NCBI GenBank assembly: GCA_045803545.1
Contig: JBJMOW010000005.1
Location: 1,184,001 to 1,248,000, forward strand
Reading direction: 5' to 3'
Source: Gemmatimonadaceae bacterium
GTDB lineage: Bacteria > Gemmatimonadota > Gemmatimonadetes > Gemmatimonadales > Gemmatimonadaceae
DNA length: 64,000 nucleotides
The translations under genes and the position numbers were made by a program. Below are positions 1-64,000 of this stretch, in pieces (positions within the stretch are counted from its first letter, which is position 1; each line of letters opens with the position of its first letter). The notes beneath the pieces were generated by a model. It ran no database searches, was not told the origin of the DNA, and saw nothing but the letters and a program-made list of their open reading frames with translations.

Positions 1-1
1 G

Positions 2-772
2 GAGCAGGCATGGCCGACTCAGCCAATCCCTACCAAGCCGGCACCGTTTGCCCGGCAGTCAATCAGCGAAGCGACCCTCAATGCTCTGAATCCGGCCGCG
101 CGGAGCGCACTCGTCGAGCGCTTCAGCAAGTTGCGTCACGACGATCTGTTCGCGCCGCCAAGTCAGAATGGGACCGTAGTGTTGCCTGGGTTTGATGGCG
201 GCGGAGAGTGGGGCGGCGCGGCGGTCGATCGACTGACGGGCGTGATCTACGTGAACGCCAGCGATGTTCCATGGATTGCAGCGATGCGTGATACTGCGTT
301 AGCAGACTCCGCGACGCGACGCGCGCGAGCATCGCGTCACCAGCTTTTACCATACGACTTCGTCGGCTACGAGCGCTGGCGTGATTCTGCCGGCTATCCC
401 GCAATCGCCCCGCCGTGGGGCACTTTGAGCGCTATCGATCTCAATACCGGCGAGTATCGGTGGCGGATTCCGCTCGGTGAGCATCCGGGGCTCGCGTCGC
501 GCGGAATCACTGATACGGGCGCGGAGCAGTACGGCGGACCAATCGTGACCGCGGGCGGGCTGGTCTTCATTGCAGCAACCATGGATGAGAAATTTCGCGC
601 CTTCGACAAGGACACCGGCAGATTACTTTGGCAGACGACGCTTCCCGCCGCGGGCTACGCGACACCCAGCACGTTCATGGTAAACGGCAAACAGTATGTC
701 GTCATCGCGGCGGGAGGCGGAAAGCTCGGCACGAAGTCGGGCGATGCGTACGTAGCTTTCGCCCTGCCCTGA
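2..772 (+). CDS. PQQ-dependent (glucose/quinate-type) dehydrogenase, C-terminal part; 5' end outside window
   Basis: Frame is open from position 2 ([19 protein letters not shown]...). Motifs [37 protein letters not shown] and [10 protein letters not shown]...YVAFALP are typical of the PQQ glucose dehydrogenase C-terminus. Confidence 0.9.
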
Positions 773-1293
773 CAAGCGAGCGCACGACGGCGAGTGGCCG
801 CAGCTACATCGTGATGGGCGTGTCCGGCTCCGGCAAGACCGTCATCGGCACGCTGCTCGCCCGCGCATTAGGTGTCGATTTTGTCGAGGGTGACACCTAT
901 CATCCGCCGGCGAACATTGAGAAGATGTCGGCCGGTGTTCCGCTCACAGACTTCGACCGTGGGGGATGGCTACATGCAATTGGCGAGAGAATCAAACGCG
1001 CCAACGACGATGGTGAAGGCGTCGTCGTGTCCTGCTCGGCGTTGAAGCGGTCATATCGTCAAATCATCCGCGCCGAGGCGGGCGCGGTGCAGTTCGTCTT
1101 TCTGCGTGGCGAGCGGGCGCTGATCGGGCAACGTATCCGTGGTCGCAAAGGACATTTCATGCCGCCGTCGCTGCTCGACAGCCAGTTCGCGGCGCTCGAG
1201 GAGCCATCGAGCGAGGAAAATATCTGGATCGTTGATATCGATGATTCGCCTGAAGCGATCGCTGCCTCACTCATCGCCCGCGCATCCGCTTGA
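769..1293 (+). CDS. gntK: Gluconokinase (GntK/IdnK family)
   Basis: P-loop MGVSGSGKT plus [17 protein letters not shown] and [12 protein letters not shown]. Start uncertain: CTG 769 overlapping the upstream TGA, or GTG 811/ATG 814. The ORF-track start at 628 lies inside the upstream gene. Confidence 0.9.
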
Positions 1294-2642
1294 GCCCTGA
1301 CGCGCGGCTCCTGCTGTGCGCACTCGGCGCGGTGATCGCGCTGATTCTGCTGATCGCGCAGGTCAAAGTTCATCCGTTCGTTGCGCTTGTCAGCGTCTCA
1401 TTGGCGATGGGAGCTGCGGCCGGAATGCCGCTCGCGAACACGGTGAAAGCATTCCAGGACGGCGTGGGCACTACACTCGGCTTTATCGCAGTGGTCGTCG
1501 GGCTCGGTACGATGCTGGGCAAGATGATGGCGGAGTCGGGAGCGGCAACGCGGATTGCGACGACTTTGATCGATCGCTTCGGCGAACAGCGGGTGCACTG
1601 GGCAATCATGATCGTCGCGTTCATCGTCGGCATTCCGGTGTTCTTTCAGGTTGGCTTCGTGTTGCTGATTCCGTTGGTATTCACCCTCGCGCGGCGGACC
1701 GGCGCTTCGCTGATCAAAGTCGGACTGTCCCTCGTCGCCGGGCTCTCGGTTGTACATGGCATGCTGCCGCCGCATCCCGCCGCGATGCTGGCGCTCACTG
1801 CCTACAACGCTGACATCGGCCGCACCATTCTCTACGGATTGCTCGTCGGGTTGCCGACGGCGGCACTGGCAGGGCCGATTTTTGGCTCGTGGATATCGAA
1901 GCGAATCATCCTTCCCGCCGAGAATCCGATGGCGGCGCAGCTCGAGGGCAGCGCAAGCGACAGCACGCCCACGCCGGGCTTTGGGATTTCTGTATTCACG
2001 GTTACCGTCCCGGTCATCCTCATGCTGCTCAGCACCGTGACGGACCTCGTGCTCGGCCCGCGCAGCGCGGTTGCACCGCTGACTCACTTTGTCGGCAACC
2101 CGATCGTGGCCCTGCTTCTGGCCTTGATCTTCTCGTTTTGGTCTTTGGGCCGGGCGAGGCACTTCAGTCGCTACGACATCATGAAGTTCTGCAACGACTG
2201 CCTCGCGCCAACTGCGGCGATCCTGCTGGTGATCGGCGGCGGGGGAGGCTTCAATCAGGTGCTGGTGCAGAGCGGAGTGGGCACTGCGATCGCACACGCC
2301 GCTGTGAGTGCCAGTATCTCGCCACTGCTTCTGGCGTGGAGCGTCGCAACCCTGATTCGGGTGGCGACGGGATCAGCAACGGTCGCAATGACCACGGCTT
2401 CCGGCATAGTCGCACCGATCGCCGCTGCGATGCACGGCGTGAGTCCCGAGCTGCTCGTCCTCGCAACCGGCGCCGGATCCCTGATGTTGTCCCATGTCAA
2501 TGACGCGGGCTTCTGGCTGATCAAGGAGTTTTTCAATATGTCTGTCCCGCAGACCCTCAAGACGTGGACTGTCGCCGAAACAATCATCGGGGTGACTGGA
2601 CTCGTTCTTACCCTCATGCTCAGTCTCGTCGTCCACGCCTAA
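1290..2642 (+). CDS. gntP: Gluconate:H+ symporter (GntP family permease)
   Basis: Multi-TM protein with HGMLPPHP, RVATGSATVA and SHVNDAGFW motifs. Its start overlaps the gntK stop. Confidence 0.9.
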   Translation: MSPDARLLLCALGAVIALILLIAQVKVHPFVALVSVSLAMGAAAGMPLANTVKAFQDGVGTTLGFIAVVVGLGTMLGKMMAESGAATRIATTLIDRFGEQRVHWAIMIVAFIVGIPVFFQVGFVLLIPLVFTLARRTGASLIKVGLSLVAGLSVVHGMLPPHPAAMLALTAYNADIGRTILYGLLVGLPTAALAGPIFGSWISKRIILPAENPMAAQLEGSASDSTPTPGFGISVFTVTVPVILMLLSTVTDLVLGPRSAVAPLTHFVGNPIVALLLALIFSFWSLGRARHFSRYDIMKFCNDCLAPTAAILLVIGGGGGFNQVLVQSGVGTAIAHAAVSASISPLLLAWSVATLIRVATGSATVAMTTASGIVAPIAAAMHGVSPELLVLATGAGSLMLSHVNDAGFWLIKEFFNMSVPQTLKTWTVAETIIGVTGLVLTLMLSLVVHA

Positions 2643-2664
2643 CCTCTGTTCGAGGATTTCAGCC

Positions 2665-3405
2665 ATGCACCGGAATTTGAGCTGGCTCGCCGCAACATTC
2701 GCTCTTGCCTGCTCCGCCTCGCGCGCCGATACGGTGGCTTCGCAACAGTCATTGCCAACCGATGGCTGGATCGACGCGACCGCGACGCTCGACCCGAGTA
2801 CGACGCCGATCTATCAGGGCGACGCGCCGATGAAGTTCGATTTCATCCACGACATGCGCAAAGGTGACGCCTTCACCCTATCGGCATACTCGCTCGGCGC
2901 GCACAGCGGCACCCACATCGACGCGCCGATGCATTTCGTCCGCAACGGCGCGGCAATCGATAGAGTGCCGCTTGGCCCGCTGATTGGCCGCGCTCGCATC
3001 ATCGACATTCCCGACGGCGTTCAAGCCATTAACGCCGCCGAGCTCAACAAGCACAGCTGGCGCGGCGTGCCGAGGGTTCTTTTCCGCACCCGCAGCGCGC
3101 TTCATGGCTGGATGTCGTCCCCGACATTCCACAAGGATTTCGCGTACATCGCGCCCGATGCAGCGAAGATGTTGGCGGACGCTGGCGTTCAGCTGGTTGG
3201 AATCGACTACATCTCCGCGGAACAATTCGGCGCGGCGGCACCATTGACCCACCGCACGCTGCTGGGGAGAAACATTCCGATCGTGGAAGGCCTCGCACTC
3301 GACCATGTCAAAGCCGGTGATTACGATTTGATTGTGCTGCCGATAAAGGTCGGCGGTCACGAAGGCGCGCCGGCGCGGGCGATACTGCGACCGCGTTCGC
3401 GGTGA
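2665..3405 (+). CDS. Cyclase family metal-dependent hydrolase (kynurenine formamidase-like), with export signal
   Basis: HSGTHIDAPMH (HxGTHxDxPxH), GIDYIS and EGAPARA motifs; hydrophobic N-terminus ending LAC. Confidence 0.85.
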   Translation: MHRNLSWLAATFALACSASRADTVASQQSLPTDGWIDATATLDPSTTPIYQGDAPMKFDFIHDMRKGDAFTLSAYSLGAHSGTHIDAPMHFVRNGAAIDRVPLGPLIGRARIIDIPDGVQAINAAELNKHSWRGVPRVLFRTRSALHGWMSSPTFHKDFAYIAPDAAKMLADAGVQLVGIDYISAEQFGAAAPLTHRTLLGRNIPIVEGLALDHVKAGDYDLIVLPIKVGGHEGAPARAILRPRSR

Positions 3406-3418
3406 GATCGGGAGAGTC

Positions 3419-3985
3419 ATGAGTAGCATTGTCGAGTCGATTCGTGCGGAATATCTCCGCTACAAAACCCTGGCCGAAGGCGCAATCGATCAACTCGATG
3501 ATGCCGACTTAACGAAGGAAGGCCCGAACGGCGGTAACTCGATCGCGACGTTGTGCTGGCACATCAGCGGCAATCTCAAATCCAGGTTTTCCGATTTCCT
3601 CACCAGCGACGGAGAGAAACCCTGGCGGGACCGCGAAGAAGAGTTCCAGGCGCGAACGGTCAGCCGCGCGGATCTGCTGGAGAAGTGGAACGGCGGGTGG
3701 AAGGTATTACTCGACACCATCGCACAGTTGACCGATGAGGATCTCAGGAAGACGGTGACGATTCGGCAGCAGCCCCTGATCGTTCATGAGGCACTGCATC
3801 GCTCGCTCTCGCACACCGTATATCACGTCGGCCAGATGGTCTACATCGCGAAGGGATTTCGTGGCGCTGCGTGGAATTACCTCAGCATCCCGCCCGGGCA
3901 ATCAGCCACCTACAACAAAGCTCCCAAATTCGAGACGGCCGCCGCACAGCAGGCCGCGGTGGCAAGCAGGATTACGCGGAAGTAG
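3419..3985 (+). CDS. DinB/DUF1572-like protein
   Basis: NSIATLCWHISGNLKSRFSDFLTSDGEKPWRDR and HTVYHVGQ are typical of the family. Confidence 0.8.
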   Translation: MSSIVESIRAEYLRYKTLAEGAIDQLDDADLTKEGPNGGNSIATLCWHISGNLKSRFSDFLTSDGEKPWRDREEEFQARTVSRADLLEKWNGGWKVLLDTIAQLTDEDLRKTVTIRQQPLIVHEALHRSLSHTVYHVGQMVYIAKGFRGAAWNYLSIPPGQSATYNKAPKFETAAAQQAAVASRITRK

Positions 3986-4784
3986 GGATCCGGTTGACGC
4001 CGGCGGCGGACATTGCGCCGCTCTGCGAGGCGCGGCGCACCAAGCGCCACGGGAAGAAGTAAATCGCGTAAATCACGGCGTAGACCGCAAAGTTCTCGAG
4101 CCGCGCGAAGTGCGCGAAGAAGAAAAAGAACATCAGCATGTGCATTCGCATCACGTTTCGATACGGCTCGGAGAACAACTCGCCAAATCGCCGGTTCTGG
4201 GTCCCGGTCAAGGAAAGCGATTTCTGCGAATCGATCGAGAATGGCTTGCGCATGAAAGCCGCGCGGTGGGCGATGAAAGCCGACGGCAGAAATGGCCAGT
4301 AGCGCCTGACGATCTCCACGTATGTCGACATGTTCGCGTCGGTGGAGCGGCCATGTCCGGTCTCGATTGGAAAGAACGAAATCAGAATCTGGGAATGGAC
4401 GTAGTGAAATCCGCCGAAGTGGATCGTGAAAAATCCTAGAAAGAACGCGACGCCCACGAAGAGGATCAGCACGAGCGCGGCGATTGCGCGTGGGTTGCCG
4501 CGGAGCATCGCGCGATCGCGCCAGGCTACCTCTGCGAACTCCGAGGCAGGCTGGACTATCATCCACACAATCGTCGCGTAACCAACAACGAAGCTGGAGA
4601 GCCACAGCGACCAGATCAGATCGCCAGCACTCCACCGCGCCCACCAGGCGACGGCAAGTCCAATGGCGAAAGCAATGGCATCGGGCCAGCTGCTCGCCCA
4701 GCTTTCGGTGTTCGTTTCGGTCGCAGTTACGGTCAGGAGGCTCACAGTTACCCTCTCGACGCTCTCACTGGACCGCCGTAACAC
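3972..4784 (-). CDS. Membrane protein (DUF6498-like)
   Basis: Several TM segments; FFTIHFGGFHYVH and PYRNVMRMH motifs. Start uncertain. Confidence 0.65.
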   Translation of the reverse strand: MLRRSSESVERVTVSLLTVTATETNTESWASSWPDAIAFAIGLAVAWWARWSAGDLIWSLWLSSFVVGYATIVWMIVQPASEFAEVAWRDRAMLRGNPRAIAALVLILFVGVAFFLGFFTIHFGGFHYVHSQILISFFPIETGHGRSTDANMSTYVEIVRRYWPFLPSAFIAHRAAFMRKPFSIDSQKSLSLTGTQNRRFGELFSEPYRNVMRMHMLMFFFFFAHFARLENFAVYAVIYAIYFFPWRLVRRASQSGAMSAAGVNRIPTSA

Positions 4785-4811
4785 GTCACCGCCGCGAGTG
4801 TATTAACCACC

Positions 4812-5423
4812 ATGAATTCGGCCTTCAGACCGAGCGCTTTGGACCAACATCGGGACGCGCTGCTGCGCTGTCGCCGCTGTCGGCTGCATTCCGACGTCAC
4901 CCCGGTCGCCTCACTCGCGCGCAATCCACGAGCGATGCTCGTTGGGCAGGCGCCGGGAAAAGTTGAGGCGGAGGGCGGTGTCCCATTCTCAGGTCGCGCG
5001 GGGCGGACGCTTTTTGGTTGGCTCTCACGCGCCGGGTTGGACGAGAACGATGCTCGCGAGCAGATCTACATCTCGGCGGTCACGAGGTGCTTTCCGGGGC
5101 CTCATCCGAGCGGCCGCGGCGACCGAGTGCCGTCCAAAGTGGAGCAAGCGCATTGCGCTGATTGGCTCGAAGCGGAGCTTCGGATCATTCGGCCCAAGCT
5201 GCTGATTCCGGTGGGCAGACTGGCAATTGAGCGGTTTTTGCCCGCACTCCCGCTTGACCAGCTCATCGGCACCAAACGCAGCGTTGTCCACGCCGGCGGG
5301 CAGTCAACCGTGATTCCGCTGCCGCACCCGTCGGGCGCGAGTAGCTGGTTTTACCAGAACGACAACCAAACCCTGCTTGACCGAGCCATCGAGCTTATCG
5401 CTGTCGAGCTTGGCCGTCTCTGA
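4812..5423 (+). CDS. Uracil-DNA glycosylase family protein (Fe-S, family 4-like)
   Basis: CxxC near the N-terminus, GQAPG, PFSGRAG, RCFP and PLPHPSG motifs. Confidence 0.85.
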   Translation: MNSAFRPSALDQHRDALLRCRRCRLHSDVTPVASLARNPRAMLVGQAPGKVEAEGGVPFSGRAGRTLFGWLSRAGLDENDAREQIYISAVTRCFPGPHPSGRGDRVPSKVEQAHCADWLEAELRIIRPKLLIPVGRLAIERFLPALPLDQLIGTKRSVVHAGGQSTVIPLPHPSGASSWFYQNDNQTLLDRAIELIAVELGRL

Positions 5424-5477
5424 AAAGCGACGCTAAACTTGTGGAGCGCCGCGTAGCGGCTATCACGGGAGGCAACC

Positions 5478-5849
5478 CTGACGTCAACAGCTCCGTCGAC
5501 GCGAGCCGTCAACATTGGGCCGCGCGAACGACTCAAGAGACTCAGCGCGGGAGTGGTTGGCTTCGCTCTCGGCATCGTTCTGGCCGCGGTGCTGATCGCC
5601 ATGCGCGCGCCACCGCTGTGGCGACTGTTGCTCTTCTTCCCCTTCCTGTTCGGCGCCCTCGGAGTGTTCCAATCTCGCGACAAGACGTGAGTAAGGCTTG
5701 CATCGCGCGGTCAGCGCGATCTCGACACCGGGCCCCAAAGCGTCGACAACAGCGTGGAGCTGGCGCAGCTGCGCCGGCAGGCACGCGCGGTCTACGCGAA
5801 ATCGTTCGTCACAGCGATCATTCTCACGGCGCTTTCCTTAGCGTTATAA
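5478..5849 (+). CDS. Small membrane protein with in-frame TGA (codon 71); candidate selenoprotein
   Basis: GGAGG (5468-5472) precedes a CTG start at 5478. Translation: MTSTAPSTRAVNIGPRERLKRLSAGVVGFALGIVLAAVLIAMRAPPLWRLLLFFPFLFGALGVFQSRDKT*VRLASRGQRDLDTGPQSVDNSVELAQLRRQARAVYAKSFVTAIILTALSLAL-TAA. Protein-like frame continues past TGA 5688-5690, with a SECIS-like hairpin just downstream. Confidence 0.75.
5691..5720 (+). promoter_or_regulatory. Putative bacterial SECIS element
   Basis: 11-nt spacer after TGA, then ATCGCGC (5702-5708), loop GGTCA (5709-5713) and GCGCGAT (5714-5720): a perfect 7-bp stem with a G-initiated loop. Confidence 0.7.
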
Positions 5850-6805
5850 CGCTAAGCGCTGCGCTGCTGTCGGTCGCGGCTCCGTGCGCGTCGGCGCAAA
5901 TGACGGCGGCGCGACTTGATGCGATCGTCGAAGCACAGCGCGACAGCGGCTTTTCAGGCGTGGTGCTGGTGGCGAGGAATGGCACCATCATCATGGAGAA
6001 GGCGTACTCACCGCGAAACGGGGCTCCCCTCCGCACGACGTCGCAATTCAATATCGCGTCCATCACCAAGAGCTTTACCGCCGCGGCGGTCCTGCGGCTC
6101 CGCTCCACACACCGACTGTCCTTCAGTGATCCGATCTCGCGCTTTTTTCCATACACCTCACCTGGCAAGCGCGATATCACGATCTATCATTTGCTCACCC
6201 ACACGTCGGGTCTCGCCGGACATTCGGCAGGTACGGGAATCGTGCGCCGCGATGGGGCCGTCACCGCAATCCTCGCGCAAAGACTCGAATACCCACCGGG
6301 CACGCACTATCAGTATCAGGATGACAATTACGAGCTGCTCGGCGCGGTTGTGGAGATAACTTCGGGCCTCAAGTGGGAAGACTACATCGATCGCGAGCTG
6401 CTGACTCCTGCGCGCATGAACTCAACGACCTTCCAGGGCGGCGACTGGGGACACAAAGGCGCCAATGGCATGCGGAGCACCGCGCGCGATCTCTATCGAT
6501 GGCTCACAGCCATTCACGATGGCAAACTCTTCGGCCGCACCGAAAGCCAGGAGCTCGAGTCTCCGCTGATGCACGTGCGCAGCGAGCCGCCGTACGAGAT
6601 TCATTACGGTTACGGCAATCGGATCTACGTGCGCAACGGCCGGGTCGCGGAAGTGATGCACTCGGGAAGCGGCGACGCCCGCAACACCTCGATCGCACGA
6701 ATGCTGGCCGACGGAACTATCGTCGTCGTTCTCTCCAACTCTGGCCAGCACAGGGGAACGACCTGGGCGTCGTATCTAGGGACGCGACTCGCGGCGCGCA
6801 AATAG
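5846..6805 (+). CDS. Serine hydrolase, beta-lactamase (class C-like) family
   Basis: SxxK (ASITKS), LLTHTSG and PPGTHYQY motifs; signal-peptide-like ...AAPCASA-Q. Start unresolved (ATA 5846, ATG 5900 or GTG 5687). The ORF-track N-terminus from 5441 looks like off-frame translation of the small upstream gene. Confidence 0.8.
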   Translation: MTLSAALLSVAAPCASAQMTAARLDAIVEAQRDSGFSGVVLVARNGTIIMEKAYSPRNGAPLRTTSQFNIASITKSFTAAAVLRLRSTHRLSFSDPISRFFPYTSPGKRDITIYHLLTHTSGLAGHSAGTGIVRRDGAVTAILAQRLEYPPGTHYQYQDDNYELLGAVVEITSGLKWEDYIDRELLTPARMNSTTFQGGDWGHKGANGMRSTARDLYRWLTAIHDGKLFGRTESQELESPLMHVRSEPPYEIHYGYGNRIYVRNGRVAEVMHSGSGDARNTSIARMLADGTIVVVLSNSGQHRGTTWASYLGTRLAARK

Positions 6806-6811
6806 CCGCGC

Positions 6812-8245
6812 TCAAACTCTCCGCGTTTTCCAGCGACCCTTTCTGAAGAACCACGCGCTCACTATCGCGTGTACCGAGTAAGTCAGTAGCATCGCGAAGA
6901 ACACCCCGCGCGGTCCGCGATGCAACGGCAGCGCAAGCAAGGCAGCAAGCGGGATGCAGAACGCCCAAAAAACGAACAGGTTGATCCACGTCGGAGTCCA
7001 GGTATCACCGGCGCCGTTGAACGCACTGTTCAGGACCATTCCGTATGCGTACAGCGGGAATCCGAACGCAACTGTTCTCAGGCCGGCGACGGCGTAACCG
7101 CCAATTGCCGGATCGGACGTGAACAGAGATGCAATCGGTCCGGCGAGAACAACGAAGATGAGTCCGATTGAGCTCAGGAATACCACGTTATACCTGCCCG
7201 CCATCCACACCGCGCGCTCAGCCCGATCCGGTTTTTTCGCGCCGAGCGCCTGCCCCACCATCGTCGCGGCAGCGTTGCTGACGCCCCACGAAGGAAGTAG
7301 TGCGAACATAATGATTCGCACCGCGATGGTATAGCCGGCCAACGCAGTACTGCCAAAGACTGAGATTATTCGTACGAGCCCGATCCAGCTCGCGCTGCCG
7401 ATCAGAATCTGAAACGTTCCCGATCCCGACAAACGAATCATCTGCCACATCAAGGTCGGGTCGAGCTTGAAATGATGTCGGCGTACCTGCACACGGCCAC
7501 CGGGGCGGAAGAGGCGGGTGAGCGCGTATATGGCACCAGTTCCTCGTCCAATGGTCGTGGCCACTGCGGCACCGACGACGCCTAGTCGTGGAAACGGACC
7601 GACGCCGAGGATCAGCATCGGGCCGAGGAAGATATTGATGGTGTTTGCCAGCCACAGCACGCGCATCGCAATCACCGCATCACCGGCGCCGCGGAACACC
7701 GCGTTCACCAGAAACAACAGCAGCACGACGATGTTTCCGCCGAGCATGATGCGAGTGAAGAGAACGTTGGCGAGCACGCCGCCCGACCCGCCCATCGCCC
7801 GCAGCAGCACCGGCGCTGTCAGTGCGCCGAGTACTCCGAGGGTCACTGCAATACCAGCAGCAAGCAAAATCGCCTGTGCGGCTGCGTGCGAGGCGCCTTC
7901 GGAATCCTTCTCGCCAATGCGTCGCGCCACGGTTGCGGTGGCACCGATGCCGAGGCCCATCGCCATGGTGTAGATGAGGACCATCATCGACTCGGTGATG
8001 CCGACCGTTGCGACTGCATCAGCGCCGAGTCGCGATACGAAGAAGACGTCGACCACAGCGAAGACGCTCTCCAGAACCGTCTCGAGCACCATCGGCACCG
8101 CAAGCAGGAAGATCGCTCGGCCAATGGGACCACTGGTGTAGTCGTGGTGCGCGCCGCGCAGCGCTTCCCTGATGTTCTCCCAGTACCCTGGCGCAGGCTC
8201 GGGCGTCGTCGTCGCTGGGACGGCGAACTCGGACGTGTCACCCAT
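6812..8245 (-). CDS. MATE family efflux transporter
   Basis: About 12 TM segments; LAVPMVLE, FRGAGD and FNGAGDT repeats. Start chosen at MGDTSEF. Confidence 0.9.
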   Translation of the reverse strand: MGDTSEFAVPATTTPEPAPGYWENIREALRGAHHDYTSGPIGRAIFLLAVPMVLETVLESVFAVVDVFFVSRLGADAVATVGITESMMVLIYTMAMGLGIGATATVARRIGEKDSEGASHAAAQAILLAAGIAVTLGVLGALTAPVLLRAMGGSGGVLANVLFTRIMLGGNIVVLLLFLVNAVFRGAGDAVIAMRVLWLANTINIFLGPMLILGVGPFPRLGVVGAAVATTIGRGTGAIYALTRLFRPGGRVQVRRHHFKLDPTLMWQMIRLSGSGTFQILIGSASWIGLVRIISVFGSTALAGYTIAVRIIMFALLPSWGVSNAAATMVGQALGAKKPDRAERAVWMAGRYNVVFLSSIGLIFVVLAGPIASLFTSDPAIGGYAVAGLRTVAFGFPLYAYGMVLNSAFNGAGDTWTPTWINLFVFWAFCIPLAALLALPLHRGPRGVFFAMLLTYSVHAIVSAWFFRKGRWKTRRV

Positions 8246-8249
8246 GTCG

Positions 8250-8813
8250 CTACTGGTTTGCCGTCGGCGAGTCGGACTTGGGAGCCTGGTCATAGCCGGG
8301 CATGTCGAGCGCGAGGTAGGTAACCGTATCCCACGCGTTGTGAACGCCGACCGACAGCAGAATCAGAGACGCGGCCCCGATAGCGAAGAGCGCTGGGGTG
8401 TCGAAGCGTGGCAGCGCAAGCGCGGCGACCAACATCAGAATGTAAGCGCCAAACGGCAGCACGACATGGAAAATCCAGTCCTCGAGTACAGGTTGATACC
8501 GTTCGGTACGCCCGGCACGTCGCGTAACGATCGCGCTGTAAATGATTCCGGTTAAGCCAAACAATCCAATTACGAACGCGGCATGGTTCAGCTCTTCCCA
8601 CGGCGCGCTGATGATCGCGCCAATGAGCAGCACCGCCATGAAGTGAACTACCGTTGGCGTGCCGAACGCTGCAATCTCCTGGTGACCGCCCCGTCCCGGC
8701 TGGTCGGCGATGATCGCCATAACCACGAACTGTAAACCCGTCAGCGCCCCCGCCGACGAGCCGACGATGACGTAGAAGCTTTCCCATTTGCCGAGAATTT
8801 CGTGGGCGGGCAT
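8250..8813 (-). CDS. Hypothetical membrane protein
   Basis: Five TM-like segments; GSSAGALTGLQFV and GVHNAWD motifs. Confidence 0.75.
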   Translation of the reverse strand: MPAHEILGKWESFYVIVGSSAGALTGLQFVVMAIIADQPGRGGHQEIAAFGTPTVVHFMAVLLIGAIISAPWEELNHAAFVIGLFGLTGIIYSAIVTRRAGRTERYQPVLEDWIFHVVLPFGAYILMLVAALALPRFDTPALFAIGAASLILLSVGVHNAWDTVTYLALDMPGYDQAPKSDSPTANQ

Positions 8814-8957
8814 GGGCCTAAGCTATTCGGACCCGGTCGAGTGGGAAACTGTGAAATGAAAACTGCCAGCCGGCGGTGTCCAGCAGTCAGCCAGCGGTCC
8901 GCGCGTGATCCCGCGACCGAAAAAAAACAGCCCAGAGGCTAGATTTGAGGTCAATCA

Positions 8958-9452
8958 ATGCCGGCAACCCCATTCCACCTTGGCCCAGGCCTGCTGATCA
9001 AGGCCGCTGCGCCGCGCTCCTTCTCACTCGCGGCATACTCCGTCGCGCAGGTCGTCATCGACATCGAGTCGGGATACTACCTGTTGAAGGGCGATTACCC
9101 GGTCCATCGTCAGGCGCACACATTCTTTCTCGGCGGCTTGATCGGTCTCGTCTGCGGACTGATTGTTTCACGGATCGGCCGAGCCTGGGCGAAACCGCGC
9201 GACGCAATTCCGGAAGCGCTGGCGGTTGAGTATCGCTTACTCATTGCAGCTTACAGCGGATTGTTCGGGGGAGTCTTTCACTCGTTCCTGGATGGAATCA
9301 TGCACGCCGACATGCGGCCTCTGCGTCCGTTCAGCGATGCCAATCCGCTGCTCGGCCTCGTGAGCATCCAGGTTCTCTATCTATTCTGCATCGTCACCGG
9401 AATCCTCGGCGCGGCGCTCCTGCTGGCGTGGGAACGACGGCGCCGATTCTAG
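8958..9452 (+). CDS. Membrane-bound metal-dependent hydrolase-like protein (DUF4184-like)
   Basis: TPFHLGPG, VIDIE, H..AHT and HSFLDGIMHADMRP His/Asp motifs. Confidence 0.7.
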   Translation: MPATPFHLGPGLLIKAAAPRSFSLAAYSVAQVVIDIESGYYLLKGDYPVHRQAHTFFLGGLIGLVCGLIVSRIGRAWAKPRDAIPEALAVEYRLLIAAYSGLFGGVFHSFLDGIMHADMRPLRPFSDANPLLGLVSIQVLYLFCIVTGILGAALLLAWERRRRF

Positions 9453-9459
9453 ACGGCGT

Positions 9460-10629
9460 GTGAAAGAGAGCGCGCCGGAAGCCGCCACCCTCCTTCACGA
9501 TTTTATCGCGCAGCAGCACGCGAACGTCTTCGCCAGGGCGTTTGCGGTGTCGACAAATCAGCTGCCGCACGGCGCTGAGAGTCAACCCGAACTGGCGGAT
9601 CGAATGCTGATGACCAACAACATCGGGTTCATCTTCCAGCTGTGCGAGCGCGAGCCGCATGGCGTCGTCAGGGCCGGCGAGCTCGAGCGATGGGCGGCAA
9701 CCCAGGTTGTGCGAAAGGGCGTGAGACTGATTCAGAACACCCGCGAGCTGCTGGCTACATACTCCGCCATCTCGCTGGTCAATCATTTCGGACACAGAGT
9801 GACGGTCTCGCCGAAAGATTCGGAATCGCTCGTCGGCATCGTCGTCTATCGGGTGCCGCCTAAGACACGGCCGTTCCGGGTTGCGCGATTCAAGCGAGCA
9901 CGCAACGGCACGTTCGTCCACATCCTTCGCGATACAGATTTCTTCGAAATCTGCGACCACTTCGTGACGCCGGCCGAGCTGCTCGATTACTTCAACTTCC
10001 GTCGCGACATCCTCCTGGGATGGGATCCGCCGACAACGGCAGTGAGCGAGACCGCGCTGATTGGCCAGTATCTACTCGAGGACTTCGAATCGCCGCCGGA
10101 TCAGCGTCTTGACGCCGCGGCACGCGCGAGAAGGAGTCCGGCCGTCTGCGAATTCACTTTTATGCTCGACAGTCTGGCGGCGGTGATTGCGGCAGAGGAG
10201 GACGATTTCGCAGACAGTGACTCCTACCGGATTCTGAGCGAGCTGTCGATGCTCGGCCGGTATGAGCTGCGCGCTTTGAGCGAACAACTGCGGCTGGCGC
10301 TGGAATCGGTGCGGGCGGACAGGTTCGAGCTGCCATATAGGATGGCGTCGTCGAAGACTGGCTGCGGATTCGTCATCCTGCCGCTGACCCGGGAGTTCCT
10401 CGATCGCGGCTATGACGCGCTGGACAGCCTTGCTCGCGCATCGAAGCACGAGCTCGATCTGGAGCGTCAGATCGCAATCGGCCTGTGGCGGGATGGGGAA
10501 TTCGTTGACATAGAGTGGCTGTTCCTGTCGGGTGACAACGCGCCCGATCCGGACATCGATGAACGCCTGGCGCAGAGTTACCCATTTCGGCGTGCATCGG
10601 AGCGGCGGTTGCCGCCAATTTTCACATAG
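9460..10629 (+). CDS. Hypothetical protein
   Basis: 389-aa soluble-looking ORF immediately after the previous gene; no family recognised. Confidence 0.7.
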   Translation: MKESAPEAATLLHDFIAQQHANVFARAFAVSTNQLPHGAESQPELADRMLMTNNIGFIFQLCEREPHGVVRAGELERWAATQVVRKGVRLIQNTRELLATYSAISLVNHFGHRVTVSPKDSESLVGIVVYRVPPKTRPFRVARFKRARNGTFVHILRDTDFFEICDHFVTPAELLDYFNFRRDILLGWDPPTTAVSETALIGQYLLEDFESPPDQRLDAAARARRSPAVCEFTFMLDSLAAVIAAEEDDFADSDSYRILSELSMLGRYELRALSEQLRLALESVRADRFELPYRMASSKTGCGFVILPLTREFLDRGYDALDSLARASKHELDLERQIAIGLWRDGEFVDIEWLFLSGDNAPDPDIDERLAQSYPFRRASERRLPPIFT

Positions 10630-10734
10630 TGATACATGCCGCAAGCTCGGCTCGTCGCGATAACCAGATGTGTGCGGGAACAATGCATGCCGTTTCCGGT
10701 TTCATATGGTGTCACTGCCTTCAATGAGAATAAG

Positions 10735-11421
10735 ATGAATCGCTCCCTCTCCGGCTTCTTTGCTTTTGTCGTCGTCATTCCCATAGCGCTGGTACTGTTG
10801 GCTTCACGCCTCACGAGCGGGGCCCCCAGGACAAACGGGTCCGTCAGCGCGCCGGTGGTCGGCGCCGAGCTCTCCGCCGCACCTGCCGAAGACACAGCGG
10901 TATTCGCTGGCGGCTGCTTCTGGGGAATCGAGGCAGTGTTCGATCACGTGAAAGGTGTAAAGAAAGCGATCTCGGGATACGCCGGTGGCAATCTTGCGAA
11001 CCCGACCTACGAGCAGGTCAGCACTGGTGACACCGGGCACGCCGAGTCGGTAGAAGTGATCTACGACCCGTCGCAGGTGGCGTATGGCAAGCTGCTGCAG
11101 ATCTTCTTCTCCGTTGCGCACGACCCGACGCAGCTCAATCGTCAGGGACCGGATCACGGCACCCAGTATCGGTCGGCGATTTTCTATCGCAACGCGCAGC
11201 AGCAGCGGGTAGCTGAGAGCTACATCAAGCAGCTGACCGCTGCGAAAACTTTCTCGAGCCCGATCGTGACTCAGGTCGGCGCGCTGCACGGCTTTTACGA
11301 GGCCGAAGAGTATCACCAGCACTATCTGGAGCAGCACCCCAACCAGTTGTACATCGTGATCAACGACAAGCCGAAGCTGGTCGCGCTCAGGAAAGAATTT
11401 CCGGACATCTACAGAGATTAG
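10735..11421 (+). CDS. msrA: Peptide-methionine (S)-S-oxide reductase, exported
   Basis: FAGGCFWG, GHAE, HDPTQLNRQGPD.GTQYRS and AEEYHQ motifs; N-terminal signal/TM segment. Confidence 0.95.
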   Translation: MNRSLSGFFAFVVVIPIALVLLASRLTSGAPRTNGSVSAPVVGAELSAAPAEDTAVFAGGCFWGIEAVFDHVKGVKKAISGYAGGNLANPTYEQVSTGDTGHAESVEVIYDPSQVAYGKLLQIFFSVAHDPTQLNRQGPDHGTQYRSAIFYRNAQQQRVAESYIKQLTAAKTFSSPIVTQVGALHGFYEAEEYHQHYLEQHPNQLYIVINDKPKLVALRKEFPDIYRD

Positions 11422-11491
11422 TCGGAAGCCGCGGGCCGCCGGCTGAGGGGGGCAAGCCGCGAGCGAGCAGTTTTCTTTGTAGTTTGCGGCC

Positions 11492-12343
11492 GTGGAAATT
11501 CAAATCCTCGCCGTCCCCTACGACTCCGGGCATCGCGGGCTGCGTATGGGCGCCGGACCGGAGGCGCTGCTGCAAGCCGGGCTCGTCGATGCACTGCGCA
11601 GTGCCGGTCACAACGTCAGCGTTCGACTCGCCGAGCTCGACCCCGATCAATGGCAAGCGGAGATTCAATCGGGCTTCGAGTTGATGCGTATGCTGGCGGT
11701 AGCGGTACGCGAAGCCCGAGATGGCGGCCGCTTCCCAATTGTGCTCGCCGGCAACTGCAACACCGCTGTTGGCACTCTCGCCGGACTCGGAGCTGATTCA
11801 ATCGGCGTCGCATGGTTCGACGCACATGCCGACTTCAACACTCCCGAGACAACCACCAGCGGTTTTCTCGACGGCACTGCCGTCGCCATCATCAGCGGAC
11901 GCTGCTGGACCCAGCTCGCCGCAACAGTGCCGGGATTCTCGCCAATCACTGACGAGCGCATCTGTCTGATCGGGACGCGCGACATCGACTCGCTCGAAAG
12001 CGCACTGCTCGATGATTCGTCGGTGAGTGTCGTGACGCCTCGTCAGCTTCGTGACGGCCTTTCGCGGCGGTTACAGTTTTTGAGCGAGCACGTCGAGCGA
12101 ATTTACGTCCACCTCGATCTCGACGTGCTCGACGCGGCGGTCGCGGCTGCCAACACTTTCGCCGTCGGTGGCGGCTTGACGCTGGATGATGCGCGCTACG
12201 CCTTGACGACGATCGCCGAGAGGCTGGAAATCGGCGCAATCACGCTATCGGCTTTTGACCCGAACGCGGATACAGATGGATCCGCTGCACGCGCGGCCAT
12301 CGATCTCATTTGCACTGCTGCGGGATTGGTCAGTCGCACTTAG
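11492..12343 (+). CDS. Arginase/ureohydrolase family protein
   Basis: WFDAHADFNTPETT and HLDLDVLD motifs. Confidence 0.85.
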   Translation: MEIQILAVPYDSGHRGLRMGAGPEALLQAGLVDALRSAGHNVSVRLAELDPDQWQAEIQSGFELMRMLAVAVREARDGGRFPIVLAGNCNTAVGTLAGLGADSIGVAWFDAHADFNTPETTTSGFLDGTAVAIISGRCWTQLAATVPGFSPITDERICLIGTRDIDSLESALLDDSSVSVVTPRQLRDGLSRRLQFLSEHVERIYVHLDLDVLDAAVAAANTFAVGGGLTLDDARYALTTIAERLEIGAITLSAFDPNADTDGSAARAAIDLICTAAGLVSRT

Positions 12344-12378
12344 ATTCGTTCCGCCAAGTCCACATAGGGAGGAGTTTC

Positions 12379-12831
12379 ATGCTGGTGCTCCAGGTGAACT
12401 ACCTTGCCGTAATCGTCGCCGCCATCGTCCTCTTTGTACTCGGCGGCCTTTGGTATTCTCCGGTGCTGTTTGCCAAGAGGTGGATCGCGTTACAGGGTCG
12501 AACCGAGGAGCAGATGCGGGCCGACGCTGCTCGCTCCAACATGCCGATGATGTACTTGATGGCATTCATCACCGCGCTGATCATCGCGTGGGCGATGGCG
12601 GTCCTCGGCAACGCTTTTCCACCTCAACCTGGCGGCGGAGGCGGTGTGATGCGTGGCATCAAACTCGGCTTCTTCTGCTGGTTTGGTTTCGTTCTTCCGA
12701 CGACCTTCGCCACGTCACTTTTCTCAATGAAGCCGCGACAATTATGGCTGATCGACGCCGGCTACAACCTGGTGTCGTTTGTACTCGCCGGCGCAATTAT
12801 CTTGGGGTGGATGGGCGCGACCGCTCACTAG
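12379..12831 (+). CDS. DUF1761-like membrane protein
   Basis: NYLAVIVAA...GGLWYSPVLF...W and IDAGY; GGAGG RBS before ATG 12379. Confidence 0.8.
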   Translation: MLVLQVNYLAVIVAAIVLFVLGGLWYSPVLFAKRWIALQGRTEEQMRADAARSNMPMMYLMAFITALIIAWAMAVLGNAFPPQPGGGGGVMRGIKLGFFCWFGFVLPTTFATSLFSMKPRQLWLIDAGYNLVSFVLAGAIILGWMGATAH

Positions 12832-12878
12832 CCGAGGTAGCGCCTCGTTCGAGTTCGTGAACATCCAAGAGGAGGACG

Positions 12879-13493
12879 ATGATGCTGGGTTCACTCCACT
12901 ACCGCACGGCAATACTGGGCACGACGATGTTGGCGATCTCCGTCGCATCGTTGGGCGCGCAGGCAGCTGCGTCCAAGGGTAAAGCGAAAGCAAAAGCGGT
13001 CGCCCCCACACACTTCCGGGTCACCGCGCCAGACTTGACGGCGAAGGGAAGAATTGCCCAGGAGCATGCTTTCAATGGGATGGGTTGCACCGGCCAGAAC
13101 GTTTCTCCGGCGTTGACCTGGAGCGGCGCTCCGGCGGGAACCAAATCATTTGCCGTAACCGCCTATGATCCGGACGCACCGACCGGCAGCGGCTGGTGGC
13201 ACTGGGTGATGTACAACATTCCGGCAGATGCAACGGGATTGCAGGCGGGAGCGGGCAACGGCCGTAACGCGCCGCGTGGCAGTCAGCAGGGCAACACCGA
13301 TTTCGGTAGCAAGGGATATGGTGGCCCGTGTCCTCCGCAGGGCGACAAGCCACATCACTATCACTTCACCGTTTACGCGCTGAAGACTGACAAGCTCGAC
13401 GTACCCGGCAACGCAACGGCGGCCATGATTGGCTACAACATCAACGCCAACAAGCTTGCCAGCGCGAGGATTACTGGGCTCTACGCACGCTAG
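12879..13493 (+). CDS. YbhB/YbcL (PEBP/Raf kinase inhibitor-like) protein, exported
   Basis: YDPDAPTGSGWWHW, GYGGPCPP and HHYHFTVYAL motifs; signal peptide. Confidence 0.9.
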   Translation: MMLGSLHYRTAILGTTMLAISVASLGAQAAASKGKAKAKAVAPTHFRVTAPDLTAKGRIAQEHAFNGMGCTGQNVSPALTWSGAPAGTKSFAVTAYDPDAPTGSGWWHWVMYNIPADATGLQAGAGNGRNAPRGSQQGNTDFGSKGYGGPCPPQGDKPHHYHFTVYALKTDKLDVPGNATAAMIGYNINANKLASARITGLYAR

Positions 13494-15147
13494 TTGAATC
13501 CACGACTGGCTTGAGGACATCTCTCGCGTTGACGTAGAAAGTCTCGTCAACGCCGAAGTCCTCAGGCCGGTCGAGTTTTATCGCCGTCGACTTCCAGCGC
13601 TCAGTCGGGCGAATCCAGTCGTAGCGTCCTGTCGCTGTCGTGATCTTGACCGGCATCGCGAAGCCGCGCACGACGTTCGACCACCTGTAACTGAGCTTGT
13701 TGCCCTCGAGCTTGTATTCGAGCGTCGGAATCTTCGTCGTTCGCAGATACTGATCGAAGACTTTGCCGAGATTGATTCCCGATTCGCGACTGATGTAGTC
13801 CTCGATCTGTTTTGTCGTCACCGTTTGGTGCCAGAAGGTCTTGTTCAGTCCGCGCAGGATTCCGCGCCAGCGGGTGTCGTCGTCGACGAGCTGACGTATC
13901 GCCAGTAGCATGTTGGCGCCCTTGTCATACATGTCGCCGGAGCCCTCGGCGTTCACCCCGTAGGAGGCGATGATGGGCTCGTCGTTACGAACGATTTTGC
14001 GCTGGCCGATCGTGTATTCCTGCCCCGCCCGCTTACCCTGCTGACATTCGGTAAAGAGTCCCTCGGCGTAAGTCGCGAAGCTCTCATGAATCCACATGTC
14101 GGCCTGGTCCTTCATGGTGATGCTGTTGCCCCACCACTCGTGCGCGCTCTCGTGGATGATGATGAAGTCCCACAGCAATCCGTGGCCGGTGGCAGAGCGA
14201 TCGCGGCCGAGGTACCCGTTCTTGTAGTGATTGCCGTAAGCGACGGCACTCTGATGCTCCATCCCGAGGTGAGGAGTCTCGACGAGTTTGTAGCCGTCCT
14301 CATACCATGGGTACGGCCCGAACCAGCTCTCGAAACACTGCAGCATCGGTTTTACCTGCTGAAACTGTACGCGCGCGGTGTCGACGTGATAATCGAGAGG
14401 ATAGAAATCGAGAGTGAGATTCCCTTTCTCACCCTGATAGTTGTCGCTCCAGTGCGTGTAGTGACCGGCGTTGACCGCGATGTCGTAGTTGTTGATCGGA
14501 TTTCTGACGAACCACTCGTAAGTCGTTGTGCCGTCCGAATTGCGCGTGGTCGCGCGTAGTCGTCCGTTCGAGACATCGAATAGCGAATTCGGAACCGTTA
14601 TCGCCACACGCTGACTGTCGGGCTCGTCCGCGAGGTAATCCTTGTCCGGCCACCAGACACTGGCGCCGAGTCCTTCGTTGGCGGTGACCACCCAGTCGCG
14701 ACCCAGACTATCCTTGGCCCAGACAAAGCCGCCATCCCACGGCGCACGCGTCGCGACAACGGGCTTCCCGTGATAGTACACGGTGACTGTCTCGAGACTG
14801 CGCGCTGGCTGCGGTGCGATGAGCGTGACGAAAAATGCGTTGCCGTCGCGACGTGAGGTCAGTTGCCGGCCGTCCTGTACGATGCTGTCGACGACGAGCG
14901 GCATCTGGAGATCGATCTGCATCTCGGCGCCCGGCTTCAGCACGCGGTAGGTGATCGCGTTGTAGCCGACGATGCCGCTATCTGCGGGATTGGCTTTGAC
15001 GTGAAGATCGTAGAAGGCGACATCCCACCAGGAGCGCCGCGCACCGTTGGAGCCGCGGAGGGTGTCGGCGCGGGTAAAGACGCGCGGCGATTCCTGCGCC
15101 AACGCGAAAGTAGGCAGCAATAACAAACACAGAGCGCCTAGCCTCAT
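13471..15147 (-). CDS. M1 family metallo-aminopeptidase, secreted
   Basis: GMEH, HESAHEWWGN and WIHESF zinc motifs, MYDKG, signal peptide. Confidence 0.9.
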   Translation of the reverse strand: MRLGALCLLLLPTFALAQESPRVFTRADTLRGSNGARRSWWDVAFYDLHVKANPADSGIVGYNAITYRVLKPGAEMQIDLQMPLVVDSIVQDGRQLTSRRDGNAFFVTLIAPQPARSLETVTVYYHGKPVVATRAPWDGGFVWAKDSLGRDWVVTANEGLGASVWWPDKDYLADEPDSQRVAITVPNSLFDVSNGRLRATTRNSDGTTTYEWFVRNPINNYDIAVNAGHYTHWSDNYQGEKGNLTLDFYPLDYHVDTARVQFQQVKPMLQCFESWFGPYPWYEDGYKLVETPHLGMEHQSAVAYGNHYKNGYLGRDRSATGHGLLWDFIIIHESAHEWWGNSITMKDQADMWIHESFATYAEGLFTECQQGKRAGQEYTIGQRKIVRNDEPIIASYGVNAEGSGDMYDKGANMLLAIRQLVDDDTRWRGILRGLNKTFWHQTVTTKQIEDYISRESGINLGKVFDQYLRTTKIPTLEYKLEGNKLSYRWSNVVRGFAMPVKITTATGRYDWIRPTERWKSTAIKLDRPEDFGVDETFYVNARDVLKPVVDSTSVRRAQ

Positions 15148-17372
15148 CTCCGCCCCGCTTTGATCTCGTACTCCTTCGGAGGCTCGGCGCCAAGGAGATT
15201 CTTGACGAAGTAGTCCCAGCGCCGCCGCACCATGTAGGGCTCGTTGCCGAAGCCATGCGGGCGATTGGGCAGCAATAGTAAGTCAAAATCCTTGTTGGCG
15301 GCGATCAGCGCGTTGACGACAAGGAGCGTGTTGTCAGGCGGCACATTGTCGTCCATGGTGCCGTGGGCCAGCAGCAGCTTTCCCTTGAGATCCTTCGCGT
15401 GGATCTCGTTGGCTTCGTTCGCATAGCTGTCGCTGCCGGGCGGCGTGCGCACGAGCAGGCCCTGATAGCGCTCGCCCCAATCGTCTTCGTAGTTACGCTG
15501 GTCGTGATTTCCCGCTTCCGAGATCCCGACCTTGAAAAAATCCGGATATCTGAACATCGCATCGGCCGCAGCGAACCCGCCACCACTGTGGCCGTAGATA
15601 CCGGCGCGGTTGATGTCGATGAACGGATACCGAGTCGCGAGCTCCCGCATCGCCGCAACCTGATCGGGTAGGGTGTTATCGCCCATCTTGCCGAAGTAGG
15701 CATCGTGGAACGATTTCGACCGCCACGGTGTGCCCATACCATCAATTTCGACCACCACGAAGCCAAGCTCGGCGAGTGCCTGAGCGTCGCCGCGCGCCGG
15801 AGAAAAGCTGCGACCACCCACGCTTCCGGTCTGCGGCCCGGGGTAAATGTGATTGACGATTGGATACTTCTTGTTGCGATCGAGATTGGTCGGCAGGTAC
15901 ATCAGCCCGTACAGATCGGTCTTGCCATCACGCGCTTTGACGGTGATTGGCGTCGGCGGCTTCCAGCCCCGGGCTTGCAGCCGGCTAATGTCGGCACGCT
16001 CCAGCGTCAGGACAGTCTTGCCGTTCAAGTCGCGCAGCACGGTCACCGGCGCTTGATCGGGGCGCGAAAAAGTGTCGACGAAATAGTCTGCTGATGGGGC
16101 GAGACTGATTTCGTGATCTGCATTCTCGGGAGTGAGAAGCGTTTGCCCCGTCCCATCCATCCGGATCTTGTAGAAGTGCCGGAAATAGGGATCACGTCCC
16201 TGCTCCTTCCCATTTCCAACGAAGTAAATGATCCGGTTTTTGGCATCGATGCGCCGCACCTGGGCAACGCTGCCTTCGCCGTTGGTGATTTTGGATTTGA
16301 GCGCGCCGGTGGTCAGATCGTAGAGATAGAGCTGGCCCCAGTCGTCGCGCTCGGAAAACCAGACCACCTCATTGGACGCCGGCAGCACGTGCCAGTTGAC
16401 CGCGCCGTTGCCCGATTCGAAATGAGTGGCGACATCCTCGCGCAGGACATCGCGCACCGCGCCCGTATTGGCATCGGCGACGCGCAACACTTCGTGCTTG
16501 TGATCTCGCGATGTCGATACGAACGCGACGTGTGAAGCGTCCGGATACCATTCGACGTCAACCCAGTTCGGTGATCCGCGACACACGATGTGGTCGCATA
16601 GCGTTGATCGATGGGCGTCCGGCGCCATTCGCAGCGGTATCACCTTCGGAGCATCGACGTCGATCAACACGCGACGGATCATCGAGATCGCACTGTCGCC
16701 CGGCAACGGATACTTCCACGCCTGGAGCTCGGGGTGGCCGACTTTAGTGCGCACCAGATACATCTCGCCCAGCGGACGGTCGTCCTGCTGGAACGTCGCA
16801 ATCTTGCGCGAGTCCGGCGACCACAAGAGCACCGGGCGATCGCTTCTCACCCACCCCGCGTTGTCGGTTGCGTACCCGAAGTCTTTCTGCCCATCCGTCG
16901 TGAGCTGAGTTTCACGGCCACTTGCGACGTCTCTCACCCAGAGATTGTAGTCGCGAATGAATGCGGCCTTGCTTCCGTCGGGCGAGAGCGATTCAGGGCG
17001 TCCGCTCGCTCCTCGCTGCGCCGTCGGTTGTAACCGGGACAGCTCGCTCGGGTCGAGCGCGCCGCCGCAGCGATCGGTGTCCGGGCTGCAGGCGAGACGA
17101 CTGCCGCGCGCCGGATCCACGAGGATGATTCCGGCTGTCCCCCGCGCCGGATTGCGATATGCAACGCGGTTCCCCGATAGCCACACAGGCTGGACTGCGA
17201 TGCCGCTGACGTACGGGGTGACGCTGTCCATCAGAAAGCGCTCAGCGCGCGCATAATCGGCAACGGTTACCTGCGCACCGACAGAAGACCCGCTGAAAAG
17301 CAAAAGCATAACTGCCTGCAGGCTGCCGGCGGCTTTCAGCCAGCGGCTGGCGGCTCGTGCGACGGTGCTCAT
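15144..17372 (-). CDS. S9B dipeptidyl-peptidase IV family protein
   Basis: GHSGGG nucleophile, DDNV and catalytic His region. Start at MSTVARAASR overlaps the upstream stop. Confidence 0.9.
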   Translation of the reverse strand: MSTVARAASRWLKAAGSLQAVMLLLFSGSSVGAQVTVADYARAERFLMDSVTPYVSGIAVQPVWLSGNRVAYRNPARGTAGIILVDPARGSRLACSPDTDRCGGALDPSELSRLQPTAQRGASGRPESLSPDGSKAAFIRDYNLWVRDVASGRETQLTTDGQKDFGYATDNAGWVRSDRPVLLWSPDSRKIATFQQDDRPLGEMYLVRTKVGHPELQAWKYPLPGDSAISMIRRVLIDVDAPKVIPLRMAPDAHRSTLCDHIVCRGSPNWVDVEWYPDASHVAFVSTSRDHKHEVLRVADANTGAVRDVLREDVATHFESGNGAVNWHVLPASNEVVWFSERDDWGQLYLYDLTTGALKSKITNGEGSVAQVRRIDAKNRIIYFVGNGKEQGRDPYFRHFYKIRMDGTGQTLLTPENADHEISLAPSADYFVDTFSRPDQAPVTVLRDLNGKTVLTLERADISRLQARGWKPPTPITVKARDGKTDLYGLMYLPTNLDRNKKYPIVNHIYPGPQTGSVGGRSFSPARGDAQALAELGFVVVEIDGMGTPWRSKSFHDAYFGKMGDNTLPDQVAAMRELATRYPFIDINRAGIYGHSGGGFAAADAMFRYPDFFKVGISEAGNHDQRNYEDDWGERYQGLLVRTPPGSDSYANEANEIHAKDLKGKLLLAHGTMDDNVPPDNTLLVVNALIAANKDFDLLLLPNRPHGFGNEPYMVRRRWDYFVKNLLGAEPPKEYEIKAGRR

Positions 17373-19447
17373 TTCGTCGCCGCCATCCGCGGCCACACAT
17401 TGTCGCTGAAAGTGTGATCCGGGAATCGCTGATTGGGATCGAGCGTAAGGCGTGTGATGCGTCGGCCGGCAAAATCCAGATTCGCGGTGAACGTGCGACT
17501 GCCGGAGAACCACACATCCGCCGGATAGGTAATCACCGCAGTGCTCGCGTCCTGCCACACGATCGATTCGGTGAAAACACCCAGCACTGTGCGACTGGAG
17601 TTGGCGGGCTTGGTGGTCGCGGTCCCCGGCGCAAACTCGACCTTTAACACGATTGGCGACGGCATCTCTCCATCCTGGCGCACCGTCACTCGCGTCTGCC
17701 GTCCAGCCGCGACCACACTTTGTATCGAGCCGTCGACGGACTCGTTGGTGAACAGCCAATAGTACCAGAACCAGCCGAGGTCGCGGTGCAAGGCGTTGTT
17801 CATGAAGTTGGCGTAGTCCCAGGGAGAGGGATGCTTGAAACGCCACGCCTTTGCGTAATCACTCATCGCGCGTTGCACAGCGCTGTCGCCTACAACCCCG
17901 CCCAGCGACGAGAGCATCAACGGCGCCTTGCCGTACGCAGCGAATCCGTAAAGCGGGCCATCGTAGTTCTCGTCCCACATCATAGTCGGCTCGCGCTCAT
18001 CGCCGCTCACCTGCCCGTACGAAAGACCGAGGCTATCCAGGGTGTACGGCTTTTTGTCGCGATCGGCATCGGACAGAATGTTCATGTACTGATTGAACCC
18101 TTCGTCCATCCAGCCGTACCAGGTCTCGTTGACGCCGACCATCATCGGCCACCACTGATGTCCGGTCTCGTGATCAGCCGCGAAGACCGCCGACATGATG
18201 AACATCGGATATTCCATTCCCAGCTCGGGCCCGTCGACCATCGTCAGCTGCGGATATGCGTACGGCATCCACAGGTTCGAGTAGTACTCGAGCGCATGAC
18301 GCACGTGGCGTGGACCATCTGCGTAAGTCTGGGTGTGACCCGGCAGATACATGACGTTGAAGGGTACGTAGCCCCTTGTCGGAATGTTGGCGCGGCCGGC
18401 ATCCCACACGAACTGGTTCGATGTCGCCCACGCAAAATCACCGACCGTGTCCGCCGCGAAGCGCCAGACCAGTCGACCGTTGCTGCCGAGCCCCGTCGAC
18501 TTTCCTGGGCCGCGCTCGGCGGCGCCGACCACGCGTATCGTTGAATCCGATGAGAGTACCCGGCTCAGTCGATCGCGCGCTGTCGACGTCAGCACGTCGT
18601 TCGGGTTTTGTAGGACCCCCGTTGCACCGACAATCCATCCTGCGGGAACGTCGATGCTGACGTCGAAATGACCGTAGTTGTTATAGAACTCACCGTCGCC
18701 CAGGTACGGATCGGAGTCCCACCCGCGCAGATCGTCGAACACAGCGAGGCGAGGATACCATTGGGCTACCTGATAAAGCGTGTCGGCCCATCTTCCCATC
18801 CGGAATCCACGCGCGCCTTCCATCCGGGGTACCTCGAAGCTCCAGTCAGCCTCGAAAGTGCCGCTGCCGTGCGCGGGAATCGGAGTTGCCAGCGGGATAC
18901 GCGCCGAGGTGCCGCGCAGGATTCGCGACAAAGGGGTCGTGCGCCGATCGGATCCGGGTACCGGGGCGCCGACGGTGTCACTCACGGAAAGCGACTGCCC
19001 GTTCACTACCAATCGCGTGACTTTCATACCGCTGGTGACCGCGTCCATGATGCTGGTCCGCGGCGCATCCGGCCGGAAAATGTTCTGATCGAGCCGTAGC
19101 ACGATGCTTCGCATCGCGGAATCGCTGTTGTTCCGGAAGCTCACGGTTTCCGTTCCGGTCACCGTGGACGTCGCGCTGTCCAGCCGAGCGCGAATCGTGT
19201 AGTTGGTCCAAAGCTGCCAGTACCGCGATGTCGGCCGGCCACTCATGTCGCGCGTGCCCGCCGAAAATGCGCGCTTGATCATGTTCGTCAGCGGAATGTC
19301 ACGCCTGATTGGTCGCGTTGCCGAAACCGGCGGCAAAGTGCCTTGACCTGTGGTCGCTGCGGATGGAGCCGCTGCTTGAGCGTTGGCAGCGTAGGACAGT
19401 GTCGCTGATCCAGTGACAGAAAGGAAAAGTCGAAGACGGGCGCGCAT
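17369..19447 (-). CDS. M1 family metallopeptidase, secreted
   Basis: GMEYP, HETGHQWWP and WMDEG motifs; signal peptide. Confidence 0.85.
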   Translation of the reverse strand: MRARLRLFLSVTGSATLSYAANAQAAAPSAATTGQGTLPPVSATRPIRRDIPLTNMIKRAFSAGTRDMSGRPTSRYWQLWTNYTIRARLDSATSTVTGTETVSFRNNSDSAMRSIVLRLDQNIFRPDAPRTSIMDAVTSGMKVTRLVVNGQSLSVSDTVGAPVPGSDRRTTPLSRILRGTSARIPLATPIPAHGSGTFEADWSFEVPRMEGARGFRMGRWADTLYQVAQWYPRLAVFDDLRGWDSDPYLGDGEFYNNYGHFDVSIDVPAGWIVGATGVLQNPNDVLTSTARDRLSRVLSSDSTIRVVGAAERGPGKSTGLGSNGRLVWRFAADTVGDFAWATSNQFVWDAGRANIPTRGYVPFNVMYLPGHTQTYADGPRHVRHALEYYSNLWMPYAYPQLTMVDGPELGMEYPMFIMSAVFAADHETGHQWWPMMVGVNETWYGWMDEGFNQYMNILSDADRDKKPYTLDSLGLSYGQVSGDEREPTMMWDENYDGPLYGFAAYGKAPLMLSSLGGVVGDSAVQRAMSDYAKAWRFKHPSPWDYANFMNNALHRDLGWFWYYWLFTNESVDGSIQSVVAAGRQTRVTVRQDGEMPSPIVLKVEFAPGTATTKPANSSRTVLGVFTESIVWQDASTAVITYPADVWFSGSRTFTANLDFAGRRITRLTLDPNQRFPDHTFSDNVWPRMAATK

Positions 19448-19558
19448 TACGACTCCGGTAGAGAATTGCCAGACGTTTTGTTGACCGACGCAGCAAGAGA
19501 AAAGTAGTTGATGCGCCCGCGTCAGCGTATGATTCGGGTATTCAACGGAGACCAGACG

Positions 19559-20086
19559 ATGGATTTCAAACTCGACCAGGCGATCCCCATTCTGGAGCGA
19601 ACGCCGAGAGTGTTATCAGAGCTGCTTGCCGAGCTTCCCGGCGACTGGACCGTGATCAATGAAGGGCCCGACACCTGGAGTGCCCGCCAAATCATCCTTC
19701 ACTTGATCAACGGCGAGCGAACCGACTGGATTCCCCGCGCGCGCATCATTCTAAAGCAAGGTCAATCCCGTCGTTTCGATCCCTTCGATCGCATCGGTGG
19801 TTTCGACTCGACGCAGCCGATGCGCACTCTGCTCAGCGAATTCGACAAGGTGCGTGCGGAGAGTGTCGCGACCCTGCGTGGCTGGAATCTCAAGGAGAAG
19901 GATCTCGAGCTCACCGGCGAGCACCCCGAGTTCGGTTCTGTCACGATGCGCCAGTTGCTCGCGACATGGGTCGTGCACGACCTGTCGCACATTTCCCAGA
20001 TCACGCGGGTAATGGCGCGCGCGTACACCGAGGCTGTCGGACCGTGGACTCGCTACTTCAGGGTGCTACAGAGGGTCGCTATGTAG
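19559..20086 (+). CDS. DinB family protein
   Basis: ILERTP, WS...HL...E..DWIPR, HPEFG and WVVHDLSH motifs. Confidence 0.85.
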   Translation: MDFKLDQAIPILERTPRVLSELLAELPGDWTVINEGPDTWSARQIILHLINGERTDWIPRARIILKQGQSRRFDPFDRIGGFDSTQPMRTLLSEFDKVRAESVATLRGWNLKEKDLELTGEHPEFGSVTMRQLLATWVVHDLSHISQITRVMARAYTEAVGPWTRYFRVLQRVAM

Positions 20087-20116
20087 ATATCTCGGCGTCG
20101 GTCGCCAGCACGCGAC

Positions 20117-20154
20117 AAAAAAAACCTCCGTGAGGAGGGCTGTCCTCACGGAGG
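20117..20154 (-). terminator. Rho-independent terminator (minus strand)
   Basis: A8 (20117-20124) then cctccgtgagga / gggctg / tcctcacggagg, a perfect 12-bp stem. Confidence 0.8.
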
Positions 20155-20240
20155 CGCGTGTAGGTGAGCGTCTGCGATCGCTCTGGGGTGCGCATTTCGG
20201 ATTGAACCGAGTCAGTTCGGCGTAAACGCCGCTGACACTT
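20117..20240 (-). ncRNA. Candidate small structured RNA with intrinsic terminator
   Basis: Four consecutive hairpins on the minus strand ending in a 12-bp stem plus U8. An ECF-like GAAAC-N15-GTTG lies just upstream. It is antisense to both flanking plus-strand genes. Confidence 0.5.
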
Positions 20241-20325
20241 GATAAGACAACAAATAACCCGCGAAGGTTTCACGCTCGCTGCATTTTTACAGTGTATGGA
20301 AGCCTTCGCTCGACGGGAGATAACA

Positions 20326-20694
20326 ATGGCCGACTATTCCTATGTCACTCGCCTTGACGTCAAGTATCCGGCACTCGAGCTCATCGATATTGCGGCGGAG
20401 AGCAAGGCGGTCAAAGACCGCTGGTTCAATCAGACTCTCTGCAAAGTCAATGATTCAGTTGTGCGCATGGGTGTTGTGCAAGGCGAATATCACTGGCACA
20501 AGCACATCGATCTGGACGAGTTCTTCTACGTCGTCGAAGGCAAGTTCTACATCGATCTCGAGGATCGCGCCATCGAGCTGACCCCTCAGCAGGGGTTCGT
20601 CGTGCCGAGGGGGGTGACGCATCGCACGCGCGCTCCGGAGCGCGCTGTCATTCTGATGGTCGAGGGCGAGGAAATCGTGCCGACCGGCGATTGA
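20326..20694 (+). CDS. Cupin domain protein
   Basis: GEYHWHKH..LDEFFYVVEG and VPRGVTH motifs; GGGAG RBS. Confidence 0.9.
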   Translation: MADYSYVTRLDVKYPALELIDIAAESKAVKDRWFNQTLCKVNDSVVRMGVVQGEYHWHKHIDLDEFFYVVEGKFYIDLEDRAIELTPQQGFVVPRGVTHRTRAPERAVILMVEGEEIVPTGD

Positions 20695-22401
20695 CTACCT
20701 GGCGCCGAATCTTATGTCGTGCTCGAGCACGAGGGTCCCGGGAAGAACTATGCGCTCTTCGAGAGTGTTGTGTCCCGCCACCCCGACCTTCAGGGTGATC
20801 TGAGCACCGCGAGTGAAACCGCACATGAGATAGGCGCCGTCGCTATTGGTATCGGTCTCCACAGTCATCTGCCGATTGCTCGCGACCAGCTTCCCGTTCT
20901 GTTCGACCCATTGCAGCGGCCACGCCGCCCAGACGTGCGCGCGAGCGATTGGTTTGCCGGCAGCGTCACGGACGTAGCCCGCCAGCATGCCCTGCGACTC
21001 GGTGCCGGTGACGTTACGCCCGCATACCGATGCGCGCAGCGTAGCGTACGAGGGCACGATCAGGTACGCCTGGCCCCGACCACCGGCCGGAAGCGAAACT
21101 CCCTGCACTACGTTCGGCACATTGAGCAATCGAAGTCTCGGATGATCGAACACCACGCTATCGTCGACCGGACCATCAATGGCCAGGTCATAACGTCCGG
21201 CAGAGTTGGTCATCGCCTTGTAGCGACCACCGGCCGTCCACACCCGCACGTTCGCCAGCCCACTGTTGGCAGTGCTGTCGTAAACGAAACCGCTGATGAT
21301 TGTCTGACCGGCTGGCTCAGTTACCGCGGACGCATTCTTCGCTTGCGCGCCCTGCGTTGGACGCGGAGAACCCGCGGGACGCGCCACCCCTCCAACTTCC
21401 TGATATCCGATCAACGTATCCCGCGATGATACGCGCGGATCGCTCGATGCGATGTGTCCGAGGCGGGGCATTCTGATGTACCACCGTGGTACTATCCACT
21501 GACCACTCGGCAACTGGTCGAACTCGAGCCGGCCGTTCGTGCGCGCAACGCGCAGCGGAATCGGCAGATTCACATAGTCGAAATTGAGTGCTCGCAGGGT
21601 GTTGGTCTTGGGATCCATCCAGAGCACACCGGTCAGCTCCGGCATACCGCCGACTCTCGACGGCTTGAACTCCAGACCTGTGAGCCCGGTTTCGGCTCCA
21701 TAGCCGCGAATCGCGGCGAAGCAATGCGACCTCACGAACTGATCGGACACGAGTGATGCTGCGTCAGGCGCGCGGAAGACATCGGTGCCAGCCGCATCGT
21801 TGCGCTTGGTGGTATCGATTTGATCCCATGAAATCCCGACGACTGGACGCCGGCCGATTCGACTGCGTTGTTCTGCCCGCTCAGCCACCACCGCACCGTT
21901 AGTGTCGAGGGCGCGCTCGTATAGGTCGACGTCGAGCGGTACCAGTCCTTGCGCCTCGGTAAGCGCACTAGCGGTAAGTGCCTTCTTTATCTCCGACCAG
22001 AGGTCTCCGATCGCAGTGCCGGGACCGACCATCTGTTGACAGGAGTTTTCGTTGCGCACGAGCATCGTCGCAGGATTGCGCGCCGGCGCCATGCCAGCTC
22101 TCACGAAGACGGTCCGATCGACTACTGCCAGCTGCACCGACAACCAGCTCTCATAACCCACTTTGTCGGCTTTCACGCGGTATTGTCCGCGCGCAGGCGC
22201 GCGTAGATCGATGCGGCCGTTCTGGTCGCTGAAACCGCCGAATATCGGTATGGTGCCCGCGGAATCGAACAGGGAAACGTTCGCGCCGATAACGGGCTTG
22301 CCGGTACCGGCCTCCACTACTTCGACGTGCAGGTCTTGAGCGGACGCGTGCGCTGCGATGAGCGCGATGCCCGCGATCGGGAGAATGAGTTTGAGTCGCA
22401 T
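20695..22401 (-). CDS. Secreted protein with carboxypeptidase-regulatory-like (beta-sandwich) domains
   Basis: Signal peptide; three G.V.D...P...A.V / TD..G.Y-type modules. Confidence 0.7.
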   Translation of the reverse strand: MRLKLILPIAGIALIAAHASAQDLHVEVVEAGTGKPVIGANVSLFDSAGTIPIFGGFSDQNGRIDLRAPARGQYRVKADKVGYESWLSVQLAVVDRTVFVRAGMAPARNPATMLVRNENSCQQMVGPGTAIGDLWSEIKKALTASALTEAQGLVPLDVDLYERALDTNGAVVAERAEQRSRIGRRPVVGISWDQIDTTKRNDAAGTDVFRAPDAASLVSDQFVRSHCFAAIRGYGAETGLTGLEFKPSRVGGMPELTGVLWMDPKTNTLRALNFDYVNLPIPLRVARTNGRLEFDQLPSGQWIVPRWYIRMPRLGHIASSDPRVSSRDTLIGYQEVGGVARPAGSPRPTQGAQAKNASAVTEPAGQTIISGFVYDSTANSGLANVRVWTAGGRYKAMTNSAGRYDLAIDGPVDDSVVFDHPRLRLLNVPNVVQGVSLPAGGRGQAYLIVPSYATLRASVCGRNVTGTESQGMLAGYVRDAAGKPIARAHVWAAWPLQWVEQNGKLVASNRQMTVETDTNSDGAYLMCGFTRGAQITLKVGVAGHNTLEERIVLPGTLVLEHDIRFGAR

Positions 22402-22447
22402 AGTCTTTCTAAAGACGCGCGACCCCAGCCAGAGTTTTCCCTGAGTG

Positions 22448-22873
22448 TTACGGCTGGCTGCCTGCGCGCATTACCACGCTATAACGACTGATAACGTTGC
22501 AACCGGAAACCTGGGCGGGGGCAAACCGGTGCCTGGCCGCAAACCTCACGGCGTTGCGCACGAACTGAGGGTCGCTCGCGCCGAGGACCTCGACTGAGCT
22601 GGTGTCGGCGATGCCGTTTGGGAATACCACAAAATCGACGGCGACGCTATCGCCGGCGCGGACGCCTGCCGGCCGAGGTAGCATGTCACTCCCCACCAAT
22701 TGCGCGTTTGGGAGCGCGTCCTCCGATACGTACTTGGAGAGCGAGTCTCCCACCGCTGCGCAACGCGGGTCCTGCACAATTCCCGCATCGGTGGAGGTGG
22801 AGCGTCCGGCACAGGCAAGCGTCAGCGCCAAGAAAACAATGACCGGGCTCCTTTGCAGCATTTCGAATCTCAT
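22448..22873 (-). CDS. Lipoprotein with TonB C-terminal-like domain
   Basis: LTLAC lipobox; FVV.PNG.AD.SSVEVL...DP.F...A......RF.PA...GC.V pattern. Confidence 0.6.
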   Translation of the reverse strand: MRFEMLQRSPVIVFLALTLACAGRSTSTDAGIVQDPRCAAVGDSLSKYVSEDALPNAQLVGSDMLPRPAGVRAGDSVAVDFVVFPNGIADTSSVEVLGASDPQFVRNAVRFAARHRFAPAQVSGCNVISRYSVVMRAGSQP

Positions 22874-22882
22874 GGTCCAAGC

Positions 22883-24448
22883 CTAAATCGTCGCGTCTTC
22901 GCCGAACGTCGACTCAGTGCGATTGTACTTCGTGGATGATTTCGTTGCCGTTTCCTGCGTTGCGGCGGAGTTCTGTTCGCGTTTGCGCGCCGCGATCAAG
23001 TCCCGCAGCCAGCTCTCCACCCGCTCCGTCTTATCGGCGTCGAGAGATTCTTCTTCGTGCTGCACCGGCGAAGCCGCGCTTCCCCCGCTTTCCGCCAGCA
23101 ATTTCTGCAACATCGTTTCCCAGGAGCTGGCTTGGACGGACTCGCCGACGGAGCGCATCAGAAGCCAGTCTGCCAGATTCGCCGGACGATCGTACAACTG
23201 GACCTGGAACCGCAGCATGTCGCCGATCTGTTCAGAGAGAAAACGCACCGCGCCAGCAAGCGGGTGGCCGGCCAGAGTAACGAGCACGGCTTCCCGGTTG
23301 GTCACTTGCTCGACGCGAACCTGCACGTTGCCGCGCACGGGGAGCTTCATGGTGATGGTGCTGCTCTTCTCCAGAACCGTCGGCGTGTCGGGCTCCGCGC
23401 GCACATCCATTGTGAATGGCACCAGCTCGGCGAATCGCATCCTGAACCGGGCAAACAATTCTTCGGCGGTGAGCTGACTGCCGTCGATGTCCATCCAGTA
23501 GCGCTTTCTCTTGAAAGCGCCGACACCTTTCTCCGGAGTTTGTTCGGGCAAAGAGTCGGCGAGCTTGCGCAGCCCGCTATCGAGCGGCGTCGGTTTGATC
23601 TTGAAGACACCAGTTAGCGCGTTGGTGCCAGGCGTTTTGATCCAGTTACCCTCGGTGAGCATCGTCACCTGGCTTTCCGTCAGCGGCAATTTCACACCGA
23701 GCATGCTGGCTATAGTGACGCCGGCACTGGCGAGGAAAGTTGGAATCGGGAGTCGCGCCGGCTGGCGTCCGGTGATCTCACAGATTCGCGTCAGGACGTC
23801 GTTCAGCGACGTGCGCTCCTCGCCAGCGACCTCCAGAACTTGTCCGTGAAGATCGGTGCGCCTTATCGACTCGCCGATTGCTGTCGCCAGATCCTCGACC
23901 CAGATCGGCTGGAACTGGTGGTCTCCACCACCCACCACCGGTACCGCGGGGAGTGTACGTACCATCGTCAGGAGCAGCGATATGACGTCGTCGCCCGGAC
24001 CGTAGACGTTGCCGGGCCTCAGGATGATCCACCCCCCGGCGAACCCACGAACTACTTCCTCGGCGCGGCGTTTCGAACGGTGGTAGGGGGAGTTCCCCGT
24101 GTCGGCTCCGAGTGACGACATATGGATGAAACGGCCCACCTTGCACCGCTCTGCCTCGCGCACGATCAGCCGGGTTCCTTCGACGTTTACGAGCTCGTAG
24201 GTGCTGTCGGGCGGTGACTCCTCCATGATGCCCGCGACGTGGAGCACGAGGTCGCAGCCTTCCGCACACCCGCGCAGCGCGCTTTGGTCAGTGAGCGCGG
24301 CGGGCCACGCTTCGACACCTTCAGGCCAATGGGTGGCGACTTCCTCAGCGCCTCGACTGAGTAGTCGCACCGAGTGACCACAGCCAAGCAATTCAGTCAC
24401 GGCCGCCTGGCCAATGACGCCGGTTCCTCCTGTCACCAACACTTTCAT
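22883..24448 (-). CDS. NAD(P)-binding SDR (NDUFA9-like) fused to a DUF1990-like C-terminal domain
   Basis: GGTGVIG, YHRSK, ILRPGNVYG and FQPIWVED; extra C-terminal domain with TLAGHPLAGAVRF. Confidence 0.75.
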   Translation of the reverse strand: MKVLVTGGTGVIGQAAVTELLGCGHSVRLLSRGAEEVATHWPEGVEAWPAALTDQSALRGCAEGCDLVLHVAGIMEESPPDSTYELVNVEGTRLIVREAERCKVGRFIHMSSLGADTGNSPYHRSKRRAEEVVRGFAGGWIILRPGNVYGPGDDVISLLLTMVRTLPAVPVVGGGDHQFQPIWVEDLATAIGESIRRTDLHGQVLEVAGEERTSLNDVLTRICEITGRQPARLPIPTFLASAGVTIASMLGVKLPLTESQVTMLTEGNWIKTPGTNALTGVFKIKPTPLDSGLRKLADSLPEQTPEKGVGAFKRKRYWMDIDGSQLTAEELFARFRMRFAELVPFTMDVRAEPDTPTVLEKSSTITMKLPVRGNVQVRVEQVTNREAVLVTLAGHPLAGAVRFLSEQIGDMLRFQVQLYDRPANLADWLLMRSVGESVQASSWETMLQKLLAESGGSAASPVQHEEESLDADKTERVESWLRDLIAARKREQNSAATQETATKSSTKYNRTESTFGEDATI

Positions 24449-24507
24449 TCAGCCTTGCCCCTTATCTCAACGAATCGTGACGCGGACCTCCCCTTGGCCA
24501 TAGAGGG

Positions 24508-24522
24508 GCAGGTTGGGTGCCA
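24508..24522 (-). promoter_or_regulatory. Putative sigma54 promoter
   Basis: Minus strand TGGCACCCAACCTGC = GG-N10-GC, about 60 nt upstream of the SDR start. Confidence 0.5.
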
Positions 24523-24664
24523 TGCGCCGGCCATCGAGAGCAAAAATCAGTGACCGCCTGAGCTTTGGCCTCGTCTTTCGAGGAACGAAGGAGCTTCGCC
24601 GTTTGGGCTGCCTTTTCAGTTCACTCTATGGAACCAACTAGCCCAGACGCCGTGGGAGGAGAAG

Positions 24665-25759
24665 GTGTTGTCCAAAGCCGCTTGGTCAGTCGCCCTGCTA
24701 GCGCTCGCAGGCTGCGCCGTCAACAAGGATCCCTACGTGGTCGGTGCCGCCGGTCCCTGGAAGCAGGGTTACGGGCTGCAGAACCTGCAGGGCGTTCAAC
24801 TGGCTGTCGAAGACATCAACAAAGCGGGCGGGATCAATGGCCACACCATTCGCCTGATCACGCGCGATGATGATGGTGATGGCGCAACTGCCGCCAAGAT
24901 CGCGCAGGAGTTTGTAGCCAATCACGCCGTTTCCGCCGTGATCGGTCACGTCAATTCATCCGGGATGCTCTCGGCCGCACCAGTCTACGACGGCGAGCTC
25001 GCGGCAGTGGCGACCAGCGCCACCTCTCCCGATCTCACCGGCATTTCGAGCTGGGTTTTCCGCATCATCTCCAGTGATTCGCTGAACGGCATTGCCCTCG
25101 CCAACTTCGCATCGAAGTTCGGTCAGCGTGCTCCCGCCAGCGTATCGGTCCTTTACGAAAACAACACCTATGGCCGAGGGCTCGCTGACTCTTTCCGTCG
25201 CTCCTTTCACGGCGATATCCTGAGCCTCGATCCGATCGACGCCGACATCACGACCGCCGAGCCGTACGTATCGTATCTCAAGACACGCAAGCCGCGCATC
25301 GTGTTCGTCGCCGGTCGCGTCGCCTCCGGCCTCAAGATTCTGCAGGAAGCGAAACGTCAGGGATTCACCCCGATCTTCGTCGGTGGCGACGGCTGGCAGG
25401 GAATTCTCGCCGATACGTCGATCGCCGAAGGCACTTATATGGGCATGTCATTCACGCCGGCAGATCCATCGCCGAGTGCGAAGACTTTCGTTTCATCGTT
25501 CACCAAGAAGTTTAAGACGGCGCCCGACGCGCACGCTGCACTCGGTTACGACGCGACGATGCTCATCGCGCAGGCGCTGAAAGACAGAGGCCCCGACCGG
25601 CGCGGCATTCGTGACTATCTCCGCTCTCTAAATCGTGAGACCGCCTACCCCGGCCTGACTGGCCCCGCCTTCTTCGAGGACACGGGAGACCCGGTTGGCA
25701 TGCGGTTCAAGGTTTTCCGCGTGCACGACGGATCGCTGACCGTCGCGGAGGGCAAGTGA
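24665..25759 (+). CDS. Branched-chain amino acid-type (LivK-like) substrate-binding lipoprotein
   Basis: LAGC lipobox; [28 protein letters not shown] and GYDA motifs. Confidence 0.85.
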
Positions 25760-27594
25760 GACTCCCCTTCAAGTTCCAGACGATCCGACAGGTTCTGGCC
25801 GTTGGATTCTCGTTGTTGATCGTGCTGCTGCTCGGTGCCGGCGCTGTCGGCTGGATGTCGATGAATCGAATGGCAGACCAGGTTTCGCAGACGCTGTCCG
25901 ACGCCCAGCAGGATGCGAAGCAGGCCTCCGATTTCTCCAACGTCGTCACCCAGGAAATTCAGGCAGCGAACACCTACCTCAGCGACCAGGACGCGAAATC
26001 AGACGCCGAGTTCCGTCGTCTGGGCTGGGAAGCGCATCGCCTGCACCGCGACTTTGGCTCGCGCCGGGATGCCATGGCCGAGCAAATCATTCGCACTGTC
26101 GCGATCGATACTACGCTGGCACGCGTTGAGGCGGCGTTTGCCCTTTCACACAGGTTGACCGACCTCGGCCGGCTCGACGAGGCGCACGCCGAAGCGCAGC
26201 GCGCGCGCAAGATGGTGCCAGGACTACTCGAACAGCTAACCGGACTGGAGCATTCGCGTGCGCAGCAGCTCGCGTCGATGTCCGCGGATTTGCGATCACA
26301 GGCAACGGCGCGCTCGAGACTGTTGGTGATAGTGATCAGCGTCGCCACTTTGCTGGCAATCATGATCGTAATTCGCACTGGCCGGGCAGTTGCGCGTCCA
26401 TTGCGCCTCCTGGTGAAGCACGCAGTTCAACTAAGCCACGGCGATCTGCAGCAGCGGACCGAGAGCGAAATGCCCGGTGAGTTCCGCACCCTGGCCGACG
26501 CAATGAATCACGCAACAATCGCATTGTCCCGCATCGCTGCGGGCGCGGCAAGAACGGCCGACGAGGTCGCACAGTCGGCGGCGGACCTCGCCTCTGCCTC
26601 CAAACAGATCTCGGCATCATCCGGCGAAGTCGCCGATGCGGTCGAGGAAGTTTCGCACGGCGCCGAGTCACAGGTGGCACAGCTGCGTCAGGTAAACGAA
26701 GCGCTGGACGGCATTCGCACCCGCGGCGATAACCTCGTCGGCGGCGCGCAGGAAGTGCACGGACTTGCCAGCGCGATCGAGGCGGAAGCAGAAGCCAAGC
26801 GCATCGAGATCGACCGCGCGTTGAAAATCCTGTTCGATGTTCGATCGATCGTCGAGCAGGCAGCTGCCCAGGTGCGCGAGCTGAACACCAGCGCCAGCGA
26901 AATCAACAAATTCGTCATTTCCGTCGGACGCATCGCGGAGCAGACCAATTTGCTATCGCTGAACGCCGCGATCGAAGCAGCGCGCGCCGGTGAAGCAGGT
27001 CGGGGCTTCGGGGTCGTTGCCAGCGAAGTGAGAAAGCTCGCCGATCAGACCCAGGCCGCTGCCGACGACGTCGTCAAGATGACTGACAGCGTCACCACGC
27101 GAGTTCTGGCTACCTCGAAGGCGATGGAGCAAGGCGTAACTCACGTCGGCGAGATCGAGCGCCTAAGCCACGATCTCGACAGCGCCCTGTCGACCATTCT
27201 CGCCGCCGCTGAGCGCACTCGCGCCGCTGCGGCAATGGTGACGACTGCAGCGACGGAGAACGCGCGCGCAGTCGACTCCGCGGCCGCGAACCTCAGTCTC
27301 GTTGCTCGCACGGCGGAGAGTCATGCGACCGCCGCTATGGAGGTCAGCGCCTCGACCGAAGAACAGAGCGCCGCTTGTGAGCAAATGAGCATGGCGTCGA
27401 CGCAGTTGTTCCACGGCAGCCACGCACTGCGTGATCTGGTGGGTGAGCTGAAGACCGACGGAGTCGTCGGCACGACGGAGATGCAGACGCCTGTCGCAGC
27501 GGAAGCGACCGCACCAGCCGAAGCGGACGCCGCAACTCCGCACCCGCGATTCACTCCGCCACACCCACAGCCGCCAGTCAAGAAGGTCGCGTAA
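25756..27594 (+). CDS. Methyl-accepting chemotaxis protein
   Basis: Two TM segments, HAMP, and [37 protein letters not shown]. Confidence 0.95.
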
Positions 27595-27616
27595 ACGGCG
27601 ACCCGCGTCGGGCGGG

Positions 27617-30133
27617 TTAGGCTTTCGCCGCGCGCATTTCGCGGACTTTCGTTAGTAGCTGGTCGGGGCCGAAGGGTTTTTGCAGGAAGGCGGTCTCGCC
27701 CTTGAGTACGCCGCGCTTCATCACTTCGTCGTCGGTGTAGCCCGAAACGAAAAGCACATCGATGTCACGGTGTGTAAGGCGTAAGCGTTCGATGAATTCG
27801 GGCCCGCTCATTTCGGGCATCACCACATCACTGATCGCGAGGTCGATGCGGTGATGGTTTGCCGCCGCAAGCTCCAGCGCGTGCGCACCGCTGCGCGCCG
27901 CAAGGACCTTGTATCCTGCGCTGGCTAGAACGCGCTCGTACAGTATGCGCAAGGATTGGTCATCCTCTGCCAAAAGAATCGTTCCCGACCCGCGCACAAC
28001 ACCCTGCAGCGCGGTATGCGGCGGAGTGTTCTGTTTGACCGCATCGCAGCAGGGCAGATAGATGTCGAAACTCGTCCCGCGACCGGGTTCTGATTTCAAG
28101 GACACGTCGCCGCCGAGTTGTTTGACGATTCCGTACACGGTCGAGAGGCCAAGGCCGGTTCCCTTTCCTAGCGGCTTGGTGGTGAAAAACGGCTCGAAGG
28201 CACGCGCTTGGACCTCGGCTGACATGCCCGTCCCAGTATCGCTTACCGACAAGCATATGGCAGGGGAGTGAGCCAGCCCGGGCTGCAGCGGACCGATGTG
28301 CTCGCTCGCATTGGCGTTTGCGGTGCTTATACGCAGCACGCCACCATCGGGCATCGCGTCACGCGCGTTGATCGCGAGGTTTAGCAGCACCTGCTCCACC
28401 TGACCCGGATCAACGTTGATCAAGCCAAGGTCGCGCTGGAGACTGATCTCGAATTTGATGTCTTCACCGATCAGGCGACGCAACATTTTCTCGGTCTCAT
28501 TAACGACGTTATTGACGTTCGTCGGCCGAGGTTGAAGAACTTCCTTGCGGCTGAATGCGAGTAACTGCCGCGTAAGCCCCGATGCCCGTCTCGCGGCAGC
28601 AGTGATTTCGTCGACGTCCATCCGGCGTGGGTCGGTTTGCTCGAAGTCATCGTGCAAAAGTGCGCTGTAGCTCATGATGACAGTGAGCAGGTTGTTGAAG
28701 TCATGTGCGACGCCACCTGCCAGCTGTCCGATTGCCTCCATTTTTTGAGACTGAGCCAGCTGGGCCTCGAGCATTCTGAGCTCGGTCGTATCGACCGCGA
28801 TCAAGCCAACGGCGAAGGTATTTCCGTCACTCGCCCGAAGTGGGTAGTAGCTCACCATGATGTGACGTTTGGACATCTGTCCGACGTCCGTCGGCAAACC
28901 GGCATCGCCGGCGAGCTCTTTCTCGCGAACCGCGCTGCCCGTTCTGACAACTTCGCGGACTGAGCGCTCGATATGAGCCCCGAATTCCGGTGAGATGTCA
29001 CCGGGACTGCGTCCGATGTGCGATTCACTCGAGGTGCCGTACAATCCCGCGAAGGTGGAGTTGACCCGGATATAGCGGGCCTCGCGATCGAACAGCGCGA
29101 AGCCGACCGGCGCGGTAGCGAGAACGATTTCCAAAACAGTGAGCGCTTCCGCCTTTTCCTTCGTCGCGCGCTCCGCCTGCTCGCGCGCGCCTTCAGCGGC
29201 AAACCGCGATGCTCGCTCGGCGTCCGCGCGCGCACGGGCTGCTTCCTCCTTGACCACGAGGTTCACTCGCTCTTGTTCGGCAGTTTGTCGACGCTTGTCC
29301 GCCGCGTCCAGCAGCGCCGCCGTCGACCACACCACCGCTCCGAAGATCACCATCGTGAGCACCGCTGAGAACGCGTTCTGAGCGGCAAGACTGTATTGGC
29401 TCGTCCAGTCCTCGAAGACCCGCAGTCCGCCCAGCGCCAAGGGCACGAGGAAAGCGACCGGCAGTAGACGTCGGGCGAGCATCCCACCGGCATGCTCAGA
29501 CAGGAGCGTCTCTACCCATGTGCCATGCGGCGGTACAGCTAACGCGCCCACCGAGAGGAATACCAGTGCAATGGCAGTCGGAATCGCGATCTGAATTCCC
29601 TGGCCCAGACCAGCGGTTGGAATCGCGCCATACACATAAGCAAGCAGCGCCATTAGACCGAGGGCTGCGGTGGCGACCAAAACAAAAATCGAAGGCCGCC
29701 GGCCTTTGCGGGTGCGGTAGTCTAGGGTCACTAGTCCCAGCCCAAGCAGGACGAAGGCGCTGGAAGTCACCGCGGCCATGCGGCCGGGGGTCGCGGTATG
29801 TCCCCAGTCCTGCCTCGCGGGAAAAACCAGCTCGTCGATTCCGAGGTTTATAACAGACACGTACTCGGCAATCGTAAGCACCCCAATGCTGGTGACCAGG
29901 ATAGCGAGAACCGCCAACACCGGGCGTCGCCATGCCGCGCCGGCCGCCGTTCTCGGTCGCAGCAGCAGGCAGACTGCCGCCGACCCAAGTCCGATCGCAG
30001 TGTTGACCTTCACGGTTACCCGACCGGCGAACAACGTTTTCGCCGCGTCCATGTCAAACGCCCAGCCAACCAGAACGACGAGTGCCATTCCAAGAACTAC
30101 CCAGCCGGTCAGAATGGGGATCGTACTGATCAT
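27617..30133 (-). CDS. Hybrid sensor histidine kinase/response regulator (TM-PAS-HisKA-HATPase-REC)
   Basis: GGVAHDFNNLL, NLAINARDAM, DTGTGM, FEPFFTTK, GTGLGL and a receiver (EDD, SDVVMP, KP). Start uncertain; frame open to 30487. Confidence 0.9.
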   Translation of the reverse strand: MISTIPILTGWVVLGMALVVLVGWAFDMDAAKTLFAGRVTVKVNTAIGLGSAAVCLLLRPRTAAGAAWRRPVLAVLAILVTSIGVLTIAEYVSVINLGIDELVFPARQDWGHTATPGRMAAVTSSAFVLLGLGLVTLDYRTRKGRRPSIFVLVATAALGLMALLAYVYGAIPTAGLGQGIQIAIPTAIALVFLSVGALAVPPHGTWVETLLSEHAGGMLARRLLPVAFLVPLALGGLRVFEDWTSQYSLAAQNAFSAVLTMVIFGAVVWSTAALLDAADKRRQTAEQERVNLVVKEEAARARADAERASRFAAEGAREQAERATKEKAEALTVLEIVLATAPVGFALFDREARYIRVNSTFAGLYGTSSESHIGRSPGDISPEFGAHIERSVREVVRTGSAVREKELAGDAGLPTDVGQMSKRHIMVSYYPLRASDGNTFAVGLIAVDTTELRMLEAQLAQSQKMEAIGQLAGGVAHDFNNLLTVIMSYSALLHDDFEQTDPRRMDVDEITAAARRASGLTRQLLAFSRKEVLQPRPTNVNNVVNETEKMLRRLIGEDIKFEISLQRDLGLINVDPGQVEQVLLNLAINARDAMPDGGVLRISTANANASEHIGPLQPGLAHSPAICLSVSDTGTGMSAEVQARAFEPFFTTKPLGKGTGLGLSTVYGIVKQLGGDVSLKSEPGRGTSFDIYLPCCDAVKQNTPPHTALQGVVRGSGTILLAEDDQSLRILYERVLASAGYKVLAARSGAHALELAAANHHRIDLAISDVVMPEMSGPEFIERLRLTHRDIDVLFVSGYTDDEVMKRGVLKGETAFLQKPFGPDQLLTKVREMRAAKA

Positions 30134-30490
30134 CGGGTAAGCGTCACCGCCCGCCAGCAATCGCTCGGGATGCCCGACTCGACGCGCCGAAGAAAGCACG
30201 CCGGGACTGCTGCGTGGCGTGGCCTTTAGCGACAAAACTTCGTGTCGACCGCTCAAGTGACTGCCATCCTCCAAAACCGAGTGACGAGCGCGGCACGTTG
30301 AGTGGATAAGCGCTGGCAGAAAGACGACTGACGACGCGATCCGATTCTGGAAAACGAGATGTGGAAGAAAGGGACCCACCCGTTGTTCAGCATGGAGCCG
30401 CGGCCGCGCTGTCCAAGCCACTCGTCCCTGACGAATTGTTCGCCGCTTTGGAAGGCGTACTCTAGGCGCTCGTAAGGTAATTTTCACGGA

Positions 30491-31240
30491 GTGACCTCCG
30501 TGAATTATTCAGTGACCCCATCGGGCGCGCCGGCTGTCGTTCTGTTGAGCGGCGGGCTGGATTCCACAACCGTGCTGGCGATCGCGCAGAGCGAAGGCTT
30601 CGACGTCCATGCACTGAGTTTTCGTTACGGGCAGCGTCACGCTCTCGAGATCGAGGCCGCGAAGCGAATTGCGCACAAGGCTGGCGTAGGCAATCACCAC
30701 GTCGTCGACATCGATTTACGCGCGTTCGGCGGCTCCGCGCTAACCGCCAACATTCCGGTGCCAAAGGATCGCGACCTCGCATCGCGGCAAGTCTCGAGTG
30801 AGATACCCGTCACCTACGTGCCCGCGCGCAACACGATCTTCCTCGCGTACGCGGTCGCGCTCGCCGAAGTGATCGGGGCATCCACCATCTTCATCGGAGT
30901 GAACGCGCTCGACTACAGCGGCTATCCAGACTGTCGTCCTGAGTTCATCGAAGCGTTCATGAAAATGGCGAATCTGGCGACGCGCGCCGGCGTCGAAGGC
31001 CAAACCCGCCTCGATATTCGTGCCCCACTGATGTCTCTGACAAAAGCCGCGATCATCACGCTGGGAAAATCGCTGGGGGTCGATTACTCGCTGACCGCGA
31101 GCTGCTACGATCCTGGTCCCGGCGGTGAGGCCTGTGGGCGGTGCGATGCCTGCCAGCTGCGACTAAAGGGCTTTAGCGAAGCAGGCGTTGAGGATCCAGT
31201 CACCTATGCGAGCGCGCGCGGGGCCGGGGTCGCGCGATGA
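30491..31240 (+). CDS. queC: 7-cyano-7-deazaguanine synthase
   Basis: [22 protein letters not shown] and CGRCDAC motifs. Confidence 0.95.
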
Positions 31241-31884
31241 CGTATACGGTCAAGGAAATCTTCTACACGCTGCAGGGCGAAGGTGCTCAATCAGGCCGTG
31301 CCGCGGTCTTCTGCCGTTTCTCCGGCTGCAATCTGTGGACGGGTCGCGAGGAAGACCGGTCGAGAGCAGTCTGTCAGTTTTGCGACACCGACTTCGTCGG
31401 CGTCGGACCGGACGGCGGCAGGTTCGCCAGAGCGAACGAGCTTGCTAATGCGATTGATCGGTGCTGGGGCGGCGGCAAACAAGGATATGAAAGCTCCGCG
31501 CGGAAGTTCGTTGTCTGCACCGGCGGCGAACCGTTACTCCAGCTCGACGAGCCTGTGATCGACGAGCTGCATCGACGTGGATTCGAAGTCGCCGTCGAAA
31601 CCAACGGCACCCGCTCTGCTCCTCCCTCACTCGATTGGATTTGCGTGAGTCCGAAAGCCGGCGCTCCCTTCGTCCAGACTTCGGGCAACGAGCTAAAGCT
31701 CGTTTTCCCGCAGGAGAACGCCGCGCCAGAGAAATTCTCCGCGCTCGACTTTCAGCACTTCTTCCTGCAGCCAATGGACGGCCCCGACGTCGCAGCCAAC
31801 ACTGAGCGAGCGATCGAGTATTGCCTACGGCATCCGCAGTGGAGGCTCAGTATCCAGACGCACAAGCTCGTGGGAGTGCGGTAG
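31237..31884 (+). CDS. queE: 7-carboxy-7-deazaguanine synthase (radical SAM, Cx14Cx2C type)
   Basis: [46 protein letters not shown] and QTHK motifs. Confidence 0.95.
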
Positions 31885-31925
31885 CCAGAGGCCAGAGGCG
31901 AGAGGCGGGAGGCGGGAGGCGGGAG
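31884..31925. repeat. 7-bp tandem repeat, six copies
   Basis: gccagag gccagag gcgagag gcgggag gcgggag gcgggag between convergent genes. Confidence 0.85.
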
Positions 31926-31929
31926 GCGG

Positions 31930-32521
31930 CTAACTGCTAACTGTTCCTCGCGTGAAGAAACTTTTCAGCGCTCGCCAAACCGCGCGCACCAACAGCGCCG
32001 TCAGCACCAGCAGAGTCAACGCGATGACGAGCGCCAGCACTGGGTGGTGCCACACCAGATACGAAAGGCTCGCCAGGACACTCAGCTCGGCGATGTTCAG
32101 AATGCCATTCGTCACCGGTTCCGGCGAGGTATCGACTGCCACGCGCAAACCGAGCTTCGTCACGTGCGTCGCCAGCCCAAGCCCGCCACCCAGTAGTCCA
32201 GCCGCAAGAAATGAGCGACGGATCGCCGTGCCATGCTGTCGCCACCGCCAGCACTGCTGCGGCAGGCGGGCGAATAAAAGTGTGCGCCGACTCCCACAGT
32301 GATGCGACTCCCGGGATCAGCGTCGCGAGAAACTCGACCAGCGCCAATATGGTCGCTAGTACGATCACGATTGGATTCGCCAGATCGCCTAGTGGCCCCG
32401 AGATCGGATGGATCCACCCGGTGCGCTGCGCAAATCCGAGAATCGCGACCGTAGCATAAAGACTGATGCCCGACAGGTACGCCAGACCCAACGATTGTGC
32501 GAGAGTGATCAACGATCCCAC
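31930..32521 (-). pseudogene. DUF4126-like membrane protein, frameshifted
   Basis: N-half (SGISLYA, EFLA..IPG, HTFIRPPA) and C-half (KLGLRVAVDTSPEP.TN) are in different frames. One extra T (plus-strand AAA 32209-32211) separates them. Confidence 0.8.
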
Positions 32522-32587
32522 GGCTTTTTCTCGTGTTACCGGTATGTCAATTGCGCGAAACTAACTCTTCTGCAACCGGGGATTAAA

Positions 32588-33043
32588 GTGAGCAGCATTC
32601 TCGAAATGGTACAACAAGAACTTAGTGGTGGAGCGATCCAGCAGATTGCGCAACATGCGGGCGTAGATCCCAGCGTCGCTCAGCGAGCGGTCGACACTGC
32701 GCTGCCGATTATAGTTGGCGCCGTGAATCAGCAGGCATCACAGGCTGGGAACGTTACCGCGGCACAACCAAACGCAACAAACTCCGGTGAAGCGTCAGCG
32801 CTTCTCGGCGGTCTCTCCGGCATGCTCGGGGACCAAGCCGGCGGTATGGGAGGGGTACTCGGCAAAATCATCGGCTCACGACAGGCTGAGATCCAGAATG
32901 AGGTTGCCGGCGCTACCGGAATCGACAAGGACAAAGCAGCGCGCATACTCCAGGCACTGATTCCGATCGTGATGGCTGCGTTGGCCAGGAGAACTCAACA
33001 GACGCAAGCGCGGCAGCCGGGCGCGCCCGAAGCAAGGCCCTGA
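32588..33043 (+). CDS. DUF937 (YidB-like) protein
   Basis: SILEMVQQELSG..IQQIA...G, ALPII.GA and L.PIVMAAL patterns. Confidence 0.7.
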   Translation: MSSILEMVQQELSGGAIQQIAQHAGVDPSVAQRAVDTALPIIVGAVNQQASQAGNVTAAQPNATNSGEASALLGGLSGMLGDQAGGMGGVLGKIIGSRQAEIQNEVAGATGIDKDKAARILQALIPIVMAALARRTQQTQARQPGAPEARP

Positions 33044-33044
33044 G

Positions 33045-34274
33045 TTAGCTCCGGAGCGCGGGGCCGAGCGCGCTCTTTTTTTGGCTCCGCGGCGTCTGTG
33101 CTCTCGTCGCGGAGTCGAATAGATCGAGGTATTTGATTCCGGAGCCGGTGTTGAACAGCACCACCCGCTCCGTCGGACTCACCTTTCCGCGCTCAAGAAG
33201 TTTGCGCAGCGCCGGTACACACGCACCGCCTTCAGGCGCGGCGAAGATTCCCTCTCTGCGCGCAAGCTCGCGCGCGCCGGCGAGCAACTCTTCGTCGCTC
33301 ACCGCAATCGCCATCCCGTCCGACTGGCGAATCGCATCGAGAATCAGGAAATCGCCGATCGCTTTGGGCACCCGGAGACCCGACGCGAGGGTTTGCGCGT
33401 TCTGAACTTCTTCAGCCGCACTCTCACCTTTCTCGAACGCGCGCACGATGGGCGCGCAGCCGGCCGCCTGGACCGAGATCATCCGTGGACGCCTGCTGTC
33501 GATCCAACCCAACTGCTGCATTTCGTCGAATGCCTTCCACATTCCCACGAGACCGGTGCCACCGCCGGTGGGATAGATGATCACGTCGGGCAGTGACCAC
33601 GATGACTGTTCAGCGAGCTCGTAGCCCAACGTCTTTTTCCCTTCGACTCGATAGGGCTCCTTCAGGGTCGAGACGTCGAACCACCCTTCCGCTTCCTTCA
33701 GGCGTGCGACTTCGGCGCCGCAGTCGGTGATCAATCCGTCGATGAGAGTGACGTGAGCTCCAGTCACCTCGCATTCGATGATGTTGGCGCGCGGGGTGTC
33801 GCGGGGCATGAAGATGTGCGCTTCCATCCCGGCGCGCGCACAATATGCGGCCAGCGCGCCAGCAGCATTTCCGGCGGAGGGCGCGGCGAGTTTTTTGAGG
33901 CCGAGCTCCTTTGCCATCGACACCGCAGTGGCCATTCCACGCGCTTTGAAACTCTGCGTCGGGTTCAGCGACTCGTCTTTGACGTAAAGCTCGGAGAGCC
34001 CAAGCGCGGCCCCGAGATTCTTGACGTGAAGGAGCGGCGTCCAGCCCTCGCCCAGGGAGACGATGTTGTCTTCGCGCCGAACCGGCAGCACTTCCCGGTA
34101 CCGCCACATGTCGGACCGGCGCGCGTAGAGGGCTTGTCTGGTAAGAAACTTCGCGATCCGTTTGAGATCGTAGCGCACCAGCAGCGGTTTCCCGCATTCG
34201 GTGCACACGTTGTGCGGTTTGCGCGCCTCGTATTCGCGATGGCAGGACGAGCACTCGAGTTTCGTGACGTGCAT
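33045..34274 (-). CDS. thrC: Threonine synthase
   Basis: [18 protein letters not shown] (PLP Lys), SAGNA, PTGGGTG and FNTGSG motifs. Confidence 0.9.
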
Positions 34275-34337
34275 TCTTGTCTTCGCTGTGGAGTGGACGC
34301 GTACGTCGCGGCCGCAGATTAGTTTACCGCAAAGTTA

Positions 34338-34451
34338 ATGACATTCGCATCCTACGCCGCCGACCGCTTCTTCTACGCTTTCCGCCTGGTCGGCGCCCTC
34401 GTCGTCGCGACGCTGGTTACTCTTCTCATCGACCGCAAGCTGCGCCGCTAG
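34338..34451 (+). CDS. Candidate 37-aa single-TM small protein
   Basis: MTFASYAADRFFYAFRLVGALVVATLVTSLIDRKLRR*; its TAG directly abuts the ATG of the next gene. Confidence 0.5.
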   Translation: MTFASYAADRFFYAFRLVGALVVATLVTLLIDRKLRR

Positions 34452-34976
34452 ATGTACATCGGACATGTCGGGGTAGCGCTGGCCGCCAAGCGGCTGCGTC
34501 TGAGCGTGGGCCTGCTCGTGCTCCTGGTTGCCACCTATGCGCCCGATTGGATCGACAGCGGATTGTGCATCGTCGGCGGCTACGATCCGCGCCAAATGCT
34601 CTCTCACTCGATTCCAGCGGTTTTTATCTTCGCTCTCGGCGGCTTTATCGCCTACACCCTGAGCACCCGCGATCGGGTTGGCGGTGCGCTCATCGCCGCG
34701 GTGATCATCTCGCACATGGTGCTGGACTGGATCACCGGCATCAAGCCGACCTGGCCGGGTGGCCCAACGATCGGCCTCCAGCTTTACTCGCACCCGATCG
34801 CGGATTTTTTTGCTGAGGGCATCGTGATCGCGATCGGAGCGATCGCATACGCGCGTACTTTACCCGTCCGTCGACGGCCGTGGCTCGATCTCGCGATCAT
34901 GCTCGGCGCTCTGTTGGCACTTCAGCTCACCATCGACGTCGCGCACTTGCTGTTCAAGTCGCTGCCCAAATGCTGA
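34452..34976 (+). CDS. Membrane-bound metal-dependent hydrolase-like protein
   Basis: MYIGH, PDWID, SHS and SHMVLDW motifs with several TM segments. Confidence 0.7.
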   Translation: MYIGHVGVALAAKRLRLSVGLLVLLVATYAPDWIDSGLCIVGGYDPRQMLSHSIPAVFIFALGGFIAYTLSTRDRVGGALIAAVIISHMVLDWITGIKPTWPGGPTIGLQLYSHPIADFFAEGIVIAIGAIAYARTLPVRRRPWLDLAIMLGALLALQLTIDVAHLLFKSLPKC

Positions 34977-36460
34977 CCCAGGATCTGCGCACCGTAGCAC
35001 GCCAGGCGATGATCGATAGCGGCTTTCAACCCGATTACACGCCGGAGATGGAGGCGGAGCTGCGGAATATCGGAAAGCACCCAGAGACCGGGGCGCCACT
35101 AAGAGACCTGCGTAACCTGCTCTGGTCGTCCATCGATAACGACGATACGCGCGACCTCGACCAGATCGAATACGCGGAGCAAGCGCCTGACGGTGGCTGG
35201 CGACTGATGATCGCGATTGCCGATGTCGACGCGGAAGTTGCAAAGGACTCGGCCATCGACGCCCATGCCAAAGAGCAGACGACGACTGTCTACACCGGCG
35301 CAGTGATCTTTCCGATGATTCCAACCGAGCTATCGGCCGGTGCTACGTCCCTGTTCGCCGACGTCGACCGCAAGGCGGTTGTCGTCGACATGCACATCGA
35401 CACCAATGGCACAGTTACAGGAGCGGAAGTCTATCGCGCCCGAGCACGGAATTGCGCGCAGCTGGCGTACAACTCCGTTGGGAACTGGCTCGATCGCGGA
35501 GCCGCCACGCCGCCGGCAGTCACGGCGGTGGCTGGAATCGAAGCGCAGCTTCGGCTCCAGGCGACAATTGCTGGTGCGCTGCGTCAGACGCGCGTGAACA
35601 ACGGCGCGCTGGAGATAGAGACTGTGGAAGCGCGCGCGGTGTCGCAGGATGGCCGTGTGACCGCGATCGAGAAGACGGAAAAGAATACCGCGACCGATAT
35701 CATCGAGGATTTCATGATCGCCGCCAACGGCGCGGTGGCGCGATTTCTCGAAGCTCACAACGTGTCATGCATTCGCCGAATCGTGCGGAGTCCGGAGCGC
35801 TGGGATCGCATCGTCGATCTCGCAAGACAATTCGGGAAGGCATTGCCGGTCCAGCCTGATCCAGTCGCGTTGCACGACTTCATGGTCCAACGGCGTCAGG
35901 CCGATCCCGACCGGTTCCCCGATCTTTCGCTCGCAATCGTCAAACTGCTCGGACCGGGCGAATACATTCTTGACCAACCGGGCGTCGAGGAGCCGGGACA
36001 CTTTGGGCTCGCGGTCCAGGACTACACTCACTCGACGGCGCCCAATCGGAGATTTGCCGATCTGGTGACGCAGCGGGTGATCAAGGCGGTGCTGGCCGGC
36101 GCTCCGCCACCCTACTCCGATGACGACCTCGCAGCGATCGCTCGCAATTGCACACTGAAGGAAGACGCCGCTCGCAAAGTCGAGCGCCAGGTGCGGAAGA
36201 TTGCGGCGGCAATGTTGTTCAGCAACCGGATCGGCGAGCGGTTCAAGGCGATCGTAACGGGCAAGAAGCCGAGCGGGACGTTCGTCCGAGTATTGAATCC
36301 GCCGGTTGAAGGAATGTTGGTGCGCGGTGGCGCTGAAGTCGACGTCGGCGACGAGATCGACGTCGAATTGCTCTCGACAAATCCGAAGCGGGGCTTCATA
36401 GATTTTGGACGGGTCGGATCGACGCCGACTCCCAACCCTCCAGGCAAGAAAGGACGCTGA
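34970..36460 (+). CDS. RNB-domain exoribonuclease (RNase II/R family, short form)
   Basis: SIDNDDTRDLDQ, IEDFMIAAN, HFGLA, YTHSTAPNRRFADL and C-terminal S1. Confidence 0.9.
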   Translation: MLTQDLRTVARQAMIDSGFQPDYTPEMEAELRNIGKHPETGAPLRDLRNLLWSSIDNDDTRDLDQIEYAEQAPDGGWRLMIAIADVDAEVAKDSAIDAHAKEQTTTVYTGAVIFPMIPTELSAGATSLFADVDRKAVVVDMHIDTNGTVTGAEVYRARARNCAQLAYNSVGNWLDRGAATPPAVTAVAGIEAQLRLQATIAGALRQTRVNNGALEIETVEARAVSQDGRVTAIEKTEKNTATDIIEDFMIAANGAVARFLEAHNVSCIRRIVRSPERWDRIVDLARQFGKALPVQPDPVALHDFMVQRRQADPDRFPDLSLAIVKLLGPGEYILDQPGVEEPGHFGLAVQDYTHSTAPNRRFADLVTQRVIKAVLAGAPPPYSDDDLAAIARNCTLKEDAARKVERQVRKIAAAMLFSNRIGERFKAIVTGKKPSGTFVRVLNPPVEGMLVRGGAEVDVGDEIDVELLSTNPKRGFIDFGRVGSTPTPNPPGKKGR

Positions 36461-37050
36461 TGACCGAATTCCCCTCCCGTGACGAGACGCTGGCGCTGAT
36501 GCGCGAGTACACCCAGAGCGATTCGTTACGTAAGCACATGCTGGCGGTCGAAGGAGCGATGCGTGCTTACGCGCGAAAGTTCGGCGAGGACGAGGAGCGA
36601 TGGGGCGTCACCGGGCTCATTCACGACTTTGACTACGAGCGGTTTCCCAACAACGCCCATTCAGCAACCGAGGAGCATCCCGCCGAAGGCGTGCGCATTC
36701 TTCGCGGACTGGGTTACCCCGAAGATGTGCTCGACGCGATACTCGGCCATGCGCACTACTGCAATACGCCTCGTACGTCGCAGATGGCGAAGGCACTATT
36801 CGCGGTCGACGAGCTGACCGGCCTGATCACCGCGACCGCACTGGTGCGCCCGAGCAAGAGCGTGCACGAGGTGGACGCGCGCTCGGTGAGAAAAAAGATG
36901 AAGGACAAGGCGTTCGCGCGTGGCGTCAATCGCGACGACGTCATCAACGGTGCCTCCGAGCTCGGTGTCGATCTCGATGAGCACATCTCCTTCGTCATTG
37001 CCTCGATGCAATTGCGGGCGGACGACTTAGGACTCGCCGGCGTTACCTAG
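36460..37050 (+). CDS. HD-domain (HDIG) phosphohydrolase
   Basis: LRKHMLAVE, GLIHDFDYE, AVDELTG and KDKAFARGVNR motifs. Confidence 0.85.
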   Translation: MTEFPSRDETLALMREYTQSDSLRKHMLAVEGAMRAYARKFGEDEERWGVTGLIHDFDYERFPNNAHSATEEHPAEGVRILRGLGYPEDVLDAILGHAHYCNTPRTSQMAKALFAVDELTGLITATALVRPSKSVHEVDARSVRKKMKDKAFARGVNRDDVINGASELGVDLDEHISFVIASMQLRADDLGLAGVT

Positions 37051-37053
37051 GCA

Positions 37054-37304
37054 TCTCGGTTGGGGTCGGCGAGGGGGATTCTCTGAAAAAACTGCTCGCC
37101 CGCTGTCTCGCGACATCATTGTCGGTGGCGTTCTGAGTGTGGGCAGGTATGCGCGATGTTTTTCAGAGAACGCCCCACGCCTCCCTCTCGAGACTGTTTG
37201 CACGCCCGCGACGCCCATTCCCCCGACGCGCCCGCAATCGCCTTCGCGATGCAACGTCATGCGCGCTGAGTAAAGATCCGGTCGGGGAAGGAGGCGACGG
37301 GCGG
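37054..37304. repeat. Long imperfect palindromic elements in convergent intergenic region
   Basis: Perfect 12-bp IR ttctctgaaaaa (37079-37090) / tttttcagagaa (37159-37170) with flanking pairing; second hairpin 37204-37303. Confidence 0.55.
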
Positions 37305-37444
37305 GGTTGGCGGAGGTCGCGCAGCCCCGCGTCGTCTCAGATCGCCACTCCTATCGATTTCGCCGGGAAGCGGGGCGAGAAGCTCCGACAACCCCGGCAC
37401 GTTGCCGACTGACCGCGCGACGATCTAGACCGAAGCCCGCAGCC

Positions 37445-38413
37445 CTATTCCATCGCGAATGCGCGATTGAAGATCACGTCGAACGCGAAACTCTTGGGAC
37501 GCGATCTTTGCTCCATCGCATCCGCGATGCGATCGAGTCGTTCCGGAATCCCCATGATCTTGTCCTGCGCCTTGCGACCGATCTCGTTCAGTCCGGTGAG
37601 TGTCTCGATCGACCAGAACTTGATCAGCTCCTGGACGATCTTGAGATAGTCACGCGGTCCATAAATCCCGGCGCGACGCACCACGTCGGCCAGCTCCCGG
37701 AAGTGCGGCATGTTGACGCCCGGCATGTCGATCGCCGGCATCAGCTTCGCCGCGGCGAAAAGCGCTTCGTTGGGATCGCGCTCGATCACCGCCTTGAACA
37801 CTGACCGATAGAAGGTGTAGTGCCGCGCCTCCTCCTTGGCGACGTTCTGCAGGACGGTGCCGATCGTGGGCTCGTACTCCGACGCGAACTTCCCGGTGTT
37901 CGCGTGGGAGACCTGGGTGGCACGTTCCTGTAACGATGTGTATACGAAGACCCGATACGGGTCGCGGTCCCACTCGGGCTCGAATCCGGCCCTGAGATAA
38001 TCGAACTGCATCTTCTCGATGACCGTGGGATCGAAGATTCGCGCGTCGCGAGTGTAGTCGTGGAGGATCGCGCCGTGCCTGTCCTCCTCGGCCGTCCACA
38101 GGTTGTTCCACTTCGCCCAGATGCTATCGGTGCCGAGGTATACGGCGAGGAGCCGATGGAAGTGTGGCAGCCCTTCTTCAGTGAGAAGGTTCAGCGCGAG
38201 GGCGACCCGGGCCGGATCACTTATTCCTCGCGCCCGCTCTCGCAGCGAGCGAAGATGATGATCGGGATCTTCGCCAGGCGGTGGATCGAGTAACTCGGAG
38301 GGAAACCAGAGTACGCGCTTCTCCTCGTGCGACGTCATGAGTTGCGCTACCACTGGCTCAAGATCGGCGAGCACTTCGATCTTCGACAGTGTTGCTGCTT
38401 CGACGTTATGCAA
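37445..38413 (-). CDS. Acyl-ACP desaturase (soluble di-iron, DesA-like)
   Basis: NLLTEEGLP, WTAEEDRHG, QERAT..SH, EEARH and MPG motifs. Confidence 0.9.
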   Translation of the reverse strand: MHNVEAATLSKIEVLADLEPVVAQLMTSHEEKRVLWFPSELLDPPPGEDPDHHLRSLRERARGISDPARVALALNLLTEEGLPHFHRLLAVYLGTDSIWAKWNNLWTAEEDRHGAILHDYTRDARIFDPTVIEKMQFDYLRAGFEPEWDRDPYRVFVYTSLQERATQVSHANTGKFASEYEPTIGTVLQNVAKEEARHYTFYRSVFKAVIERDPNEALFAAAKLMPAIDMPGVNMPHFRELADVVRRAGIYGPRDYLKIVQELIKFWSIETLTGLNEIGRKAQDKIMGIPERLDRIADAMEQRSRPKSFAFDVIFNRAFAME

Positions 38414-38717
38414 AGCGACCTCGAAGACGGGTTTCTACTCGCAGCGACCAATCGGATCGCGACGAGAAGTTAATCTGCATGCAAACAAGTTGCCGCGTTG
38501 GTCCCTGGCCTGACACAAAAATGAGAACGAGCCAGTAATCCACATTGTGACATGGGCTTGCGGGGCACTCGCGCTCGTCTAGAAATTGCGGCCTGACGCT
38601 TGCGCACCTGTTTCCCGACGACGCGGTTAGCTTCCAAAAAAATCCCTCACTCACATGATGGATTGTGAAGCAGCCACGACAACATTTCACACTCGAATTT
38701 GCGGCAGGAGATGGATA

Positions 38718-39083
38718 ATGGCAGACCAGGCGGACAACCAAGGGGACAGAATGGACGAGCGGAGCGGACGCAGCGCCTCTGGTGGCGTTGGGAGCAACGG
38801 CGCGCTCTCAGGAAGCGCCGGTACGATCATCGGTAACAGGAACGATAGCGGAGCGGAACTACGCAGTAGCGGTAGTGTGAGTCGCAAAACTCCACGTGGA
38901 TTCGCGGCAATGGATCCGCAGGCGCAGCGCGCGATCGCCGCCAAAGGCGGACGCGCCGCTCACCAGAAAGGAACTGCCCACGAGTTCACGAGCGAGGAAG
39001 CGAGAATCGCTGGTCGCAAGGGCGGCGAAGCCTCGCGTGGCGGGCGCAACCGACAAAACGCGTCCACCGACGCGAACCGCTGA
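38718..39083 (+). CDS. KGG-repeat general stress protein (YciG/Con-10-like)
   Basis: RGFAAMDP..QR.IAAKGG...H...AHEFTSEEAR.AGRKGG; AGGAG RBS. Confidence 0.85.
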   Translation: MADQADNQGDRMDERSGRSASGGVGSNGALSGSAGTIIGNRNDSGAELRSSGSVSRKTPRGFAAMDPQAQRAIAAKGGRAAHQKGTAHEFTSEEARIAGRKGGEASRGGRNRQNASTDANR

Positions 39084-39107
39084 CCCAGCCGGGAACGGCG
39101 ATTACGC

Positions 39108-39146
39108 AAAGAGGCGCTGAGATTCTCTCAGCGCCTCTTTCTTTTT
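39108..39146. terminator. Rho-independent terminator, probably bidirectional
   Basis: aaagaggcgctgaga / ttc / tctcagcgcctcttt followed by cttttt, between convergent genes. Confidence 0.85.
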
Positions 39147-39173
39147 GTCGTCGCTCTCAGGATGCGATGGATC

Positions 39174-41012
39174 TCACCCAGAGATCTCCTCCATAAACAG
39201 AATCACTCCCTTGGGGTCATCGTGGCCCGGTTCGATCAGCGGAGTCGCGGTAACACTCACCTGGATTTTCCTGCCCCGCCGGTTCGTCGCTCCGATCGTC
39301 AGCTGCGAGGGTCCGCCATTGCGCTTGAAGACGTTGTCGACAAGAGGCTTTACATCGGCCGCCGGTAATCCGATATCCAGATCACTGAACCGCTTCTCCA
39401 CGGCTTCGTCGGGTCGCACACCCCACAAATCCTCGGCGCGATGATTCCAGACTCTGATCCGCATGTCATGATCGACGACCGCGACTCCGCCGCCGAGGCT
39501 GGCGAACACAGATCGCAGAAAACGATTCAGGTCATTGAGCTCGGCCCCCCGACTCCGCAACTGATCGTTGATCGTGCCCAGCTCCTCGTTTGTCGACTGT
39601 AGCTCCTCGTTCATCGTTTCGAGCTCTTCGTTGGTCGAGTGGAGCTCCTCGTTCGTAGTCTCGAGTTCTTCCACTGCCGACTGCAGCTCCTCGTTGGTTG
39701 TCTCCAGCTCCTCACTCGATGACTGCAGCTCCTCGTAGGCACTTTCGAGGTCCGCATGCGACCGCTGCAGCTGAAGTTTGAGACTACGCGAATCGGTGAT
39801 GTCGTTGAAGGTCACGCTGATTGCCATGAACTCACGCATCGTGTTAAAAAGCGGAAGGAGGTGGACCTCGAACCATCGCTCCTCGCCGGAGATCATCCAC
39901 GCCACTTCAGAGACTCGCACCGATCGCTCTTCGTGATGGATCTGATCGATGAGGGATCTCAGCTCCAGCGGCCGGTAGGAAAGCTCCAGGTCTCGCAGCG
40001 GGCGGCCAAGATCGGCCGGATTGAGCTGAAAGAGCAGCCGCGCCCTTTCGTTGGAAAGCGCGAGGTTCCCTGCCCCATCGATGACAAACTGGGCCAGCGG
40101 CGCTTTTTCGAACGCCGCCGTCGAAACCAGTTCGCGCTCGAACGCAATGCCGTTACCCGTGTTGCCGTTTCTCGGCTCATATTTGACGGCTGTCTTCGAC
40201 GGCACTTTGCCGAAAATCCGCCGCTGGAGATCGACGGGCTCGAACATGCTGGTGTGCGTGGAGAGAGTCTCGGCTTTACCCAGAAAAAGGAAGCCGCCTT
40301 CGCGCAGCGCGAAATGAAATCGGTTCAGAACACGAGTCTGCGTCTTCGAGTCGAAATACATGAGCGTATTTCGGCAGACCAGCAAGTCGATCTTGGAGAT
40401 GGGAGCATCATCGATGAGATTGTTGCGCCCGAAGATCACGCAGCGTCGGAGCGGTTTCTTGAAAAAGAATCGGCCGTTCTGCCGGTCGAAGTATCGCTCA
40501 CGCATTTCCTCCGGAACGTTCTCGATTTCTTTCGGCGTGTACGATCCGTGTCTTGCATACACCAGCGCCTCCTCGTCGAGATCAGTCGCGTAGATCTTGA
40601 CCCGTCTGAGGAATGCGTCGACGCCAAGCCGCTCGGCGAGAATCATCGCCAAAGTGTAAGCTTCCTGACCCGTGGCGCAGCCGGCGCTCCACACCCTTAT
40701 TGTGTCGTCACGTCCCCTGTTTTCGACGATCCTTGGAACGACCTGATCCCCCAGGTACTCCCAGGGCACCCCGTCGCGGAAGAAGCTCGTCACGTTGATG
40801 AGAACAGTATTGAACAACCGCTCGAACTCAGCAGGCTCACCGTTCAAAAGCGTGATGTAATCGCCGAAGCTGTCCACTCCGGCCGCCTGCATGCGCTTCC
40901 GAACTCGACGAAACAGGCTCGGGCGCTTGTAGCCGGTGAAGTCGAAGCCGCGCGACTGCTTGAGCAGATTGAGCAGCTCGTCGAATTCTTTTGAAGTTTG
41001 GCCGCTACTCAT
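39174..41012 (-). CDS. cheR: CheR-type protein-glutamate methyltransferase with PAS and coiled-coil domains
   Basis: INVTSFFRD, RVWSAGCATGQEAY and CRNTLMYF, followed by PAS-coiled coil (EELxxxN repeats)-PAS. Confidence 0.9.
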   Translation of the reverse strand: MSSGQTSKEFDELLNLLKQSRGFDFTGYKRPSLFRRVRKRMQAAGVDSFGDYITLLNGEPAEFERLFNTVLINVTSFFRDGVPWEYLGDQVVPRIVENRGRDDTIRVWSAGCATGQEAYTLAMILAERLGVDAFLRRVKIYATDLDEEALVYARHGSYTPKEIENVPEEMRERYFDRQNGRFFFKKPLRRCVIFGRNNLIDDAPISKIDLLVCRNTLMYFDSKTQTRVLNRFHFALREGGFLFLGKAETLSTHTSMFEPVDLQRRIFGKVPSKTAVKYEPRNGNTGNGIAFERELVSTAAFEKAPLAQFVIDGAGNLALSNERARLLFQLNPADLGRPLRDLELSYRPLELRSLIDQIHHEERSVRVSEVAWMISGEERWFEVHLLPLFNTMREFMAISVTFNDITDSRSLKLQLQRSHADLESAYEELQSSSEELETTNEELQSAVEELETTNEELHSTNEELETMNEELQSTNEELGTINDQLRSRGAELNDLNRFLRSVFASLGGGVAVVDHDMRIRVWNHRAEDLWGVRPDEAVEKRFSDLDIGLPAADVKPLVDNVFKRNGGPSQLTIGATNRRGRKIQVSVTATPLIEPGHDDPKGVILFMEEISG

Positions 41013-41037
41013 TGTACCGGCCTATAACGTGACAGAC

Positions 41038-42066
41038 TTACGAGGTGGGCGTTTCAGCACCATTGGTGAGGATTCCGCTGAGGATGATGTCGCGGATGGT
41101 CTTGGCCCTCTCCGCCACTGTTTTCGCCTCCTCATTATATCGCTGAATTCCCGCCCGGTGTCCACTCCTTTCTGCCCTACGGACAAGCCGGCGCATCAGC
41201 GCGCCGCGCTCCTCAAGGGCGCGCAATGCAATCCAGAACGCAGTCTCGATTGCGTCTTGTTGTCTCGCCAGCATGCTGTCGAGGGCGAACGCGTGGCCGA
41301 CACGGCAGCGAAAGCGCAGAGTATCGGAGTCTGTCAATTCCCATAACGTCCCGCTGCAATCGGGGCAGACGAACGCGCTTACCAAACCCGGCTGGTCATC
41401 GCCATGGAGCTGGTCGAAATCAAGCTCGCTGATGGCAAGCTCTTTCTCTTCCTCTATTGTGTCGTCGCTATCCGCCATAACCATTTCCTCCTGATCGATC
41501 TCTTCGCCAGCCAGCTCCACAAGGCGGTCCGCGATTTTCCCCGCCGGCAGAATTTCGTCAGCGCAGCCGTTGCGAATTGCGCTGTCGACCATGCCGCGGT
41601 ATTGCGCCTCCTCGGGATCCTGAACGAGCGTCGTGCCGCCCCGCGCCTTGATTGTCTCCAGACCGGCAGTGCCGTCATCGAGGTTGCCTGACAGAACGAT
41701 TCCGACGACGCGCTGCCCGAATCTCAGTCCAGCAGAACGAAATAATGGATCCACAGCGGGCCGAACGCCGTGCTCGCGTGGACCTCGTACTAGATGCATC
41801 CGCTTTGTGCCAAGCATCAAGTGCGAACTCGGCGGTGCCACGTAGATACGTCCTTTCTCGATTCGGTCGCCATCCCGGGGGTGCGTTGCAGGCAGTTTCC
41901 CGTGGCGCGCGAGAATTTTTGGCAACACGCTGGTCGCGCCCTCGGGGATGTGCACGACGACAAAAATGCTGGCCGGGATTGTCGAAGGGAGTTTCGACAC
42001 CAACTCCGTTAACGCTTCAATTCCGCCAGCGGACGCGCCGATCACCACGATGTCTTTCTTCACCAT
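41038..42066 (-). CDS. cheB: CheB methylesterase (no receiver domain) with C-terminal Cys/His domain
   Basis: IGASAGG, VVHI, RPAVDPLF, LSGNLDDG; C-terminal CPDC...CRVGH. Confidence 0.9.
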   Translation of the reverse strand: MVKKDIVVIGASAGGIEALTELVSKLPSTIPASIFVVVHIPEGATSVLPKILARHGKLPATHPRDGDRIEKGRIYVAPPSSHLMLGTKRMHLVRGPREHGVRPAVDPLFRSAGLRFGQRVVGIVLSGNLDDGTAGLETIKARGGTTLVQDPEEAQYRGMVDSAIRNGCADEILPAGKIADRLVELAGEEIDQEEMVMADSDDTIEEEKELAISELDFDQLHGDDQPGLVSAFVCPDCSGTLWELTDSDTLRFRCRVGHAFALDSMLARQQDAIETAFWIALRALEERGALMRRLVRRAERSGHRAGIQRYNEEAKTVAERAKTIRDIILSGILTNGAETPTS

Positions 42067-42164
42067 TGCCGGTCCATGCCGGTCGCGTCGCTCTTCGGGC
42101 CAATGCGGCCCTGGAGTTGCGTATCAGTTGTTTGGAGAAGCGAATATAGAGGTTTGAGTCGCAA

Positions 42165-43625
42165 ATGACGGACCCAGGGCATCCAAGAAGTTCCGACCTG
42201 CGCGATTTTTCGCGGCAGGTGCGTGCCACGGTCAAGCGCCACGAGCGACGCGACGGTCACGCGCAATCTCCCCCCGACGAGCGCGAAGCCGAGCTGCTGA
42301 CTTTGATCGAGGAGCTGCGCGTCGCGGACGAGGAGCTGCGCGCCCAGAACGAAGAGTTGATTGGCAGCCGCCAGTTAATTGATCGCGAGCGCGCACGCTA
42401 TCGCGAACTGTTCGATTTCGCACCGGACGCTTACGTCGTGACTGATGTGAACGGCACTATCCGCGAAGCGAACGTCGCAGCCGGACGTCTGTTGTCCGTC
42501 GAGCCAAAATTCCTTGTCGGCAAGCCGATCCAGACCTTTTTCGAACAGGGATCACGCAGCCAGTACCAAAAGCAGCTCGATCAACTCTGTCACTCAGACC
42601 GAATTGATGATTGGGAGGTCTGGATCAATCCCCGAAAAGGATCCCGCACACCAGTCTCACTCTCGTTGAGCCGAACCCCGGCGCGCCAGGATAAAAAATC
42701 GGGATACCGCTGGATCCTGCGTGACATCACCCGTCAGAAAAACGCCGAGGATGCCCTGCGCGAGTTGAACCGCGACCTGGAGCTGCGTATTGCCTCGCGC
42801 ACAGCGCAGCTCGCCGCAGCGAATCTCAAGAAAGATCAGCTCATTTTTAGTGAGCGCAGAGCACGTGAGGAAGCGGAAATCGCAAACCGGGTCAAGTCGG
42901 ACTTCCTTGCGCTACTCAGTCACGAGTTTCGCACGCCCCTCCAGGCGATTTTTGGCTACACCGAATTGCTGCAGCGCGAGATCCACGGTCCGCTCACCCA
43001 GGCGCAGCAGCGCGACCTGAAGCGGATTCAGCAGAGTCAGCAACATCTACTCGGGCTGATCACGGCGATTCTGGATTTTGCACGCCTCGAGAGCGGTCAA
43101 GGCATTGAGGTGCAGTTGACCGCTGTCGCCGTACACGAAATTCTGTGCAACATGGAAGGATTCGTGGGGCCACAGTTGGAGAGCAAGAATCTCCGCTACG
43201 ACTATAAATGTGTCGACGACTCACTCGTTGCTCACGCTGATGCAGCGAAGGTCGAACAGATCGTGCTCAACATGTTGGCTAATGCCATCAAATTCACACC
43301 GGCCGGCGGCGCGATATCGCTCGAATGCGCGGGCACCAACGAGCGCGTTCACATCAAGGTGCGCGATACAGGCATTGGCATCCCGCCGGACAAGCTGGAA
43401 GCCATCTTCGAGCCTTTCGTCCAGATCCGCAGCCGAGACGCGACGCTGGGCGGCACCGGACTAGGCCTGCCGATCAGCCGGCGCCTGGCAACGGTTATGG
43501 GTGGCCAACTGCTCGCAGAGAGCATCCCCGGCGAAGGATCTACGTTCACGTTGATCCTTCCCGCTTTCTCGAAGTCCGCCCCGCCCGCGAACGCGAACGA
43601 TTCGCTGGCGACAAGCGGAACCTAA
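42165..43625 (+). CDS. PAS-domain sensor histidine kinase, cytoplasmic
   Basis: PAS, SHEFRTPL, NMLANAIKFT, DTGIGI and GTGLGL motifs. Confidence 0.9.
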   Translation: MTDPGHPRSSDLRDFSRQVRATVKRHERRDGHAQSPPDEREAELLTLIEELRVADEELRAQNEELIGSRQLIDRERARYRELFDFAPDAYVVTDVNGTIREANVAAGRLLSVEPKFLVGKPIQTFFEQGSRSQYQKQLDQLCHSDRIDDWEVWINPRKGSRTPVSLSLSRTPARQDKKSGYRWILRDITRQKNAEDALRELNRDLELRIASRTAQLAAANLKKDQLIFSERRAREEAEIANRVKSDFLALLSHEFRTPLQAIFGYTELLQREIHGPLTQAQQRDLKRIQQSQQHLLGLITAILDFARLESGQGIEVQLTAVAVHEILCNMEGFVGPQLESKNLRYDYKCVDDSLVAHADAAKVEQIVLNMLANAIKFTPAGGAISLECAGTNERVHIKVRDTGIGIPPDKLEAIFEPFVQIRSRDATLGGTGLGLPISRRLATVMGGQLLAESIPGEGSTFTLILPAFSKSAPPANANDSLATSGT

Positions 43626-43662
43626 AGGGTCTATAGGCCCGCTTCTTTCGTTCCGTCTCGTT

Positions 43663-44514
43663 ATGCGAAAGCGGGCCGGCTATGGGAGTCTGCTGATCAT
43701 CGGCGGACATGAGGACAAGGAAGGCGACAAGATCATTCTGCGCGCCTTCGTCAAGAAAGTCGGCAAATCATCGAAGGTCGTCGTCGCGACTCTCGCCTCA
43801 ACAGAACCCCGGCAAATGTTCGATGACTACGAGACCGCGCTGCGCGGTCTTGGTATGAGGCACGTCCATCATCTCAGCATCGAGAGTCGTGAAGAGGCGA
43901 TGTCGGAGTCGAAGCTACGAGTACTCGGCGATGCCGATGCGGTCTATTTCACCGGCGGCGACCAGCTCAAAATCACCAGTCAGATCGGGGATACGCCGAT
44001 CTACAAGCGCATCTGCGCGATCTTCGACGCCGGTGGTCTGATTGCGGGTAGCTCCGCCGGCGCTTCGGTGATGAGCGATACGATGATGGTCAGCGGAGAC
44101 GGCGACTCGACATACAAGATCAAATCCCTGCTGCAGCTGGCGCCCGGATTGGGTTTGCTTCAGAACGTCATCGTCGACCAGCACTTCTCTGAGCGCGGTC
44201 GCATCGGTCGTCTGCTCGGCGCTGTCGCACAAAACCCGCGCATGCTCGGCATTGGCCTCGACGAAGACTGTGGCATTCTCGTGCATCGCGGCCGATTCCA
44301 GGTGCTCGGCTCAAACGCGGTACACGTTCTCGATGCCGGCAAAGTCACCTTCACCAATCTTACCGAAGCCGATCCCCAGACATCGCTCTGCATCTACGGT
44401 GTACGATTACACGTTCTGAATCAGTCTGACACCTTTGATTTGAAAGCCCGCCGTCCCCGCTATCACCCCGAGCACGAGATCAAGGACTGGCTGGGGCTGT
44501 CGCCGAAGAAATAG
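43663..44514 (+). CDS. cphB: Cyanophycinase (peptidase S51)
   Basis: IIGGHEDK, FTGGDQ, GSSAGA and DQHFSERGR motifs. Confidence 0.85.
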   Translation: MRKRAGYGSLLIIGGHEDKEGDKIILRAFVKKVGKSSKVVVATLASTEPRQMFDDYETALRGLGMRHVHHLSIESREEAMSESKLRVLGDADAVYFTGGDQLKITSQIGDTPIYKRICAIFDAGGLIAGSSAGASVMSDTMMVSGDGDSTYKIKSLLQLAPGLGLLQNVIVDQHFSERGRIGRLLGAVAQNPRMLGIGLDEDCGILVHRGRFQVLGSNAVHVLDAGKVTFTNLTEADPQTSLCIYGVRLHVLNQSDTFDLKARRPRYHPEHEIKDWLGLSPKK

Positions 44515-45055
44515 AAGGTGCTTTCACGCAACACTGTTCGAGCATCTCCGTTATCTCGCGCATCGTTGTGACCCCGCGATCGCGCGCGTAGAAGGTGCGG
44601 ATCTCCTTGTATCGAGCATCTTTCGGCAGCTGCATACCGCTGTCGACTACCCACTGCTGCAGCGCGCGGGGTCGCGGGCCCCACCAGCCGCATTCCTGGA
44701 ACTTTTCGTTGAGCAGGATCACGATTGGGATCGATCGCGACCTGCCGTTCGTCAAATGCGCATCCATGATGTCGAGATTCTGGTCGCGCGCGAGAATGCG
44801 CATGTCCATGTTGCTCACTGAATCGGCGAGTCTGGCGACGATCGGCACGATGTTCACCGCGTCACCGCACCAGTCTTCACTCAGAACGAGCAGGTGCCAG
44901 TGTCCCTGGAGGGCCTCGACCCGCGCCGAGTATTCAATTGGTATCATCACTCGTTGCGCCAGGGCGAGCCAAAGCTCGTGATTCACCGTCGGCCGGGCAA
45001 GAAAGTTGGAAAACGTTTCGCCGTCGTAGTACCGCGTTCTCGTAATTAGCGTCAT
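44480..45055 (-). CDS. Thioredoxin-fold protein (Thioredoxin_9-like)
   Basis: EDWCGDA, SRSIP and WGPRP motifs. Confidence 0.8.
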   Translation of the reverse strand: MTLITRTRYYDGETFSNFLARPTVNHELWLALAQRVMIPIEYSARVEALQGHWHLLVLSEDWCGDAVNIVPIVARLADSVSNMDMRILARDQNLDIMDAHLTNGRSRSIPIVILLNEKFQECGWWGPRPRALQQWVVDSGMQLPKDARYKEIRTFYARDRGVTTMREITEMLEQCCVKAPSISSATAPASP

Positions 45056-45555
45056 CCGACCGTTCCCGCCGCCCGCTTCGCCCCTGCGGCCTCCCGCATC
45101 ATGTCGACGTGGATAATTCCGTCCTCCTCGTAAGGCTCCGAGATGCTCTCAAATCCAAAGCCGCGATAAAAGTTTTCGAGTCGACGCTGGGCAGCGATTT
45201 TGATGGGTTGGTTTGGCACCAGCTGCTCCGTTCTACGCAAGGCTTCTACCATCAGCTGCTTGCCCAGTCCGGTTCCGCGCACATCGGGTGCAGTCACGAT
45301 CCGACCGATCGACGCTTCGTGATACCGGATACCCGGCTCGAAGATTCTTGCGTAAGCCCCGAGTGACTTGCCGTCTGGTCCGTCGCGCCAGCCGAGCAAG
45401 TGCCAGGCGAGCGGATCGCGTCCATCGGAGTCCGGATAGGGACAGTTCTGCTCGATGATGAAGACTGCTTCGCGCAATCGGACAATTGCGTAAAGGTCGT
45501 CGACTGTGAGATCGCGAAAACGAGCGAGCTGCCAGGATGCGCTTGTGTTGCTCAA
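45052..45555 (-). CDS. GNAT acetyltransferase, ElaA family
   Basis: LR..VF..EQ.CPY, SIGR and YEEDGI.H motifs. Confidence 0.85.
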   Translation of the reverse strand: MSNTSASWQLARFRDLTVDDLYAIVRLREAVFIIEQNCPYPDSDGRDPLAWHLLGWRDGPDGKSLGAYARIFEPGIRYHEASIGRIVTAPDVRGTGLGKQLMVEALRRTEQLVPNQPIKIAAQRRLENFYRGFGFESISEPYEEDGIIHVDMMREAAGAKRAAGTVG

Positions 45556-45607
45556 TTCCGGCCTCTATTCTGCGCAGTCGACTCCGTCCTCATCAGGATA
45601 AACTTAA

Positions 45608-47020
45608 ATGACCGCCAAGTCGCTGCGTAAACTCGCGCTTCTCTTCTGCGCTTCGTTTCCCTCGCTGTTGCTCGCGCAGCAGCCAACGACATTGGCAGCT
45701 GGCGATGTCACAATTGGATTGAAACGCGACCCCGCACTGGCGGCCACCATCGCCGACATTTCGTCCGCGCAGATTCGGGCGACCGACTCCGCGCTGGTGT
45801 CGTTCGGTACCAGGCACGCCATGAGCGACACGGTCAGCAGCACTCGCGGCATTGGCGCCGCTCGGCGTTATCTGTTCGCCAAGCTCAATGGCTACAGTCA
45901 GGCCTGTGGCGGCTGCCTGCGCGTCGAATACGACCCAGCACTGATGGAGATGCGCGGTCACCCGGACAGACCGACCGTGAACATCGTCAATGTCGTGGCG
46001 TGGCTGCCGGGCGCTGACACCAGCCGCGTCGTCGTCATGGGTGGACACTACGATTCCTGCGGCTGTGCGCGGACCGATGTGGGTCCACTCGCCAGGTTCG
46101 AGGCGACTCAGGACGCACCTGGCGCTGACGATGATGGCTCCGGTACCTCCGCCATCGTCGAGCTGGCGCGCGTTTTCTCGAAGCATTTCCCGCGCGGACT
46201 GCAGTCGTCGATCATCTTCGTCGCCTACTCCGGCGAGGAGGAGGGACTTTACGGGTCCACCCATCTCGCGCAGCGATTGCACGCGGCGGGATACAGAGTG
46301 GTATCCGCGTTCACCGACGACATCGTCGGCAACGTAGTTGCCGAAGATGGCAGTGTCGATTCAACCAGTGTCCGGATCTTCGGCGCCGAGCCGGACAATG
46401 GGCCGAGCAGAGAGCTGGCGCGGTATGCGTGGGCAACCGGGACGATCTACAATCCACGGTTCAGGGTGCTGCCGGTGTTCCGACTCGATCGAATCTCGCG
46501 CGGTGGCGACCACAGCCCGTACGTCAGCCTTGGCGACCCGGGTCTGCGTTTTACGGAGCGGCTGGAGAACTACAAGCGTCAGCATCTGCCGACGGACGAT
46601 TTCGCTCACGTCAATTTCAGCTACGTCGCCAATGTCGCCCGCAACAATGCGTCGGTCATCGGATCGCTGGCGAACGCACCCGCGCCGCCGTTGGCGCTGG
46701 CGGTACGCGATCGCGAATCAGGGGGCGCGAAATGGAGATTGACCTGGAGCGCGGTGCCGACGGCGACCTCTTATGAAGTTTTGTTCCGGCGCACGACATC
46801 GCCGACTTACGAGAAGATCTATCCGGTGGCGACCGGGACAACGTTCCTTCTCCCCGATCAGCTGGATGATGGGTGGGCGGCCGTCAGGTCGGTCGGGGCA
46901 AGCGGACACCGCTCGCTGACAGCGGCCGTCCCACCGCCCTGTCCCGTGCTAACCACCCACGCCGACTCCGTCTCCGCTGGCGACATCATCAGGAACTGCA
47001 TCCGGGCGCCGGGCAGGTAA
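45608..47020 (+). CDS. M28 family metallopeptidase, secreted
   Basis: GGHYDS, GADDDGSG, GEEEGLYGS and RGGDH motifs; signal peptide. Confidence 0.85.
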   Translation: MTAKSLRKLALLFCASFPSLLLAQQPTTLAAGDVTIGLKRDPALAATIADISSAQIRATDSALVSFGTRHAMSDTVSSTRGIGAARRYLFAKLNGYSQACGGCLRVEYDPALMEMRGHPDRPTVNIVNVVAWLPGADTSRVVVMGGHYDSCGCARTDVGPLARFEATQDAPGADDDGSGTSAIVELARVFSKHFPRGLQSSIIFVAYSGEEEGLYGSTHLAQRLHAAGYRVVSAFTDDIVGNVVAEDGSVDSTSVRIFGAEPDNGPSRELARYAWATGTIYNPRFRVLPVFRLDRISRGGDHSPYVSLGDPGLRFTERLENYKRQHLPTDDFAHVNFSYVANVARNNASVIGSLANAPAPPLALAVRDRESGGAKWRLTWSAVPTATSYEVLFRRTTSPTYEKIYPVATGTTFLLPDQLDDGWAAVRSVGASGHRSLTAAVPPPCPVLTTHADSVSAGDIIRNCIRAPGR

Positions 47021-47035
47021 GACCGAGGACAGATG

Positions 47036-47204
47036 GACTGAGGGCCGACGACTAAGAGCATCTATGATTGCTGATTAGGTGAGGATCCAGGACAAGCCGA
47101 ACAGCAGGACTGCCGACCATCGGGGATCCTCGGTCCTGATTATCTCTGTCTTCGATCCTCACTTAATCAGCAATCAGCAATGCTCTTAGTCCTCGCCCTC
47201 GGTC
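47036..47204. repeat. About 170-bp palindromic element with about 50-bp imperfect terminal inverted repeats
   Basis: gactaagagcat..gattgctgattaggtgaggatc (47050-47087) pairs with gatcctcacttaatcagcaatc..atgctcttagtc (47154-47191). Confidence 0.75.
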
Positions 47205-47293
47205 GACGGGTGTTAAGCCCCGCCAACAAAATCGTCCTAACTGAGGTGGGCCATCCCATCGTCCGGCCAAGCCAGTAACCTCGTCGATTTCGC

Positions 47294-48529
47294 ATGAAGT
47301 ACTCTGCCTCGAATATTCTCTTCGGCCTTGCCATGATCACCGCTTGCGCCCCACCGCCGCCGGCCAAAGTTGTCGCGCCGATTCCGGTGCAGCATCAATA
47401 CATCGCGCCCGAAGTCGGTCTCAATAACTCAGGACTCGACACGTCGCTGGCGCCGAAGCTCGACAAAATTGTAAAGACTTCGATCGAGGAAGCTGTCGCT
47501 CCCGGAGTCGCGATCGCAGTGGGCCGTAACGGCCACATCGCCTACATGAAAGGTTACGGCTACATCGATTGGAATCAGCCCGGCTCGCCGGCTGTCGACA
47601 CCAATACGCTCTACGATCTGGCGTCGCTCACCAAGGTGATCGCTACAACGACTCTGGCGATGATTCTCGAGGAGAACGGACAGCTCGATCTCAATCGCAC
47701 CGTCGTGTCATATCTGCCGGAGTTCAACTCACCTGAAAAAGCGCAGATCACTGTCAAGCAGCTGCTGACGCACAGCGGCGGACTCGAAGCGGGTGCGAAT
47801 ATTTATCAAACGGCGAAGGGACGCGATCAGTACCTCTCTCAGATCAACGCACGCCCGCTCGAGTACACTCCCGGGACCAACATGATCTACAGCGACTGGG
47901 ACATGATCCTGGTGCAGTTGGTCATGGAGCGCATCAGCGGGAAAACTCTGGACGTCCTCGCCACCGAGAAGATCTTCAAGCCACTCGGTATGGTCGACAC
48001 TCAGTTCAACCCACCTTTTTCGCTTCGTCCACGAATCGCACCGACTCAGGTCGACGACGCGCGCGGCGGCCTGCTGTGGGGCACGGTGCACGACGAGAAC
48101 TCGTACGCGCTGGGTGGTGTTGCGGGTCACGCCGGCCTTTTCTCGACAGCAAAGGATCTGGCGCTCTTCTCGATGATGATTCTGAACGGCGGCGAAGGTG
48201 TGAATGGCGTCCGCATAGTCAAACCCGCGACGATCGCCCGCTGGACGGCGCGTCAGGGCAGAGAATCCACTCGGGCGCTCGGCTGGGACTCGCCAGAAGG
48301 CGGCTCGAGCGCGGGCCAGTTCTTCTCGCCGTGGAGCTTCGGCCACACCGGCTTCACCGGAACCTCGATCTGGATCGACCCCGAGAAAGACCTGTTCGTG
48401 GTCGTGTTGACCAACCGCGTGAACCCATCTCGGAATAACACCCGCCACGTGCAGTTGCGTCGCGATGTCGCGGATGCCGTGCAGCAGGCCGTTTTGGGCG
48501 CGCGGATAGTTAACTGGGAAGCACGCTAG
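47294..48529 (+). CDS. Serine hydrolase (beta-lactamase family, AmiE-like) lipoprotein
   Basis: ITAC lipobox; DLASLTK, YSD, VHDEN, GHAGLFS and GHTGFTGTS motifs. Confidence 0.85.
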   Translation: MKYSASNILFGLAMITACAPPPPAKVVAPIPVQHQYIAPEVGLNNSGLDTSLAPKLDKIVKTSIEEAVAPGVAIAVGRNGHIAYMKGYGYIDWNQPGSPAVDTNTLYDLASLTKVIATTTLAMILEENGQLDLNRTVVSYLPEFNSPEKAQITVKQLLTHSGGLEAGANIYQTAKGRDQYLSQINARPLEYTPGTNMIYSDWDMILVQLVMERISGKTLDVLATEKIFKPLGMVDTQFNPPFSLRPRIAPTQVDDARGGLLWGTVHDENSYALGGVAGHAGLFSTAKDLALFSMMILNGGEGVNGVRIVKPATIARWTARQGRESTRALGWDSPEGGSSAGQFFSPWSFGHTGFTGTSIWIDPEKDLFVVVLTNRVNPSRNNTRHVQLRRDVADAVQQAVLGARIVNWEAR

Positions 48530-48641
48530 GACTGCGGACATAACTGCCAACTGCCTCGCTATTAGCTGATAGCAGCGAGGTAGTGCGCTTTTAAGTCCTC
48601 ACTCCGCAGCACGGCCACTCCGAGTGATATAATTTTCTGGT

Positions 48642-50573
48642 ATGGCATCAACGAAGGAGCGCGTCCCCGTCATCATCGTCGAGTATGACGAGATCGCGAA
48701 GACCATCGCGCACCGCATCGCCGAGATCATAAAGGAACGCCGGCGCGAGGGTGGGCGTGCGGTGCTTGGACTGGCTACCGGCAGCACCCCAATCGGCATC
48801 TACCGCGAGCTGATCAGAATGCATCGCGAAGATGGGTTCGATTTCTCCGACGTCGTGACCTTCAATCTCGACGAGTATTACCCGATGAACCCGGACAGCA
48901 TCCACAGCTATCACCGGTTCATGCGGGAGAATCTGTTCAACCACATCAACATCAAGCCGCAAAACATCCACATCCCGCGCGGTGACGTGCCGCGCGACGA
49001 CGTTGAGGTGGAATGCGAGCGCTACGAAGCCGCAATCAAGAAAGCCGGCGGAATCGATCTGCAGATTCTCGGTATCGGTAAGACGGGTCACATCGGATTC
49101 AATGAGCCTGGCTCCGGCGCCGACTCACGCACGCGTCGCATCGCGCTCGATACGGTGACACGCCGCGACGCCGCCGCTGACTTTTTCGGCGAGGACAACG
49201 TCCCCACCGAAGCGCTCACCATGGGTGTGGCGTCGATCATGGATGCGCGTGAAATCGCGCTCATCGCCACCGGCGAGCACAAGGCGGCGATCATCAAGCG
49301 CGCGGTCGAGGGTGAGCCGGACCCCGACGTCGCCGCGACCTATTTGCAGGCGCATCCCCACGCGATCTTCTACGTCGATGTAGCCGCGGCCGCTGAGTTG
49401 ACGCGGGTCAAGACACCGTGGGTCCTCGGCGAAGTGAAATGGACGCGCGACAAGGAAATCGATGCCGTAATCTGGCTCAGCGAGATTACGGGCAAGTCTG
49501 TCCTCAAGCTCGATGAGACTGACTATCGGGAGCACCACCTCAGCCCGCTGCTGGCGAAGCACGGCAAGGCGGGACCGTTGAACGGCGAAGTCTTCAACGC
49601 ACTGATCGCCAAAATCCGCGGCCGCAGCAAGCTGCCGATGGGCAAGCGCATCATCGTCTTCTCGCCGCACCCCGACGACGATGTGATCTCGATGGGCGGC
49701 ATGCTCAACAAGCTGCACCAGAACCGCAACGACATCATCGTCGCGTACCAGACTTCGGGAAACATCGCCGTCTTCGACCACGAAGTTCGGCGATACGCGG
49801 ATTTCATTCGCCGCTTCGGCAACGATTTCGATATCAACGACAACGCGGCCGGAGCGCTTGTTGAGGAAGTGGAGAGTTTCCTCGATACCAAGAAAGTCGG
49901 CGAGACCGATGCTTTCCCGGTGCAAGTGATGAAACGGGCCATTCGCGAAGCTGAAGCCGTTTCCGGTATCGAGACTTTCGGCATGAGCCGCGAGCAGGCG
50001 CGTTTCCTCAACCTGCCGTTCTACCAGACAGGTAAGGTGCGCAAGGATCCGATCGGTCCCGAGGACGTGCGCATCGTTCTCGACCTTTTAGAGGAGCGGC
50101 AGCCGGAGCTGATCTTCGTCGCCGGCGATCTATCCGACCCGCACGGCACCCACCGGATGTGCCTGGAGGCGGTTCAGCAGGCGCTTATCCAGTACTCAGG
50201 CCAATCGCCCGAGATGTGGTACTACCGCGGCGCCTGGCAGGAATGGGAAATCAGTGAGGCAGACGTGCTGGTACCGCTATCGGAAGACGAGCTGCGCGCC
50301 AAGAAGATGGCGATCTTCAAGCACCAATCGCAGAAAGACCGCGCTCCCTTCCCTGGCCAGGACGATCGCGAGTTCTGGCAACGCGTAGAGGAACGGAATC
50401 GTGACACTGCTCACCGCGTGGACAGGCTTGGTCTGCCGGAGTATTTCGCGATGGAGGCATACGTCGTTCGTCGCGCCGGCGCACCGATCGAGCAGGAAAT
50501 GATCGCGACCAGCTCACTGGCTGAAAGAGACACGTCGCGCGTCAGAGCGACCACGGTCAAAGCAGGTCGCTGA
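48642..50573 (+). CDS. nagB: Glucosamine-6-phosphate deaminase with C-terminal PIG-L-type domain
   Basis: LGLATGSTP, FNLDEYY, GHIGFNEPG; C-terminal SPHPDDD and DPHGTH. Confidence 0.9.
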   Translation: MASTKERVPVIIVEYDEIAKTIAHRIAEIIKERRREGGRAVLGLATGSTPIGIYRELIRMHREDGFDFSDVVTFNLDEYYPMNPDSIHSYHRFMRENLFNHINIKPQNIHIPRGDVPRDDVEVECERYEAAIKKAGGIDLQILGIGKTGHIGFNEPGSGADSRTRRIALDTVTRRDAAADFFGEDNVPTEALTMGVASIMDAREIALIATGEHKAAIIKRAVEGEPDPDVAATYLQAHPHAIFYVDVAAAAELTRVKTPWVLGEVKWTRDKEIDAVIWLSEITGKSVLKLDETDYREHHLSPLLAKHGKAGPLNGEVFNALIAKIRGRSKLPMGKRIIVFSPHPDDDVISMGGMLNKLHQNRNDIIVAYQTSGNIAVFDHEVRRYADFIRRFGNDFDINDNAAGALVEEVESFLDTKKVGETDAFPVQVMKRAIREAEAVSGIETFGMSREQARFLNLPFYQTGKVRKDPIGPEDVRIVLDLLEERQPELIFVAGDLSDPHGTHRMCLEAVQQALIQYSGQSPEMWYYRGAWQEWEISEADVLVPLSEDELRAKKMAIFKHQSQKDRAPFPGQDDREFWQRVEERNRDTAHRVDRLGLPEYFAMEAYVVRRAGAPIEQEMIATSSLAERDTSRVRATTVKAGR

Positions 50574-52199
50574 TTAGTAATTGGGCTTGAGTGGCGGCGA
50601 CCAGTCTGAGAGCCGCGCATCGCCCGTCAGAGTCAGCTGCCGCAGGCGACCGGTCTGCTTATCGAGAATCCAGATGCTGCGCGGATCACCGATCGCGCCG
50701 AGCCGGCGCGTGATCGCCATGTGGCGCCCGTCGGGAGCCCAGGACGGATCTTCGTTCTCACCGTCGAAGGTGAGCTGCTTCATCGCGCGGTCCTTGAGCG
50801 CAATCGTCCAAACCTGGAAATCGCCCATCTGTTGTTGATACGCGATCTCATCGCCCTTGGGCGACCACTCCGGCCCTGTTCGATAACTGCGCTTTCCGGG
50901 AATCGGCGGCGTCAGCAGCCTGAGTCCGGTGCCGTTGACGTTCATCGTGTACAGCTGCGGCGTCAACGGCACCGGCGACATGAACACTATTTGCTTCCCG
51001 TCGGGGCTGAAGCTCGGCGAAGTAGTCTCCGCACCCTGACGGCCAACATAGGGAACCGCGACGCTGTCGTCGCTGCCAGTGCTCGCCATCACCAGCTCGG
51101 CGGGCGAATCTCCTCCACTGGCCCACACCAGATTCTTGCCGTCCCTTGTGTAGACCGGAGTGATGTTCAATCCACGGCTCGACGCAGCAAGCAGCCGCGG
51201 TCGCATCGTTCTCAGATCGACCACGGCGATGCGTGTGCCGCGATCATCGGCGTCGACGTAGGCGATGTACCTGCCCGACGGATGCCAGGCAGGCGATAAC
51301 GCCGCATTGGCGGTTGGAATGGTGCGCTCGTTGGCACCATCACTATCGATGATCTTGAGCTTCGTGCCGTCGACGAAAGCGATGCGCGTGGCGGAGATTC
51401 CCCGCTCACCCGTGATCCAGCGCTCGATCTCGTCGCTCACGACGTGAATGCCGAGTCGGCGCTCACGGTCGACCGAATCGCGCGCTACTGAGTCGCGCGC
51501 CACGGCTCGCGAATAGAGCGAATCGACGCGCACGGAGTCCTGCGCTGCGCGATGATGGAGGGCGAGGTCGTTGCGGTCGAGGTCCGCGAGCAGTGAATCT
51601 CTTGCTGCGGCGGCGCGGCGCGCGTTCGCGCGATCTCGGGTCGTCTTCATTGGCATTGCGCGTTGTCCTGCGCGCGCAAGGCTATCACGTGTAGCCTGAT
51701 TGGCTGCCAGAGCCTCCTGAGTCGCCAGTGCCTTGTCGCTCAGTGTCTCGGTGAGTGAATCGCGGGTCGCAGCGAGACGATTCGCCGGCATTCTCGGCAG
51801 CCTGAAGTTGCCCTCCTGTTTGAGCAGCCCGCGGGTGGGATCGTAGACCTCGACGTGGAGCCCTGTGCTGATCGGTCTGATGCGGAGGAGGAAGTTCGCG
51901 CGTGTCTGCGCGAGGGGCGCGAAGTTGATCGTTCTGTCGCCCGGCTGCCAGATGTCGGCGAGGGTGGCGCTGTCGAGGATCAGTGGCTGAATTCGATCGC
52001 CGTAGTCGAGATCGCGCTGAATGATGGTGCGGATCGAATCACCTGGCGTGGTGTCGACCTGCAGCACCACCACCGCCGGTGGAACCTCGAGTGGCTTCTG
52101 CGGCTTGGGTCGAGCTGGAGGGCGCGTTCGATTTTGCGCGTGCAACACCGGAGTCGCTGCGAGCAAAGCAGCTGCCCCGACGAGGAATAGTCGATTCAT
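50574..52199 (-). CDS. TolB-like periplasmic beta-propeller protein
   Basis: Signal peptide, TolB-N-like region, PD40 repeats (SPAWHPSG, SPSFSPDG, PEWSPKG, PSWAPDG). Confidence 0.75.
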   Translation of the reverse strand: MNRLFLVGAAALLAATPVLHAQNRTRPPARPKPQKPLEVPPAVVVLQVDTTPGDSIRTIIQRDLDYGDRIQPLILDSATLADIWQPGDRTINFAPLAQTRANFLLRIRPISTGLHVEVYDPTRGLLKQEGNFRLPRMPANRLAATRDSLTETLSDKALATQEALAANQATRDSLARAGQRAMPMKTTRDRANARRAAAARDSLLADLDRNDLALHHRAAQDSVRVDSLYSRAVARDSVARDSVDRERRLGIHVVSDEIERWITGERGISATRIAFVDGTKLKIIDSDGANERTIPTANAALSPAWHPSGRYIAYVDADDRGTRIAVVDLRTMRPRLLAASSRGLNITPVYTRDGKNLVWASGGDSPAELVMASTGSDDSVAVPYVGRQGAETTSPSFSPDGKQIVFMSPVPLTPQLYTMNVNGTGLRLLTPPIPGKRSYRTGPEWSPKGDEIAYQQQMGDFQVWTIALKDRAMKQLTFDGENEDPSWAPDGRHMAITRRLGAIGDPRSIWILDKQTGRLRQLTLTGDARLSDWSPPLKPNY

Positions 52200-52236
52200 G
52201 AATCGTTCAATCTATCGGATCAGCAGTTATACACCG

Positions 52237-52270
52237 AAAAAAAGCCGCGGAGAGAACATCCTCCGCGGCT
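52237..52270 (-). terminator. Rho-independent terminator downstream of the TonB gene
   Basis: A7 then agccgcggag / agaacatc / ctccgcggct. Confidence 0.7.
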
Positions 52271-52293
52271 CGTTTTTCGATCGGGTTACTCGC

Positions 52294-53121
52294 TTAATGC
52301 TGGAGGTGGAACTGGAACGGCATCTGAACGAGCTGCTGTACTTTCTTGCCCCCGATCTGCGCCGCCGAAAATTTCATGCGGGGGAGCGCTTCCTTGACGG
52401 CGGCGCTAAACGCCGGGTTGCTGGAGCTGAGGATCTTGAGAGTGCCCCCTTCGTAGCGGCCGCTCTCATTTACGACGAACTGCGCGATGACTGAGCCTTC
52501 GACGCCGTTGTCCTTGAGCTGCGCCGGATACTCCGGGGCCTCGCCGCCGATTCTTTCGACCGGCTTCTCGACCTGGAACTCCATGTAGGGGCCCGAGTGC
52601 TCTTCCGCCTTCGGGGCGCCCGCTTCCTTGCCCTTGGAGTCTGCGTCACCGGTGCCACCCTTCACTCCGTTGGCGGTCCCGCCAGCGACGCCCTTGCCGC
52701 TGAAGTCGTTCTCGTTGGTCAATGCTTTCGACAGGTCAACCGTCGGGATCTTGGTCGGGACGGTCACCGGGGTCGGTACGACCTGGAAACCCTTCGGCGG
52801 CGCCGGCGCTTCTACTTTCGGCTGCTCGACGACGAGCTTGGGCTTAGGCGGCTCCGGGGTCTTTGGCTTCGGAGTTTCTTTGACCTTGGGCGGAGGAGGT
52901 GGCTCCTTCTTCGGCTGAGGCGGAGGAGGCGGCTCCTTCTTGATATTTACGAAGCGTAGATGCTCGTCCTTTGGCTTCTCAGCCTTCCGCGTGCCCGCGC
53001 GTGCGGTGGCGAAAACGGCGAGGAAAATGATCAGGACGTGCAATATGATACTCGAGAGGGTCCCGCCTGCTGACCTTCCCGCTTTGGTGACTGACTTCTT
53101 GGATTCTAGTAGTCGCATCAT
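52294..53121 (-). CDS. Energy transducer TonB family protein
   Basis: N-terminal TM with S...H, Pro/Lys-rich linker, TonB_C (YP...G.EG.V..QFVV...V.Q.VQMPF.F). Confidence 0.85.
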   Translation of the reverse strand: MMRLLESKKSVTKAGRSAGGTLSSIILHVLIIFLAVFATARAGTRKAEKPKDEHLRFVNIKKEPPPPPQPKKEPPPPPKVKETPKPKTPEPPKPKLVVEQPKVEAPAPPKGFQVVPTPVTVPTKIPTVDLSKALTNENDFSGKGVAGGTANGVKGGTGDADSKGKEAGAPKAEEHSGPYMEFQVEKPVERIGGEAPEYPAQLKDNGVEGSVIAQFVVNESGRYEGGTLKILSSSNPAFSAAVKEALPRMKFSAAQIGGKKVQQLVQMPFQFHLQH

Positions 53122-53157
53122 TGAAGGCTCCCCTGTTAAAAACGCACCTTCTTATAG

Positions 53158-53174
53158 AGCAAACCGCTTGCCAA
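53158..53174 (-). promoter_or_regulatory. Sigma54 (-24/-12) promoter of the TonB gene
   Basis: Minus strand TTGGCAAGCGGTTTGCT = GG-N10-GC, close to consensus, upstream of a GGGGAG RBS. Confidence 0.7.
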
Positions 53175-53432
53175 ACATGCGTAAATTTCGGTCTTCCAAA
53201 ATCACAATTGTTGGCATGATTTCGCGAAGGCTTGAAAAGCGGTGCTAGAGGAGTCTAAGTCAAAGAAAGTCAACGAGCTACCGCTGAGTCCTATACCCCG
53301 CACGGTGAGGAATTTCGGCAGAGCCTTTGTACGAAAACGGCCCATGGGGTTAGGGCCGTGAAACAGACGTTAATTCGGACGGTTTTTCACGCTGAAAGGA
53401 TGGGTTGAAACTGCCCAAAAAACTTCCGTACT

Positions 53433-53882
53433 TTAGCCCTTCCCGGTGCTCGCCTTTTTCTTGGTCAGAATACCACAGACCGAATCCCACGCATTCTTGC
53501 CAGCCGTTCGCGCCTTGGGTTTATCCCAGACCATGTGAGCCTGGTCGCGCGGATCAACTTCGCCTTCGTCGCGCACTAGCACATTGGCCGAAGTGTAGAC
53601 TGTGCTGCGCACGCGCTTGATGCGCACCGGCGAGCAACGCACATACGCTCGTTCCACCAGCCGGGAATACTGCCGCTTGTTCTCGAGCACGCGCGGCCGC
53701 GAATAATCCCAGCTCGTCACCGTCGTCCAGGTACCCGCAGACTGCTGCGCGACGCTCGCGGTGTCGAAGATCACCGTCACGTCCGAATCCTTATAAACCT
53801 GGCGCCAGGGCGCTTGTGCAAATGCGAGCGACGGAACCGCAAAGAACGCAAAGAGTCCCAACCGAACCGTAAAACGGTGCAT
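53433..53882 (-). CDS. Secreted protein (surface-adhesin E-like fold, tentative)
   Basis: AAGGAG RBS; signal peptide AFA-Q; W..V.......D..S pattern and two Cys. Confidence 0.6.
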   Translation of the reverse strand: MHRFTVRLGLFAFFAVPSLAFAQAPWRQVYKDSDVTVIFDTASVAQQSAGTWTTVTSWDYSRPRVLENKRQYSRLVERAYVRCSPVRIKRVRSTVYTSANVLVRDEGEVDPRDQAHMVWDKPKARTAGKNAWDSVCGILTKKKASTGKG

Positions 53883-54004
53883 GAAAATCTCCTTACTGCC
53901 GTATGTCACAATGAAGTGGTGTAATCGCTCCAACAGCGGACGGAACGATGTTACGGGTTTGGATTATATACACCTAACGTCCTGGGTCGCTACGCCCTTA
54001 CCGA

Positions 54005-56572
54005 ATGAACGGCAAGCTATCACGCGTGATTGGACCTGCGGCTATGGGAACCGCAGTCGCAGCCGCATTTTATCTCCTCGCGCGTGATTTAAAGTCTTAT
54101 CACTATCGCGACTTAATGCGGCAGGTGTGGACGCTACCACACCAACATTTGCTGCTCGCGGTGCTGCTAACCGCCGTCGCGTACGCTGTTCTCCCCGGCT
54201 ACGATGCGATTGCACTTTCATACGTCGATCATCGGCTACCGGTCAGACGAATTGCATTCGGATCGTTCATCGCCTACGCGCTGAGTCACAGTCTCGGCTT
54301 TCCGCTGCTCAGTGGCGGTCCGGTCCGTTATCGGTTTTGGAGCGCGTGGGGACTTTCGACGTCAGAGATTGCGCAGGCGATCAGTTTCGCGGGCGCAACG
54401 TTCATCATCGGCATGATCGCTGTCGCGGGCATAGTCTTCCTGCTCGAGCCGACATCAACTATCCAGCTGCTGCGGCTTCCTCTAGCGTCGCTGAAACCCG
54501 TTGGCGCGATCTGTCTCCTCCTCGTCGCTGCCTATCTGGTCCTTGCGGCGACCCGCAAAAATTCTTTGCGTTTTTTCGAGTGGGAATTTCCCGTCCCGTC
54601 GATTCGACTCGCGCTGGCCCAACTTGGAGTCGCGATCGTGGATTGGACCGCCGCCGGTGCCGTACTCTACGTGCTGCTGCCCCCGGGTTACCGCCTGTCG
54701 TTACTGCCGGTACTCGGCGTCTTTCTGCTCGCGCAATTCATCGGAATTCTTAGCCACGTTCCGGGCGGGCTCGGTGTGTTCGAAGCGATCGTGGTGCTGC
54801 TGTTGAAACCCTACGTGCCTGCGGCGTCGATTGTCGGCTCGCTGCTCGCCTACCGCGCGCTGTATTACCTGTTTCCGCTCGTCATCGCGCTCGCCCTGCT
54901 CATAGCCATCGAGGCTCGTCGTAAGCGCGATCGCGTCGCCGAAATGGCAACTATTGCCGGTGAGTTTGTCGGCCGCTGGCTGCCCGCACTACTACCGCAA
55001 TTGCTTAGCATTGCGACCTTCGTCGCCGGTGTAATTCTTATCGTTTCCGGCGCGACTCCCGCCATTCGCAGCCGAGTAACCGCTCTCGATTCGGTACTGC
55101 CTCTGGGGATCATCGAGCTCTCCCACTTCGCCGCCAGTCTCGCCGGTGCCGCTCTGGTAGTGCTCGCCTGGGCCATCAAACGCAGACTCGACGCTGCTTA
55201 CACCCTCACCATCGCCACGCTCGGCATCGGCATCGTGGCATCGCTGCTCAAGGGACTGGACTGGGAGGAAGCTTTCGCGTTAACGCTGGTGTTGCTCGCG
55301 GTTCTGCCATCGCGTCGCGCTTTCTATCGCAAAGCTGCGATCACCAGCGAGCCGTTCACCAACGGCTGGATTGCTGCCGTCGTCGTCGTTGGCGTGGTCA
55401 CAACCTGGCTTGCGTTCTTCTCCTATCGCAACGTCGACTTCACCAGTCCCGTGTGGTGGGAATTCAGTGGTCGCGGCGATGCGCCACGATCACTGCGTGC
55501 GATGATCGGCGTGCTCGGCGTGCTTATGTTGTTTGCGCTATCGCGAAAGCTACGTCACGCCTCGCCCGATCCGGATCTGCCTTCGGCGCGCGAGCTCGAT
55601 CTCGCGGCACGTATCGCCGCCGAGTCATCGGAGACAATCGCAAACCTCGCCCTGCTCGGCGACAAGTCGCTTCTCTTCAGTGACAGCGGTCGCAGTATGA
55701 TCATGTATGCGGTCGAGGGTCGCAGCTGGGTCGCACTCGGCGATCCGCTCGGCCTCGACGGCGAGCGGGGTGAGCTGGCATGGCGGTTCCGCGAAAGTGT
55801 CGACCATCACGGCGGCTGGCCGGTATTCTACGAAGTGAGTGCTCGTCACTTGCCGATCTACATCGATCTCGGCCTCACTCTGTTCAAGCTGGGTGAGGAA
55901 GCGATCATTCCGCTTTGGGACTTCTCGCTCGATGGCGGCAATCGCAAGGCGCTGCGCAGGACTCGCAAGGAGGCAGTGAAGGCAGGGGCGACCTTCGACA
56001 TGATTCCCGCCGATGAGACCCGGACCTTCCTTCCCGATCTCAAGCGGATCTCAAACGAGTGGCTCTCGAGCAAGCACACCAAAGAGAAGGGATTCTCGCT
56101 CGGCCGATTCGACGACCGCTATGTCAACTGCTTTCCGATCGCGCTGATTCGCGTTGGCGATGCCGTCGTCGCGTTTGCGAACGTGTGGCTCGGCGCCGAC
56201 AAGAATGAGATCTCTATCGATTTGATGCGGTACACCGCCGTCGCGCCGCCCGGCGTGATGGAGTTTCTGCTGATCGAGCTGATGCTCTGGGGCAAGGAGA
56301 ACGGCTACAATCGATTCAATCTTGGGATGGCGCCCCTCTCTGGAATCGAGAATCGCAGCCTCGCTCCGCTCTGGAATCGCGTCGGCGCGTTGTTGTTCAG
56401 TCGCGGCGAGCCCTTCTACAACTTTCAGGGGCTCCGACTGTACAAAGAGAAGTTCGATCCGATGTGGGAGCCCAGATATCTGGCATCTCCGGGTGGCCTC
56501 GTTCTGCCAAGAATTCTTACCAATGTCGCGTCGCTGATCTCGGGCGGGCTGGCCGGGGTCATAACGAAATGA
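54005..56572 (+). CDS. mprF: Bifunctional aminoacyl-phosphatidylglycerol synthase/flippase
   Basis: TM flippase (PGGLGVFE) plus synthase domain (KLGEEA, EKGFSLG, DLMR, LGMAPL, YNFQGL..YKEKF.P.WEP). Confidence 0.95.
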   Translation: MNGKLSRVIGPAAMGTAVAAAFYLLARDLKSYHYRDLMRQVWTLPHQHLLLAVLLTAVAYAVLPGYDAIALSYVDHRLPVRRIAFGSFIAYALSHSLGFPLLSGGPVRYRFWSAWGLSTSEIAQAISFAGATFIIGMIAVAGIVFLLEPTSTIQLLRLPLASLKPVGAICLLLVAAYLVLAATRKNSLRFFEWEFPVPSIRLALAQLGVAIVDWTAAGAVLYVLLPPGYRLSLLPVLGVFLLAQFIGILSHVPGGLGVFEAIVVLLLKPYVPAASIVGSLLAYRALYYLFPLVIALALLIAIEARRKRDRVAEMATIAGEFVGRWLPALLPQLLSIATFVAGVILIVSGATPAIRSRVTALDSVLPLGIIELSHFAASLAGAALVVLAWAIKRRLDAAYTLTIATLGIGIVASLLKGLDWEEAFALTLVLLAVLPSRRAFYRKAAITSEPFTNGWIAAVVVVGVVTTWLAFFSYRNVDFTSPVWWEFSGRGDAPRSLRAMIGVLGVLMLFALSRKLRHASPDPDLPSARELDLAARIAAESSETIANLALLGDKSLLFSDSGRSMIMYAVEGRSWVALGDPLGLDGERGELAWRFRESVDHHGGWPVFYEVSARHLPIYIDLGLTLFKLGEEAIIPLWDFSLDGGNRKALRRTRKEAVKAGATFDMIPADETRTFLPDLKRISNEWLSSKHTKEKGFSLGRFDDRYVNCFPIALIRVGDAVVAFANVWLGADKNEISIDLMRYTAVAPPGVMEFLLIELMLWGKENGYNRFNLGMAPLSGIENRSLAPLWNRVGALLFSRGEPFYNFQGLRLYKEKFDPMWEPRYLASPGGLVLPRILTNVASLISGGLAGVITK

Positions 56573-57354
56573 AGTCAATGCGGTTCTTTCCGAACTTCAG
56601 ACCAGGCATCAGCCTGGTGTTGCTGGCGACGTTGGCGACGCTTTCCTGCGCGCGCGCGCATTCGAGCTATCGTCCTCGCGATCCCGAGCTTCAGCGCGAG
56701 CCGCTGTACTTCTATCCCGCTCATGGAGAGCTGAAACCGAAAGCAGGAGTGTTCTTCCTTGGCAATGACCTCGGGTTCTGGGGACCACACCAGAAGCTCG
56801 CGCAGCGGCTGGCGGACGATGGTTACGCCGTTGTCGGCTTCGATATAAAAGCTTTCCTGGAGCGCTATCCGGACTCCGCGCCATTGCGGGACAGCATTCT
56901 CGTCCACGATATGCCGCCACTCATGAAGAGAGCGCTCCACGAGCTCGGCGCCGACTCTCGCCCAATCGTGCTCGCCGGCCATTCCTTTGGGGCTGATCTC
57001 GCTTTCTGGACGGAAGCCAATGCGAGAATACCCGGTGTCATCGGAATACTCGCGCTCGGCCCGACAAAGAGAGATCACCCGACGGTCACCATACGCGATC
57101 AGATCAATGCGGGGGAGCCCAGCGAGCCGGGAAGCTTCGCAGTCGCGGATCAAATCCGTAATACGCCTCCCGGCGTCCGCATCGCTCTCATGCGCGGCGC
57201 CAGTGATAAAGAGCGCAAATCGGACCGCGATTTCATCGCCGCCGGCGGCGCGAGAATGAGTTACACCATAATTCCGTTCGCCTCGCACTCGCTCAAATCA
57301 CTGATCATCGTCGGTCCGATGATCGAGCACGCGCTCGGCGATCTGATCGACTAG
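56569..57354 (+). CDS. AcvB/VirJ-like alpha/beta hydrolase
   Basis: GHSFGAD nucleophile, GND.G.W and G..VVG.D; ATGA overlap with mprF; lipobox-like LSC. Confidence 0.75.
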   Translation: MKSMRFFPNFRPGISLVLLATLATLSCARAHSSYRPRDPELQREPLYFYPAHGELKPKAGVFFLGNDLGFWGPHQKLAQRLADDGYAVVGFDIKAFLERYPDSAPLRDSILVHDMPPLMKRALHELGADSRPIVLAGHSFGADLAFWTEANARIPGVIGILALGPTKRDHPTVTIRDQINAGEPSEPGSFAVADQIRNTPPGVRIALMRGASDKERKSDRDFIAAGGARMSYTIIPFASHSLKSLIIVGPMIEHALGDLID

Positions 57355-58610
57355 CGGTCGACGCGAATGTCTCGTCGTCGCGTGGCGTCAGCGAGGACGA
57401 CGGCGTCGGCCTCCGCCGAGATCTCGCGCATCTCGCTCGCATTCATGGTGCGGATTACTGTAAGAATTGCAGCCAGAAGTGGAACCGCGACCAGCAGGCC
57501 TAGGAAGCCAAACAGGAGCGACATGAGCGCCTGGATGCCGAGCGTCATCGCCGGAGGGAGATTCACGCCGTGCTTCATCAGGATCGGCACCAGCAGATGA
57601 TTCTCGAGGAACTGGATGACGAAGTAGCCGATTGCAACCAGCAGGGCTTTATGTGGCGAATCGATAAAGGCCATGGCCATGGCCGGTATAACGGCGAAGA
57701 TGCTGCCGACGATTGGAATGAATTTCAGAATTCCCGCCAGAATACCGAGCGGTAGCGCCGCCCTCACCCGAATCGCAAAGAGGAACAGCGTCGTCACTGC
57801 GCCGATAACCGTCATCGCAATGAGCTGAGTGACAAGCCAGCGCCGCAGCACATTCGCCAGACGGGTCAACGCAAGCGCCGCTCGATCGCGCTCGCGCGCC
57901 GGTACCAGCTCGAGCAAACCGCCGTGGTACAGCGCGGGATCGACGCCGATATAAGCCGCGATGAACAGCACGAGCAGGAAGGCTCCAGAAATGGCGACGG
58001 TTGATGTCAACACTCGCAGAAAAGAGTGCTGCGCACCCTTGAACTGTTTCGCGATCTCGCGACGGAGGTTGCCGCCGGCGGCGACATCATCCGCCCGTGT
58101 ATGGCTCACGACGGCGGTGGCGGTGGCAACACTGTCGGTCGCTTGAGTCTGCGACGTAGCCACGACTTTGGTGGATTCGGCGACCGGCTTCTGCGCTGTC
58201 GTCCGCAGGCTGTCAGCCGGACTCTCTTCGTTGAACAGGATGCCGAGCGCGCCGTTGGCGCGGTGACCGAGCCATGCATCGATCTTGTCCATCGCCTCGG
58301 GCAGCTGTTGCTGCAGCTGCTTCGATTGGGTGCGGAGGATGGGCGCCATCCAGACGCCGCCCGCCGTGAGCAGGCCGAGAAATGCGGTAAGAATTATGGC
58401 GACGCCGAGGCCGCGCGGAACGCGGCGTTTCTGTAGCCAGTCGGCGCCCTGCGCGAGGGGCAACCCGAATAGAACCCCGAGGAAAAACAGAAAGACGATC
58501 GGGTGCGCGATCCAGAGCAGCCGGACGAGGATATAAAAGCCGAAAATGATCGCCAGCACGCGTACGAGGTCGCGTGTCGGTGGCAGACGGAGCGGTTCTC
58601 GGATCTCCAT
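57351..58610 (-). CDS. AI-2E family transporter
   Basis: FIPIVG, Q.LE.H.L.P and G.LG...AVPL motifs. Confidence 0.85.
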   Translation of the reverse strand: MEIREPLRLPPTRDLVRVLAIIFGFYILVRLLWIAHPIVFLFFLGVLFGLPLAQGADWLQKRRVPRGLGVAIILTAFLGLLTAGGVWMAPILRTQSKQLQQQLPEAMDKIDAWLGHRANGALGILFNEESPADSLRTTAQKPVAESTKVVATSQTQATDSVATATAVVSHTRADDVAAGGNLRREIAKQFKGAQHSFLRVLTSTVAISGAFLLVLFIAAYIGVDPALYHGGLLELVPARERDRAALALTRLANVLRRWLVTQLIAMTVIGAVTTLFLFAIRVRAALPLGILAGILKFIPIVGSIFAVIPAMAMAFIDSPHKALLVAIGYFVIQFLENHLLVPILMKHGVNLPPAMTLGIQALMSLLFGFLGLLVAVPLLAAILTVIRTMNASEMREISAEADAVVLADATRRRDIRVDR

Positions 58611-58707
58611 GTTTACTATGGGTAGCCAGAGCCGTGCCGGAGGCAACAATGACTTGCGCCCCGTGTTTCGCGCGGTCTTCTTTCTCTCACCACGGCAAGA
58701 GGCAGGA

Positions 58708-59784
58708 ATGGCTGCAACACCTGATGGACCGATCGCGATCTATTACGAGCATCCGGACTGGTTTCGTCCGCTGTTCGCCGAGCTGGATAAACGCGGAATC
58801 GCATACGAGCGCGTCGACGCGGCCGCGCATTCCTACGACCCGGGAGAGACCGACTCCCCGTACTCCCTGGTTTTCAATCGAGCCAGCCCGTCGGCGTACT
58901 TGCGTGGGCACGGCCAGGTCACGTTCCATACCCAGAGTTGGCTACGCCATTTAGAGCGGATCGGTGTTCCGGTCGTGAACGGTGCGACCGCTTACGAGAT
59001 GGAAACTTCAAAGGCGTTGCAGCTCGATATTCTTAGCGAGCTCGGCTTGCCCTATCCGCGCGCGCGTGTAATCAACGACCCAGCTTTGGCTCCGCAAGCG
59101 GCCGAAGGACTGCGCTTCCCGGTCATCGTGAAGTCCAACATCGGTGGCAGCGGTGCCGGAATCACACGCTTCGATAGCGCCGCCTCTCTGCGCGAGGCCG
59201 TCACCGGCGGGACGATTGACCTCGGCATCGATCGCGTGGCGCTGGTGCAGGAGTTGGCCCCGCTCCGGGACGCTCACATCACGAGGGTGGAAGTTCTGAA
59301 CGGGAAATTCCTATACGCTATCAACGTCTATCCGGCCGATAATTCTTTCAATCTCTGCCCGGCAGACATCTGCCAGACGACCGGCGGTGTCGAGCTGTCG
59401 CGCGCAGCGTGCGCTGTCGACGCGCAAAAGAACGGCATGCGCGTCGAGCAGGCAAATCCGCCACGGGAAATTATTCGTCAGGTCGAGCGCATTGCATCGC
59501 GCGTCGATCTCGACGTCGGCGGCATCGAGTATCTGATCGACGACCGCGACGGGAAGCACTACTTCTACGATATCAACGCGCTCTCGAACTTCGTCGCCGA
59601 TGGACCGAACGTGGTCGGCTTCGATCCGTTCGCAAGGCTGGTGGGTTATCTCGAGGAGCGTGCGGGAAGCGGGAGGAGAGAGGCGGGAAGCGGTCGCGGA
59701 GAACAAGCGCGTGCATCCTCCGCGCCCAGGACCAAGGTCGCCGAGGCTCCCACCTCGCGCCTCCCGCTCCCCGCGTCCCGCTAA
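58708..59784 (+). CDS. ATP-grasp (RimK/glutathione synthetase-like) protein
   Basis: NRASPS, SKALQ, P.IVK.N.GGSGAG, VQE, GIEY and YDINALSNF motifs. Confidence 0.85.
   Translation: MAATPDGPIAIYYEHPDWFRPLFAELDKRGIAYERVDAAAHSYDPGETDSPYSLVFNRASPSAYLRGHGQVTFHTQSWLRHLERIGVPVVNGATAYEMETSKALQLDILSELGLPYPRARVINDPALAPQAAEGLRFPVIVKSNIGGSGAGITRFDSAASLREAVTGGTIDLGIDRVALVQELAPLRDAHITRVEVLNGKFLYAINVYPADNSFNLCPADICQTTGGVELSRAACAVDAQKNGMRVEQANPPREIIRQVERIASRVDLDVGGIEYLIDDRDGKHYFYDINALSNFVADGPNVVGFDPFARLVGYLEERAGSGRREAGSGRGEQARASSAPRTKVAEAPTSRLPLPASR
59662..59782. repeat. Heptamer-based palindromic element inside the ATP-grasp 3' end
   Basis: gcgggaagcgggaggagagaggcgggaag pairs with ctcccacctcgcgcctcccgctccccgc. 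Confidence 0.65.
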
Positions 59785-60842
59785 TGCGATACGGTTATTG
59801 GCTCCCAGTATTCGGCGGCTGGCTGCGCAACGTTCCCGACGAGGGAATGAGCGCGTCGTGGAATTACGTGAAGCATCTCGCGCAGCGGAGCGAGAAAATC
59901 GGCTTCGACATCACGCTGATCGCCGAGCTGTTCATGAACGACATCAAGGGAATCGACGCTGATTCTCTCGAGGCGTGGTCAACGGCGGCGGCTCTGGCAG
60001 CCGTGACCGAGACGCTGGAGTTGATGGTGGCGGTGCGTCCGACGTTTCATGAGCCCGCGATTTTCGCCAAGCAAGCGGCCAATATCGATCACATCTCTGG
60101 CGGCCGACTGGCACTGAACGTGGTCTCGTCCTGGTGGAAGGACGAGGCGCGTCGCTACGGAATCCATTTCGAGGAACACGACGACCGCTATGCGCGGACC
60201 GACGAATGGCTGCGCGTAGTCAACGGAGTCTGGAAGGAGTCGCGATTCAGCCACAAGGGATCGCACTACAAAGTCGAGGAAACGATTCTCGAGCCGAAGC
60301 CTGTGAGGCGCCCGCGGCCAACTATCTACGCTGGTGGCGAGAGCCCGGCAGCCAAGGAGCTCATCTCGCGCGACTGCGACGCTTACGTGATGCACGGCGA
60401 TCCGCCTGAACGAGTCGCGCCGAAAATCGCTGACATGAGCGCTCGCCGGGAGACGCTGGGTCTGGGGCCGATGGAGTACGGCGTCGCCGCCTACGCGATC
60501 GTACGGGAGACCGAAGCCGAAGCCCGCGCCGAGCTGGAGCGAATCACCAACGTCAAGCCAGGCTCACCGGGCTATCAGAATTACCAGGATTTCATTTCGC
60601 ACACCGCACTCGATCAGAAGGTGAGTCTCGAGGACTACTCGGTTTCTAATCGCGGTCTGCGCGCCGGCCTCGTCGGAACTCCAGAGCAGGTCGCCGAGCG
60701 AATCCGCGCGCTCGAAGCGGTAGGAGTGGATCTGCTGCTGCTCCAGTTCAGCCCGCAGTTCGAGGAGATGGAGCGTTTTGCGGAGACCGTTATGCCGATG
60801 GTCGAGCGTACTACGAGAGCAGTTCCCTCTGCCGCGACTTGA
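59784..60842 (+). CDS. LLM-class flavin-dependent monooxygenase (SsuD/SfnG-like)
   Basis: YWLP, AVRP, DHISGGRLALNVV, HDDRY, YAGGES and LVGTPEQVAE; TAATG coupling to the ATP-grasp gene. Confidence 0.85.
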   Translation: MRYGYWLPVFGGWLRNVPDEGMSASWNYVKHLAQRSEKIGFDITLIAELFMNDIKGIDADSLEAWSTAAALAAVTETLELMVAVRPTFHEPAIFAKQAANIDHISGGRLALNVVSSWWKDEARRYGIHFEEHDDRYARTDEWLRVVNGVWKESRFSHKGSHYKVEETILEPKPVRRPRPTIYAGGESPAAKELISRDCDAYVMHGDPPERVAPKIADMSARRETLGLGPMEYGVAAYAIVRETEAEARAELERITNVKPGSPGYQNYQDFISHTALDQKVSLEDYSVSNRGLRAGLVGTPEQVAERIRALEAVGVDLLLLQFSPQFEEMERFAETVMPMVERTTRAVPSAAT

Positions 60843-61560
60843 TCTCCCCGTAACACTCACACGCCGCGCGCTCTAATCCCGGCCGATCAGTAACGGCGAT
60901 CCGGCCGCGGCCGTGCGAGATAAGGCCGGCTTTCTCGAGCGCTCCCATCGCCACCGTTACGCCAGGACGCCGCACGCCCAGCATCTCGGCGAGGAATTCC
61001 TGGGTCAGGTCGAAATGGTTTCGCCCGACGCGATCCTCCGACATCAAAAGCCAGCGGGCGCAGCGTTGCTCGATGACGTGCATCCGGTTGCACGCCGCCG
61101 ACTGGGAGACAGTCTCGAACACGAACTGACTGTAGCGATGGATCAGCCGGTCGAGCGCAGCGCACTCCTCGAGTAAGCGGCGGAACTCGGTGCTCGGGAT
61201 GCGATGTGCCGTTCCGCTGATCTGACCCACCGAAGTCAGGCGGGATGCGGAAACGCCGTGGAAGACAGCCATCCCGGCGAAGCCATCGCAGCCAACTGTC
61301 ATCGCCTCGACGGAGCTGCCGTCCTGGAGCTCGGTGACCAGGGAAATCACGCAGTCGTGCGGGAAGTGGACGAACCGCATGTCTTCGCCGCGGCGGCAAA
61401 TGAGCTGCTTCGCTGCGATGTCGACGGACTCCGCAGCCGAAAGGACGATCTCGAGCTCGCGCTCCGGCAACAGCGCCAGAAGATGATTTCGGACGGCGGC
61501 AGCCGGGACAGTAGCGGCTCGGTCACGGACGTGGCGAGTGGTTAGGATCGATGTGGCCAT
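60811..61560 (-). CDS. Crp/Fnr family transcriptional regulator
   Basis: N.LL..LP, ACNRMH..EQRCARWLL and TQEFLAEMLGVRRPGVT HTH. Confidence 0.9.
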   Translation of the reverse strand: MATSILTTRHVRDRAATVPAAAVRNHLLALLPERELEIVLSAAESVDIAAKQLICRRGEDMRFVHFPHDCVISLVTELQDGSSVEAMTVGCDGFAGMAVFHGVSASRLTSVGQISGTAHRIPSTEFRRLLEECAALDRLIHRYSQFVFETVSQSAACNRMHVIEQRCARWLLMSEDRVGRNHFDLTQEFLAEMLGVRRPGVTVAMGALEKAGLISHGRGRIAVTDRPGLERAACECYGEIKSRQRELLS

Positions 61561-61782
61561 GTCGAACCGGAAAGTGGTCGCAGAGTGGTTGGTGGCTTAC
61601 GCCCCGCTGATAAGCAAATTGTGAACCGAACCCTGTGCCGCGTGGTTGACCCGGCAAGGTCACATTTATTTCGTCAGTTCGAGGTTTTAGACCGGCCCAA
61701 TACAGCATCATCGCGGAGCCGCCCTTATTGTTATGTTCGAAGGGACAAAACAGTCATTTAGACGCCCCTGCCATCTATAGAG

Positions 61783-61820
61783 CAGCCGGATTTTGAAGCA
61801 GACCAGCAGGATTTTGAAGC
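61783..61820 (+). promoter_or_regulatory. 17-bp direct repeat with 21-bp period
   Basis: cagccggattttgaagc (61783-61799) and cagcaggattttgaagc (61804-61820) just upstream of ATG 61836. Confidence 0.6.
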
Positions 61821-61835
61821 GCCCCTCCAAACGAC

Positions 61836-64000
61836 ATGACGATACCTGCTGACCCGCAGCCCAACGAGCGAAAATTCCGCTTCAAGGACGAGTGGTTGGT
61901 CTCACTTGTGGGGACCATGCCAGGGGTCACGCCTGACCTGATCAAACGCTGGCGCTTCCAGCAGAAGCCCTACATCTGTCAGGCCCTGATCGACGGCGAC
62001 ATCCTTTCGTTCAAGGAGATCGCGGAAGTCGTCAAGGACGCCTTCCGCATCGACTACGTCGACCTCTCGCCGGGGGCGATCGACAAGAACGCGATGCAGA
62101 TCCTGCCCGAGAAGCTTTGCCGGGATTTCAGTGTGTTACCCGTCAAAGTCGACGCGCGCATGGTGCACCTGGCAATGGCAAATCCGCTCGACCAGGAAGC
62201 GATTCAGCGTGTAGGGTGGGCGACCAGCCGCGAAGTCACGCCCCTTTTCTGTCCGCCCGGTACACTCGACAGGCTTGTTCAGGATACGCTCCGGCCCGAC
62301 GCCATGATCTACGGCCTGATCGAGAAGCTCGATCAGAACGTCGGCCTCGAGCAGGTGCAGGAGGCCAAGGAAGATGAAGCGGCGATGGCGCGCGTCCATG
62401 CGCCCGTCATCAAGCTCGTCGACGCCATCATCGCCAACGCCGTCAAGCTGCGCGCGTCAGACATCCACATCGAGCACGACGAGGCGAATACGCTCGTTCG
62501 CTTCCGCATCGACGGCCTGCTCAAGAACATCATGGTGCTTCCGCGCTTCATCGGCGTAGGGCCGGTGGTTTCCCGCATCAAGATCATGTCGGAGCTCGAT
62601 GTCGCTGAGCGATTCCGACCGCAGGACGGCCGCGCAAAAGTACGCGTCAATGGCGACGAAGTCGCATTGCGCGTTTCGGTGCTGCCGACGCGCGTGGGCG
62701 AGAAGGTCGTGATGCGTCTGCTCAACGAGAAGGCGGTCCAGGTCTCGATGGGCACACTCGGCTTCATGCCCGAGCTGCTGGAGCGATTCAAGGCTTTGCT
62801 GATGCGCGAGCAGGGCATCCTGCTCGTGACGGGGCCGACGGGCTCTGGAAAGACGACAACGCTTTACGCAGCGCTCAACACACGCCGCGGCGAGAGCGTG
62901 AACATCGTCACTGTCGAAGACCCGGTCGAATACCGACTCTCGGGTGTGAATCAGGTGCAGGTCAACGAGAAACAGGGACTGACTTTCGCGGGCGTACTGA
63001 GATCGGTGCTGCGCCAGGATCCTGACGTCGTTCTCGTGGGTGAGATCCGCGATCAGGAGACGGCGAACATCGCGTTCCAGGCTGCGATGACTGGTCACCT
63101 CGTGCTCTCGACGTTGCACACCAACGATGCGATCGGCGCTATACCACGACTTGCCAACATCGGTGTCGAGCACTTCCGAGTCGCCGCCGGTCTTATCGGC
63201 GTCACCGCACAACGCCTGGTGCGTAAAGTCTGTCCGCACTGCCGCTATGAGGCGCCGATCGAGGAGCTGCATCCGATGATTCGGTCTGCACAGCAGCGAG
63301 TTTACGGCAAGGCACGCCACGTCAAAGCGACCGGTTGCGCCGATTGCGGGTTCACCGGTTATACGGGCCGGCTGCCCCTGATCGAGTTCCTCGAGATCAC
63401 GCCCGAGCTACGTGGAATGATCACCACTGGCAAGCAGGGCGATGATATTCGCGCCCAAGCGCTGCGTACCGGTGCGCTTCACACCTTCGACACCGACGCG
63501 CTTTGGCACATCGCCGAAGGCGACACGACGGCCGAAGAGGTGATCCCCTACACCGAATTCGAGCGCCGTCGAACGCCGCGCAATCCGACGCCGCGGCTCA
63601 ACGAAGAGCTCGGCGATCTCGATGCTGACGGCGTGAAGAAGCCGTCGCGTGTGCTGCTTGCGGTCGGCGACAAACAGGATCGGGTTCGGTTCAACGACAT
63701 CCTCGTTGAGTCCCGCTTTGCCGTGCAAATGGCGAACGACGGTGCAGCTGCGCTCGGCATCCTGGCGCAGGATCCGCCCGATGCACTGGTGATCGGGCTC
63801 AAGCTGCCCATCCTCGATGGTCGCCAGGTAGTGCACGCAGCTCGCACTGTAGTCGGATTGATCGACATGCCGGTTCTGGTGATCGCGCCGAAGGGCAGCG
63901 AAGGCGAGACCTCGGATTTGCTGTCTCAGGGCGTCGACGACGTGCTTTATGAACCGCTGGACGCCACTCGATTCCGTTCCCGCATCCAGTCGGTATTGCG
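61836..64000 (+). CDS. PilB/GspE-family ATPase fused to a C-terminal atypical receiver domain (3' end outside window)
   Basis: Not in the ORF track (no stop in window). Manual translation gives AMANP, ASDIHIE, RPQDGR, GPTGSGKTTT, EDPVEY, LRQDPD..LVGEIRD, TGHLVLSTLHTN, CPHC/CADC and then a REC-like fold. Confidence 0.9.
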   Translation, partial: MTIPADPQPNERKFRFKDEWLVSLVGTMPGVTPDLIKRWRFQQKPYICQALIDGDILSFKEIAEVVKDAFRIDYVDLSPGAIDKNAMQILPEKLCRDFSVLPVKVDARMVHLAMANPLDQEAIQRVGWATSREVTPLFCPPGTLDRLVQDTLRPDAMIYGLIEKLDQNVGLEQVQEAKEDEAAMARVHAPVIKLVDAIIANAVKLRASDIHIEHDEANTLVRFRIDGLLKNIMVLPRFIGVGPVVSRIKIMSELDVAERFRPQDGRAKVRVNGDEVALRVSVLPTRVGEKVVMRLLNEKAVQVSMGTLGFMPELLERFKALLMREQGILLVTGPTGSGKTTTLYAALNTRRGESVNIVTVEDPVEYRLSGVNQVQVNEKQGLTFAGVLRSVLRQDPDVVLVGEIRDQETANIAFQAAMTGHLVLSTLHTNDAIGAIPRLANIGVEHFRVAAGLIGVTAQRLVRKVCPHCRYEAPIEELHPMIRSAQQRVYGKARHVKATGCADCGFTGYTGRLPLIEFLEITPELRGMITTGKQGDDIRAQALRTGALHTFDTDALWHIAEGDTTAEEVIPYTEFERRRTPRNPTPRLNEELGDLDADGVKKPSRVLLAVGDKQDRVRFNDILVESRFAVQMANDGAAALGILAQDPPDALVIGLKLPILDGRQVVHAARTVVGLIDMPVLVIAPKGSEGETSDLLSQGVDDVLYEPLDATRFRSRIQSVL

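What the first reader, a model, noticed from the sequence alone, without database searches (positions are those of the whole stretch)
5478..5849. Hidden small membrane protein with in-frame UGA and a SECIS-like hairpin: candidate new selenoprotein
Seen in sequence: a 123-codon frame absent from the ORF track and masked by the overlapping 5441-6805 ORF. It has a GGAGG RBS, a CTG start, two TM helices, QSRDKT-TGA(5688-5690)-VRLASRG, a polar linker, a third hydrophobic helix and TAA at 5847-5849. Exactly 11 nt after the TGA is a perfect 7-bp stem ATCGCGC/GCGCGAT with loop GGUCA. Established knowledge: bacterial SECIS elements lie inside the CDS just after the Sec UGA, with a G-containing apical loop bound by SelB; E. 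coli fdhF has the same 11-nt spacing to its minimal hairpin. Inference: UGA is decoded as Sec71, the only Cys/Sec in the protein, in a loop just after TM2. From memory only (unverified), related NIGP.E..RR membrane proteins carry Cys at about this position or are annotated as ending at ...REKT. It matches no classical selenoprotein family I recognise (Fdh, SelD, GrdA/B, Prx, SelW, MsrA) and may be a membrane redox or metal-binding protein.
Basis: partly seen in the sequence, partly recalled or inferred. Interest (0 to 1): 0.92.

Follow-up and report, generated by a model that had tools for sequence, protein, structure and literature searches.

The report
New membrane selenoprotein family, Gemmatimonadota
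A small three-helix membrane protein gene hidden behind an in-frame TGA is very probably a genuine, so far undescribed selenocysteine-containing protein, and its selenocysteine points to the working residue of a large family of unknown function.

Summary
Window 5478-5849 (+) encodes a 123-codon frame with one in-frame TGA (5688-5690), followed after 11 nt by a 7-bp hairpin with loop GGUCA.

It is very probably a real selenoprotein.
- The same full-length frame with one TGA at the same column occurs in 18 of 41 related genomes, 25 of 401 genomes of the phylum and 8 of 168 genomes of a second phylum.
- In distant homologues the column is Cys in 128 of 132.
- Amino-acid conservation with free synonymous change continues after the TGA.
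- The five hairpin codons are synonymously frozen. GGT makes the loop in 36 of 43 Sec forms and GGC in 0, against GGC in 10 of 15 Cys forms. Four of 7 stem pairs show compensatory changes.
- The genome has selA, selB, tRNA-Sec and a Sec-containing selD. All 33 TGA-form genomes tested have SelA.

Databases truncate the gene at the TGA (69 of 70 entries). No Pfam or NCBIfam family matches, and it is absent from a 2026 list of 119 prokaryotic selenoprotein families. It is weakly related to the YgaP-like TM domain (DUF2892).

Function is inferred only: a redox-active selenol at the cytoplasmic membrane face. The window copy has CTG/ACG where relatives have ATG.

The parts
5467..5472 (+). Shine-Dalgarno-like GGGAGG, 5 nt before CTG 5478 and 8 nt before ACG 5481
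   Evidence: Read in the sequence. Function is inferred.
5478..5483 (+). Probable non-canonical start: CTG 5478-5480, then ACG 5481-5483 at the position where relatives have ATG
   Evidence: There is an in-frame TAG at 5454-5456 and no ATG/GTG/TTG before the invariant Asn codon at 5511. Relatives have ATG or GTG 9-10 codons before the Asn in 13 of 18 loci. An independent metagenome contig (run X4) shows no difference at 5478-5483.
5478..5849 (+). Coding sequence of the 122-residue (seleno)protein, including stop TAA 5847-5849
   Evidence: Translation. Full-length homologues. AlphaFold2 model with mean pLDDT 96.4 and pTM 0.87.
5511..5543 (+). N-terminal motif N-I-G-P-R-E-R-L-K-R-L. Asn12 is invariant in 148 of 148 aligned sequences and Arg21 in 146 of 148. 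Basic, so probably cytoplasmic.
   Evidence: Topology follows the positive-inside rule (inference).
5520..5600 (+). Predicted helix 1 (residues 15-41), transmembrane
   Evidence: plus the hydrophobic sequence.
5613..5681 (+). Predicted helix 2 (residues 46-68), transmembrane, ending in the conserved F-Q motif (Gln65)
5688..5690 (+). In-frame TGA read as selenocysteine 71
   Evidence: One TGA at this column in 18 of 41, 25 of 401 and 8 of 168 genomes. Cys in 128 of 132 distant homologues.
5702..5720 (+). SECIS-like hairpin: stem 5702-5708 / 5714-5720, apical loop GGUCA 5709-5713. It lies inside codons A-S-R-G-Q-R-D.
5751..5843 (+). Predicted long helix 3 (residues 92-122): amphipathic part, then a hydrophobic C-terminal membrane segment
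   Evidence: Conserved Q101, A102, T117 and A118.
5900..6805 (+). Neighbouring beta-lactamase-family serine hydrolase (not part of the selenoprotein). Its signal-peptide-like N-terminus overlaps the 3' end of the small gene in another frame.
   Evidence: PF00144, E 6.3e-51. Synteny only within the genus.

Best explanation
Window 5478-5849 is a real gene for a ~122-residue integral membrane selenoprotein.

Decoding. Translation starts near 5478 and passes two transmembrane helices. At UGA 5688-5690 the hairpin at 5702-5720, presenting a GGU-containing apical loop 11 nt downstream, recruits SelB with Sec-tRNA(Sec). Selenocysteine is inserted instead of termination. Translation then continues through a short helix, a beta-hairpin and a third long helix to TAA 5847. 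This decoding step is inferred from comparative evidence, not shown by experiment.

Family. The protein belongs to a large uncharacterised family, with more than 2,000 clusters at 50% identity. The Sec position is otherwise an almost invariant Cys, sited just after TM2 at the presumably cytoplasmic membrane face. Beside it lie invariant or near-invariant Asn12, Arg21, Gln65 and Thr70, and Arg80 and Asp83, which are invariant in the Sec forms and common in the rest (89 and 99 of 132).

Function. By the established rule that Sec/Cys pairs mark catalytic redox residues, this residue is the active site. I commit to a membrane-anchored redox-active selenol or thiol acting at the inner membrane surface. 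My rough split:
- about 40%: peroxide or disulfide-type oxidoreductase chemistry, for example on lipid hydroperoxides;
- about 25%: a sulfane-sulfur or selenium relay like the rhodanese-linked YgaP TM domain;
- about 15%: soft-metal hand-over as in MerT;
- the rest: something else.
For: 1. Conserved TGA with homology on both sides.
- 18 of 41 related genomes have a full-length match (query 1-114) with exactly one TGA, at 37-83% identity.
- 25 of 401 genomes in the phylum sample do too, and 8 of 168 genomes of a second phylum.
- The TGA is in one alignment column.

2. Cys homologues.
- The profile search found 2264 proteins at E<=1e-3 and 855 at E<=1e-10.
- Of 132 aligned representatives, 128 have Cys at the column.

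3. Protein-level selection after the TGA.
- Columns such as Thr+46 (18 of 18, 4 codons) and Ala+42 (17 of 18, 4 codons) keep the residue while the codon varies.
- No conserved start codon follows the TGA.

4. RNA-level selection on the hairpin.
- Codons +5 to +9 are TCG 12/12, CGC 16/16, GGT 17/18, CAG 12/12 and CGC 18/18.
- Codon entropy is 0-0.31 bits in these columns, against a minimum of 0.41 and a mean of 1.46 in 39 other columns (Mann-Whitney p = 6e-4).
- In 43 distinct Sec forms the loop Gly codon is GGT 36, GGG 5, GGA 1, GGC 0. In 15 distinct Cys forms it is GGC 10, GGT 3 (Fisher p = 2e-5 and 6e-8).
- 80.4% of stem cells pair, and 4 of 7 pairs show changes on both sides (17 cells).
- The covariation score is 0.142, against 0.085 +/- 0.010 in shuffles, and 0 of 500 shuffles reach it.
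- Second-phylum variants build the hairpin from other letters at the same place, for example GUUGCGUG-GGA-CACGCAAU and CGCCUC-GGG-GAGGCG.

5. Sec machinery in this genome.
- SelA scores 477.6 bits and tRNA-Sec 64.9 bits, above the gathering score of 47.
- SelB scores 356 bits, above the cut-off of 242.
- SelD scores 379 bits and has its own in-frame TGA.
- TGA is otherwise the commonest stop codon: 760 of 1621 long ORFs.

6. Co-occurrence with SelA.
- All 25 TGA-form genomes of the phylum sample have SelA, as do all 8 of the second phylum.
- None of the 81 genomes without a SelA match has a TGA form (Fisher p = 0.003).

7. Independent sample. A 1451-nt contig from another study differs at 18 of 801 positions, none of them in the TGA or the hairpin.

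8. Confident fold: pLDDT 96.4, pTM 0.87.
Against: - There is no experimental evidence of Se incorporation, and no RNA or peptide data across the TGA. The one RNA-library contig covers only 5743-5974.
- The hairpin alone is not significant in this single sequence (z = -1.27).
- Part of the hairpin follows from the conserved A-(S/A)-R-G-x-R motif written in GC-rich codons. Several Cys forms keep a similar hairpin: L067, L098-L101 and L113. So the hairpin itself does not separate Sec from Cys forms; only the GGU loop, the frozen codons and the covariation do.
- Genomes are related, so the p-values overstate.
- The window copy lacks a canonical start codon: CTG/ACG where relatives have ATG.
- Function rests on inference only. 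There is no conserved gene neighbourhood outside the genus, no structural match, and the window protein lacks the second Cys that many homologues have near Asn12.
- The family tree is poorly resolved.
Confidence: 0.92

Rival explanations
1. The TGA is an ordinary stop. The gene makes only a ~70-residue two-helix protein. The downstream conservation belongs to something else, for instance an N-terminal extension of the hydrolase starting at GTG 5687.
For: - Gene callers end the protein at the TGA in 69 of 70 database entries.
- The truncated product resembles a two-helix YgaP-like TM domain in outline.
- The 5441-6805 frame is open across the region, and the hydrolase lacks a canonical start before its signal-peptide-like segment.
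Against: - Amino-acid conservation with synonymous change continues in the small gene's frame for 52 codons after the TGA in all homologues.
- 128 of 132 distant homologues are uninterrupted ORFs with Cys there.
- No conserved start follows the TGA.
- An NTG overlapping ACN-TGA is automatic.
- In 7 of 9 genus loci inspected the hydrolase has its own ATG and signal peptide downstream of the small gene's stop.
- Beta-lactamase homology begins only at about 5918.
Confidence: 0.03
2. The TGA is recoded, but not as selenocysteine. It could be leaky read-through by a near-cognate tRNA (Trp or Cys), or regulated termination that gives short and long isoforms, with the hairpin acting only as a read-through stimulator.
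For: - Two database entries show W at the column (P0001; P0111), probably from gene calling with TGA = Trp.
- Sec insertion is usually inefficient (general knowledge), so a short isoform is likely made as well.
Against: - The column is Cys, not Trp, in 128 of 132 homologues.
- All 33 TGA-form genomes tested carry SelA, and no TGA form was found in the 81 genomes without a SelA match.
- The hairpin has the spacing and the G-rich (GGU) apical loop of bacterial SECIS elements. A similar GGGU-containing loop follows the Sec codon of this genome's selD.
- TGA is the commonest normal stop in this genome.
Confidence: 0.04
3. The frame is a pseudogene, or the TGA is a sequencing or assembly error in this genome.
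For: The window copy has also lost the ATG that relatives have.
Against: - 43 distinct TGA-bearing sequences from two phyla carry the TGA at one column.
- An independent contig from another study has the same TGA, hairpin and CTG-ACG.
- There are no frameshifts or further stops, and purifying selection is visible.
Confidence: 0.01

Closest known systems
YgaP-like transmembrane domain (Pfam PF11127, formerly DUF2892)
   Same: - An N-terminal N-x-G-x-x-(D/E)-R-x-x-R motif, two transmembrane helices, and a conserved Cys directly after the second helix.
- hhalign of the family alignment against 18 true DUF2892 proteins from the same order aligns these motifs and puts Sec/Cys71 on the invariant DUF2892 Cys (probability 52.7%, E 1.4e-4, 62 columns).
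- There are weak hmmscan hits in 5 of 18 Sec forms and 3 of 27 Cys forms.
   Different: - All scores are below the Pfam cut-off (best 16.9 bits against 25.3), and the window protein has no hit.
- The motif around the Cys is K-T-(C/U)-V-x-L-A-A-R-G, not C-P-x-Y.
- A ~50-residue extension (short helix, beta-hairpin, third long helix) is absent from DUF2892.
- No DUF2892 selenoprotein is listed in the 2026 review table.
- That YgaP is a membrane-bound rhodanese is recalled, not tested here.
Known bacterial membrane selenoproteins: putative mercuric transport protein MerT-like (PF02411), YeeE/YedE family (PF04143), SO_0444 family Cu/Zn efflux transporter (NF033936), SaoP permease
   Same: They are integral membrane proteins in which Sec replaces a functional Cys, and they are listed among the 119 families of PMC13188914 Table 1. 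MerT is, from memory, also a ~116-residue three-helix protein with cytoplasmic-face cysteines after helix 2.
   Different: No sequence match to any of their models at E<=1 (NCBIfam) or E<=10 (Pfam). The Sec motif is different (K-T-U-V). The window protein has no second Cys.
Bacterial SECIS elements, e.g. E. coli fdhF (recalled) and this genome's own selD
   Same: - The hairpin lies inside the coding sequence, starts 11 nt after the UGA, and has an apical loop beginning GGU.
- The selD of this genome has UGA, then 13 nt, then GGUC-CGGGU-GACC.
- The BSepDB example of a canonical SECIS has the same general layout (passage seen).
   Different: - The stem here is a short perfect 7-bp GC-rich helix, without the bulged U recalled for fdhF.
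- There is no Rfam model for it.
- bSECISearch was not available, so its formal criteria were not applied.
Glutathione peroxidase-type and peroxiredoxin-type selenoproteins
   Same: A single Sec (or Cys) with conserved amide or hydroxyl residues nearby: here Asn12, Gln65 and Thr70, which is reminiscent of the Sec/Gln/Asn environment of GPx recalled from the literature. Some homologues carry a second, variably placed Cys that could act as a resolving Cys.
   Different: There is no sequence or fold similarity, the protein is membrane-embedded, and the resemblance is an idea that was not tested.

Membership tests
Bacterial selenoprotein (UGA decoded as Sec through SelB and an in-CDS SECIS) | In-frame UGA conserved among orthologues, with homology on both sides | tested here: met
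   One TGA at the same column in 18 of 41, 25 of 401 and 8 of 168 genomes, in full-length alignments.
Bacterial selenoprotein (UGA decoded as Sec through SelB and an in-CDS SECIS) | Cys-containing homologues align Cys with the UGA | tested here: met
   128 of 132 representatives have Cys; the others have Gly (2), Asp (1) and Trp (1). Codons are TGC or TGT in 15 distinct Cys-form loci.
Bacterial selenoprotein (UGA decoded as Sec through SelB and an in-CDS SECIS) | Stem-loop immediately 3' of the UGA with a G-containing apical loop, under selection | tested here: met
   The hairpin starts 11 nt after the TGA. Synonymous sites are frozen. Compensatory changes occur in 4 of 7 pairs. GGT versus GGC contrasts between Sec and Cys forms. 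Caveat: some Cys forms keep a hairpin.
Bacterial selenoprotein (UGA decoded as Sec through SelB and an in-CDS SECIS) | selA, selB, selC (tRNA-Sec) and selD in the same genome | tested here: met
   all above curated cut-offs. SelA is present in 33 of 33 TGA-form genomes tested.
Bacterial selenoprotein (UGA decoded as Sec through SelB and an in-CDS SECIS) | Selenium shown in the protein (75Se labelling or mass spectrometry) | not testable with these tools
Any of the 119 listed prokaryotic selenoprotein families (PMC13188914, Table 1) | Match to the family's Pfam, NCBIfam or TIGR model | tested here: not met
   The window protein has no hit at E<=1, other than chance-level CrcB, MtrF and FUSC_2 rows. 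27 Cys homologues have none either. Table 1 was read in full. Families defined by cd or PTHR models could not be scanned.
YgaP-like_TM (PF11127, DUF2892) | Score over the Pfam gathering cut-off (25.3 bits) | tested here: not met
   The window protein has no hit. The best family member scores 16.9 bits, E 0.007. G000 has no PF11127 match at E<=1e-6.
YgaP-like_TM (PF11127, DUF2892) | Shared architecture and motifs: N-x-G..(D/E)R..R, two TM helices, Cys after TM2 | tested here: inconclusive
   hhalign probability 52.7%, E 1.4e-4, with both motifs aligned. The CPxY motif is absent.
MerT mercuric transport protein (PF02411) | Match to PF02411 | tested here: inconclusive
   PF02411 is not among the hmmscan rows at E<=10 for the 18 Sec forms. 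HMMER filters drop most weak matches, and no profile-profile test was made.

The most novel reading that the evidence does not exclude
The selenocysteine marks the near-invariant Cys of a very large, unnamed family of small three-helix membrane proteins as a catalytic redox residue. By remote homology the same may hold for the unexplained Cys of the DUF2892/YgaP transmembrane domain. The family would then be a new class of integral-membrane (seleno)thiol enzymes working at the inner leaflet. One possibility is a bacterial membrane-embedded counterpart of GPx4 that reduces lipid hydroperoxides. Another is a membrane station of a sulfur or selenium relay.
Probability: 0.2. Interest if true: 0.8.

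Novelty: new member of a known kind. Interest (0 to 1): 0.62.

Why it matters
- It adds a membrane-embedded family to the catalogue of bacterial selenoproteins. It is common in soil Gemmatimonadota, where 320 of 401 sampled genomes carry SelA, a phylum barely covered in the selenoprotein papers found here.
- It corrects a systematic annotation error: 69 of 70 database entries are truncated at the TGA.
- Sec/Cys pairs are a recognised pointer to catalytic redox cysteines. The finding therefore turns a family of more than 2,000 clusters with no known function into a testable hypothesis with a named active-site residue.
- It gives a handle on the unexplained conserved Cys of the DUF2892/YgaP membrane domain.
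- The set of 43 natural SECIS variants, with Cys-form controls, is also a ready data set for SelB recognition rules outside Proteobacteria.

Tried and rejected
- Rfam: no family matches over 5600-5850 at E<=10 apart from two chance rows.
- Structure searches: Foldseek against the PDB gave nothing at E<=1e-3. VIA-align wide gave only generic helical matches, best Z 6.7. A PDB sequence-profile search gave nothing below E 0.13.
- ESM Atlas: only unannotated clusters.
A job with natural Cys homologues only (A4, two copies) gave 'no answer', score 0.00. That is no evidence either way.
- Conserved neighbourhood: the downstream hydrolase is syntenic only within the genus. 49 flanking ORFs from 21 loci of other families showed no recurring Pfam theme. 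Many of those ORFs may be spurious in this GC-rich DNA.
- The search for related loci with alignments A3 and A4 failed because no stretch was conserved enough. With A1 it used a pattern containing Cys, so it found only 6 Cys-form loci.
- MFE of the hairpin region does not separate Sec from Cys forms.
- Promoter and terminator scan of 5200-6950: nothing near the gene.
- Family tree: only the quick tree finished. Most forks are unresolved, so no count of Sec/Cys switches is claimed beyond two well-supported nestings.
- FdhA: no match over the cut-off in G000.
- Earlier findings of this scan: none.
- Literature searches returned nothing on this family: selenoprotein + Gemmatimonadetes or Gemmatimonadota, selenoprotein + DUF2892, YgaP + selenocysteine, DUF2892, bSECISearch.
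- A search for the recalled 11-nt fdhF spacing found no usable source.
- RNA evidence: one metatranscriptome contig covers 5743-5974 only. It is not evidence of read-through.
Full report
**1. The observation**

- GGGAGG lies at 5467-5472 and CTG at 5478.
- The frame is open to TAA at 5847-5849, with a single TGA at 5688-5690 in the context QSRDKT-U-VRLASRG. The product has no Cys.
- The mechanical ORF list shows only a 45-aa fragment (5553-5690) and the overlapping 454-aa ORF 5441-6805.
- Eleven nucleotides after the TGA comes ATCGCGC-GGUCA-GCGCGAT (5702-5720).

Folded alone, this region is not better than chance: -24.3 kcal/mol, z = -1.27, and 21 of 200 shuffles fold as well. The case rests on comparison with other genomes.

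**2. The TGA is conserved and flanked by homology**

I searched whole genomes in six frames with the read-through protein.
- 21 of 41 related genomes had a match at E<=0.01.
- 18 of these were full-length (query residues 1-3 to 110-114, 37-83% identity), each with exactly one TGA inside. They span three families of one order.
- The other 3 were short, weak matches to the hydrophobic part inside unrelated long ORFs.

All 18 align without gaps in the core, with the TGA in one column. Asn12, Arg21, Gly62, Gln65, Thr70, Leu74, Gly78, Arg80, Asp83, Thr117 and Ala118 are invariant.

A profile of these sequences gave the following.
- In a 401-genome sample of the phylum, 30 genomes had the family. 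25 had one TGA, 4 were full-length without a stop, and 1 was a partial match.
- In a second phylum, reached through a Cys-form locus whose record is titled Candidatus Latescibacterota, 29 of 168 genomes had the family. 8 had one TGA, 20 had no stop, and 1 was a partial match with a TAA.
- In that phylum the TGA is again at the same column.

An independent soil-metagenome contig from another study spans 5300-6100 with 18 differences. None lies in the TGA, the hairpin or the CTG-ACG start region.

**3. Cys homologues**

A word-based search of 5.8 billion proteins returned 70 hits.
- 69 are 66-70 residues long and cover only the first 52-54% of the query. The four I read end in ...DKT.
- All named entries are 'hypothetical' or 'uncharacterized membrane' proteins, and some come from Gemmatimonadaceae MAGs.
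- The one full-length hit has W at the column, probably a TGA = Trp gene call.

A full HMM search of 1.84 billion representatives found 2264 proteins at E<=1e-3, 855 at E<=1e-10 and 23 at E<=1e-30. The best 150 were listed, and almost all are 105-215 residues long and matched end to end.

I aligned 132 of these 150 with 16 Sec forms.
- The Sec column is Cys in 128 of 132, Gly in 2, Asp in 1 and Trp in 1.
- About 82 of 132 representatives and 7 of 16 Sec forms also have a Cys within three residues before Asn12. The window protein does not.

**4. Translation continues past the TGA**

After the hairpin the codon alignment shows conserved residues with free synonymous change. Examples are Thr+46 (18 of 18, four codons), Leu+45 (17 of 18, four codons) and Ala+42 (17 of 18, four codons).

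No start codon is conserved after the TGA. The next codon is GTA, GTG, GTC, ATC or ATT.

Relatives have TTG, CTG or ATG there, depending on the Thr codon.

**5. The hairpin is under RNA-level selection**

In the 18 genes:
- The codons that form the stem and loop are TCG 12/12, CGC 16/16, GGT 17/18, CAG 12/12 and CGC 18/18. Other conserved Arg columns use 3-6 codons.
- The four columns of four- or six-fold degenerate residues inside the hairpin have codon entropy 0, 0, 0.31 and 0 bits. Thirty-nine such columns elsewhere have a minimum of 0.41 and a mean of 1.46 (Mann-Whitney p = 6e-4).
- GGT is the rarest Gly codon elsewhere in these genes (15 of 153).

Across 43 distinct Sec-form sequences from both phyla:
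- The loop Gly codon is GGT 36, GGG 5, GGA 1 and GGC 0.
- In 15 distinct Cys-form loci it is GGC 10, GGT 3 and GGA 1 (Fisher p = 2e-5 for GGT, 6e-8 for GGC). The sequences are related, so these p-values overstate.
- With the window's structure, 80.4% of cells pair, and 4 of 7 pairs have changes on both sides (17 cells).
- Pair 27-33 is CG 33, UA 4, UG 1. Pair 22-38 is UA 16, GC 5.
- The covariation score of 0.142 exceeds all 500 shuffles (0.085 +/- 0.010). Slides of +/-2 also pair fairly well because the stem is a CG repeat.
- Second-phylum genes build a hairpin at the same distance from other letters: GUUGCGUG-GGA-CACGCAAU, CGCCUC-GGG-GAGGCG and GCGCGU-GGUGC-ACGCGC.

Against this, several Cys forms keep a similar hairpin: L067, L098-L101 and L113.
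- That is expected where A-A-R-G-x-R is written in CGC/GCG codons, or after a recent Sec-to-Cys change.
- So the stem alone is not diagnostic.
- Other Cys forms lack it: L062, L068, L069, L103, L111, L112, L114 and L115.

**6. Sec machinery**

The genome (3.7 Mb, 6 contigs, 93% complete, 60% GC) has the following.
- SelA: 477.6 bits.
- tRNA-Sec: 64.9 bits, gathering score 47.
- SelB: 356 bits, cut-off 242.
- SelD: 379 bits, with its own in-frame TGA in the CAGUASK motif, next to the tRNA-Sec gene. Its downstream hairpin has a GGGU-containing loop.

TGA is otherwise the commonest stop, ending 760 of 1621 ATG-ORFs of at least 300 aa. The genome therefore does not read TGA as sense in general.

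SelA was found in 320 of 401 genomes of the phylum sample. This tally includes two genomes, G186 and G089, that the tool marks as unpublished; nothing else in this report rests on them.
- All 25 TGA-form genomes are among the 320, and none of the 81 without a SelA match has a TGA form (Fisher p = 0.003).
- All 8 TGA-form genomes of the second phylum have SelA.
- Among nine Cys-form genomes checked, SelA was found in seven and not in two, G202 and G433.
- TGA-form genomes found only were not tested for SelA.

**7. What the protein is**

AlphaFold2 with the 148-row alignment gives mean pLDDT 96.4 and pTM 0.87. It predicts helices at residues 15-41 and 46-68, a short helix at 72-76 starting right after Sec71, a beta-hairpin at 79-81 and 86-88, and a long helix at 92-122.
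- The strongly basic N-terminus (RERLKR) and the basic segment after helix 2 suggest that both lie in the cytoplasm.
- Sec71, Asn12, Arg21, Gln65, Thr70, Arg80 and Asp83 would then gather at the inner membrane face. This is an inference; I had no coordinates.

No Pfam or NCBIfam family reaches its cut-off for the window protein or for 27 Cys homologues.
- The only recurring weak hit is the YgaP-like TM domain PF11127 (DUF2892), in 5 of 18 Sec forms and 3 of 27 Cys forms, best 16.9 bits against a cut-off of 25.3.
- True DUF2892 proteins exist in 27 of 41 genomes of the order, but none in this genome at E<=1e-6.
- A profile-profile comparison aligns NIG..ER..R with NMG..DR..R, and the Sec/Cys column with the invariant DUF2892 Cys (probability 52.7%, E 1.4e-4). 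I read this as a plausible but unproven remote relationship.

Other searches added nothing.
- Fold and sequence searches against solved structures gave nothing specific.
- The Atlas search with the Cys homologue P0079 found only unannotated clusters.
- Gene neighbourhood is not conserved beyond the genus.
- Two representatives carry an N-terminal CPxC...C..C zinc-ribbon-like extension.

**8. Evolution**

A quick maximum-likelihood tree of 87 sequences is mostly unresolved.
- One Cys form (L098, 59% identical to the window protein) sits inside the genus clade of 14 Sec forms (support 95).
- Another (L103, with P0104) sits inside a Sec pair (support 97 and 100).
- Sec and Cys have therefore been exchanged more than once, as is usual in selenoprotein families.
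- L098 has kept the stem but changed GGT to GGC and TCG to GCG.

**9. Comparison with what is known**

The criteria used in recent selenoprotein discovery papers are TGA-containing orthologues, Cys homologues with conserved flanks, and a SECIS-like structure (passages of PMC12013277). All three are met.

Table 1 of the May 2026 review PMC13188914 lists 119 prokaryotic selenoprotein families with their domain models. I read it in full.
- It has no YgaP-like, DUF2892 or comparable small three-helix family.
- The window protein matches none of the listed Pfam, NCBIfam or TIGR models.
- BSepDB (PMC13326102, passages only) reports 111 families and does not mention membrane proteins or Gemmatimonadota in its text.
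- Full-text searches found nothing on this family.
- I did not open the supplementary tables of BSepDB or deep-Sep. An unnamed entry there cannot be excluded.

The 11-nt spacing and the GGUC loop of E. coli fdhF are recalled knowledge that I could not verify in the library.

**10. Verdict**

This is a genuine selenoprotein gene with high probability (about 0.92) and a new family among bacterial selenoproteins.

The biochemical function is unknown. The Sec/Cys pair argues for a redox-active catalytic residue at the membrane surface.

In the window copy the start codon is non-canonical, and that remains unexplained.

Noticed in passing
window 5690-5905 (frame of ORF 5441-6805): The downstream beta-lactamase-family hydrolase keeps a signal-peptide-like segment (LSVITLSAALLSVAAPCASAQ|M) that overlaps the end of the small gene in another frame. 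There is no ATG/GTG/TTG between 5690 and ATG 5900. ATG 5900 is TTG in the closest relative (L011) and CTG in contigs of runs X4 and X17. In 7 of 9 genus loci inspected the hydrolase has its own ATG and signal peptide. How it is initiated here is unexplained.
   Followed up: partly
window 5478-5483: The selenoprotein gene has CTG-ACG where the closest relative, L011, has TTG-ATG and database homologues 87-92% identical begin with M (e.g. P0002). The same letters stand in an independent metagenome contig (X4), so this is not an assembly slip. It implies a near-cognate start, or low expression in this lineage.
   Followed up: partly
G000 contig C3:40932-42042 (outside the window): selD is itself a selenoprotein here (CAGUASK) and lies directly beside the tRNA-Sec gene. 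No formate dehydrogenase alpha subunit reaches the TIGR01553 cut-off in this genome, so the Sec trait is maintained by other selenoproteins.
   Followed up: partly
phylum sample: SelA was found in 320 of 401 sampled genomes of the phylum, so selenocysteine use looks very common in Gemmatimonadota. The selenoprotein papers found here hardly mention the phylum.
   Followed up: no
L067 (G291), L098 (G431): These Cys forms (TGC) still carry the SECIS-like hairpin. They look like recent Sec-to-Cys replacements with a fossil SECIS. L098 has already changed the loop GGT to GGC.
   Followed up: partly
P0190, P0220: Two Cys-form homologues carry an N-terminal ~60-residue CPxC...C..C zinc-ribbon-like domain before the N-I-G motif. 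No Pfam family matches that domain. One comes from an Omnitrophica MAG.
   Followed up: no
L099 (G432) versus L100 (G434): A MAG titled Gemmatimonas phototrophica carries a protein nearly identical to that of a MAG titled Candidatus Latescibacterota. The genome tool places both in the same phylum, which is not that of the window. One record title is probably wrong.
   Followed up: no
window 4812-5423 (+): The upstream gene is a uracil-DNA glycosylase superfamily protein (PF03167, E 1.4e-27) that ends at a normal TGA 54 nt before the small gene. No promoter or terminator pattern lies between the three genes, so co-transcription is possible.
   Followed up: partly
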